From assembly GCA_050122535.1 (NCBI GenBank), contig JASFIT010000002.1, forward strand, positions 1-36,444: DNA of 36,444 bases. Direction: 5' to 3'. The DNA is from Desulfobacteraceae bacterium. GTDB taxonomy: Bacteria; Desulfobacterota; DSM-4660; Desulfatiglandales; HGW-15. This document shows positions 1 through 36,444 of this stretch, piece after piece. Numbering within the stretch: position 1 is the stretch's first letter; the number at the start of each line of letters is the position of its first letter. The position numbers and the translations under genes are program-made. The notes beneath the pieces were generated by a model that made no database searches, was not told the DNA's origin, and saw only the letters and a program-made list of their open reading frames with translations.

Positions 1-91
1 GCTCATCCTCTCTTATTCTATCCGTGCGATCCTGTAAATCTTGTCTAAGAAAATTTTTCGTGGTTTCTTTTTTTCGTGTTTTCGTGATTAA
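1..91 (-). repeat. Interspersed intergenic repeat copy, inverted relative to the copy at 3253..3335 and possibly cut by the window edge
   Basis: Read in reverse complement, bases 1-47 match 3294..3335 (TAGACArGATTTACAGGATCGCmCGGA...). Bases 69-91 match 3267..3288 (TTAATCACGAAAACACrAAAAA). Aligned by eye only. Confidence 0.6.
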
Positions 92-159
92 TAGTCGTGT
101 CTGAAATTCTCGTACTGAGGGACTGATGGGTTTTGAAACTACTAAAGGGGTGCACCATC

Positions 160-1170
160 ATGACTTCCAAAGATAAAACATTCGTCCTAGCAGGCGACAT
201 CGGCGGCACCAAGACGAATTTGGGCCTCTTTCAAATGGGTAAAACGAGGCCCAGTCCCAGGAAGATGGAGACCTATTCCAGTAGAGATGCACCTAATTTG
301 GAACACATTATTGGTCGCTTTCTTGAAAAGCATAAGGTCACGATCATAAGTGCATGCTTTGGTGTCGCAGGCCCTGTACAGGGCGGTCGATCCAAGACCA
401 CCAACCTGCCGTGGACTATATCTGAAAATACTATCAAAAAGCGTTTCAAATGGAATCATGTCATTTTGATCAATGACCTGACAGCAACGGCTTACGCGAT
501 TCCCCTGCTGAGTAACAAAGAACTTCACGCTTTGAACAAGGCAAAGGCAAGAAAAGGGCAGAACCTGGGACTCGTTGCCCCAGGCACAGGGCTAGGTATG
601 GCCTTGTTGATTTGGGTGGGGAATAGATATATCCCTGTGGCTTCAGAGGGTGGGCATGCTAATTTTGGGCCAAGTGACTTGATGGAGGCAGAACTGTGGG
701 CATATCTTTATGAACGTTGGGACCATGTGAGTGTGGAAAGGGTTCTTTCGGGATCAGGTTTGTTTAATATCTATTCATGGCTTCGGGATTCGGGTCGCCA
801 CCATGAACCTGGATGGCTGGCCGACAAAATCAAAGCGGCGGATCCTGCAAGGGCAATCAGTGAGGCTGCATTGGATCGAAAGGATCCTCTGTGTGAAGAA
901 GCACTGGACATATTTATATCTATCTTTGGATCTGTCGCTGGAAATCTCGCACTAACAGGAGTGACCACCGGAGGTATCTACCTGGGCGGGGGTATTCCGC
1001 CCAAGATCTTGCGCAAATTGGATGGGGATACCTTTATGCAGGCATTTACGAATAAAGGGAGGCTTAAAGATCTCTTGGAGAAAATACCGGTCCGTGTGAT
1101 TCTCAATGATAGGGCAGCCCTACTAGGCGCAGCACATTGCGCCTTTGAAATCCAAAAAAATCCGATTTAG
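160..1170 (+). CDS. glk: Glucokinase
   Basis: Long ORF with N-terminal VLAGDIGGTKTNLGLF (DxGGT phosphate-binding motif of glucokinase). C-terminal GGIYLGGGIPPKIL is typical of the Glk family. The ATG at 160 has AAGGGG 9 nt upstream; the track start is a TTG at 133. Confidence 0.85.
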   Translation: MTSKDKTFVLAGDIGGTKTNLGLFQMGKTRPSPRKMETYSSRDAPNLEHIIGRFLEKHKVTIISACFGVAGPVQGGRSKTTNLPWTISENTIKKRFKWNHVILINDLTATAYAIPLLSNKELHALNKAKARKGQNLGLVAPGTGLGMALLIWVGNRYIPVASEGGHANFGPSDLMEAELWAYLYERWDHVSVERVLSGSGLFNIYSWLRDSGRHHEPGWLADKIKAADPARAISEAALDRKDPLCEEALDIFISIFGSVAGNLALTGVTTGGIYLGGGIPPKILRKLDGDTFMQAFTNKGRLKDLLEKIPVRVILNDRAALLGAAHCAFEIQKNPI

Positions 1171-1173
1171 TCG

Positions 1174-1845
1174 TTATTCTCCTTTACCGTGAAATGCGCC
1201 ATTGAAATGTTTAATGGCGCGAGCATGCTTTCCTTTATCATCGTGGCATCTGCGACAGGTGAAAAGTACGTTATGTCCGTCTGTTTTGCCTGGCACCTTC
1301 AGCTTCCTCCGCTCTGGATCCTCAGCATGCTTTCTACTAGGTCCATGACACGTCTCACATCCCACATTAATCTCAATGAATCTTTTTGTTTTTGGGTTCA
1401 ACCCTACCGTATGGCAAGGACCGCAACGCAGACGATAATCTTGATTGGTCCACACACTCCTCATTATCCATTTCTGTTTTCTAAGATGATATAGATACGG
1501 GAATACTTTCCAGTTTTTATCTACAAATGCCACTTTGTTTCTGTCCCCGACTATAAGAAAAACATTATCCCCTTTAATTGGACTATTATGCCAATTGCCC
1601 GGAAGCGATTCTGAAGCATCACTCCTGTATCGAACGAAATGGGACATGTGTTTTCCTGACCAATCTTCATATTTTCCTTGATGACAATTTACACATGCAT
1701 TGGAGCCAATGTAATCCTCTATCTGGGCTTCAGCTGTTATTCCTACGTCACGGACTTGTGTGGCACCACTAGATGCTTTTAGAAACAGAAGCGCAAAAGC
1801 TATGCCTGCAACATAAGTAATATTCTTGCTGCCTTGAGATATCAC
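1174..1845 (-). CDS. Secreted tetrahaem c-type cytochrome
   Basis: GTG start with GGAG 6 nt upstream and a hydrophobic N-terminal signal. Four CxxCH motifs: CVNCH, CGPCH, CETCH, CRRCH. Convergent with glk, with only 3 nt between the stop codons. Confidence 0.8.
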   Translation of the reverse strand: MISQGSKNITYVAGIAFALLFLKASSGATQVRDVGITAEAQIEDYIGSNACVNCHQGKYEDWSGKHMSHFVRYRSDASESLPGNWHNSPIKGDNVFLIVGDRNKVAFVDKNWKVFPYLYHLRKQKWIMRSVWTNQDYRLRCGPCHTVGLNPKTKRFIEINVGCETCHGPSRKHAEDPERRKLKVPGKTDGHNVLFTCRRCHDDKGKHARAIKHFNGAFHGKGE

Positions 1846-2040
1846 CTAGTACTCCATGTTGGATTTCTCAGTGTCTGGATTTCATTAAGATTACAGTTCG
1901 TAACACTTAAAGTCGATAAATTCAAGATTACCCATTAGTCTATAGTTTTTGCAAGTAAAGGTGTATGAATTTGAAGAAATAAATAAGGGGTGTTTTAATG
2001 AGTTGCTTATATATCAATGGAGGTCCCCGTTCTCACAAAG

Positions 2041-2073
2041 AAAAAGGCAGAACCGTGATGACCCTGCCTTTTT
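2041..2073 (-). terminator. Rho-independent terminator of the small Arg-rich gene
   Basis: AAAAGGCAG-N13-CTGCCTTTT hairpin. On the minus strand it is followed by TTTTTCTTTG, 23 nt past the stop at 2096. Confidence 0.7.
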
Positions 2074-2095
2074 CATGGAAAGATTATTCGAAGAT

Positions 2096-2311
2096 TTACC
2101 GGGCCGTAATCTTCCAAAGCGACAGATCGCCTATGAACACACTGCTCCACTTCGTCGCTCTAACCCAATCCTTTCTTCGCTCGTTTTGCGACCTTCGCTC
2201 TATCCAACTTCTCCTCTCCACGCCTCCGTTTAAGAAGTAGTCAAGACTATGCGCCTTTCGTCTATCACTTCCTGAGCGTCTATCGATGGGAGATCGCTCC
2301 TTCTTTGGCAT
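2096..2311 (-). CDS. Small basic protein (71 aa) with tandem [DE]RR[SK] hexad repeats; function unknown
   Basis: ATG is preceded by AGGAG 9 nt upstream, and the gene has its own terminator. Sequence contains DRRS-GS-DRRK ... ERRS-WI-ERRS-QN-ERRK. Confidence 0.6.
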   Translation of the reverse strand: MPKKERSPIDRRSGSDRRKAHSLDYFLNGGVERRSWIERRSQNERRKDWVRATKWSSVFIGDLSLWKITAR

Positions 2312-2490
2312 GTTAATAATCTCCTGCCACTCTCTCCGATTTATCGTTATCTAGTATATATAACTATATGTTGTGTGTCAAGTGGTTAGTAATACAGGAT
2401 ATGGTATCCTGGTGGCGTTGCACCCAAGAGGAATTTTTGAAGGATCACATTACTTAACAAGTTAGCTAATAATGCGACCACCACTGTTAA

Positions 2491-3213
2491 TTAGAGGAGG
2501 TATTCCGGCTTTACATTCTGGAGGGCGTGAAAGATGTTTCCTTTGATCTTTTTATTGGTTCTATAGAAATCCCTTAGCATTTTCTTGACATCTTCTCTTT
2601 TTGAAGAGCCCGCTGTGGGGCAACCCAAGTCTATCTTAGGCCATTCCATGGACTTGGCATACCTCCTTATCTTGTCTTCTTCAAGCATGTATAGAGGTCT
2701 TATCGCCGTGACCTTTCCATTAAAGAACTCCTGAACGGGCAGCATGGTGCTTATGGACGCACCATAGAAGATGTTTAAGAAAAATGTTTCAATCAGATCG
2801 TCCTTGTGATGACCAAAGGCGATCTTGTTGCACTCCAATTCACCGGCTATTTGGAAAAGGATCTTTCTTCGGAGGCGAGAGCAGAGGAAGCACGGGTTCT
2901 CCCGGTTTTCTGGTCCGTGCGCCTTCGGACCAATATCGCTTTGCAGAACCCGATACTCAAAACCATGCTCCGAAAAGAAAGATTCCATCTGCCCTGCAGA
3001 GTCAGCACCGAAGCCGGGATCCACATGGACTGCAGTGATCTGGTATTCAATGGGTATTTTTTCTATTCGCTCCCTAAGAAGCCACAAAAGAGACATGCTA
3101 TCCTTTCCACCTGATACGGCCACGAGCACATGATCCCCGTCTTCAATCATCTGCCGGCTGTTTATGGCCTTACCCATCAACCGCTTCATTTCTTTATTTA
3201 CATAATTTGCCAT
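2491..3213 (-). CDS. ttcA: tRNA 2-thiocytidine(32) synthetase TtcA-like PP-loop ATPase
   Basis: SGGKDS PP-loop, NPCFLCSRLRRK CxxC motif and AFGHHKDDLIETFFLN, all typical of the TtcA family. Confidence 0.85.
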   Translation of the reverse strand: MANYVNKEMKRLMGKAINSRQMIEDGDHVLVAVSGGKDSMSLLWLLRERIEKIPIEYQITAVHVDPGFGADSAGQMESFFSEHGFEYRVLQSDIGPKAHGPENRENPCFLCSRLRRKILFQIAGELECNKIAFGHHKDDLIETFFLNIFYGASISTMLPVQEFFNGKVTAIRPLYMLEEDKIRRYAKSMEWPKIDLGCPTAGSSKREDVKKMLRDFYRTNKKIKGNIFHALQNVKPEYLL

Positions 3214-3252
3214 TTGCCACTGGAATTAGCCACAGTCCCAAAGAAAAAGAAG

Positions 3253-3335
3253 TTTAGACAAGATTCTTAATCACGAAAACACAAAAAAGCTCCTAGACAG
3301 GATTTACAGGATCGCCCGGACAAGAAAAGGAGCGG
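3253..3335 (+). repeat. Interspersed intergenic repeat, second copy of the family seen at 1..91
   Basis: TTAATCACGAAAACACAAAAAA (3267..3288) and TAGACAGGATTTACAGGATCGCCCGGACAAGAAAAGGAGCGG (3294..3335) match the reverse complement of the window start. An extra TTTAGACAAGATT half-copy sits at 3253..3265. Confidence 0.6.
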
Positions 3336-3462
3336 TGGGAACCCCAATACCCCGACTCGTAGGGCGGGTATCCCTCAAAAAATTTTTTTGACACGGGTTT
3401 CGCGTAGCGAAACACACGGATTGCACGGATATATCAACACAGGCTGAATGATCGCTCACAAA

Positions 3463-3486
3463 CTCCCCGCACACTGGTGCGGGGAG
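3463..3486. repeat. REP-like perfect hairpin CTCCCCGCAC-ACTG-GTGCGGGGAG; possible weak terminator for yggS
   Basis: 10-bp perfect stem. It shares the core CCCCGCAC/GTGCGGGG with the hairpin at 14240..14272. On the minus strand only TTTG follows. Confidence 0.6.
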
Positions 3487-3541
3487 GCCTTGATGACTCA
3501 CATTGCGTCTGCGGAAAAGTCTGTGTGTGACTCCGGCTTAA

Positions 3542-4228
3542 TTACCCGTATTCGCGTTCGCCGAAGATCTTTGTGCCTATCCTGACCATGTTGGCGCCTT
3601 CTTCAAGGGCCACCTTATAGGAATTGGACATGCCCATGGAGAGATATCTCATCTCTACATTGGGCAAATGCATTTCTTTCAGTTTTTCAAAGATCTCGCT
3701 CGTCTTTACGAAGTAAGGTCGGGCGTCCTCCGGATCGCCTGTGAATGGTCCCATGGTCATGAGGCCCATGATTTTTATATGTTCCAGAGCCGACATCTCC
3801 TGGATCAAAGTGAGGGCATCATCTGGCAGGACGCCTGCTTTCTGAGTCTCCTCACCGCTGTTGATTTCGATCAACACGGGCATTACCTTATCGATTTTGC
3901 CGCAACACTTGTCAATTTCCCTGGCAAGCTTCATGGAATCGACCGTTTCTATCATGTCGAAAACCCTGACAGCCTTTTTCGCTTTGTTCCGCTGAAGATG
4001 CCCTATCATGTGCCACTTGGCCCTGTTTCCAACAACCTGGAAGGCTCTCTCTGCCTCCTGCACATAATTCTCGCCAATGATCTCCAGACCGGCTGCCACG
4101 GCCTCGTCAATTTCTTCAGGCGTTCTAGTCTTTGCTGCGCCTACCAGATGAACACCCTCTGGCAGTTCCGCCAATATCTCTTTCACGTTTTCCTTAATCA
4201 TCTTCCGCCCCTTCCCATTGCCGTCCAA
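3542..4228 (-). CDS. yggS: YggS-family pyridoxal-phosphate homeostasis protein
   Basis: VGAAKTRTPEEI and HMIGHLQRNKAKK motifs; ~225 aa, typical of the family. An alternative ATG lies at 4201 (MIKENVKEIL). Confidence 0.9.
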   Translation of the reverse strand: MDGNGKGRKMIKENVKEILAELPEGVHLVGAAKTRTPEEIDEAVAAGLEIIGENYVQEAERAFQVVGNRAKWHMIGHLQRNKAKKAVRVFDMIETVDSMKLAREIDKCCGKIDKVMPVLIEINSGEETQKAGVLPDDALTLIQEMSALEHIKIMGLMTMGPFTGDPEDARPYFVKTSEIFEKLKEMHLPNVEMRYLSMGMSNSYKVALEEGANMVRIGTKIFGEREYG

Positions 4229-4332
4229 AAAATACTCGAAACCTCAATTAGGGATACATCAGCACTTGATTCTTCTCAATGCAGTCTGAAAGCAAGAAAT
4301 GGGTTTGTCTTATGTTTTCAGGAATAAGTAAG

Positions 4333-4414
4333 CCCCCCTTTGCTAAAGGGGGGTCGGGGGGATTTCATGACGGCCTTTTAAAAATCCCCCTCTATCCCCC
4401 TTTATAAAAGGGGG
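4333..4414. repeat. Cluster of three C-run/G-run hairpins (intergenic palindromic repeat)
   Basis: CCCCCC-TTTGCTAAA-GGGGGG (4333..4353), GGGGGGATTT...AAATCCCCC (4356..4390) and CCCCC-TTTATAAAA-GGGGG (4396..4414). Confidence 0.6.
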
Positions 4415-4613
4415 AAGCTAATGTGATCCTGTACCAAAAAGGGTTTTTATGGCAATGCTGCCCAAGTGTAAATCGATTTTGGACAGGAGTGATCCCCTCC
4501 AAGAATAGAGATACTCCAATTCATGAGGCGTGTAAAGACACATGGCGGAAGAAGTGCGTGGTGACGAAAAAACCCCTGGCTGCGCCACGGGTTACTTTCT
4601 TAGCAGGTGGATA

Positions 4614-5021
4614 TTAGTGCTTGCCAGGATCGAGGGGTACCCCGCGTCTCTCCCATGTAATATAGGCCTCCAGGGCAATCATTTTGGGATCGTCCAGCTC
4701 CATGGGCTCACCCTCCAGGGGATTTTCAATACACCAGTTGATCATATCCCTTAAGGTAGCTACAGAACCTATCTGTTTTTGAAACTTGGGATAGGTTTCT
4801 GGGTGGGTATTGGATGCATTGGGATGGCACATATCACAAGAAACACTATTGGTGCCGAGTGCACTGTGGAAGAGTTTTTCCCCTTGGATAACCACATCCA
4901 TAAAAGCGTCCTGCCATTTTTTGAGATCTTCTTTTTTAAATTCATCGGCTCTCAGGCCCGGGATTAGGCTTGCCGCCAAGATAAATGCTAGACTTACACA
5001 GAGAATGACTTTGTATCTCAT
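4614..5021 (-). CDS. Periplasmic monohaem c-type cytochrome
   Basis: The ATG at 5021 is preceded by AAAGGAGGG 5 nt upstream. Signal peptide MRYKVILCVSLAFILAASL and a single CDMCH motif. LRDMINWCIENPLEG...IALEAYI resembles the SoxA/TsdA-type cytochrome fold; that resemblance is from memory, not searched. Confidence 0.75.
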   Translation of the reverse strand: MRYKVILCVSLAFILAASLIPGLRADEFKKEDLKKWQDAFMDVVIQGEKLFHSALGTNSVSCDMCHPNASNTHPETYPKFQKQIGSVATLRDMINWCIENPLEGEPMELDDPKMIALEAYITWERRGVPLDPGKH

Positions 5022-5051
5022 AAGAACCCTCCTTTGGCCACCCCCACTCAA

Positions 5052-5074
5052 CCCTCCCCCTTCAAGGGGGAGGG
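5052..5074. repeat. Intercistronic hairpin CCCTCCCCC-TTCAA-GGGGGAGGG
   Basis: 9-bp perfect stem between the stop of 5095..6171 and the start of the cytochrome gene. Same C-run/G-run style as 4333..4414. Confidence 0.6.
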
Positions 5075-5094
5075 CAGGGAGGGGGTATTATCTT

Positions 5095-6171
5095 TTAATA
5101 ATGCATTTGCGGTGGTATTCGTTTTGAAGGATCCTGGTACTGTGAATCCATGAAATGCCCAGCCTTTTCGTCGTATGCGATGGTTCTTGATGTGTTTTCC
5201 CATAAATCAAAATGCTGGGATACTCGGCCAGTTTCAAGAGTAACCTGAGACCATCCGGTCGCATCTCTTTCATGAAACGGGTCTGCCCGATTCATAAAGA
5301 CGGTCATCTTGGGTACCATGTTGCGTTTTTGGTTGTAGCTGACCGGATAAGGCCAAGGCCATGCGGTGGACATCCACGCTTGAAAGCTGATGTTTTCGAT
5401 CTGATTATAGAGAATCTGATGGACATGGCCATGCAGAACGGTCACCTTCTTGAATGGCCTTATTAAACTCTGGACCAGCTCCGCATCATCTGTCCAGAAG
5501 TTCCAAGGCTTAAAGACCTTGTAAAGTGGTGAATGAGACAAAACGATGATTGGTGTATCATGGCTCACTTTGGAGAGGTCTGTTTTCAACCAGTTGATCT
5601 GCTCGAGTCCCACCATGAAGGGTGACCCTTGGGGATTGTCGAGTCTGGCCATCTGTAACATCCGCTCTTCGGGGGTGCGCCAGCGTCTAATCCAGTCTTC
5701 ATAGGTGAGAATGCTGTTCAATACGACAAAGTGAACCCCTTTATGATCGAAGCTATAATAAAGCTTGCTCACTTTCTGTTCCCAGTACTTTCCCATATCC
5801 AGATAGAAGTCATGTTCTCCAATGACGAACTTAATAGGGACCTCAATCTTGGAAAGCATTTCCAGTCCGTGATCGATCTCCTCTTTTTTACCAAGCTGAG
5901 CGAGATCCCCGCCGAAGACAATAAAATCAGGTTGAGGCCACATGAGGCCGATCTCAGCGACCGCTTGCTGCAATCCCTTGTCAAAGTTATTCACAAATTT
6001 TGTGCCCTTGATATGGGTGAGATGGGAGTCAGAAATGACGCCAAACGTAAATTTTTCTCCCTCCTTTCCCCAGCAAACGTCAACGAGTTTCAAGGGCAAC
6101 ATGGACGCAGCTGTGAATGTGGCCGTTGCTTTCAAGAAAGACCGTCGTGTCATCGACTTTCCTTTAGACAT
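5095..6171 (-). CDS. Tat-exported calcineurin-like metallophosphoesterase
   Basis: The ATG is preceded by AAAGGAGG 6 nt upstream. Twin-arginine signal MTRRSFLKATATFTAASMLP. Metallophosphoesterase motifs VISDSH, FGGDL, IGEHD, LSHSP and LHGHVH. Confidence 0.8.
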   Translation of the reverse strand: MSKGKSMTRRSFLKATATFTAASMLPLKLVDVCWGKEGEKFTFGVISDSHLTHIKGTKFVNNFDKGLQQAVAEIGLMWPQPDFIVFGGDLAQLGKKEEIDHGLEMLSKIEVPIKFVIGEHDFYLDMGKYWEQKVSKLYYSFDHKGVHFVVLNSILTYEDWIRRWRTPEERMLQMARLDNPQGSPFMVGLEQINWLKTDLSKVSHDTPIIVLSHSPLYKVFKPWNFWTDDAELVQSLIRPFKKVTVLHGHVHQILYNQIENISFQAWMSTAWPWPYPVSYNQKRNMVPKMTVFMNRADPFHERDATGWSQVTLETGRVSQHFDLWENTSRTIAYDEKAGHFMDSQYQDPSKRIPPQMHY

Positions 6172-6210
6172 GATTTACCTCCTTTCTAACTAAGGGTTAA
6201 GCATATCTTA

Positions 6211-7320
6211 TTATTTATTCAAATTCTTGAATTCCGGGCTGGTCAATGCCTTCATAAATTCAATGATGTCTTTAATTTCCTGGTCTGTGAGGTCAAGGAC
6301 TCGAACGCTGCCCAAAAAGGGGTTCTTCTCGCCACCTTTATTATATAGCTCCATCACTTCTTCCAGCGTCTTCATACTCCCGTCATGCATGTAAGGACCC
6401 GTAGCCGCGATGTTCCGTAAGGTAGGTGTTTTGAATGCACCTATATCCGATGTTTTCAAAGTGACGACAAAGCGACCTAATTCAGAGATCTCCGCATCGC
6501 TGAATTTTGATGTATCAGGTTCTCTGCCCTGCTGTTTTGCCATCCTAAATTCTCTGACCATTTCGCGGAGCCGAGGCTGAATTTTCTTAAAGCCTACACC
6601 CAGGTTGTGGAATTTGTTGTCCGTGAAAATGGCATGGTTTTCGCTGATCGCATGGCATTCCTGACAACGGGCTTTTCCCTTATAGAGCTCCAACCCCCTT
6701 ACGGCAGACTCAGAGAGTGCCGTCTTGTCCCCACCATAAGCGTACCGGTCAAAGGGGGAATCACCAGAAATTACCGTTCGTTCGAAACTGGCGATGGCCT
6801 TGACCACATGGTCAATGGTAATCTGTTCCGGCTTAACACCGAATACACGTTTAAATTCCTCCATATACCCTTTATCCTTCCGGATCACGTTGACAATGAA
6901 GTCGTGAAACCCATGTTCTTTGCCAAGCCCGTGTTCCACAGGGTTCAAAAAAGGGTCTTTGGCCTGCTCTTCCAGGCTAAGACGGCGGCCGTCCCAAAAC
7001 TGGCTCGTGTAAAAGGCTGAATTGATTACAGTAGGTGAATTGCGGGTCCCCTTGAGCTTTTTGATCCCCTCTGCCACGGGCAATCCATCAGCAAAGGCCT
7101 TTACCGGATCATGACAATGGGCGCAACTGATGGTCCCATCCGCGCTGAAGCGCTTGTCTACAAACAGCTTTTTCCCCAAGGCAATTTTTTCTGCCGTTTG
7201 AGGATTCTCCTCTGGTATGGGCACGGGAGGCAAACCCAATGGAGGCTTTTCCTGGGACAAAGGACTGCCTGTCCATAAAAGGATTGAAAGACCGGTGCAC
7301 AAAAGAATTATGGTCCTCAT
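6211..7320 (-). CDS. Di-haem cytochrome c peroxidase (CCP/MauG family)
   Basis: Signal peptide and two haem motifs (CAHCH, CQECH). FKTPTLRNIAATGPYMHDGS is typical of bacterial CCP. Only 39 nt upstream of the metallophosphoesterase gene. Confidence 0.85.
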   Translation of the reverse strand: MRTIILLCTGLSILLWTGSPLSQEKPPLGLPPVPIPEENPQTAEKIALGKKLFVDKRFSADGTISCAHCHDPVKAFADGLPVAEGIKKLKGTRNSPTVINSAFYTSQFWDGRRLSLEEQAKDPFLNPVEHGLGKEHGFHDFIVNVIRKDKGYMEEFKRVFGVKPEQITIDHVVKAIASFERTVISGDSPFDRYAYGGDKTALSESAVRGLELYKGKARCQECHAISENHAIFTDNKFHNLGVGFKKIQPRLREMVREFRMAKQQGREPDTSKFSDAEISELGRFVVTLKTSDIGAFKTPTLRNIAATGPYMHDGSMKTLEEVMELYNKGGEKNPFLGSVRVLDLTDQEIKDIIEFMKALTSPEFKNLNK

Positions 7321-7429
7321 TTCACTCCCCCCTTTAAAAGAATTCTGGGACTAAGAGGGCTTTCTGAAGGCTTAAGCAAGCCCAAAACGCTGCGTCCCAT
7401 AAGTAGCAAATATTCTCCGCCTAATTTCC

Positions 7430-7843
7430 TCATGCATTGGAGGCTCGAGCCCTGCACTCTGAACATATGCCATAATATTCCAGCCTGAAGTTTTCCACTT
7501 GGAAGCCAAATCTTTCTTTTACTTCGCTAGCGTGGATGGTCGATCCTTCTTCAAAATCCTGTATCTTGCCGCATGAAGTGCAAATGAGGTTTATGTGAGG
7601 GGCCTGATTGGTTTCGTGGCGATTGTCCATTGCCTGAAAGTCCAAGATCTTAATCAGCCCCATTCGGGCGAGCGTTTCTAAGGTATTGTAGACCGTAGCC
7701 AAGCTCAGTCCAGGGTGATCCTTCTTCGCTTCTTGAAAGACTTGTTGCGCACTGGGGTGGGCGTCAGTATTGGCGAGGAAATTCAATATAGCCTTACGCT
7801 GCCGGGTGAGACGATACCCGGCTGCACGAAGTGCCTTTTCCAT
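7430..7843 (-). CDS. Fur-family metalloregulator (Fur/PerR/Zur type not resolvable)
   Basis: 137 aa with a winged-helix region LSLATVYNTLETLARMGLI. Paired CxxC motifs (CTSCG, CSECR) typical of the Fur-family structural Zn site. Confidence 0.8.
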   Translation of the reverse strand: MEKALRAAGYRLTRQRKAILNFLANTDAHPSAQQVFQEAKKDHPGLSLATVYNTLETLARMGLIKILDFQAMDNRHETNQAPHINLICTSCGKIQDFEEGSTIHASEVKERFGFQVENFRLEYYGICSECRARASNA

Positions 7844-7893
7844 CTCCCGAGTTGTGCGGATGATTTTCAGGACCCCCCCTAGACAAACCGTTA

Positions 7894-7921
7894 AATTAGA
7901 ACGATTCTAAACAAATTGTCA
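7894..7921 (-). promoter_or_regulatory. Sigma70-type promoter of the Fur-family gene
   Basis: The minus strand reads TTGACA (7916..7921), a 16-nt spacer, then TCTAAT (7894..7899). It lies about 50 nt upstream of the ATG at 7843. Confidence 0.6.
7895..7909. promoter_or_regulatory. Candidate Fur-family operator, palindrome TTAGAA-CGA-TTCTAA
   Basis: Perfect 6-3-6 inverted repeat overlapping the -10 hexamer and spacer of the promoter above. This layout is typical of autorepression. Confidence 0.5.
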
Positions 7922-8055
7922 AGAGAATTTTTGTGAATTTACCTAGATGGGCGTAGAGGGTGTTTGGAGAGATTAAAGGGGAAGTAGCGGGCCAAGGGTA
8001 GCAGGAAGAACGGATCAAGAGGTTATGTTGATAATTGGGAAAGGGCACAGAAAAA

Positions 8056-8098
8056 GGGCCACCACAACTAAATCAAAAATGTGTGGTGACCCTTTTTT
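8056..8098 (-). terminator. Bidirectional rho-independent terminator downstream of the selenoprotein gene
   Basis: GGGCCACCACA...TGTGGTGACCC stem (10 of 11 bp). It is flanked by AAAAA on one side and TTTTTT on the other, so a U-run follows the hairpin on either strand. Confidence 0.7.
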
Positions 8099-8115
8099 CT
8101 GAATTTATTTTTCTT

Positions 8116-8430
8116 CTAACCACATGATGTCCCACATGAAGGGCCACATGTGCTGAGTTTGGAGGAGATGGAAAACCCAGAACCGAATGCCGAATCGACA
8201 AAATCCACGTTTATGGGTTTGGCCTGATCAAGTAATTCTTTGTCGATCAGGTAAGTGATACCATTATCTTTAATGACTTCGTCGTTTTCGCGTGGCTCAT
8301 CCAGAGCCATTCCCAGGGAGGGCCCGGATCACCCGCCCTCGGAAAGAAAAATCCTTACGTAATGGGTCCCTTCCTTGTCTTTGAAAAATTCTCCGAGCAT
8401 CTCATTCGCTTTCTCTGTAACTTCAAGCAT
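8116..8430 (-). CDS. HesB/IscA-like selenoprotein, 104 aa, with in-frame UGA (Sec) at 8329..8331
   Basis: The track ORF 8116..8310 continues upstream in the same frame through a single TGA to the ATG at 8428..8430. That ATG is preceded by AAAGGAGG (8436..8443) with a 5-nt spacer. Product: MLEVTEKANEMLGEFFKDKEGTHYVRIFLSEGG-U-SGPSLGMALDEPREN...STCGPSCGTSCG. The UGA sits where A-type Fe-S carriers have the conserved GGC(S/A)G cysteine. Confidence 0.8.
8293..8309 (-). other. Candidate bacterial SECIS hairpin
   Basis: mRNA UGGCUC-UGGAU-GAGCCA (6-bp stem, 5-nt loop containing GG) begins 19 nt after the UGA. That is within the usual distance window for bacterial SECIS elements. Not scored with any model. 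Confidence 0.5.
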
Positions 8431-8637
8431 TCTAGCCTCCTTTAGACTCAAGCGCTGGTTTAGCGCAAATTATAGCATAAAAATATACATTAACAATATT
8501 ATGTCAATCCTTTTTCTTTCTAAATATAACTAAAATGAGCATTTTTAAGAAAATTTAAAATAATATAGAAATTCTAGTATACCCAGGCTTCCAAAGGCAT
8601 ATGAAATCGGGAAAAGTCAAACAGGGTGGTACACGTG

Positions 8638-9267
8638 TCAAAAAGGCTCTTCAGATAATCTCTGTCTCAACCATTCCAGGATCTTGTCAAATTCTCCCTG
8701 GAGTTGGGCCATGGCCTTTCCCCTGTGGCTGACCCGATTCTTTTCTTCAAGGGATAGCTGGGCAAAGGTCCTTTTCAGCGGGGGGTAGTAAAACACGGGA
8801 TCATAGCCAAAACCATGATCGCCTTTCATTTCATTCGTTATCTCTCCATCGCATAGCCCCTCATAGGTGAGGGCAGGCCCGCTTGGCACGGCAATGATGA
8901 TGACGCATTTAAAGGTGGCCTTTCTGTTTATCAGGCCTTTCATTGCCTCTAACAGTTTCAGATTGTTCTCTTTATCAGAGGCTTTTGCCCCCGCATAACG
9001 GGCCGAATGGACACCAGGCCTTCCACCCAATGCATCCACCATAAGGCCGGAATCGTCCGCGAGCACAGGAAACCCGAGCATCTTCGCCGTAAGATGGGCC
9101 TTTTTGTAGGCGTTTTCCTCAAAGGTCTCTCCATCCTCTTCTATTGGAGATATGGGGCCAAAATCTTGTAAGCTCTTTATTTCAATATGGAAATCTGAAA
9201 GAAGTTCTTTGAATTCCCTTATCTTGCCCTGGTTTCGGGTGGCCAGAACCAGTGGTTTTTCAAGCAT
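8638..9267 (-). CDS. rdgB: dITP/XTP pyrophosphatase (RdgB/HAM1 family)
   Basis: LVLATRNQGKIREF N-terminus plus FGYDPVF and SHRGKA motifs. I prefer the ATG at 9267; the track start is a TTG at 9312. Confidence 0.9.
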   Translation of the reverse strand: MLEKPLVLATRNQGKIREFKELLSDFHIEIKSLQDFGPISPIEEDGETFEENAYKKAHLTAKMLGFPVLADDSGLMVDALGGRPGVHSARYAGAKASDKENNLKLLEAMKGLINRKATFKCVIIIAVPSGPALTYEGLCDGEITNEMKGDHGFGYDPVFYYPPLKRTFAQLSLEEKNRVSHRGKAMAQLQGEFDKILEWLRQRLSEEPF

Positions 9268-9357
9268 GGATGATGATCCTTTCTGACTACTATCAGATCT
9301 CTGAAAAGGCAAGGCGTGAACTGGAGCATTAGCATAGGAGGGAGATCATTGCAATAT

Positions 9358-9597
9358 TCCGTTGAGGCTGTCGGAAAACGCCCATCTGCTGCGTTACCCT
9401 CATCCCCCGCCCTGTTAAATTCTCGCTAGGCGAGACGGCGAAGCCGATTTAACAGGGCAAGTCACTGCGGCGTACTTCTCTGTACGCCTCATTCCTCGGG
9501 ATTTGTCCGCGCTTCGCTTGGACTCCCCACCCTGCGGGCGGGTCCCCAGTTTCGGAAGCCTTGCATATGGACATTTTCCATCAGCCTCTCAGAAACG
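9358..9597. mobile_element. MITE-like structured repeat (~230 bp) with 22-nt imperfect terminal inverted repeats
   Basis: The left end GAGGCTGTCGGAAAACGCCCAT (9364..9385) matches the reverse complement of ATGGACATTTTCCATCAGCCTC (9567..9588) at 18 of 22 positions. Internal nested hairpins include CCCTGTTAAAT...ATTTAACAGGG and GGCGTAC-N6-GTACGCC. No ORF. Confidence 0.5.
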
Positions 9598-9705
9598 GGT
9601 TTTCCGATAGTCTGGTTTTCAGAGGGAACTTTACATTTACACGGTAGTGGCTTCTATAGTAGCAATACCTTCCAGGCTCTTATATTCATCCGGTGAGGTT
9701 ACGCG

Positions 9706-10356
9706 GTGTTGACCCTGGAATCCTTTCAAAAACAATATGACACGACCACTTCGGAGCTGGTGATAAAGGGGCAGGCTTTTCGCTTTTTCATGGCTAAAAC
9801 GCTTGAGGACTTTGTGGACCAAGAAGATATTTTTCAGGATTTTCCCTTGTGGATCAAAATCTGGGAGACCTCCTTTGTGCTGGCTGAATACCTGGCCGGA
9901 TTGGATGCGAAAGCGGGAAAGAGGTTTCTGGAAATCGGTTGTGGCCTGGGTGTGGTGGGAATCGTGGCATCCTCATTTGGACACCATGTGACCATGACCG
10001 AGTACAATCAAGACGCCCTTAATTTTGCCCGCGCCAATGCCCTGCTAAACGAGGCTTCAAACCTAGAGATCAGAGCGCTGGATTGGTACAACCCTGAAAT
10101 TGAAGGCCCATTTGACTGTATTGTGGGATCTGAGATCCTTTACAGGGAGGGCCATTTTCAACCCATCCTTAAACTCCTCAGGACTTTCTTAAAAGAGGGC
10201 GGTGAAGTCATTCTGGCGGAGGGAATTCGAAAGACGAGTATGGCGTTCATGCATCAAATGGGTGATTACTTTCACATCACGGCCCAGAAGAAGGTCCTCC
10301 GGTCCAAGGACAAGGAGATCGCAATCATGCTTTGCAGAATGAAACCGAAAAAATAG
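9706..10356 (+). CDS. Class I SAM-dependent methyltransferase (protein-lysine methyltransferase-like, Methyltransf_16-type)
   Basis: GTG start with GGTGAGG upstream. WETSFVLAEYL and the SAM-binding motif FLEIGCGLGVVGIVA. Confidence 0.7.
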   Translation: MLTLESFQKQYDTTTSELVIKGQAFRFFMAKTLEDFVDQEDIFQDFPLWIKIWETSFVLAEYLAGLDAKAGKRFLEIGCGLGVVGIVASSFGHHVTMTEYNQDALNFARANALLNEASNLEIRALDWYNPEIEGPFDCIVGSEILYREGHFQPILKLLRTFLKEGGEVILAEGIRKTSMAFMHQMGDYFHITAQKKVLRSKDKEIAIMLCRMKPKK

Positions 10357-10381
10357 TTGGGCTGAGGCTCACTTTACGTCC

Positions 10382-11734
10382 TTATCTCGCCATCTTTTGT
10401 TCAAATTTGTTCATAAAGATCTGCCGGATTTGTTCCAGGCGCTCTTCGTCCCGGGCCTCAAAGCGAAAAACCAGGACTGGCTGGGTGTTGGATGCCCTGA
10501 CCAAACCCCACCCGCCGTCAAAGAGAACTCTGGCTCCATCCACATCAATCACTTGACGGTCTTTTTTGAACTCTTCAGCCATTTCTGCCACCACCTGAAA
10601 CTTCATGTCATCCGGGCAATCCAGGCGGATTTCAGGGGTACTCACCATTTGAGGGACTCCAGCCAGGAGTTCCTTGAGACTCTTCCCTTTTCTCGTGAGA
10701 ATCTCCAGCAAGCGTGCCCCGGCATAAATCGCATCGTCATAGCCGAAGTAGCGCTCGGCAAAAAAGAGGTGCCCGCTCATCTCCCCGGCGAGAAGTGCTC
10801 CTTCCTCTTTTAATTTGCTTTTGATTAGGGAGTGCCCCACCTTCCACATGAGGGGCTTACCTCCATGTTTTTCGATATCGTCAAAAAGAACCTGGGAGCA
10901 TTTCACTTCGCCAATGATCGTTGCGCCTGGATAGCGTTCCAACAGATCCCTAGAAAAGATAATCATCAACTGGTCTCCGAAGATAATGTTACCCTCACCG
11001 TCAACCACACCAATTCTGTCGGCATCGCCATCAAAGGCGATAGCCAGATCTGCAGAGGTTTCAGACACCTTCGAAATAGCCGCTTCTAGGTTCTCGGGTA
11101 CCGTGGGGTCCGGATGGTGGTTCGGGAAATGTCCATCTGGTTCACAGAAAAGCTTCACCACTTCAACGCCCATTGCGGTAAATGCTTCCGGGGCGACCAA
11201 TCCACCCATACCGTTGCCCCCATCCACCACTGCTTTTACGGATACTTGGCCAGGTTGGAGATTATCGCGGAGGTAATCAAGGTACGGCCCCAAGATTTCG
11301 GCGCTTTCCACCCTCCCCTTTCCCTTATGGAATTCTCCTGCCTCTCCAATCTCTCGGATCTCTTGAATCTCCTTACCGTAGATCGTGGCCTTGCCAAGGC
11401 TGATCTTGAATCCGTTGTACTCCGGAGGATTGTGGCTCCCGGTAATCTGGATGCCGCCATCCACATCAAAGTAATGAAGGGAGAAGTAAAGGAGTGGTGT
11501 GGGAATCATGCCCACATCCAAGACATCAACGCCGGTCTCTAATAAACCGCGCAGTAAAGAATCCCTCAGTTCAGGAGAACTGAGTCGGCAATCACGACCC
11601 AGCGTGATCTTTGATGCCCCCTGGCTATGGTAATAGGTCCCAAAGGAGAGCCCCAATTGGTGGACCGTCTCTTGATTCAGTTCATCAGGTACCCGCCCGC
11701 GAATATCATACTCCCTGAAGATGTGGGGGTTCAT
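10382..11734 (-). CDS. Phosphomannomutase/phosphoglucomutase
   Basis: Active-site loop ITGSHNPPEYNGFK, Mg site FDGDADR and GEMSGH sugar-binding loop; 450 aa. Its start overlaps the stop of the upstream gene (ATGA). Confidence 0.9.
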   Translation of the reverse strand: MNPHIFREYDIRGRVPDELNQETVHQLGLSFGTYYHSQGASKITLGRDCRLSSPELRDSLLRGLLETGVDVLDVGMIPTPLLYFSLHYFDVDGGIQITGSHNPPEYNGFKISLGKATIYGKEIQEIREIGEAGEFHKGKGRVESAEILGPYLDYLRDNLQPGQVSVKAVVDGGNGMGGLVAPEAFTAMGVEVVKLFCEPDGHFPNHHPDPTVPENLEAAISKVSETSADLAIAFDGDADRIGVVDGEGNIIFGDQLMIIFSRDLLERYPGATIIGEVKCSQVLFDDIEKHGGKPLMWKVGHSLIKSKLKEEGALLAGEMSGHLFFAERYFGYDDAIYAGARLLEILTRKGKSLKELLAGVPQMVSTPEIRLDCPDDMKFQVVAEMAEEFKKDRQVIDVDGARVLFDGGWGLVRASNTQPVLVFRFEARDEERLEQIRQIFMNKFEQKMAR

Positions 11735-12807
11735 AGCAGATCCTCTTTTTGGGCCCTCCGCAGTTCCTCAACGATTTTTCTGATCTCCTCTGCCTTATTC
11801 AGGTCCGCTACCAAAAGGGCGTCAGGGGTATCAATCACCAGACAGTTTTTCAGACCCAGGCAGGCCACCAACCGCCCACTGTGGCTGGAAACAAAACTCT
11901 TCTCGCAATCAACAAGAAGGGATTCTCCCTCCACGAGGTTCTGCTGCTGATCATGAGAATGTTTTTTCAACGCATACACGGATGTCCAGGATCCCACATC
12001 ACTCCATCCGCACTCGCATGGTAGAACAAAAATGGGGCCCTTCGTCTTCTCCATCACCCCGTAGTCAAAGGATATGGTGTCAAGAGGCGGGTAAACCTCC
12101 TCCATGACCTTGTCAAAGGCATCCGTTCCTACCACTTTTTTGAGCTCTTTCAGGCCTTGATGAAGATCAGGAAGATGATTCTGGATCTCTTTAAGGATGG
12201 TCTCGGGGTTTGCCACGAAGATACCCGCATTCCAATAATAGTCACCGCTTGTAAGATACTTTTGGGCCCAACGCTGATTCGGTTTTTCCACAAATGCAGA
12301 GACCTTGTAAGCGGGCAGATCCTTGAAATCGGTTTGCACTTCAGAGCCTTGAATATAGCCATAACCGGTTTCCGGCCTTGTGGGTACAAGGCCCAATGTG
12401 ACTATTCCTCCCAGCTCAGCAAGTTTTGCGGCCTTACGGAGACCTTCCACAAAGGCGGCGGGATCCCCTATGTAATGGTCTGCTGGAAGGAAGGCCACGG
12501 GTCCGTTACCGCCCAGGTGCTGAGCATAGATGGCACCAAGACCGATACAGGGGGCTGTATTTCGCCCTACCGGTTCTGCCAGTATGTGGACATTTTGGCC
12601 CTCAAAAAGTTCTTTCGCCTCCTTCAGGTGTTCCCGTCCAAGAACGAGGATCATTTCCTCCTCTCGGGCAAGTGGCTTTAACCTATTGCAGGTCTCCACC
12701 ACCATGGGATCCTTACCACTGATCTTCAGGAACTGTTTCGGTCTACCCTTGCGGCTAACCGGCCAGAAACGAGTACCGGAACCTCCTGCCATGATGACGA
12801 CAAACAT
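11731..12807 (-). CDS. Mannose-1-phosphate guanylyltransferase (short form without PMI/cupin domain)
   Basis: N-terminal IMAGGSGTRFWPVSR nucleotidyltransferase signature; 358 aa. Translationally coupled to the phosphomannomutase gene. Confidence 0.9.
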   Translation of the reverse strand: MFVVIMAGGSGTRFWPVSRKGRPKQFLKISGKDPMVVETCNRLKPLAREEEMILVLGREHLKEAKELFEGQNVHILAEPVGRNTAPCIGLGAIYAQHLGGNGPVAFLPADHYIGDPAAFVEGLRKAAKLAELGGIVTLGLVPTRPETGYGYIQGSEVQTDFKDLPAYKVSAFVEKPNQRWAQKYLTSGDYYWNAGIFVANPETILKEIQNHLPDLHQGLKELKKVVGTDAFDKVMEEVYPPLDTISFDYGVMEKTKGPIFVLPCECGWSDVGSWTSVYALKKHSHDQQQNLVEGESLLVDCEKSFVSSHSGRLVACLGLKNCLVIDTPDALLVADLNKAEEIRKIVEELRRAQKEDLL

Positions 12808-12967
12808 AGGTTACTCCAGATATGTGATTAATGTTGGATGGCCATGAAAAGCCAGATTGGACTACGATTACATCCAGGTGTGGGGGAGGAGGGGACGGCC
12901 CTTAGAGATTTTAGTGACTCCCTCGCCCCGTTCCCCGTTCCAGCTCTGCGAAGCAGGGCCAAAGGTA

Positions 12968-14152
12968 TCAGGTCCTGTAGTCCGAATTAATGGCTATGTA
13001 ATCAGGCGTTAGATCACACGTAACGACCTGGTCTTCATGTTCCCCTTGTCGGAGATCGATAGTGACAGAGAACTCTTTCTGCGCCATCCTTTTCGAAGCC
13101 TGTTTTTCCACGTCAGCACCGATCGCAAGGCCCCCCTTCACGATCTGAATTTCATCAACCCATATGTGGACATCTTCCTCTTGCAAGCTGATATTCGAAC
13201 GACCCAAGGCTGCCATAATCCTGCCCCAGTTAGGATCCTGACCATAGAAAGCGGTCTTTACCAGGAAGGAGTTGGCGATTGTCCTTGCCGCTGTATCGGC
13301 ATCCTCATGACTGGCTGCCCCTTTTACTTTCACATAAACCACTTTGGTGGCGCCTTCACCATCCCTCACGATCATGGTAGCCAGCTCATCCATAACGTGG
13401 GTCAATCCTATTTGAAACCTCTCATACTCACCAGAGGTTAATTCCCCGTTCCCCGCCATCCCATTGGCCATGGCCAGAACCGTATCATTCGTGCTTGTGT
13501 CACCATCCACGCTAATGCGGTTGAATGTGCGCTCAGCGGAGAAGCAAATAGCTTTACTAAGATCAGCCACATCCATACGGATATCGCTTAACAAAAAACA
13601 GAGCATGGTGGCCATGTTGGGCATAATCATGCCTGCCCCTTTTGCTATTCCAAGAATCTGATAGGGCTTACCGTCAGCTTCGCCTTCGAATCGGCTTATC
13701 TTGGCAAAGGAGTCGGTGGTCATGATCGCTTCTGCGGCCTCTTGCAGGCCCTCTGGCATAAGGTGCTTAGCAAGTTCTGGTATGGTACGCTCAATCCGAT
13801 TCATGGATAAGGGCGTACCGATGACACCTGTTGACGCAACAAGGACTTCGTCAGGTTTAATCCCCAGTTCCCTGGCCACCAATTCCGCTTCTCTAAGGGC
13901 ATTGTCCAGACCAACTTTCCCCGTACAGGCATTTGCGTTTCCCGAGTTGGCTATGATAGCTCTCACCTTTCCTTTTCGGATGTTTTCTTGGCTAAGTATA
14001 ACTGGAGCCGCTTTCACCCTGTTGGTGGTAAAGACCCCTGCCGCAACGGCATCTTTTTCAGAATATATGAGGGCCATATCCAGCCCACCATCTTTCTTGA
14101 TACCCGCAGCCATTGCCGACGCCTTAAACCCTTGAATGATGTAGTTTGCCAT
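12968..14152 (-). CDS. argJ: Bifunctional ornithine acetyltransferase / N-acetylglutamate synthase
   Basis: 394 aa, with GFKASAMAAGIKK at the N-terminus. Autoproteolysis region PNMATMLCF and C-terminal INSDYRT. Confidence 0.95.
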   Translation of the reverse strand: MANYIIQGFKASAMAAGIKKDGGLDMALIYSEKDAVAAGVFTTNRVKAAPVILSQENIRKGKVRAIIANSGNANACTGKVGLDNALREAELVARELGIKPDEVLVASTGVIGTPLSMNRIERTIPELAKHLMPEGLQEAAEAIMTTDSFAKISRFEGEADGKPYQILGIAKGAGMIMPNMATMLCFLLSDIRMDVADLSKAICFSAERTFNRISVDGDTSTNDTVLAMANGMAGNGELTSGEYERFQIGLTHVMDELATMIVRDGEGATKVVYVKVKGAASHEDADTAARTIANSFLVKTAFYGQDPNWGRIMAALGRSNISLQEEDVHIWVDEIQIVKGGLAIGADVEKQASKRMAQKEFSVTIDLRQGEHEDQVVTCDLTPDYIAINSDYRT

Positions 14153-14239
14153 AACCCTGCCCCGCTAATTTTTACCCAAGTTCCTTCTTCCCTGGTCTTT
14201 ACCAGATATTCTCTGCCTTGTCTTACTATAAAATGCTTA

Positions 14240-14272
14240 TTACCGTCCCCGCACAAAGTGCGGGGACGGTAA
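14240..14272. repeat. REP-like perfect 15-bp hairpin TTACCGTCCCCGCAC-AAA-GTGCGGGGACGGTAA
   Basis: Perfect palindrome that shares the core CCCCGCAC/GTGCGGGG with 3463..3486. No U-run follows on either strand. Confidence 0.65.
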
Positions 14273-14347
14273 AAGTGCCGTTCCCTCTCTGGGCCGGGAG
14301 TTTTCAGAAGGAGAGATATAGAATTTTCGCCGGTGGGAGGCTGATAC

Positions 14348-14382
14348 TTTTTGCTTTCCGTCCTCTCAACGGAAAGCAAAAA
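14348..14382. repeat. Perfect 14-bp hairpin TTTTTGCTTTCCGT-CCTCTCA-ACGGAAAGCAAAAA
   Basis: Lies in the 304-nt argJ-secA spacer. The T-run and A-run are part of the stem, so it is not a canonical terminator. A tandem CTCAGCGTC x2 follows at 14393..14410. Confidence 0.6.
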
Positions 14383-14456
14383 ATTAAAAGGGCTCAGCGT
14401 CCTCAGCGTCTCTGCGGTGAATAAGATATCGGAAAAGAACCGTTTCCAGGCGGAAA

Positions 14457-17318
14457 CTATGTTGCGCCACAGCACTTCTTATACTTCTTACCACTACCGC
14501 ACGGACAGGGGGCGTTCCTGCCGATCTTCTTGCCCTCCCGCTTGACCGTTGCTGGCTTGCCCCCGTCATCCCCGTGGCTAAGATGCATAGCCCTCTTTTT
14601 CTTTTTAGGCAGTTCTTCGGCCGGCCTTTGTCGGAGGATTTGAACACGGGAAAGGGTGGTGAGGGTCTCTTCCCTTATTCGATCCATGAGCTCTTCGAAA
14701 AGTGCAAATCCCTCCTTTTGATACTCCCGGAGGGGGTCGAGTTGGCCGTAGCCCCTCAGCCCTATTCCTTCCTTCATGTGTTCCATGGCTTGGAGGTGGG
14801 CGACCCACAGGTCATCAATGATTTTTAAAATGACAAATCTTTCCAAAGATCTCAGGTCTTCTTCTCCAAATGTCTGCTCCCTTTTCTCAAAAGAGGCTTG
14901 GACCTGTTCCATGATCAAATCGGTCAGGTCTTCCACTTTCAACTGATCAAACCTCTCTTCTCCAAGATCTTCAGGCCCGATCTTTGGTGCAAAGCCGAAC
15001 AATCTGGCGACGTTTTCTTTCAATCCCTGGATATCCCAGTCTTCCGGGTGCTCCTTGGGATCGGTGAAGCCCTCGATCAGGAACTCCACCTTTTCACCGG
15101 CCATATTCTGGATAAGGTCTCCTACCCCGTCGCCCCCAAGCAGATCTCTCCTCAGGCTGTAGATGATCTCCCTTTGCTTGTTCATCACATCATCATATTC
15201 GAGCAGGTGTTTTCTGATATCAAAATGATGGGATTCCACCTTCTTTTGGGCATTTTCGATGGCCCTGGAGATCAGATTATGCTCAATGGGTTGTCCCTCT
15301 TCCATGCCCAGGCGATCCATGACGGAGGATATTCTCTCAGAACCGAATATCCTGAGGAGATCATCCTCAAGGGAAAGATAGAAACGCGAAGTCCCGGGAT
15401 CTCCCTGTCGGCCCGATCTACCCCTGAGCTGGTTATCGATACGACGGCTTTCATGTCTTTCTGTCCCGAGTATGTGGAGTCCATCCAGATCCACCACGCC
15501 GTCGCCCAGCACAATATCTGTACCTCTACCTGCCATATTGGTGGAGATGGTTACGGTCTTTGATTGGCCTGCCTGTGCAACGATTTCCGCCTCCTTCTCG
15601 TGATGCTTGGCGTTCAGGACAGAATGGGGAATGCCTGCCCTTTTCAGCATCTTACTCAACATCTCTGATTTTTCGATGGAAATGGTCCCCACGAGGACAG
15701 GCTGACCTTTTTCATAGAGTTCTTTGATTTCCTCCAGAACCGCCGTGAACTTCTCCCTTTCGGTCTTATAGATCACATCAGGGTAGTCTGTGCGAATCAT
15801 TTTCTTGTTGGTGGGTACGACCGTAACATCCAATTTATATGTACTATTAAATTCAGGAGCCTCTGTGTCCGCGGTTCCTGTCATTCCAGCAAGTTTTTCA
15901 TACATACGGAAGTAGTTCTGGAAGGTAACGGTAGCCAGGGTCTGGTTCTCTTCTGCCACGCTCACGCCTTCCTTTGCCTCCACAGCCTGATGTAGCCCGT
16001 CGCTCCATCGGCGACCCGGCATCATACGTCCCGTGAATTCGTCCACAATGACCACCTGACCATCTTTAAGGACATATTGTACGTCCTTCTCGAATAGCCA
16101 GTAGGCTTTAATAAGCTGCTGGGTGGCGTGAAGGAGTTCAGAGGAGCGCACATATCGATCTTCCAGTTCCCTGAGGTGCGTCGATTTTTCCCCTTCACTC
16201 AGGCTTTCATCGGCCCTGATATTGTGGCTTTCATCATCTATGTCAGGGAGCACGAAATCACCCAGCCCCGCAGTGGAGACGAGTCTGATCCCTTTTTCTG
16301 TGAGGTCTACGGAATTGCTGCGCTCGTCAATGGTGCAGTAAAGGTCCTGATCCAACTCGGGTAGGAGTTTCTGGGACCTCAGCATGCTCTCCATCCGATC
16401 TATTTCTTTTTTGAAGGCCTGATTATTGGCTAGAATATCCAGAAAAACAGGATTCTTGGGATCTCCCCGTTTGACTTTGAGAAGCATCTCAATGGTCCGG
16501 TCCCCGTCATCCTCATCAGTGAGTCTATTTCGCACATCCTTAAGAATGGATCGAATAACGGTCCCCTGATTTTTCTTCAGATTGATGACCAGGGGTTTGA
16601 CCTCCATGTAGATTTTGTTTTCGCTATGCTCCACGGGGCCGCTTATGATCAGCGGCGTTCTGGACTCATCGATCAATATGCTGTCCACTTCGTCCACAAT
16701 GGCGTAATGAAAATCCCTCTGCACAAAATCCTCAGAGTCAAACTTCATATTGTCTCTCAGGTAATCAAACCCGAATTCGTTGTTTGTACCGTAGGTTATG
16801 TCACAACTATAGGCCTCCTTCCGATCCTCATCGGACATGCCATGAACAATAACACCCACAGAAAGCCCCAAGAAGTTGTAGATCCCTCCCATCCACTCCG
16901 CGTCTCGTCTTGCTAGATAATCGTTGACCGTGACCAACTGGACGCCCCTTTCTGTGAGGGCGTTCAGGTAGAGGGGAAGGGTGGCCGCCAATGTCTTGCC
17001 TTCACCCGTTTTCATCTCAGCGATCTTCCCTTCATGCAGTACGATGCCGCCGATAAGCTGAACATCAAAGTGGCGCATCCCCAGAGTCCTGACAGAGGCC
17101 TCCCGCACAGCAGCAAAGGTCTCGGGCAGCAGATCTTCTAAAGATTCATCCCGTGAATGTCGCTCTTTGAACTCAGCGGTCTTTGCACGAAGCTGGGTGT
17201 CAGAGAGGGCCTGAAATTGAGGTTCCAATCGGTTTATGGCATCAACCATGGGAGCCATACGTTTCAACTCCCTCTCGTTCTTACTGCCAAATATTCCTTT
17301 TACGACTTTACCGATCAT
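14457..17318 (-). CDS. secA: Preprotein translocase ATPase SecA
   Basis: 953 aa with Walker A MKTGEGKT and the DEAD-like [10 protein letters not shown] motif. C-terminal zinc finger [14 protein letters not shown]. Confidence 0.98.
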
Positions 17319-17421
17319 CGGTTGTCAGCAGCTCCATGAGGATGAATAAAGCAAGGTTCTGAGATGGGAAAAATCCTAGAATCGATTATACACTATAAAT
17401 GAGGAGAAAGAAATTTGAAAG

Positions 17422-18330
17422 CTAATTGAGAATGTAGCGAATGGGATTCACGGGAAGGCCGTTTAGGTATACCTCGTAGTGGAGATGGGGTCCTGTGGTG
17501 CGGCCGGTATTTCCCACCAGCGCGATCTTTTGGCCCCTCTTCACATACTGCCCTTTTTTGACCAGAACTTTGGACAGATGTCCATATCTTGTCTTGACTC
17601 CATAGCTATGGTTGATGGTGAGCATCTTACCCATGGCATGGTCTCGCCCTAGGGAAGAGATAACACCATCTGCCGGAGCAATAATAGGCGTATTCATCCG
17701 TGTGCTTATATCAATTCCTTTGTGGAATTCCTTTTGATTGGTAAATGGAGAAATGCGGTATCCAAAACGCGAACTGACCCAACCCCGGGTCGGCCATATG
17801 GAAGGCGTGCTTGCCAGCATGGTCTTCTGGTTTTCAAGAAATTTGTACAGCTCCTCCTTTTCATTGGTCTGTATGGAGATTTCCGTATCCAGATTATCCA
17901 GAGACTTATGCATCAGGCGAACCAATTTCTGGTGGGCCTTTTCAAGGGTGTAATCTGGATTCAATAAGGAAGGATCAGAGCCTCCGATACCCAAGAACTG
18001 TGAATTATCCTTATCGGTTTCCAGGTTGACCATGGTTTTCAGTTTTTGATCAAATTTCTTGAGTTCGACTAATTTTACGCTGATTTGATCAATCTTATGG
18101 GTCAGGGCAACAAGTTGTAGTTTCTGCTGCTCATTTTCCTTCTCCAATTGGCCGAGCCGTGGGACTTTTGCCTTTACGGCGCGGTAGTCCCTGATACCCC
18201 AGGCGAGGGCAAGAACAGCTGATAGGAAGATGAGGAAGACGAAGAAGAGGAGAAACCTAGGAATCTTCAGTTGCGTGACCTTTCTTGATGCCCCAGGAAG
18301 GAAAACGATGGTGACTTTTTTTGCAGCCAA
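17422..18330 (-). CDS. M23-family murein endopeptidase with N-terminal TM segment and coiled coil
   Basis: HKGIDIS and GNTGRTTGPHLHYEV (HxxxD/HxH metal site). TTG start with AAAGAGAG 8 nt upstream. Confidence 0.85.
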   Translation of the reverse strand: MAAKKVTIVFLPGASRKVTQLKIPRFLLFFVFLIFLSAVLALAWGIRDYRAVKAKVPRLGQLEKENEQQKLQLVALTHKIDQISVKLVELKKFDQKLKTMVNLETDKDNSQFLGIGGSDPSLLNPDYTLEKAHQKLVRLMHKSLDNLDTEISIQTNEKEELYKFLENQKTMLASTPSIWPTRGWVSSRFGYRISPFTNQKEFHKGIDISTRMNTPIIAPADGVISSLGRDHAMGKMLTINHSYGVKTRYGHLSKVLVKKGQYVKRGQKIALVGNTGRTTGPHLHYEVYLNGLPVNPIRYILN

Positions 18331-18422
18331 AATGCGCTCTCTTTATAAATTTTAACTTTAAAGATTAACTATAATTAAGTTTATTTTAGCACAAAGGCCT
18401 CACAGATGTCAACCCAGATGCC

Positions 18423-20267
18423 CTAGGCGCCCACCTTCATATTCCTTTCTGAGAAGAATGTCAAAATGTTTTTTGCAAGGGATTGGCTAATTCCAGGGAC
18501 AAGGACAAGATCTTCAAATTTTGCCTCAGAGACGCCCATTAGGTCCCCGAAATGCACTAGTAGAAGCTTCCTTTTCTTTGGCCCAATACCTGGTATTTGA
18601 TCCAATTCGGATTCTTTGATGCGTTTTCCCCTCAGTTTGCGGTGGTATGTGATAGCGCGCCGATGCGCCTCGTCACGGATCCGCATCAAGAGAAGAAGTA
18701 CAGGATGTTCGCTTTTTAAAGAAAGGGGATTTTTTCGACCAAAGATATAGATCTTATCTGTTTTACTCCTTTTTCTGTCATCCGCTTTCGCGATGGCGAC
18801 CACGTCTGGGAGCTCCAGCCCAGGGAAATTGCGCATCGCCTTTTTTACGGCCAAGAGATGGCCCTTGCCTCCATCCACCAGAAAAAGATCAGGGGGATTG
18901 CCTTTGGAGAGTCGCCGGGAGACGACCTCAGACATCATGCCATAATCGTCTATTCCCTGGATCCCCTTTATTTTATAGTTTCTATACCCGGACTTGTAAG
19001 GTAAACCATCCCAAAAAGAAACAATGGTCCCTACTGCCTGGTCACCACGCAATGTAGAGATATCGATTCCTTCCATGGCCCTTGGGATCTTTTTCAGCCT
19101 CAAAACAGATTTTGCCAGGACCATCAGATCATCCTTCTGGATTTCCGTACGCGTGCTGAGGAGATTTTCTGCATTTGTCACCGCCATCCTGACGAGGCGG
19201 CGTTTTTCTCCTTTTATTGGATGATGTACGGATACCTTCTTGCCAGCCAGGTCAGAGATCCAATCGCTCAGAGGTGGTAGGTCTTCAACAGACTCAGAGA
19301 TGAAGATGTGTTTTGGAATGAAAGACTCTTGAGCATAATATTGCTTCAGGAAGGCTTCCATGATCTCAGAACTGGACACCCCCTTATTTCTAAAAAGGTA
19401 ATCGCGGCTACCCAAGAGATATCCCTTTCGTATGAAAAGAATGACCACTTGGAACCTTCCATTTTCCTGCGCAAGGCCAATCACATCCTGATCTTCCATC
19501 TTAGGGGAGACCACATGCTGTCGTTCTATGGTGGCTTCCACAGCCCTGATTTGATCCCTCATGCGAGCGGCCTTCTCGAAATCGAGTTGTTCTGAGGCCT
19601 GTGTCATATTTTTTTTCAGCTGCCTGATCAGTTCACGGTTGCGACCTTCTAAAAAGAGCTTTACCTGATCGACGATCTCCCTGTATGCGGAAACGGAGAC
19701 CTCATGTACGCAAGCACCCAGACATCTGCCCAGTTGGTAATTGAGACAGGGCCTGGATCTCTTCGGTAGATCTCGGCCTTTGCATTTTCTTAGGTGAAAT
19801 ATCCTGTCGATCAACTTGAGGGTACTACGGACAGAATTGGCAGAGGAGAAAGGCCCGAAGTAGAGGGCGCCGTCTTTCTTGATCTTTCGGACAATACTCA
19901 ACCGGGGAAAAGGGTTTTGGATATCAAATCGGAGACAGGGATACCGCTTGTCATCCCTGAGGATAATATTGTAGCGAGGCATATGTCGCTTTACGAGAGT
20001 ATCCTCGAGAATAAAGGCTTCTTTCTCTGTGGCTGTAAGGAAGTAATCGAGGCCTCCGGCCTTATTCATCATCAAGGCCGTTTTGTGGGGAAGGTCGCTA
20101 GAAGGCTTGAAATAGGCTAAAACCCTTTTTTTGAGGTTCTTTGCCTTACCCACATAGATAATCTGATCGGCTTGGTCTTTAAAGATATAAACGCCAGGTC
20201 CTTCCGGTAGATTGAGACGAAGAGATTCTGGGGCCAGGTCGTGGAGAGTCAGAGGTGCTTCGTTCAT
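18423..20267 (-). CDS. uvrC: Excinuclease ABC subunit C
   Basis: 614 aa. GIY-YIG N-terminus (GVYIFKD...IIYVGKAKNLKKR), a UVR domain and a C-terminal helix-hairpin-helix (IPGIGPKK). Confidence 0.97.
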   Translation of the reverse strand: MNEAPLTLHDLAPESLRLNLPEGPGVYIFKDQADQIIYVGKAKNLKKRVLAYFKPSSDLPHKTALMMNKAGGLDYFLTATEKEAFILEDTLVKRHMPRYNIILRDDKRYPCLRFDIQNPFPRLSIVRKIKKDGALYFGPFSSANSVRSTLKLIDRIFHLRKCKGRDLPKRSRPCLNYQLGRCLGACVHEVSVSAYREIVDQVKLFLEGRNRELIRQLKKNMTQASEQLDFEKAARMRDQIRAVEATIERQHVVSPKMEDQDVIGLAQENGRFQVVILFIRKGYLLGSRDYLFRNKGVSSSEIMEAFLKQYYAQESFIPKHIFISESVEDLPPLSDWISDLAGKKVSVHHPIKGEKRRLVRMAVTNAENLLSTRTEIQKDDLMVLAKSVLRLKKIPRAMEGIDISTLRGDQAVGTIVSFWDGLPYKSGYRNYKIKGIQGIDDYGMMSEVVSRRLSKGNPPDLFLVDGGKGHLLAVKKAMRNFPGLELPDVVAIAKADDRKRSKTDKIYIFGRKNPLSLKSEHPVLLLLMRIRDEAHRRAITYHRKLRGKRIKESELDQIPGIGPKKRKLLLVHFGDLMGVSEAKFEDLVLVPGISQSLAKNILTFFSERNMKVGA

Positions 20268-20839
20268 GGGTTACCCACTCTTACATCATCCCATAGCCGG
20301 TGAAGACGCTTGACCATAATGACGAGATTGTGCGGGTTTCCCTCCCTATCCTTGGCATAGTCCTTCAGGACCCCTGTTTCAAGGAACTCCAGTTTCTTGA
20401 CGCTTCTTATAAGCGCCGCGTCTCTGTCTTCCACCAATTGCATGATGAGCGTTTCCAGCTCCATGGCCATGGCCAGATTGATGAGATCTAGAAGCATCCA
20501 TGTGGCCAGATGTTTTCCACGAAAAGAAGGGTCAACAGAGATGCGGATGTTGCCAATGTGACTTTTGGCCCCGTAATATTTCCTAAGCAAAGTGGCGTGA
20601 GCAATAATCTGGCCTTCCAATACACACACGATAGAGTGCGCCCTATCTGGATCCATATTTTTTACCCAATTCTCAATCAGTTCGAAATCAGCCACATTGT
20701 GATCAAGAAACCATTTGTCGTCTTCAGATAAACGGCTGAACATCCTGAAGAGGATATCTTCATCCCCTTTCCGCAGTGGCCTTAGGGTGACCCCGGTCCC
20801 GTCTTTTAGAATGAGTTCCTTGGGGTAGTCTTCGAGCAT
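20264..20839 (-). CDS. GNAT-family N-acetyltransferase
   Basis: GNAT-like core IRISVDPSFRGKHLATWMLLDLINLA. Its stop overlaps the uvrC start. The ATG at 20839 has GGAGAC about 8 nt upstream; the track start is a GTG at 20866. Confidence 0.65.
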   Translation of the reverse strand: MLEDYPKELILKDGTGVTLRPLRKGDEDILFRMFSRLSEDDKWFLDHNVADFELIENWVKNMDPDRAHSIVCVLEGQIIAHATLLRKYYGAKSHIGNIRISVDPSFRGKHLATWMLLDLINLAMAMELETLIMQLVEDRDAALIRSVKKLEFLETGVLKDYAKDREGNPHNLVIMVKRLHRLWDDVRVGNP

Positions 20840-20956
20840 TATAGGTGTCTCCGAAACAGGTCTCACGGATCTGGTTCTTTTTGATCTATATCAATAGACC
20901 CAGATTCGCCGTCCAATGTGGTATTGAGGACTGAAATCATAAACTTATGGGATACT

Positions 20957-21187
20957 CCTGATCACCAGCAAGGTATTACCTGCTCGTTGAGCCTTGCGAC
21001 ATCCCGCTAAAAGCGGGGGCGCCGAGGAGCGGCAACTGAGGCGTATGGATCAATACGCCGCAAGCCTGCACCCGCGAAGGCGGGGGGAGGGGGGAGGAGC
21101 GATCGCTTGCCCGCCTCTGGCGGGAAGGCAACGCCGCTCTTTAGATCCCGTCTCGGCGGGGAGATGATGCCTTGATGGTGGATCAGG
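20957..21187. mobile_element. MITE-like GC-rich structured repeat (~230 bp) with ~17-nt terminal inverted repeats
   Basis: CCTGATCACCAGCAAGG (20957..20973) against the reverse complement of CCTTGATGGTGGATCAGG (21170..21187). At least six internal short GC hairpins. It shares the module TGAGGCGTA-N8-TACGCCGCA with the element at 9358..9597. Confidence 0.5.
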
Positions 21188-21337
21188 GATGGCATAACGG
21201 ACTTGCACACGTTTAGGGTAAGTGATAGAAATGGAGGGAGTCAAGGGAATTGTCTGTGTGGGGCTGCCCGCCATTGCTCTTGCTCAGGCGAGGCAGGCTG
21301 GTCTGTGGCTAAAGAAGTCCTGGGATGAGGTGGGACG

Positions 21338-22261
21338 ATGTGGATTCAGAAAATGCTCCCTATATTCACTGTTCTCATGGTGTTCTTCGCTTTGAATGGG
21401 TGTGCTGGGACAAAAAAACCTTCACCTATCATGGCAACCATACAAGGCGTTTCAGAGCATTTTAGGATCGGTCAAATATTGGACCTCAAAACAGGAACCG
21501 TGCTCTCTTTTGATCAGTTAATTGATCAGATCTCTTCAAAGGACCTTATATTTATTGGCGAGGTACATGACAACCCTGAACATCATCTGATACAGGTTCA
21601 GATTCTACAGGCCCTTTTGGCATGTTGCGGCCCCATAAGCATTGGCATGGAGTTTTTTGAAAAGCCGCAGCAGCCCACCCTTGATCGCTATCATCAAGGT
21701 GACTTGGAGGAAAGCGAGTTTTTAGAAGAAGTGGACTGGGGATCCGATTACCACTTCTATCGGCCCCTCATACAAATGGTCAAGCAGCATGGGGCGGCGG
21801 TACTGGCCATTAATGCGCCCCGCGATGTGGTAAAAAAGGTGGCAAGGCAGGGTTTGGAAAGCCTGGATGAGCCTGAGAGGAACAAGATAGCCAAGGTGAT
21901 CGATCTAAGCAACCAGGCCCATCGCACCTACGTCCGAGAGGCTTACGAGCGACATGCCCATGGGGACCTGCAAGAATTTGATTACTTCTATGAGGCTCAG
22001 TGCGTATGGGAAGACACAATGGCAGAGAGTTTGGCAGAATATTTGAAGGCAAATGGGAGAAAGCTGATTGTTTTTACAGGAAATGGACATATCATCAACA
22101 AGTTTGGTGTTCCAGACAGGACCATTGAGCGAATTGCTGTTTCCATGGTGACCATAATGCCCTATCCTTTAAGTGAAGAGGTAACCATAGAAAAAGAGAC
22201 AGCCGACTATGTCTGGCTCACTGCCGATTACCCGCCCAGGCCAAGAGGGCATCGAAAATGA
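21338..22261 (+). CDS. ChaN-family lipoprotein (haem-binding uptake / Tiki superfamily)
   Basis: Lipobox FFALNGCAG, the LIFIGEVHDNPEHH signature, and a later VFTGNGHI motif. Confidence 0.7.
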   Translation: MWIQKMLPIFTVLMVFFALNGCAGTKKPSPIMATIQGVSEHFRIGQILDLKTGTVLSFDQLIDQISSKDLIFIGEVHDNPEHHLIQVQILQALLACCGPISIGMEFFEKPQQPTLDRYHQGDLEESEFLEEVDWGSDYHFYRPLIQMVKQHGAAVLAINAPRDVVKKVARQGLESLDEPERNKIAKVIDLSNQAHRTYVREAYERHAHGDLQEFDYFYEAQCVWEDTMAESLAEYLKANGRKLIVFTGNGHIINKFGVPDRTIERIAVSMVTIMPYPLSEEVTIEKETADYVWLTADYPPRPRGHRK

Positions 22262-22797
22262 ATCATGACCATTTCATGATGCACGAAGAACCCGATTTTC
22301 AATTCTGCCCAGTTTGCGGGGGAAGGCTGGATTCTTCAAAACTGAAGGAGAATGAACCGGCAAGGCTGGTCTGTTCCGATTGCGACTTCATCTTTTATCT
22401 GGATCCCAAGTTGGTGGCCACGTCTGTGGTGGAACTTGATGGAAGGATCGTGCTCCTAAGACGTGGCATTGAGCCCCAAAAGGGCAAATGGGTTGTGCCC
22501 GGGGGATATGTGGATCGAGGTGAAGCCGTGGAGGCTGCAGCACTAAGGGAGACAGAGGAGGAATGTGGAATCAGAACCCGCATCAAAAATCTCCTTGGGA
22601 TCTATTCATATCCAGGTCGACCGGTGGTCGTAGTCGTGTATGTGACTGAGTATTTGAAAGGGGATCTCACTGCGGGGGACGAGGCCCAGGAAGTCAAGCT
22701 GTTCCCGCTGGAGGAAATACCCTGGGATGACCTGGCCTTCCCAAGCACAGCAGATGCCCTGAGGGATTATTGTAGCATAAGAAATGTCAGTTGTTAG
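22258..22797 (+). CDS. NUDIX hydrolase with N-terminal zinc ribbon
   Basis: CPVCGG...CSDCDF zinc ribbon and Nudix box GGYVDRGEAVEAAALRETEEECG. The ATG overlaps the ChaN stop (ATGA). Confidence 0.85.
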   Translation: MNHDHFMMHEEPDFQFCPVCGGRLDSSKLKENEPARLVCSDCDFIFYLDPKLVATSVVELDGRIVLLRRGIEPQKGKWVVPGGYVDRGEAVEAAALRETEEECGIRTRIKNLLGIYSYPGRPVVVVVYVTEYLKGDLTAGDEAQEVKLFPLEEIPWDDLAFPSTADALRDYCSIRNVSC

Positions 22798-22873
22798 TGG
22801 TCAGTTGTCCGTTTTCCTTCAAACAACGGACCAAGGACCACTGACAACATACCAATTTGAAAGGAGAGAGATC

Positions 22874-24172
22874 GTGGCGGTCATGATAAAGCCTGAAAGA
22901 ATCGAAGACTTGAGTCCTGAACAGTTGAAAGGAATCATGGAAAGATCTATGGAGGATATCTCCACTGTGTATGAGGAGATGCGTAAGATCGTAGAAGATA
23001 TCAGGGGTAACGGAGATGCCGTCTCCCTAAAGCACTACAAAAAGCACAAGGAGGACATCTCCCCAGCGGACCTTGAGGCGACCCGAGAAGAGATAGAGGA
23101 GGCCTACAAGGAGCTAGATTCAAAGGTGTTAGATTGTCTCAAGATTGCGGCTGAGAACATTACCAAGTTCCATCGTGCTCAGCTTGAGAGGGACATGTGG
23201 TCTATAGAGATTTCAGAGGGCATCCTGGCTGGTCGAATGACCAGGGCGATGGATATTGTCGGTTGCTACATTCCCGGAGGAACGGCGGCCTACCCCAGTT
23301 CCATTCTGATGACAGTTCTGCCGGCCAAGGTGGCTGGCGTCGGAACTATTGTGGCAGTGACCCCTCCCAGTAAGGGGATGGTGGCAACCCCCGCCACCCT
23401 GGTGGCAGCGGATCTGGCAGGCTGCGATCGTATTTTTAAGGTGGGAGGTCCGTGGGGCGTAGCGAGTCTGGCCTATGGAACACAGACCATACCAAGGGTG
23501 GACAAAATCGTGGGACCAGGGAACAAATATGTCACCGCTGCGAAAATGATCGTCTACGGTCAAGTGGATATCGATTCTCCGGCAGGCCCAAGCGAGGTCT
23601 TGATTTTGGCTGATGAGACGGGAGATGCGGATTTGATCGCTGTGGATTTTCTATCTCAGATAGAGCATGATCCAGACTCAGCAGCCGTGTTGGTCACCAC
23701 CTCAGAGAATCTGGCAAAAAAAGTCAGCGATTTGATCAATGGGGAATTTGAGTCTCTTCCCAGAAAAGAGATCTTTGAATCTTCGCTCATCAAGCACTCC
23801 CGCGTGCTGGTGGCCAAGGATATGGAGCAGGCGATCGATTTTACAAACGAGTATGCGACTGAGCATCTTCAGATCCTCACGGAAGACCCCTTTATTACCC
23901 TAAACAAGATAAACCACGCTGGATCCGTTTTTTTGGGGCCCTATGCTCCTGTCCCAGTGGGTGATTATGCATCTGGGACCAACCACGTTCTCCCCACGGG
24001 CCAGTGTGCACGCATGTTTTCGGGTCTTTCAGTGGATGACTTCATCAAAAAGCCCACGTTCCAGTATTTGAGCAAAAAGGGTCTGTCCAGTCTGAAAGAG
24101 GTGGTCGTGACACTTGCTGAAGCAGAAGGCCTTCCCATGCATGCTAAGGCAGTCCAAGCACGATTCAAATAG
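22874..24172 (+). CDS. hisD: Histidinol dehydrogenase
   Basis: IVGPGNKYVTAAK, SQIEHDPDS and GDYASGTNHVLPT motifs. I prefer the GTG at 22874 (AGGAGA 8 nt upstream, giving 432 aa). The track start at 22784 would translate an intergenic palindromic repeat. Confidence 0.93.
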   Translation: MAVMIKPERIEDLSPEQLKGIMERSMEDISTVYEEMRKIVEDIRGNGDAVSLKHYKKHKEDISPADLEATREEIEEAYKELDSKVLDCLKIAAENITKFHRAQLERDMWSIEISEGILAGRMTRAMDIVGCYIPGGTAAYPSSILMTVLPAKVAGVGTIVAVTPPSKGMVATPATLVAADLAGCDRIFKVGGPWGVASLAYGTQTIPRVDKIVGPGNKYVTAAKMIVYGQVDIDSPAGPSEVLILADETGDADLIAVDFLSQIEHDPDSAAVLVTTSENLAKKVSDLINGEFESLPRKEIFESSLIKHSRVLVAKDMEQAIDFTNEYATEHLQILTEDPFITLNKINHAGSVFLGPYAPVPVGDYASGTNHVLPTGQCARMFSGLSVDDFIKKPTFQYLSKKGLSSLKEVVVTLAEAEGLPMHAKAVQARFK

Positions 24173-24315
24173 TTTCCGAAATGGAAGCGGTTCTTTTCCG
24201 CAATCTCTGCGTCAATCTTCGGGATTTGCTTGTGCGACATACTCATGGTATGCCTCCGTGCAATCCCTTGATTTTCTTGACCTTGCAGAAAACTCCTCGT
24301 TTCCATTTCGGAAAC
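24172..24315. repeat. 18-nt inverted repeat pair flanking a 108-nt segment immediately after the hisD stop
   Basis: GTTTCCGAAATGGAAGCG (24172..24189) matches the reverse complement of CGTTTCCATTTCGGAAAC (24298..24315) at 17 of 18 positions. Confidence 0.6.
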
Positions 24316-24575
24316 CGACATGGTTTGGTAACGAGATATTAGGCGCCAAAGACGCCGTGAATAAATTCTAAATTCAAATATCTTAAGCAATGAAGCTCTC
24401 CGCCGAAAGTGTACTGTTAAGTCTTTGGTGATTTGAGTTTGGGATTTGAAAATTGTTTTCTACTTTGCATTTGGGATTTGGAACTTTTGACCGTATACGC
24501 GGCTCTTATTTTGGTCTCCGTATGTCGATGGAGCTTCGGTAAGCTCATAATAACTAGCAAGGAGGAGGTTGCACT

Positions 24576-25016
24576 ATGGCTGATATCAAAGGCTACAACA
24601 TGCCAGATGAACTCTATTACCACGAGGAACATAGCTGGGCGCGAGTGGACGGCACAAAAGTGACCGTTGGAATGACGGATTTTTTCCAAAAGGAGGCAGG
24701 CGATATCGTATTTGTGGATCTTCCCGATGAAGAAGACGAAGTGAGTCAGGGCGAAGTCTGCGGGAAAATCCAGTCAAGGAAATGGATCGGCAACCTCGTC
24801 GCCCCTGTCTCCGGTGAGATCGTGGAGCTGAACGAGGAACTGGAAGAGGATACCAGTCTTATAAACACAGATCCCTATGGTGGGGGCTGGATAATTGTCA
24901 TCGAGGCGAGCGATCTGGAAGCAGACTTGGGGAATCTGATCCAAGGGGACGCTGTTGCGGATTTTGTGGAGAAAGAGATCAAGAAGGCCGAGGAGGAGAA
25001 GGCCAAGGCTGAATAA
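24576..25016 (+). CDS. gcvH: GcvH-family lipoyl-carrier protein (glycine-cleavage H protein or LbpA-like)
   Basis: HSWARVDG...VGMTDFFQKEAGDIVFVDLP and IQSRKWIGNLVAPVSGEIVELN. K69 aligns with the lipoyl-lysine of canonical VESVKAASDIYAPVSG. Strong SD AAGGAGGAGG. Confidence 0.85.
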   Translation: MADIKGYNMPDELYYHEEHSWARVDGTKVTVGMTDFFQKEAGDIVFVDLPDEEDEVSQGEVCGKIQSRKWIGNLVAPVSGEIVELNEELEEDTSLINTDPYGGGWIIVIEASDLEADLGNLIQGDAVADFVEKEIKKAEEEKAKAE

Positions 25017-25018
25017 AG

Positions 25019-26086
25019 ATGGCAGAACGTTGGCGTCTTTTCAAAAATATATCAAGAGCTGTTTCCACTGCCGAAGGACTGGCTCTGGACGACACCCTAC
25101 CGCAATCTGTGGCTCATCATCAATCCCCGCCAATACTCCACCTTTACACATTCGTCCCATCCGTCATTGTGGGTAAATACCAGGATATTGAGGCGGCCCT
25201 GAGGCTTGATAGATGCAGGGCAAGGGGGATTGAATACAACCGGAGGAGCACGGGCGGTGGCACGGTCATAATGGGGCCCGAGATCGTCGCATTGGGCCTG
25301 GGGATCAACGTGGATTATCCTGGACTCAAAGGGGGATTAGGAGGGGTCTTCGAACCCCTGGCCCATGTTTTGTGTAAGGCCTTAGAGGGATTTGGCATTC
25401 AATCCTATTTTCAGCCCAAAAATGACCTGGAAGCTGCTGGGAAGAAGATAGCAGGGTTGTCCGCAGCCTATGAGACAGGGAGGAGTTTGCTCTTTCACAC
25501 CAGTCTGCTCGTGGACTTCGACGTCCCGCTGATGACAGATATCATGAATACTCCCTTAATCAAGCTCAGTGACAAGGGGTACAACTGTTTCAGCCAGCGA
25601 ATGACCACTGTCTGCCAAGAAGTTGGAGAAGATGTCCCTGTAAAGCGAGTGGTGGATGCCATCGAGATATCCTTTGAAAAAGAATTCGGAATCGTTTTCC
25701 AGAAAGACGAACCAGATGACTGGGAAAGAGAGGTTATTCAGCGCTACAGCAGGGAGAGGTACACCAACCAGGCATGGATCTTTTCCCATAAGCATCCAAG
25801 AGCCAGGATGGGATTGGGCAGGCTTAAGACCAGGGGAGGACTTTTGGAGATCTACCTTGCCTTGTCAGGCGGATCCATTGAGAATGTGATTATCACTGGG
25901 GATTTCTTTTCCACCAGTGAGGATATCAACCGCCTTGAGAAGGCGCTGAAATGGACTTCAGCACGAGAGGAAAGCATAGGAGAAAATCTTTCAAGGGTAT
26001 GGAAGGATGACATGATTTATGGCCTCGACGTCCCTTCTCTAACCAAGGCTATTATTAAGGCTAAAGAAAACCAAGTTAGGTTATAA
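25019..26086 (+). CDS. Lipoate-protein ligase (LplA-type, catalytic plus C-terminal accessory domain fused)
   Basis: 355 aa. LHLYTFVPSVIVGKYQ, RRSTGGGTV and GKKIAGLSA (conserved catalytic Lys region of the BPL/LplA/LipB fold). Starts 2 nt after the gcvH-like stop. Confidence 0.8.
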   Translation: MAERWRLFKNISRAVSTAEGLALDDTLPQSVAHHQSPPILHLYTFVPSVIVGKYQDIEAALRLDRCRARGIEYNRRSTGGGTVIMGPEIVALGLGINVDYPGLKGGLGGVFEPLAHVLCKALEGFGIQSYFQPKNDLEAAGKKIAGLSAAYETGRSLLFHTSLLVDFDVPLMTDIMNTPLIKLSDKGYNCFSQRMTTVCQEVGEDVPVKRVVDAIEISFEKEFGIVFQKDEPDDWEREVIQRYSRERYTNQAWIFSHKHPRARMGLGRLKTRGGLLEIYLALSGGSIENVIITGDFFSTSEDINRLEKALKWTSAREESIGENLSRVWKDDMIYGLDVPSLTKAIIKAKENQVRL

Positions 26087-26204
26087 CATTTTGGATTTTG
26101 GATTTTAGATTTTGAAAAGCTGTCTTGTACCCTCCAGGACCGTTTGGCTGGAGTTAAGAATATAAAGACCTTTGCTAATAATGCGCCAAAGGTACTTGGC
26201 ATCC

Positions 26205-26233
26205 TTTTGTCCGGCCAGGTCGGCCGGACAAAA
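26205..26233 (+). other. Perfect 12-bp intercistronic hairpin TTTTGTCCGGCC-AGGTC-GGCCGGACAAAA
   Basis: Lies between the ligase gene and the radical-SAM gene. No U-run follows, so it is more likely an mRNA processing/stability element or a repeat than a terminator. Confidence 0.6.
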
Positions 26234-26270
26234 TGTCTGCGTAGGTCTGCGGCTAACAAGACCGAGAAAA

Positions 26271-27311
26271 ATGTCAAACGAAATTCAAAGCCCTGAATAT
26301 GTGAAAATGAGCCATGCCACGGCCATCTCTCTCGGGTTGATGGAGGGGAGGATGTATCGCGGCGCGGTGAACCGATGCGTGAACCTGCTGTATCATTACC
26401 CTGAAGGGTGTTCTGCTAATTGTGCTTATTGTGGCCTGGCCAAGAGGCGTCCCGGAACCTATGAAGAAAAGAGCTTCATTCATGTGGATTGGCCCATATA
26501 CCCGATGGATGAAGTCATTGATGCCATCAACAAGGCCCCTCCATACGTTAAACGTACCTGTATCTCCATGATCACCAACGGCAAGTGCCGCCAGGACACT
26601 CTGGTGTTGGCGCATCGGCTGAAAAATGAAACCGCCATTCCCGTTTCCGTCCTTATCAGCCCCACCATACTAGAGAAGGAAGATTTGGTCGCCATGAAGG
26701 AGGCGGGCGTTGATAAGGTGGGTGTGGCCATAGACCTGGCCACACCAGAGCTCTTTGACAGGTACCGGGGAGCTGGTGTTTCAGGACCCCACAGATGGCA
26801 GAAATACTGGGAAATTCTGACGGCAGGCCTTGACGTTTTTGGGAAGCTCCATGTTGGCGCCCATCTCATGGTGGGTCTGGGTGAGACGGAAAAGGAGATG
26901 GTCTCCTTGATGGAGAGAATGTGGCAGATGGGTGTTGTGAATCACCTGTTTTCATTCTTTGCAGAGGAAAGTTCCGGCCTGGCCGCCCGACCCCAGCCCC
27001 CTTGGCCCAATTACTTGCGGATACAGTTGGCCCGGTATCTGATCGAGCATGAACGGTGTTGTTTTGATGATATGAAATTTGACGGGCCCGGACGCATCAT
27101 TGATTTTGGGCTTGCCCCGGATACATTAAACCAAGTCATAAACGTTGGCGCACCCTTCATGACCACAGGTTGTCTGGGACCAGATGGAAAAGTGGCCTGC
27201 AACCGCCCCTTTGCTAATTGCCTGCCTGATGTGAAGCAGTGGAACTATCCCTACACGCCCAATGCTGAGGAGCTCACCCTCATCCACGAGAATATCTTTA
27301 AAATGGGATAG
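26271..27311 (+). CDS. Radical SAM protein, biotin-synthase-related / LipS-like (not LipA)
   Basis: GCSANCAYCG (Cx3Cx2C) near the N-terminus. C-terminal Cys triad CLGPDGKVACNRPFANC. I saw no N-terminal Cx4Cx5C and no RSSY tail. I prefer the ATG at 26271, because the TTG at 26172 would translate through the hairpin. Confidence 0.75.
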   Translation: MSNEIQSPEYVKMSHATAISLGLMEGRMYRGAVNRCVNLLYHYPEGCSANCAYCGLAKRRPGTYEEKSFIHVDWPIYPMDEVIDAINKAPPYVKRTCISMITNGKCRQDTLVLAHRLKNETAIPVSVLISPTILEKEDLVAMKEAGVDKVGVAIDLATPELFDRYRGAGVSGPHRWQKYWEILTAGLDVFGKLHVGAHLMVGLGETEKEMVSLMERMWQMGVVNHLFSFFAEESSGLAARPQPPWPNYLRIQLARYLIEHERCCFDDMKFDGPGRIIDFGLAPDTLNQVINVGAPFMTTGCLGPDGKVACNRPFANCLPDVKQWNYPYTPNAEELTLIHENIFKMG

Positions 27312-27369
27312 ACCGGCCAAAAATCTTTTGACAAGATAAGTAAAAGGTATTACTTTGATTCTTTTGACT

Positions 27370-27446
27370 GGGCCGTTAGCTCAGTTAGGCAGAGCAGCGG
27401 ACTTTTAATCCGTTGGTCACAGGTTCGATTCCTGTACGGCCCACCA
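27370..27446 (+). tRNA. tRNA-Lys (anticodon UUU), CCA encoded
   Basis: Cloverleaf folded by hand. Acceptor GGGCCGT/ACGGCCC, anticodon arm GCGGA-CTTTTAA-TCCGT, T arm ACAGG-TTCGATT-CCTGT, discriminator A, then CCA. Confidence 0.95.
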
Positions 27447-27690
27447 ATTATCTTCTATGACATTTCGATACAGGGAACGAAGAGATACTGGATGAATTGA
27501 ATATATCTTATTTATATAGTGCCCAGTATCTAGCATCCAGAATCGCTCCGCCTGAGCCAGTCAGATATTTTGTTAGAAGAATCGCTGGTTCACCACGGGG
27601 CTACATTAGGAAACAAGCTTTGGACCCTCTCTGGGGTGAACACCTCGGCGGTGGCCATCACTTTGCTATCAAGCCTGTTGTTTGGATAGC

Positions 27691-27768
27691 GTCCCCATCG
27701 TCTAGCCAGGTCCAGGACACCGGCCTTTCACGCCGGCAACACCGGTTCAAATCCGGTTGGGGACGCCA
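27691..27768 (+). tRNA. tRNA-Glu (anticodon UUC), CCA encoded
   Basis: GTCCCCATCGTCTAG...CCGGCCTTTCACGCCGG...CCGGTTCAAATCCGGTTGGGGACGCCA. Near-identical in architecture to E. coli tRNA-Glu as I recall it. Confidence 0.95.
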
Positions 27769-27776
27769 GTCTGCCT
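27755..27776 (+). repeat. Direct repeat copy 1: last 14 nt of tRNA-Glu plus 8 nt downstream (attL-like)
   Basis: GGTTGGGGACGCCAGTCTGCCT recurs at 29024..29045 with 21 of 22 positions identical. Confidence 0.7.
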
Positions 27777-27782
27777 TTAAGA

Positions 27783-27817
27783 GGGGTTAGGACAATTCCT
27801 AATCCCTTGTTTATTTT
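27783..27817 (+). terminator. Rho-independent terminator after tRNA-Glu
   Basis: GGGGTTAGGA-CAAT-TCCTAATCCC (10-bp stem with one G-U pair), followed by TTGTTTATTTT. Confidence 0.8.
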
Positions 27818-27843
27818 GGATGTTCATTCGAGAGTGATGATCA

Positions 27844-28956
27844 ATGGCTAAAGGCAAGTGGATATGGATTATATGGACATCAGCCTTTGTGGTGATCCTT
27901 CAGGCTGCAAATGGCCTGGGAATAGAGATTACTGACAAGCTTTCCATTGGAGGCGTCCTGGTTGGTGCTTACCAGTACCAGGACCTCGCCAGTGGGCCCG
28001 GCTTTAGCAACACCGGTCGAGGTGCGGTCCCGTTCCAACCGGAGATCAGCTTTAAGCTGACCCAAAAAGATGAGCTCTCTGCCACGCTTGGTTTTGCGGC
28101 GGGAAACGGGCTTGGCGAGGTCACACCGTTTACCCTTGACCCGTGGGGCGCTGCGCTGGAAGATGGCGTCAAAGACATTAATGGCCGCAACCGCGATTAC
28201 CTGCTCACCGCTTGGTACGCACACACGTTTACCTTCAGTGGCGATCACGCGCTTCAACTCACGGGAGGCATCATCGATGCCACCGATTATTTAGATCAGA
28301 ACGCATTTTCCAACGACGAGTTCACGCAATTCATGAATGAGGCATTGGTCAACGCACCCAACGCTTTTCTACCTTCTTATGACATTGGCGGTGCCGCGGA
28401 TTGGGACATTGGCAATTTCGAAATAGCGGCAGTTTACATGAACATTGGCGAAAATGACGATGGCAATAACTTCAACTACTACGGTATTGAGCTTCAATAC
28501 AATCTGAATACGTCTCTCGGGGAAGGCGGGTACCGGGTGATCCTCAGCTACGGCAGTGAGGATTTTCTTGATCCAACGGGTGAAAATCTTGAATCGCGTT
28601 CTATCCTCCTCTTTTCCTTTGATCAGAAATTTGGCGAAATTATCGGTGCCTGGGTTCGCTTCGGTTTTCAAGACGACAAGGCAGCCGTGAATTACGAGAG
28701 CATTTATTCTGGTGGTATCGACATCAGTGGCAGCGTCTGGGGGCGGCAAGAGGACAACATAGGTATCGGTTATGGTTATCTGCGTGGTGGTAATCAGGAC
28801 ATCGACAAAACGCAAGTGGCCGAAGTCTATGCTCGTTTCGTGCTTTATAAATATTTTGCCCTTACATTGGATGTGCAGTACATGAGGGATGACCTGAAAT
28901 CCGGTGATGGCCCAAAGGGTTTCATATACGGTATCCGAATGGCCGCACATTTCTAA
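27844..28956 (+). CDS. Outer-membrane beta-barrel porin (OprB/carbohydrate-porin-like)
   Basis: Signal peptide ending LQAAN and alternating amphipathic strands rich in G/Y/D. C-terminal aromatic residue (..IRMAAHF). Family assignment is from memory only. Confidence 0.6.
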   Translation: MAKGKWIWIIWTSAFVVILQAANGLGIEITDKLSIGGVLVGAYQYQDLASGPGFSNTGRGAVPFQPEISFKLTQKDELSATLGFAAGNGLGEVTPFTLDPWGAALEDGVKDINGRNRDYLLTAWYAHTFTFSGDHALQLTGGIIDATDYLDQNAFSNDEFTQFMNEALVNAPNAFLPSYDIGGAADWDIGNFEIAAVYMNIGENDDGNNFNYYGIELQYNLNTSLGEGGYRVILSYGSEDFLDPTGENLESRSILLFSFDQKFGEIIGAWVRFGFQDDKAAVNYESIYSGGIDISGSVWGRQEDNIGIGYGYLRGGNQDIDKTQVAEVYARFVLYKYFALTLDVQYMRDDLKSGDGPKGFIYGIRMAAHF

Positions 28957-29023
28957 TCCTCCAGATAATATCACTCCACTGAATTTCTGCAGGAATCAGA
29001 ACATCCACATTTCCATGTTACAA

Positions 29024-29045
29024 GGTTGAGGACGCCAGTCTGCCT
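29024..29045 (+). repeat. Direct repeat copy 2 (attR-like partial tRNA-Glu 3' end)
   Basis: GGTTGAGGACGCCAGTCTGCCT. The upstream sequence has no tRNA body. An additional GGACGCCA octamer lies at 29067..29074. Confidence 0.7.
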
Positions 29046-29067
29046 AAAAAGGCTATAAACAGCTCCG

Positions 29068-29095
29068 GACGCCACGTCAAATGGCGTTTTATATT
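29068..29095 (+). terminator. Rho-independent terminator after the porin gene
   Basis: GACGCCA-CGTCAAA-TGGCGT(T) stem, followed by TTTATATTTAATTTT. Confidence 0.7.
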
Positions 29096-29225
29096 TAATT
29101 TTCGTCAGAAATCGAGTAAAATTTATATTACCGAAGCATCCTCAATGCACAACGGATTTGAGCGAACGGATTTCGTACAAGCGGATGTGGAATGAGAATT
29201 GGTATTGGAAAATAGGAGGAAATGG

Positions 29226-29879
29226 ATGAAGAAAAAAATTATCTTAATAATGTTTGTGACAGCGGTTTTTGTGTTCTGCGGTACCGTTGGATTTGCACAG
29301 GAAATGGAGAAAAAGTTCGGCATCGGGGCAAGGGCAGGATTTTACAGGATTGCTGACGACGACACCCCGCAGGGTGAAATCAAATCCAGCGGAACGCTTT
29401 ATGGAGAAGCCAACCTCACCTATTTTTTCGTTGATTATTTCTCTCTGGAATTGAGCGCTGGATATGTGAAACCGAATTTGGATTTGACACAGAACTCAAC
29501 GGGTTATGTTGTGGAGTATGGTGAGCTCGAACAGATTCCTTTTCTTTTGACCGCACGGTTCCATTGGTGGAATGACATTCCTAAAGTGGGCCTCTATGCG
29601 GGTGGAGGGCTTGGATACTTTTTCAATGACTTTAGTGTTTCCGACACGTATAGCATTAGTAATCCGGGGCTTGCGGTTGAAGCAGATGACAGTCTTGGTG
29701 CGGTAGTCAGCGTAGGGCTTGAATACTTTATTACGACAAAATGGGCCCTCAATGTGGATCTAAAGTATATTTATAATCCGGTTGACTTCCTCCAAACACA
29801 GCCTGGTGTGAGTCCCTCAGCGTTTGATCTTAATCTAAATACATTCCTCGGCGGCGTAGGGATTAAATATTACTTCTAA
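29226..29879 (+). CDS. Small outer-membrane beta-barrel protein (OmpW/OmpA-barrel-like)
   Basis: The ATG at 29226 is preceded by AGGAGG. Signal peptide MKKKIILIMFVTAVFVFCGTVGFA, beta-strand periodicity and a C-terminal GIKYYF. Confidence 0.7.
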   Translation: MKKKIILIMFVTAVFVFCGTVGFAQEMEKKFGIGARAGFYRIADDDTPQGEIKSSGTLYGEANLTYFFVDYFSLELSAGYVKPNLDLTQNSTGYVVEYGELEQIPFLLTARFHWWNDIPKVGLYAGGGLGYFFNDFSVSDTYSISNPGLAVEADDSLGAVVSVGLEYFITTKWALNVDLKYIYNPVDFLQTQPGVSPSAFDLNLNTFLGGVGIKYYF

Positions 29880-29920
29880 GGAGACGTAGAAGTTTCTCCA
29901 GTTCATGGTTGTTTCAATAA

Positions 29921-29950
29921 AGGCAGACTCGCATTGACTCTGCCTTTTTT
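29921..29950 (+). terminator. Rho-independent terminator after the OMP gene
   Basis: AGGCAGA(C)TC-GCATT-GA(C)TCTGCCT stem, followed by TTTTTT. Confidence 0.85.
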
Positions 29951-30039
29951 ATGTCTATGCCTCTATAGAGTTTACCAGCTGCTGCCGATGAATCTTCTAT
30001 TTCATCACCAACGAGAACTGCCTTAAATTTCTAAAATCT

Positions 30040-30073
30040 TACAGAAATGCAAAGGCCGCTATAAAAGCGGCCT
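30040..30073 (-). terminator. Minus-strand terminator capping the gene-free stretch downstream of the esterase gene
   Basis: AGGCCGCT-loop-AGCGGCCT 8-bp stem. On the minus strand it is followed by TTTGCATTTCTGT. Confidence 0.6.
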
Positions 30074-30506
30074 CAGCTCTGACGGTGTTTGGTTTATTGT
30101 TTCGTATGTGAATGGCTGCCGCGCGGTATCTTTCATTGCCTTACCGCACGCGGTCGATAGGGGGACCCGTAAGAGTGATCCTGCCACCACTACCTCAGCA
30201 AGTAGTGCCTCGTCATTCCCATACCTCCTGAAAGGAAGCACAATTCCGCCGTCAGTCGGAATGCCGAGTTTTCCGTGGCATGAGAGTGACACCCAATGTC
30301 TCACTCCCATCTCAATTTGCTGATTTGCTGGCCTATATTTAACATGGATTTATAGATAAGTCAAGCACTTACTCGCCTTCGCGCGAATGGCCCGCAGTTT
30401 GCTCCACTTGCTTCCATGAAACATATGCCAACGCGTTGTTCTCTCCTCGTTCCTCTTCTCAACACGTCATTTGAGAAGATACACGCCAGGCGAGGGATCT
30501 CCGTGT

Positions 30507-31187
30507 TTAGCCGCCGGGTTTGCGGTGAAAGATTTTTAAAAGCCAGGCGCCGATATCCTGAATTTCTTCTATGCAAACACCGTGCATTATGGGATATTCA
30601 CGCCAACTGATCTGATAGCCCAACCGCCCCAATGCTTGTTTGGTCCGGATGCCATGGGCCACCGGAATCACCGGGTCCATGGTGCCATGGGCCATCATGA
30701 TGGGGATGTCTTTGTTGATGAGACTGATTTCCTCCGCGATGTTCTCTGCGGTGGGCAAATAGGTGGATAGAGCCAATACGCCTGCCAGGTGCTTCCCATA
30801 CGTCAAGCCGGTATGCAGCGAGATGGCCCCACCCTGAGAAAAACCTGCCAAGAGAATCCGTTCAGAAGGCATGCCGGATTCCATTTCGTTTTGAATGAGT
30901 GTGTCCAGATGATCAACGGATTCATAGAAATCATCCAGTTCTATTCCGCCCGATCCTGGAATACCGGTCACGTCGTACCAGGCCCGCATAATCATACCTG
31001 CATTAATGGTCACTGGCCGCTTGGGCGCATGAGGAAAAACAAACCGGATCGGTAGGGTTTCCGGTAGGCGTAGCTCAGGAACGATGGGTTCAAAATCGTG
31101 ACCATCAGCGCCTAAACCGTGAAGCCAGATAATCGATGCATAAGGCTCGGACTTTGGGATTATTTCAACGGAGTCCAACAGTGCCAT
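30507..31187 (-). CDS. Alpha/beta-hydrolase carboxylesterase/phospholipase (Abhydrolase_2-like)
   Basis: IIWLHGLGADGHDF, nucleophile elbow GFSQGG, and HGTMDPVIP near the C-terminus; 226 aa. Confidence 0.85.
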   Translation of the reverse strand: MALLDSVEIIPKSEPYASIIWLHGLGADGHDFEPIVPELRLPETLPIRFVFPHAPKRPVTINAGMIMRAWYDVTGIPGSGGIELDDFYESVDHLDTLIQNEMESGMPSERILLAGFSQGGAISLHTGLTYGKHLAGVLALSTYLPTAENIAEEISLINKDIPIMMAHGTMDPVIPVAHGIRTKQALGRLGYQISWREYPIMHGVCIEEIQDIGAWLLKIFHRKPGG

Positions 31188-31484
31188 AATATTAAGTTAA
31201 CAACTCGGCATCATCATGGGAATAGGGAGGATCAGATGCGCTTCCAAATATTCTTCCCGCCAGAGAGTATCACCTAAGACAGATTACCTATTATACACAT
31301 GAACATGAATCAAGTGTAGGGTCGCCCCTTCTTACAACATCCCGGGTTTTGGATTGGCCTTGATACACAATCCGCTTATCCTAGCATTTTTTTCTGGAAA
31401 AACACCTTTTTATCGGATACTTAAGGGAGTGGTGGTGAAGTAGAAACCTCCTGTTTTTGATGGCTTGGATTTGAGAATGATCGC

Positions 31485-32327
31485 ATGATCACTATTGAAG
31501 AAGAAAAATACATATTGGACTGCGCATATATTCCAGAGCACATCGTCGGGTTGTTGACAAGTGTATCGGGCGGGGAACCGTTTCTTTTTCAAAATTATTT
31601 TTGTTGCCGAAACGAGGATTGGATCATTCTTGTAGGGTATCCCTTGGAGAGAAATTTCAGCGTTAAGGATCTCGAAGCCGTTATGGATGAAACAAAAAAG
31701 AGGTTTCGCCCCAAGTACCTATCTCTTATCGCACCAGAATTGATGCCTTCACTTAGCGCATTATGTCAGGAAAAGGAAAGCGACAACTACTATACCCTGG
31801 GCATTCCAATTGGCCCTATAAAGAGCAGCATAAGGCGCCTGATTAGAGCAGCACAGGAAAACGTGACGGTAGAACGATCCCGTGAAATGGGAGAAGCACA
31901 CAAAGAGCTTACAGAGGAATTCATTGAGAGAGCCAATCCACCCCTTCGGGTCAGAAATCTCTTTTCCAGGATGCCCCATTATGTCAGTCATACAGAAGAC
32001 GCCATTGTCTTGAATGCATGGGACAAAAACAAGAATTTGGTAGCATTCTATGTGGTGGATCTTGCGGCAAAGGACTTCTCTGCTTATGTTATAGGGTGCC
32101 ATTCCAAGAGAAATTATGTGCAGGGGGCATCCGATTTCTTGTGCCATGAAATGGTTGAGATGAGTGCGGAATACGAGAAGAAATATGTGCACCTTGGTCT
32201 TGGTGTGAATGAGGGAATACGAAGGTTCAAAATGAAGTGGGGAGGCGTGCCTACGAGAAGATATGAGATGTGTGAACTCGTGTTGAAGAAACCTTCCATA
32301 ATGGATGCTATTCGCTTGGTGAGATAG
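31485..32327 (+). CDS. Uncharacterised tandem-GNAT-fold protein (DUF2156 / FemAB-like acyl- or aminoacyl-transferase); product uncertain
   Basis: 280-aa ORF. WIILVGYPL and the C-terminal HLGLGVNEGIRRFKMKWGG pattern resemble the MprF C-terminal/DUF2156 and FemAB families. Recalled, not searched. Confidence 0.5.
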   Translation: MITIEEEKYILDCAYIPEHIVGLLTSVSGGEPFLFQNYFCCRNEDWIILVGYPLERNFSVKDLEAVMDETKKRFRPKYLSLIAPELMPSLSALCQEKESDNYYTLGIPIGPIKSSIRRLIRAAQENVTVERSREMGEAHKELTEEFIERANPPLRVRNLFSRMPHYVSHTEDAIVLNAWDKNKNLVAFYVVDLAAKDFSAYVIGCHSKRNYVQGASDFLCHEMVEMSAEYEKKYVHLGLGVNEGIRRFKMKWGGVPTRRYEMCELVLKKPSIMDAIRLVR

Positions 32328-32381
32328 AGATCCTTAATACCCCGATCCTGCTCTTCCGGGAAAAAAAGGTATAGAAGAGAG

Positions 32382-33251
32382 ATGTTTTTCAGGAAATCTA
32401 AAGAAAAAGAGATGAAAATGATCTGGAAGGTAAAGAAAGAAGACAAAAGGTCGTACCTTGTTGGCACTGCCCATTTCTTTCCCTACAGCTTCAGGACTTC
32501 GCTTTCCAAATATTTAAAAGATGCTACCGTGGTATTGTTTGAAGGCCCTCTTGACGAACAGAACATGGCCAAAGTGGTGAATGCGGGTACCAATAATGAG
32601 AATGAGGCACACCTCTTTGAGCAACTGGATAGAGAAACTATTGACCGCATCTCCGAGGCCCTGGTTCCCGTATGCCGGGGCAAGAGTTCGTTCCTCTTTT
32701 TTAATCCTCGTACGTTACGCGAGGAAAACCCGGTTTACGAAATGATTAAAGGAATGAAGCCCTGGCTTGCTTTTTTCACCATCTGGTCCAACTACTTGGA
32801 GAGGAACGGGTGGCGACATTCGGTGGATTATGAGGCTTACACGCTTGCCCAAGAAATGGACAAGGAGGTGGTCTTTCTCGAAACCATTGAGGAGCAGATA
32901 AAGGTCTTGGAAAGCCTTTCGGTTGAAAGAATTCGGTATTTCCTGGAAAGTGTCGACCAGTGGAAAGAATACGCACGAGAGTACGTAAAGTCTTATCTGG
33001 ATGGAGATTTGGAGAATCTAAAGTCCATGTGGAGCAGGTTCCCAACCCGTCACTCTGCGGTAATAGGCGACCGCGATGAGGTCCTCTACAAAAGGATGCT
33101 GGCCTACCTGGAAAAGGGGGATGCTGTAGCGTTTGTGGGTGCGCCTCACCTCCGGGGAATAGGCCAGTTGCTCCGTGCTGACGGGTATGAAGCGCAAAAA
33201 AAGGTTCAGCCTGCCCCCTCGCGCGTCAGCACCGGAGTCTTTAATTTCTGA
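32382..33251 (+). CDS. TraB/GumN-family protein
   Basis: N-terminal SYLVGTAHF and C-terminal AFVGAPHLRGIGQLLRADGYE are the two family hallmarks. Alternative ATGs lie at 32412 and 32418. Confidence 0.8.
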   Translation: MFFRKSKEKEMKMIWKVKKEDKRSYLVGTAHFFPYSFRTSLSKYLKDATVVLFEGPLDEQNMAKVVNAGTNNENEAHLFEQLDRETIDRISEALVPVCRGKSSFLFFNPRTLREENPVYEMIKGMKPWLAFFTIWSNYLERNGWRHSVDYEAYTLAQEMDKEVVFLETIEEQIKVLESLSVERIRYFLESVDQWKEYAREYVKSYLDGDLENLKSMWSRFPTRHSAVIGDRDEVLYKRMLAYLEKGDAVAFVGAPHLRGIGQLLRADGYEAQKKVQPAPSRVSTGVFNF

Positions 33252-33392
33252 AAATGGGCTCCTCCCGGTAATTCATGGACATGGATACAGGGGATTTTCC
33301 AGAGAAAGGGATAGAGCGGAGCTCTCGGGTCTGACGCGCAGAGGGCTAGGGTCTAAGGGTAGCGGGAGAGATAGGAAGTATGACTTGAAGTT

Positions 33393-33719
33393 TTAATTAG
33401 AAACCAGTCTTTTGAAATCCCTATTCTTCCAGAGGGCCTTGAAACAGTTGGCTTCCCTCACTGTCTTTTTTATCCCAGGATCAGTTTCTATTGCCTTTTT
33501 TAATTTGGAAAGTGCCTCTTCCTTTTTGCCCTCAGCAACGCATACACTGGCAAGGTTGTACCATGCCGGAACAAGGGTTGGTCTTATCTCGGTGGCCTGA
33601 TTGAATGCCACTCTTGCTTCGTCATATCTTTCGAGCCTGAAGAACTCAGCACCTTTGTTATTCCACAGCACGGCAAGATCTGGTTTTACCTTAACCGTCT
33701 TCACACCATTTTTCCTCAT
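33393..33719 (-). CDS. Small TPR-repeat protein
   Basis: 108 aa. Two to three TPR-like units (WNNKGAEFFRLERYDEARVAFNQA; AWYNLASVCVAEGKKEEALSKLKKAIE). Confidence 0.75.
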   Translation of the reverse strand: MRKNGVKTVKVKPDLAVLWNNKGAEFFRLERYDEARVAFNQATEIRPTLVPAWYNLASVCVAEGKKEEALSKLKKAIETDPGIKKTVREANCFKALWKNRDFKRLVSN

Positions 33720-33781
33720 TCCTATAAATCCTCCTTTACCTTTTTTACGAGCAATATCTAAACCACATGGCAGTGGTAAAG

Positions 33782-34144
33782 CTAATGAACCTCATGTTGG
33801 GATGCGTTTTCCAAAATCTCCAAGGCCACCAAATAATGACCCCTGAAACGCCCTTCATCCTTCGATATGTGTCGTATCGTCGTCTTTAAGGCATTGGTGG
33901 GATAACCTGACTCTCCTGAATAAAATTTCATGTCCAGTGTGTCCCCCTCCTTTAAGCGGGACAAAATCGCAGAGTCTTCCTTGACCAAAACACACATCGA
34001 CATGTCCGCCGTATTCCAGATTCTGAATTGATAGGGGAGTTCGATTCCCTTTATGGAAAATTCCACACTGTGATATTCATCCCCATTTCCTTTAACGTCC
34101 AAAGTGTGTTCCCCTGCTTTGCAGGTATACTTACCATCTTTCAA
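33782..34144 (-). CDS. Hypothetical protein, possibly a degenerate PilZ-like beta-barrel
   Basis: TTG start with GGAGG 7 nt upstream. NTADMSMCVLVKEDS...LKEGDTLDMKFY resembles a PilZ barrel, but the RxxxR and D/NxSxxG motifs are absent. Confidence 0.45.
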   Translation of the reverse strand: MKDGKYTCKAGEHTLDVKGNGDEYHSVEFSIKGIELPYQFRIWNTADMSMCVLVKEDSAILSRLKEGDTLDMKFYSGESGYPTNALKTTIRHISKDEGRFRGHYLVALEILENASQHEVH

Positions 34145-34632
34145 AGGCTTTTCCTCCGAGGTTCTAAGCCTATCCCAACAGGAATTTTCGCGTCCGTTGA
34201 GGACTGATGTATAATTAGCAATATTTATGCCAAATTATAGTTACATGATTCACCTCTCTTGCACCCACACAAATTCCACGAAAATTACCAGCAATAACAA
34301 TATGTTGGGGGAAAATGTGCGGTGATTTATCTTTTCATGCGGGATGAAATGTCATGAAGAACTGAGTTCCTCTCCGGTTCGTGTGTCTAAACTGTCTAAA
34401 ATATCATACGTTTCTTGGGGGGGCAGTTATGATTAAAGATACAGTCTGGGGAAATTTATGATCCCATAGGAACTTTCAAAGAGGAGATTCCTTTTGTGGT
34501 AATTGGCATAGAGGGATGCGTCCAGCGTGTTACCCGCATCTACACTTGCATCTTGCAGGTGGACGGTAGGCATGGGAAAGAGGATGGCGGCTGCTAACTG
34601 GCGGCAATTCTGCTCTAGGATTCTTTTCAGGT

Positions 34633-35100
34633 TCAATCGGTCGGGCCGTAAAGCTGCATAGCCCTTCGCTCAAAAGCTTGGACACCGCGTCGCATGATGT
34701 CACTGAACAAGGGGCCCGCAACCCTTTCGAGAAATCTGGAGCGCAGCTCAAAGCCGGCATAGAAATGGGTAAGGCAGCTAGACTCGTCTGCCCGGTCAAA
34801 GGTCCATCGGACAGCAAAGTAGAGGAAGGGTCCATCGCTGGAGCTGATTTCAATGTGCTCGGGTCGTGTGAAAATGGCCTGAGTGACAAAACTTGTATGA
34901 AACCTCCCCATTCCCACCTCCTGGTCCACAAACACAACATCCCCATCGCGTTCTATGATGGTTGCTTCGTGCCATCCAGGCAAAAACTCCCCATAACTCT
35001 CCACATCGGAAACCAGATCGAACATCTGTTCAGGTGAAAAGGGAAGCTCTCGTGTCTCCTCATAAATCTCCATAAAACCTATACCTGAGGTGGTCAGCAT
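34633..35100 (-). CDS. SRPBCC-fold protein (RatA / CoQ10-binding / polyketide-cyclase family)
   Basis: LPFSPEQMFDLVSDVESYGEFLPGW at the N-terminus and overall length are typical of the family. An alternative ATG lies at 35073. Confidence 0.75.
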   Translation of the reverse strand: MLTTSGIGFMEIYEETRELPFSPEQMFDLVSDVESYGEFLPGWHEATIIERDGDVVFVDQEVGMGRFHTSFVTQAIFTRPEHIEISSSDGPFLYFAVRWTFDRADESSCLTHFYAGFELRSRFLERVAGPLFSDIMRRGVQAFERRAMQLYGPTD

Positions 35101-35276
35101 TGTCTTGCAGTGTGATTATTCGAGGCTTGGAAAGCGGGTTCTTCCTCATCATCGAATAGGGGAAGGATTGAAGTCCTCTGGTTAATTACAATTTTGTCCT
35201 TAACCTATTCAACGCTGAATTTCAAATCATTTTACTCCAAGGGCCAGGGCGCGTCGCTCAAACTGATTTCTGCCAG

Positions 35277-35308
35277 AAAAAAAGCCGGGGATAATATACC
35301 CCGGCTTT
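35277..35308 (-). terminator. Strong rho-independent terminator downstream of infA
   Basis: GCCGGGG-loop-CCCCGGC stem. On the minus strand it is followed by TTTTTTT. Confidence 0.85.
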
Positions 35309-35456
35309 GGTGAGACGTTTCTAAAGGTCAAAAATAGAGACAATTCCTCCTTTTCCTCAGGGAATCTCTACATGGGCCCCCACCTTGGGATTTCTCATCC
35401 TAGAGGCCCTTTTGGATCAAATCGCAACGGGAGTCATGGATTTCATTATCCTTTTA

Positions 35457-35675
35457 TCACTTGAAGCGGTAGGTTATGATTCCATGTGACGTATCATATG
35501 GGGAAACGCTTACCTGGACCCGATCCCCTTCTATGACTCTGATTCTGTTCTTCTTCATGCGGCCGGAAAGAACGGCCCTCACGGTTACATTGTTGTCGCA
35601 TTCGATTTCCATACCCCCGCGGCCCAGAACCCTGGTTACCACACCCTCCAATTGGATTAGATCGTTTCTTGCCAA
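35457..35675 (-). CDS. infA: Translation initiation factor IF-1 (divergent copy, TTG start)
   Basis: 72 aa with an S1-like fold signature ...SGRMKKNRIRVIEGDRVQVSVSPYDTSHGIITYRFK. The TTG is preceded by AAAGGAG, 4 nt upstream. Confidence 0.9.
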   Translation of the reverse strand: MARNDLIQLEGVVTRVLGRGGMEIECDNNVTVRAVLSGRMKKNRIRVIEGDRVQVSVSPYDTSHGIITYRFK

Positions 35676-35800
35676 AATACTCCTTTCACCATATTAAAAT
35701 AGGGAGGTGCACTGAGCGTTACTAAACCAGCATTTTATGGCATCGAGTGATTCCTAGTCAATAGGTTGTAAGAAAATTTTCAGGCCGGTGAAGATAAAGA

Positions 35801-36430
35801 TTATTTCATCTTGCGAATTCTTACCTCCACCTCTTTCACGTCCTTGAGTTGTTTTACAAGCTCGGACGTATCCGTTTGACCAAAGTGATAGGGATAGAGG
35901 ACTTTTGGTTTGAAAGCCCTTGCCGCATCAGCGACCATTTCCGGCGTCATGGTATATGGGAGGTTCATGGGCAAAAAGGCGACGTCGATATCCTTAAGCG
36001 CTTTCATCTCTGGTGTGTTCTCCGTGTCACCCGCCACATAAACTCGCTTGTCCCCAAAGGTGATCACATAACCATTACCCTGCCCTTTAGGATGATATGG
36101 AACGCCTGGGCTGCGCATATGGACGAGATTGTAAGCTGGGACTGCTTCTATTTTCAGCCCTCCCACAGTTTTCACATCCCCGTTATGCATCACGATACCC
36201 CCTTTTACCTTACCAGCACAGATCTCGGTGAGCACCAGAGCGGTTTGCTCTGTACGGACGAACTCTAAAGCCCTCAGGTCAAGGTGGTCGCGGTGCTGGT
36301 GCGTTATGAGGATGATATGGGCCTTCGGCATTTTGGAATAATCGGCCAACCGGGTCCACGGATCCACATGGATGACTCTGCCCTCAAAGGAAAAGATGAG
36401 CGTACCGTGTCCTATGAATGTGATCTCCAA
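35801..36430 (-). CDS. MBL-fold metallo-hydrolase
   Basis: HQHRDH (HxHxDH) motif and a later GD...H ligand pattern. TTG start MEITFIGHG. The frame stays open to the window end, so a longer N-terminus cannot be excluded. Confidence 0.8.
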   Translation of the reverse strand: MEITFIGHGTLIFSFEGRVIHVDPWTRLADYSKMPKAHIILITHQHRDHLDLRALEFVRTEQTALVLTEICAGKVKGGIVMHNGDVKTVGGLKIEAVPAYNLVHMRSPGVPYHPKGQGNGYVITFGDKRVYVAGDTENTPEMKALKDIDVAFLPMNLPYTMTPEMVADAARAFKPKVLYPYHFGQTDTSELVKQLKDVKEVEVRIRKMK

Positions 36431-36444
36431 TTTGCCAGCCGATG

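Follow-up and report, generated by a model that had tools for sequence, protein, structure and literature searches.

A probable selenocysteine codon in an unannotated IscA/HesB-family gene (NF038090) of a Desulfobacteraceae bacterium

The locus and its surroundings

The window analysed here, i.e. the whole stretch of DNA considered, comprises 36,444 nt from a Desulfobacteraceae bacterium (GCA_050122535.1 JASFIT010000002.1:1-36444). Its minus strand carries a small gene whose reading frame contains one TGA codon. The gene and its control elements are laid out as follows:

8116..8430, minus strand: coding sequence of a predicted IscA/HesB-family selenoprotein, 104 codons plus TAG, with selenocysteine (Sec) at codon 34 (from translation, NF038090 and PF01521)
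8329..8331, minus strand: in-frame UGA, read as U34 in the motif G-G-U-S-G-P (from the homologue column and the alignment with IscA structures)
8436..8443, minus strand: Shine-Dalgarno sequence AAAGGAGG, with a 5-nt spacer to the ATG 8430..8428 (read from the sequence)
8469..8507, minus strand: promoter-like TTGACA-16-TATTTT overlapping TTGTTA-16-(TG)TATAAT with an extended -10 (consensus scan)
8048..8101, minus strand: intrinsic-terminator hairpin with a 5' A-run and a 3' U-run, bidirectional in form (direct fold)

In the minus-strand frame from 8430 to 8116, the TGA at 8331..8329 is the sole internal stop, and the frame ends with the TAG at 8118..8116. A first, sequence-only reading of this DNA had proposed a continuous frame with one TGA and a product of 104 residues. 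Translation confirmed this proposal, and all the coordinates given at that time were correct. The ATG at 8430..8428 and its strong Shine-Dalgarno sequence, placed 5 nt ahead as had been described, are read directly from the DNA; AAAGGAGG is identical in the closest genome, that of a Desulfobacteraceae MAG (L005) whose neighbour proteins are 88-96% identical to those of the window. Mechanical ORF finders report a 64-aa ORF that starts at the internal ATG 8310..8308 (Met41). No Shine-Dalgarno sequence comparable to that of the first ATG precedes this internal ATG, where the upstream context is CCCUCCCUGGGA. The C-x3-C-x3-C tail that had caught attention in the sequence-only reading is present (C95-x3-C99-x3-C103, CGPSCGTSCG) and takes the place of the canonical A-type C-G-C tail.

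The consensus scan that gave the promoter-like element did not return more hits than expected from shuffled sequence. A block that takes in the -35, the -10 and part of the 5' UTR is 100% identical in the window (8455..8510) and L005 (2930..2985), whereas the intergenic DNA around this block has diverged to about 85-90% identity. Between and around the promoter hexamers lies an AT-rich ACATAATATTGTTAATGTAT which, judged by eye, might be a Fur-type operator. On the other side of the gene, the bidirectional terminator that had been suggested is real. Its G+C-rich core (8092..8056) is extended by A and U stretches to 8101..8048, and direct folding gave -28.3 kcal/mol (z = -4.65), a stability that none of 200 shuffles reached. 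A simple terminator scan found nothing there because the loop of the hairpin is longer than 8 nt.

The upstream neighbour, at 8638..9312 on the minus strand, encodes a Ham1/RdgB-type non-canonical NTP pyrophosphatase and recurs in ten non-identical genomes (L005, L008, L011, L013-L019). The synteny is conserved, and no evident function connects such an enzyme to an Fe-S carrier. Downstream, a Fur-family regulator is encoded at 7430..7843 on the minus strand, followed by a di-haem cytochrome c peroxidase, a calcineurin-like metallophosphoesterase and a SoxA/TsdA-type cytochrome c. Together, these minus-strand genes (4614..7843) resemble a peroxide-stress cluster of the PerR type. Only the closest relatives (L001-L003, L005) also have the Fur and peroxidase genes linked to the selenoprotein gene. 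Elsewhere in the window, the plus strand carries a row of genes (24576..27311) for glycine-cleavage H protein, lipoate-protein ligase and a radical-SAM protein, which may form a lipoylation module; tRNA-Lys(UUU) and tRNA-Glu(UUC) follow at 27370..27768. None of these genes bears on the selenoprotein.

Family membership and the Sec/Cys column

For scoring with HMMs, U was replaced by C in the 104-aa product. The NF038090 model (IscA_HesB_Se) gave 124.1 bits against a cutoff of 85 (E = 2.4e-36), with residues 1-101 aligned on positions 1-101 of the 101 in the model, and Pfam PF01521 gave 33.7 bits against a gathering threshold of 26.3. The sequence-only reading had named TIGR01911 as a model of HesB-like selenoproteins. 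This model is indeed HesB_rel_seleno, but the window protein remains below its cutoff (58.9 versus 66.35 bits) and passes NF038090 instead. The homologues tested on TIGR01911 obtained 30-51 bits. TIGR00049 was not passed by the window protein (56.5 versus 58.8 bits), and its scores with the IscA, SufA and ErpA equivalog models were all far below cutoff. NF038090 is also passed by the Sec forms of Desulfovibrio and Smithella and by the Cys and CC forms that were tested. We read the link of NF038090 to selenium from the name of the model and from the homologues examined here, a Sec/Cys subfamily found in Desulfobacterota; a literature search for NF038090 returned nothing.

In E. coli IscA the ligand cysteines are Cys35, Cys99 and Cys101, which follow the A-type pattern C-x(n)-C-G-C. 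The window protein matches the solved structures of HI1723 (2APN), Aq_1857 (1NWB) and E. coli IscA (1R94, 1S98) with E values from 4e-8 to 5e-5. In these alignments U34 coincides with the GGCSG cysteine of the IscA structures, the first of the three ligand cysteines, which bears out the earlier placement of the UGA at the GGC(S/A)G cysteine of A-type carriers. The stretch U34-S-G-P also fits the UxGP Sec motif of HesB-like selenoproteins. Across the family C99 is invariant, and one further Cys column of the tail is nearly so. HesB-like proteins have figured among the bacterial selenoprotein families since the mid-2000s. A survey of 2006 found 11 of them, among which were those of Syntrophus aciditrophicus, Desulfovibrio vulgaris and Geobacter sulfurreducens (PMC1794560), and the family, with UxGP as its motif, still appears in a 2026 review (Table 1, PMC13188914). 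The window gene is an unannotated member of an already known and already modelled selenoprotein family.

A protein search returned 305 homologues, and the best 120 of these 305 were classed by their form at the TGA column. This form is W in 55 of the 120, C in 30 and CC in 16; another 15 are 64-65-aa forms that start at the same MALDEP Met, and 4 could not be classed by motif. The genes themselves were also read as DNA. A scan of species-representative genomes provided 69 loci from Desulfobacteraceae, Desulfatiglandales, Syntrophorhabdaceae, Smithellaceae/Syntrophaceae and Desulfovibrio MAGs, to which the DNA set adds a few metagenome contigs. Among 71 distinct homologous genes, the column is TGA in 62, TGT in 9 and TGG in none. 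As the sequence-only reading required, the 33 residues upstream of the TGA are conserved and the homologues, whether of the TGA or of the TGT form, run past this position. The corresponding 33 codons are under purifying selection at the protein level, synonymous change being free: Arg26 is invariant in 59/59 genes and is encoded by six different codons, and the invariant Ala8 by four.

Two kinds of variants deserve mention. In the CC subgroup (GGCCSGP), an extra Cys is inserted beside the ligand position. In a Desulfatiglandales genome (L014, on the 6.5-Mb CAXXPR010000002.1), a Cys paralogue with TGT (~2440..2760) stands in tandem just upstream of a Sec form (3001..3312), both downstream of the Ham1 gene. 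The hairpin described below is destroyed in this Cys paralogue. Such a pair may correspond to Sec/Cys isogenes like those methanogens use under selenium limitation.

The hairpin downstream of the UGA

A SECIS candidate had been noted in the DNA that follows the UGA. The RNA elements considered in this region are listed below:

8293..8309, minus strand: SECIS hairpin UGGCUC-UGGAU-GAGCCA, starting 19 nt after the UGA (from fold and conservation)
8308..8304 with 8298..8294, minus strand: conserved 5-bp stem GGCUC/GAGCC, pairing in 59/59 genes
8303..8299, minus strand: hairpin loop UGGAU, 5 nt
8312..8322, minus strand: possible accessory mini-helix CCC (8322..8320)/GGG (8314..8312), between the UGA and the SECIS hairpin (RNAalifold)

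The conserved form of the hairpin is GGCUC-UGGAY-GAGCC; it begins 20 nt downstream of the UGA, within the M-A-L-D-E-P codons. When the U of the UGA is taken as 0, the stem joins +23..+27 with +33..+37 and the loop UGGAY occupies +28..+32. The published model of bacterial SECIS (bSECIS) elements sets 3-9 nt for the loop, 4-16 bp for the stem, 16-37 nt for the distance from UGA to loop, and a minimum free energy (MFE) of -7.5 kcal/mol or below; it also asks for a G among the first two bases of the loop, most often with G or U as the next base (PMC13188914). The window hairpin falls within all of these limits, with a 5-nt loop opening with U-G-G (G-G at positions 2-3), a stem of 5-6 bp, a distance of 25 nt and a fold of -9.2 kcal/mol. 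The stem is short, and its conserved 5-bp core, at -7.6 kcal/mol, is right at the -7.5 threshold.

Pairing and codon entropy were analysed in 59 distinct TGA forms. Of the six base pairs of the original SECIS candidate, five pair in 59/59 genes, with one compensatory change from C-G to U-A (L017, where Ala is also changed to Val) and one G.U pair (L051). The sixth and outer pair, U-A at 8309/8293, was rejected as a conserved element, since it forms in only 29/59 homologues. The conservation of the hairpin is partly due to the conserved MALDEP peptide, and the analysis of synonymous sites separates the constraint on the RNA from that on the protein. Among 40 conserved degenerate codon columns, only Ala42 (GCU in 58/58), Leu43 (CUG in 59/59) and Glu45 (GAG in 58/59) have a codon entropy of about zero. 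All three are within the hairpin, and the G of the loop at +29 is one of these frozen synonymous sites. In the other 37 columns the entropy is never below 0.57 bits, with 0.85-2.4 bits at four- to six-fold degenerate sites outside the hairpin.

The comparison of Sec with Cys forms points in the same direction. The exact 15-mer GGCUCUGGAYGAGCC is present in 60/62 Sec forms, the two exceptions keeping the pairing, versus 1/9 Cys forms (Fisher p = 3.7e-8, not corrected for ancestry). It is found at the same distance in genes of Desulfovibrio and Humidesulfovibrio, the proteins of which are only ~43% identical. These sequence comparisons show that the hairpin is under nucleotide-level selection only in the TGA forms. 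In an uncultured delta proteobacterium (MFD01476.bin.1.1, L025 3096..), a TGT form with an intact GGCUCUGGACGAGCC hairpin seems to have arisen by recent conversion of Sec to Cys, its SECIS persisting as a fossil. Fossil elements of this kind have been described for the HesB-like family (PMC1794560).

Other structures were considered for this region. The MFE fold of the single sequence places the UGA in the loop of a long helix; this helix was discarded, most of its pairs holding in only 13-39 of the 59 homologues. Pairs with high mutual information upstream of the UGA were also set aside as structure, as they are due to a one-codon indel between clades. A search of 8050..8500 against Rfam with E values up to 10 gave no SECIS or other credible family, only chance matches to miRNA and snoRNA.

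The mini-helix listed above contains the strongest covarying pair downstream of the UGA, +11/+17, found at the same positions in L005-L068 as CG (50), GU (4), AU (3), UG (1) or UU (1). Both are largely synonymous sites, at the third position of a Pro codon (+11) and of a Leu/Ile codon (+17), and the changes trace back to only about 3-4 independent lineages. It is uncertain whether this mini-helix is an accessory part of the recoding signal or mere phylogeny. The recoding signal may be bipartite, with the invariant 15-nt hairpin preceded by a covarying 3-bp helix, and could then represent a distinct bSECIS subclass. If this were true, the RNA requirement would also freeze the MALDEP peptide motif.

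Reading of the UGA and comparison with known systems

Chance does not explain this arrangement: TGA at this column, the hairpin and the 33 codons ahead of the TGA are found again in 62 distinct homologous genes. If the TGA were a genuine stop, the locus would hold a pseudogene or a split gene, giving a 33-residue peptide and/or a 64-residue product from the ATG at 8310. The short proteins of 64-65 aa that form 15 of the best 120 homologues in public gene calls, some of them named HesB/IscA, would agree with such a stop, and TGA is an ordinary stop in the window genome, where it ends 8 of 31 genes. However, TGA occupies the same column in genes of several orders with both halves under purifying selection, and neither half alone, on either side of the TGA, is a PF01521 domain. 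The internal ATG lacks a Shine-Dalgarno sequence, and the synonymous sites of the hairpin are frozen only when the codon is TGA. A genuine stop thus appears very improbable.

The UGA could also be decoded as something other than Sec, i.e. as Trp or Gly under genetic code 4 or 25, or as Trp or Cys by near-cognate read-through. The W recorded in 55 of the best 120 database homologues could be taken in this sense. For one of these W proteins (P0001, contig L074), the DNA has TGA and the database entry is reproduced only under code 4. The W residues at the Sec column are artefacts of code-4 gene calling of TGA on short contigs, as verified for P0001. When the entire window was searched for further in-frame TGAs with open frame on both sides, only gene junctions and out-of-frame noise came up, with no second selenoprotein candidate; this result and the 8 of 31 window genes ending in TGA exclude a reassigned genetic code. 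Cys codons are the only alternative at the column, TGG being absent, and the UGA is followed by a conserved structure that fits bSECIS. Furthermore, these lineages are known as rich in selenoproteins, as reported for related Deltaproteobacteria (PMC1794560). What such a decoding also has on its side is that Sec machinery was not observed in the 36-kb window: Pfam annotation of the 30 other window genes gave no selA, selB or selD, and ARAGORN found only tRNA-Lys and tRNA-Glu in the window, with no tRNA-Sec. It is expected that 36 kb of a multi-megabase genome would contain none of these genes. Decoding of the UGA as another amino acid is in our view highly unlikely. An assembly or sequencing error at a TGY Cys codon, restricted to this window, would need a single base change from TGT or TGC, but it can practically be dismissed as the window gene with its TGA is identical on four independent metagenome contigs and TGA is found in 58 other distinct genes.

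The locus is best explained as a monocistronic gene whose 104-residue product is an A-type (IscA/HesB-like) protein of NF038090, and we estimate the probability that it truly encodes Sec at about 0.92. In bacteria, Sec is inserted by means of SelA, SelB, SelC and SelD together with an in-ORF SECIS. Given this established pathway, translation would start at the ATG 8430 and the hairpin GGCUC-UGGAU-GAGCC, located 20 nt past the UGA at 8331..8329, would recruit SelB with Sec-tRNA(Sec). Sec would be inserted at codon 34 in place of chain release, and the ribosome would read on to the TAG at 8118..8116. By homology with A-type carriers we infer a role as Fe-S carrier: binding or transfer of iron or of an Fe-S cluster, by Sec34 together with C99 and C103, is the most likely activity of the mature protein. 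A CC-form gene of the family (L075, JGI 3300012931, Ga0153915_10000699, 402..3348), in which the SECIS-like hairpin is degraded, is the divergent neighbour of sufC and sufBD, and this adjacency supports a role of the family in Fe-S assembly. The selenolate may be a true ligand of Fe or of an Fe-S cluster, which would make the protein a selenium-ligated A-type carrier. In this organism, the neighbouring Fur regulator and di-haem cytochrome c peroxidase could possibly link such a protein to peroxide or iron stress. Taken jointly, a selenolate ligand and a bipartite recoding signal are a rather doubtful proposal. For the HesB-like selenoprotein of Methanococcus maripaludis, confirmed by 75Se labelling, nitrogen fixation was unimpaired in a disruption mutant and the authors call the function not clear (PMC11097638).

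The window gene does not represent a new kind of biology, HesB-like selenoproteins having been described some two decades ago. Its value lies first in annotation, the selenoprotein being widely mis-recorded in Desulfobacterota MAGs (15 short and 55 Trp entries in the best 120 homologues). With the 15-nt signature, placed 20 nt past the UGA, such genes can be found and corrected. The gene would also mark its host as a user of selenocysteine, and the 62 UGA forms versus 9 Cys forms constitute a clean natural experiment on the constraint exerted by a SECIS.

The window protein shares with the NF038090 family the Sec/Cys column, the core G-G-U/C-S-G-P-S-L-G-M-A-L-D-E-P and a Cys-rich C-terminus. 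Most members of this family end with C-x3-C-x-C or C-x2-C-x2-C, in contrast to the subclade of the window with its C-G-P-S-C-G-T-S-C-G, and the C-x3-C-x3-C spacing is a subclade variant of a generally Cys-rich tail. With the HesB-like selenoproteins of TIGR01911 it has in common the fold family, the position of Sec (UxGP) and the alternation of Sec with Cys; as its score is below the TIGR01911 cutoff, the two are sister models by curated thresholds. Archaeal HesB-like selenoproteins use a SECIS located in the 3'-UTR, whereas the window gene has an in-ORF hairpin. The homology with IscA, SufA and ErpA is significant: their first ligand Cys aligns with U34, and C-terminal cysteines are present in the window protein. 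It differs from them by Sec in place of this first Cys and by C-x3-C-x3-C in place of the C-G-C tail. Finally, the in-ORF hairpin just downstream of the UGA follows the bSECIS model (bSECISearch; E. coli fdhF). Compared with that of E. coli fdhF, its stem is much shorter and has no apparent bulged U, and an extra 3-bp helix is possibly present before the hairpin.

Follow-up and report, generated by a model that had tools for sequence, protein, structure and literature searches.

A second way of making lipoic acid, the LipS1/LipS2 route, has been recognised only recently. In Thermococcus kodakarensis, the LipS2 protein TK2248 is part of a two-component LipS1/LipS2 lipoyl synthase (Jin et al. 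2020; Neti et al. 2022, PMC9585515), in which C85, C276 and C279 of LipS2 are the ligands of the auxiliary cluster (PMC9585515). Lipoate assembly by sLpl(AB) and LipS1/LipS2, with or without LipT, is described for bacteria (Tanabe et al. 2023, PMC10332631; Cao et al. 2018, PMC6067878), and the survey tables of Tanabe et al. place the sLpl(AB)-LipS pathway on record in Desulfobacterota (PMC10332631). LbpA, the lipoate-binding protein of sHdr systems, is recognised by a conserved pair of cysteines close to its two termini, together with patches of basic surface and an sHdr gene neighbourhood (PMC6067878; bioRxiv 10.64898/2026.10.01.755906).

The locus analysed here lies in a 36,444 nt stretch of DNA (the window) from Desulfobacteraceae bacterium GCA_050122535.1, contig JASFIT010000002.1, of an uncultured, sulfate-reducer-type lineage. 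The original prediction placed three co-directional genes in a candidate LipS-type lipoate assembly module, and all three are open-reading frames on the plus strand, forming one unit, gcvH-lpl(AB)-lipS2 (Table 1), in which the ATG of lpl does lie 2 nt past the gcvH stop. Only one LipS-like gene had been noted, with neither gcvT nor gcvP, and both points hold across the window, where the open-reading frames include no second radical-SAM gene, no gcvT or gcvP, and no lipA or lipB; a lipT-like reductase gene is likewise missing from the vicinity of the trio.

Table 1 Features of the gcvH-lpl(AB)-lipS2 locus, in window coordinates
Feature	Position	Strand	Size	Basis or remark
Terminator-like hairpin with T-run	24172-24188	+		Directly after hisD; consensus scan only
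gcvH-type lipoyl carrier gene	24576-25016	+	146 aa	Pfam and NCBIfam GcvH models
lpl(AB), lipoate/octanoate-protein ligase with fused accessory domain	25019-26086	+	355 aa	LplA-B_cat and Lip_prot_lig_C
Perfect 12-bp hairpin in lpl-lipS2 spacer	26205-26233	+		Sequence and fold
LipS2-type radical-SAM gene, group B	26271-27311	+	346 aa	NCBIfam LipS2 and tree placement
tRNA-Lys	27370-27446			3' of lipS2
tRNA-Glu	27691-27768			3' of lipS2
Terminator-like 12-bp hairpin with T-run	27781-27808	+		After the two tRNA genes; consensus scan

The only strong NCBIfam match of the radical-SAM protein is to LipS2 (NF053743; 205 bits, E 1.7e-60, model positions 1-292 of 292), whereas it reaches 26 bits against the BioB model TIGR00433 (cutoff 225), 19-26 bits over the BioB and PylB models together, and ~18 bits against the LipA models PRK05481 and PRK12928 (cutoffs 203-210). 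The LipS2 score falls under the equivalog cutoff of 270 bits, as do those of five further LipS2 proteins of its branch, each either fused to LipS1 or encoded beside it (207.7, 216.2, 221.3, 239.9 and 242.1 bits), and the cutoff therefore leaves out the whole branch. The LipS1 partner of one such protein, at locus L103, scores 244.7 bits and passes its own cutoff of 230. In a tree of the LipS2 superfamily this branch, which we refer to as group B, separates from the canonical group with 99% SH-aLRT; the window protein falls inside it, as do two LipS2-LipS1 fusion proteins (P0123 and P0126), and shares ~30% identity with canonical LipS2 representatives. The AlphaFold2 model (pLDDT 93.9) finds its best PDB folds among BioB, PylB, LipA and HydE. 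Of the solved folds, those of LipA and BioB come closest (8vdw, 1r30, 5exj); like LipS-type enzymes, both use radical-SAM chemistry and sacrifice an auxiliary Fe-S cluster to insert sulfur at an unactivated C-H bond. Their identity to the window protein in structural alignments is 12-16%, and the likeness to BioB is at the level of the fold only. Unlike LipA, the protein has neither an N-terminal Cx4Cx5C motif nor a C-terminal RSSY, as was originally observed. A grouping with BioB- or HydE-like enzymes, which would have counted against the LipS-type prediction, did not appear; together, the sole strong family match, the position within the LipS2 tree and the LipS1-adjacent relatives support membership in a divergent LipS2 branch, and not in LipA, BioB or HydE.

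The cysteines of the protein agree with this placement at the family positions. Both of the motifs read from the sequence in the original prediction are present, C47-x3-C51-x2-C54 (CSANCAYC) and C301-x8-C310-x6-C317, and C47, C51 and C54 are invariant across 34 sequences of the window clade and 54 group-B sequences. Also invariant are C97, C301 and C310, which occupy the RxC[IV]S and GC...CNRP columns of the LipS2 family; these columns hold cysteine in 85 of 90 aligned members including canonical ones, the T. kodakarensis sequence itself lying outside the alignment, and the Cx2C seen in canonical LipS2 corresponds in spacing to C276 and C279 of TK2248. C97, C301 and C310 stand at the columns where the auxiliary-cluster ligands of a LipS2-family protein are expected. 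Like TK2248, the window protein combines a BioB-like radical-SAM fold with an N-terminal Cx3Cx2C motif and three more cysteines at family positions (the RxCIS motif past strand 2 supplies one, GC...CNRP the other two), and its gene accompanies those for a lipoate ligase and an H-protein. It differs from canonical LipS2 in reading GC-x8-CNRP in place of GCxxCNRP, a 6-residue insertion, and from TK2248 in its extra conserved cysteines C36, C106 and C317 and in having no LipS1 gene nearby. A CC pair at 263/264, considered as a LipS1-like CC motif, was dropped because other clade members do not conserve it.

The product of the middle gene has both domains of a bipartite ligase, LplA-B_cat (119.7 bits) and Lip_prot_lig_C (36.8 bits), each past its Pfam cutoff, and scores 145.7 bits against TIGR00545, under the equivalog cutoff of 280. 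Its RRSTGGG (75-81) and K143 in GKKIAG are invariant across the clade ligases, and its nearest solved structures are 1vqz, 6jom, 5ij6 and 2ars. By its catalytic and accessory domains, RRxxGGG motif and putative catalytic lysine the protein fits an Lpl(AB), and it shares 48-57% identity with the ligases of loci L047, L090 and L103 (48% for L047), LipS1 adjoining in L047 and L103. The locus resembles the sLpl(AB)-LipS pathway in its fused LplA and LplB domains, its LipS-type insertion enzyme and its own carrier gene alongside, but where the published clusters run lipS1-lpl(AB)-lipS2-lipT, the window cluster contains neither lipS1 nor lipT.

We surveyed the gene neighbourhoods of group B in 80 metagenome loci, of which 60 outside the window clade were informative. 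Within the clade, the order hisD-gcvH-lpl-lipS2 is kept in ~28 loci from uncultured Desulfobacteraceae/Desulfatiglandales MAGs, and the grouping is therefore not due to chance. Across group B a ligase and an H-protein gene usually stand alongside lipS1 and lipS2, and lipS1 directly adjoins lipS2 in 54 of the 60 loci, compared with none of 15 informative loci in the window clade. A common arrangement, represented by locus L062, comprises gcvH, an HdrD-like CCG protein gene, lpl-DUF116, lipT, lipS1 and lipS2, whilst L047 has the order of the window plus lipS1 (gcvH-lpl(AB)-lipS2-lipS1). Both types lie on the same LipS2 branch as the window protein (46-52% identity) and encode H-proteins with the same Lys-Trp (K-W) signature at the lipoyl site, and L047 also shares the ligase type and gene order; in both, however, lipS1 sits directly beside lipS2, which is not so in the window clade. 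Another set of relatives, of the L034 type (55%), is located behind a histidine kinase, a setting that gave no further clue. No lipS1 was found in any of the 34 clade loci, five of which extend 10 kb on both sides, and the window holds no LipS1-like open-reading frame. Protein searches with a profile of four LipS1 domains and with the single L103 LipS1 query named no Desulfobacteraceae among the best 120 matches of each, which came from archaea, Poribacteria, Aerophobetes, Chloroflexi and similar groups and included none that could be linked to the clade MAGs.

We consider it probable that the trio is an operon in which a ligase and LipS enzymes assemble the lipoyl cofactor on a dedicated H-protein, with LipS1 encoded elsewhere. 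This would be the known Lpl-LipS1/LipS2 pathway with lipS1 most likely moved out of the operon, or else lost; that the gene lies elsewhere is what we infer. As judged from family membership, Lpl(AB) would use ATP to activate free octanoate, or else salvaged lipoate, and would attach it to K69 of the H-protein, the LipS2-type enzyme would cleave SAM through its Cx3Cx2C cluster, and the auxiliary cluster on C97, C301 and C310 would deliver a sulfur to C8 of the octanoyl chain, the C6 sulfur being added by a LipS1 supplied from another place in the genome. In the Desulfobacteraceae/Desulfatiglandales lineage, lipS1 and lipT would have gone from the operon and the reduced gcvH-lpl-lipS2 unit would have become fixed behind hisD. 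Besides the family assignment and the cysteine positions, the lipS1-bearing gene order of L047, the nesting of the clade among LipS1-partnered sequences and the published record of the pathway in Desulfobacterota speak for this reading. Against it stand the lack of lipS1 in the window and in the 34 clade loci, in sharp contrast to other group-B loci, the lack of a lipT-like gene near the trio, the LipS2 score under the equivalog cutoff and the additional invariant cysteines C106 and C317.

The neighbourhood counts, and the window without a LipS1-like frame, speak for an alternative in which LipS1 has been lost in the clade altogether and the LipS2-type enzyme inserts both sulfurs, passes an 8-mercaptooctanoyl intermediate to classical LipA or makes a mono-thiol cofactor as its final product; we regard this as unlikely. 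The outcome of the two LipS1 searches points weakly the same way. LipS2 is evidently under strong constraint, with 67-89% identity within the clade across family-level MAGs, and every sampled clade locus encodes C106 and C317, which only a few other group-B proteins share. However, C106 and C36 are also present where LipS1 is a fusion or operon partner, the clade is nested in the tree among LipS1-partnered sequences with an unexceptional stem branch, and broken adjacency is common and does not equal gene loss. Furthermore, the characterised LipS2 performs one insertion only and is inactive on mercapto-octanoyl substrates (PMC9585515). The specific version in which a LipS2-type enzyme with C106 and C317 beside its auxiliary-cluster motif, in a large and environmentally abundant clade without LipS1, completes the lipoyl group alone on the dedicated K-W H-protein, or makes an 8-thiol cofactor, is in our view distinctly doubtful.

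The carrier bears on a second alternative, namely that the trio is an additional, target-specific lipoylation route in which the K-W H-protein is not the glycine-cleavage subunit but a separate lipoyl redox carrier with a ligase and LipS enzymes of its own, LipA/LipB and an ordinary gcvTHP being encoded elsewhere. The protein matches Pfam GCV_H (128 bits) and passes both NCBIfam GcvH models (NF002270, 140.9 bits, cutoff 117; TIGR00527, 124.7 bits, cutoff 115.85). Its K69, proposed from motif spacing as the lipoyl-lysine, aligns within QSRKW with that of E. coli GcvH (ESVKA), APVSGEIV following in both, and the surrounding CGKIQSRKWIG is unchanged across 25 clade carrier sequences. With a pI of 4.1, 36 acidic against 12 basic residues and C62 as its sole cysteine, the carrier is, on sequence grounds, of GcvH type, unlike the basic, two-cysteine LbpA of sLpl(AB)-LipS systems, and the sHdr context of those systems is absent. 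Given its acidity, the missing LbpA cysteine pair and a window without Hdr-like genes, an identity as an sHdr-type LbpA was ruled out. The same features, namely the two GcvH matches, the acidity, the missing LbpA cysteines and the lack of an Hdr-like gene, weigh against a separate redox carrier. In its favour, K-W stands at the lipoyl site in all 21 H-proteins encoded beside group-B LipS genes, where the solved GcvH proteins whose alignments we inspected have K-A, K-S or K-T; the H-protein gene of L062-type clusters adjoins a gene for an HdrD/DsrK-like CCG iron-sulfur protein; and the window has no gcvT or gcvP. In addition, of the roughly 100 Desulfobacterota genomes for which the S4 Table of the Tanabe et al. 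survey records LipS1/LipS2 and a ligase, 89 encode LipA as well (PMC10332631). As a reading of its own we hold this second route to be quite improbable, although it is compatible with the operon explanation and the two do not exclude one another.

The terminator-like hairpin with its T-run after hisD is separated from gcvH by a 400 nt spacer, and suggests that gcvH-lpl-lipS2 may form its own transcription unit. Between lpl and lipS2 the spacer is 184 nt here, compared with 0-44 nt in many relatives, which implies co-transcription; contigs from a wetland metatranscriptome cover lpl and the lipS2 3' end. The short spacers of the relatives also favour the shorter start of the radical-SAM frame, at ATG 26271 (346 aa), which is likely, over an alternative TTG at 26172 that would read through the hairpin in the spacer. 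This hairpin had been described as perfect over 12 bp and is so, with stems at 26205-26216 and 26222-26233 around the loop AGGTC (TTTTGTCCGGCC-AGGTC-GGCCGGACAAAA). Neither L002, a relative with 89% identity, nor any of the other clade loci compared has it. A role as a classical terminator was ruled out, no T-run following it, and so was a role as a conserved regulator, the relatives having no hairpin. That the radical-SAM gene is unrelated to the ligase and carrier genes, encoding a BioB-, HydE- or PylB-like enzyme for another substrate downstream of a plain lipoate-salvage pair, could be read from the long spacer with its hairpin and from structural neighbours that include BioB, PylB and HydE, but is very hard to credit given the gap between the LipS2 and the BioB/PylB scores, the short spacers and unconserved hairpin of the relatives, the persistence of the trio in ~28 loci and the relatives of the protein that are fused to LipS1.

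A whole branch of LipS2 goes under no name but 'radical SAM protein' or 'biotin synthase' in current annotation and falls under the curated cutoff, and this under-annotated group B is the branch usually found beside LipS1, ligase and H-protein genes in bacteria. A conserved tryptophan directly following the lipoyl-lysine distinguishes H-proteins that may have a role other than as glycine-cleavage subunits. In an abundant sediment lineage lipS2 travels with the carrier and ligase genes, without lipS1 alongside. If LipS1 is encoded elsewhere, as we favour, this is a bookkeeping matter for annotation and for synteny-based pathway surveys. Without any LipS1 in the genome, the enzyme would need a chemistry not shown for any LipS2, and, were LipS1 lost and the enzyme able to work alone, it would represent a LipS-type lipoyl synthase of a single component.

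The radical-SAM protein of the window (P0001) has a sole strong NCBIfam match, to LipS2 of the two-enzyme lipoyl synthase LipS1/LipS2, with full model coverage (205 bits, E 1.7e-60). Its next-best matches have E-values of 2e-11 or worse, BioB scoring 26 bits and LipA 18 bits, which supports the original prediction of a LipS-type rather than a LipA enzyme. No relative was returned by a sequence search of the PDB, and the AlphaFold2 model (pLDDT 93.9) has BioB, PylB, LipA and HydE as its nearest folds, as would be expected of a BioB-like sulfur-insertion enzyme. The LipS2 score lies below the curated cutoff of 270 bits (NF053743), against 320–336 bits for tested canonical members. A scan of all 1.84 billion representative proteins yielded 822 relatives, and the tree of those of full length separates the canonical group from a divergent branch, group B, which holds P0001 (SH-aLRT 99%). 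Group-B proteins (window, L047, L062, L103, P0122-P0130) span 160–242 bits, and public databases call them only 'radical SAM protein' or 'biotin synthase'. Two of them, P0123 and P0126, fuse a LipS2-like domain to a LipS1 domain, which in P0126 exceeds the LipS1 cutoff. The cutoff leaves out the whole group-B branch and is no argument against LipS2 function, because group-B proteins adjoining or fused to LipS1 fall below it too, including the partners of NCBIfam-confirmed LipS1 neighbours (221–242 bits). Single-chain fusions occur in both orders, LipS2-LipS1 in group B (P0123 and P0126, 675 and 683 aa) and LipS1-LipS2 with a canonical LipS2 (P0172 and P0253, 645 and 683 aa).

All three co-directional genes lie on the + strand where they had been placed, as does the perfect 12-bp hairpin ahead of the radical-SAM gene. 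The ORF list starts the radical-SAM ORF mechanically at a TTG (26172); the tabulated ATG agrees with the conserved N-terminus of its relatives, many of which have a gap of 0–44 nt to the ligase gene. As a general regulatory feature the hairpin was rejected, since no T-run follows it and it is not kept in relatives, including one of 89% identity. Short GGATTT-type repeats (TTGGGATTTG..., TTTTGGATTTTGGATTTTAGATTTTG) occur before gcvH (24437-24480) and after the lpl stop (26089-26119), the relatives' lpl-lipS2 spacers having at most one GGATTT. The hisD-gcvH spacer is 400 nt long with a terminator-like site.

Coordinates of the three-gene cluster, its flanking features and the extra cysteine codons of lipS2
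Feature	Position	Strand	Details
gcvH	24576-25016	+	146 aa ORF
Ligase gene lpl	25019-26086	+	355 aa; ATG 2 nt past gcvH stop
Perfect 12-bp hairpin	26205-26233		in lpl-lipS2 spacer
Radical-SAM ORF (lipS2)	26271 (ATG)-27311	+	346 aa
C36 codon	26376-26378
C106 codon	26586-26588
C317 codon	27219-27221
tRNA-Lys(UUU)	27370-27446		directly 3' of lipS2
tRNA-Glu(UUC)	27691-27768		3' of lipS2, after tRNA-Lys(UUU)
Terminator-like 12-bp hairpin with T-run	27781-27808		after the two tRNA genes

The window organism is present in many wetland and sediment metagenomes. In one metatranscriptome, contigs fall on lpl and on the lipS2 3' end into the tRNA genes, a weak hint of expression; the latter contig probably comes from a related strain, because it differs from the window at nine positions.

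Pfam scans of further ORFs in the 36-kb window, most of them housekeeping genes, gave no match to GcvT, GcvP, LipA or LipB, so the noted absence of gcvT and gcvP holds for these ORFs. Purpose-built profiles of LipS1, LipS2, the ligase and GcvH, run over all six frames, matched nothing beyond the trio, and no second Cx3Cx2C ORF was found among window ORFs of at least 80 aa. The - strand carries a group of genes for periplasmic redox and iron proteins at 1174-7843; they encode a multihaem cytochrome c, a protein with a SoxA/TsdA-type cytochrome domain, a metallophosphoesterase, a di-haem protein resembling cytochrome c peroxidase/MauG and a Fur-family regulator.

About 28 loci share the order hisD-gcvH-lpl-lipS2; they come from uncultured MAGs that bear the labels Desulfobacteraceae, Desulfatiglandales or 'Deltaproteobacteria', and their LipS2 identities are 67–89%. 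A LipS1-like ORF is missing from all 34 clade loci, five of which extend 10 kb to either side of lipS2, and lipS1 adjoins lipS2 in 0 of the 15 with flank long enough to judge. Across the rest of group B, sampled as 80 metagenome loci and scanned with our own profiles, lipS1 directly adjoins lipS2 in 54 of 60 loci with enough flank, a ligase gene is usual and an H-protein gene frequent; NCBIfam scores of these LipS1 neighbours are 244.7 bits in L103 (cutoff 230) and 215–228 bits in the others. Separation of lipS1 from lipS2 is a derived state of the clade lineage, because the clade is nested amid LipS1-partnered group-B sequences. The nearest cluster of like gene order, L047, reads gcvH-lpl(AB)-lipS2-lipS1 (GcvH 66%, ligase 48% and LipS2 50% identical to the window). 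The commonest group-B cluster has six genes (L062 4461-11125; also L049, L078, L083, L092, L093, L097 and L107): gcvH, an HdrD/DsrK-like CCG iron-sulfur protein gene, an lpl-DUF116 fusion, a LipT-type gene for a geranylgeranyl-reductase-like flavoprotein, lipS1 and lipS2. Compared with both, the window cluster is pared down. In a sub-branch of 55% identity (L029, L030, L031, L034), the lipS2-like gene is accompanied by neither gcvH nor lpl, and in L031 and L034 it follows the gene of a large PAS/histidine-kinase hybrid sensor; MAG nDJH13bin5 (L029 and L034) has two near-identical copies on different contigs.

P0001 retains Cx3Cx2C, and its C97, C301 and C310, within the motifs RxC[IV]S and GC...CNRP, occupy columns that are Cys in nearly all aligned members of both groups. 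The auxiliary-cluster ligands of Thermococcus kodakarensis LipS2 are C85, C276 and C279 (PMC9585515), the last two consistent with the x2 spacing of canonical members; a short insertion widens this spacing in most of group B, to x8 in P0001. Beyond the six cysteines expected for two LipS2 clusters, three are conserved: C36, common in group B, and C106 and C317, invariant in sampled clade loci and present in only a few other group-B proteins.

With moderate confidence, we favour a ligase-LipS2-LipS1 route with LipS1 encoded elsewhere in the genome, because the branch is LipS1-partnered and even LipS1-fused, the stem branch of the clade is unexceptional, and LipS1, LipS2 and a ligase co-occur in 100 Desulfobacterota genomes of a published survey (PMC10332631 S4 Table). 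Judging from family membership, the ligase would charge K69 with free octanoate (or lipoate), LipS2 would put in the C8 sulfur and LipS1 the C6 sulfur, in the sequence described in PMC9585515. LipS1 protein searches gave nothing traceable to the MAGs of the clade among the best 120 matches of each. True loss of LipS1, with the LipS2-type enzyme acting alone or with LipA, is unlikely: clade-wide lack of lipS1 adjacency and the invariance of C106 and C317 speak for it, but LipS1-partnered proteins share C36 and C106, and characterised LipS2 performs one insertion only. That LipS2 in the clade is independent of LipS1 we regard as quite improbable.

The carrier scores above threshold for GCV_H in Pfam and for the two GcvH models of NCBIfam, and end-to-end alignment to E. 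coli GcvH puts K69 at the lipoyl-lysine, as predicted. LbpA proteins associated with sHdr are marked by two terminal cysteines and basic patches (PMC6067878; bioRxiv 10.64898/2026.10.01.755906); the window carrier is very acidic (pI 4.1) with a single cysteine, and therefore lacks these defining features. A dedicated carrier rather than a glycine-cleavage subunit, which would be compatible with the favoured route, has a rather low probability; in its favour, Trp directly follows the lipoyl-lysine ([QE]S-x-K-W-x-G) in all 21 H-proteins encoded near group-B lipS2 (L047, L052, L053, L062, L072, L078, L083, L092-L097, L104, L107, L111, L114, L116), a place taken by Ala, Ser or Thr in solved GcvH proteins with printed alignments. 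The ligase combines LplA/B catalytic and LplB-type C-terminal domains (Pfam), the latter being the predicted fused accessory domain, and its RRSTGGG and K143 (in GKKIAG) are invariant across the clade; the nearest solved structures come from Streptococcus, Mycoplasma, Enterococcus and Thermoplasma, with E. coli LplA much further away. A radical-SAM gene unrelated to gcvH and lpl is highly improbable given the conserved linkage, the LipS1 fusions of relatives and the family scores.

The LipS2 match and the LipS1-partnered or fused relatives thus support the predicted LipS-type lipoate assembly module. On sequence grounds the trio would belong to the known lipoate pathway of ligase and LipS1/LipS2, in a form particular to this lineage: the gcvH-lpl-lipS2 unit lacks both lipS1 and lipT, its LipS2 is of a divergent branch, and its H-protein carries K-W. 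The K-W signature may mark a distinct H-protein subfamily co-evolving with the LipS machinery, and the Hdr-like neighbour in L062-type clusters hints at a lipoyl-disulfide redox role of the H-protein in organisms that are not sulfur oxidisers.
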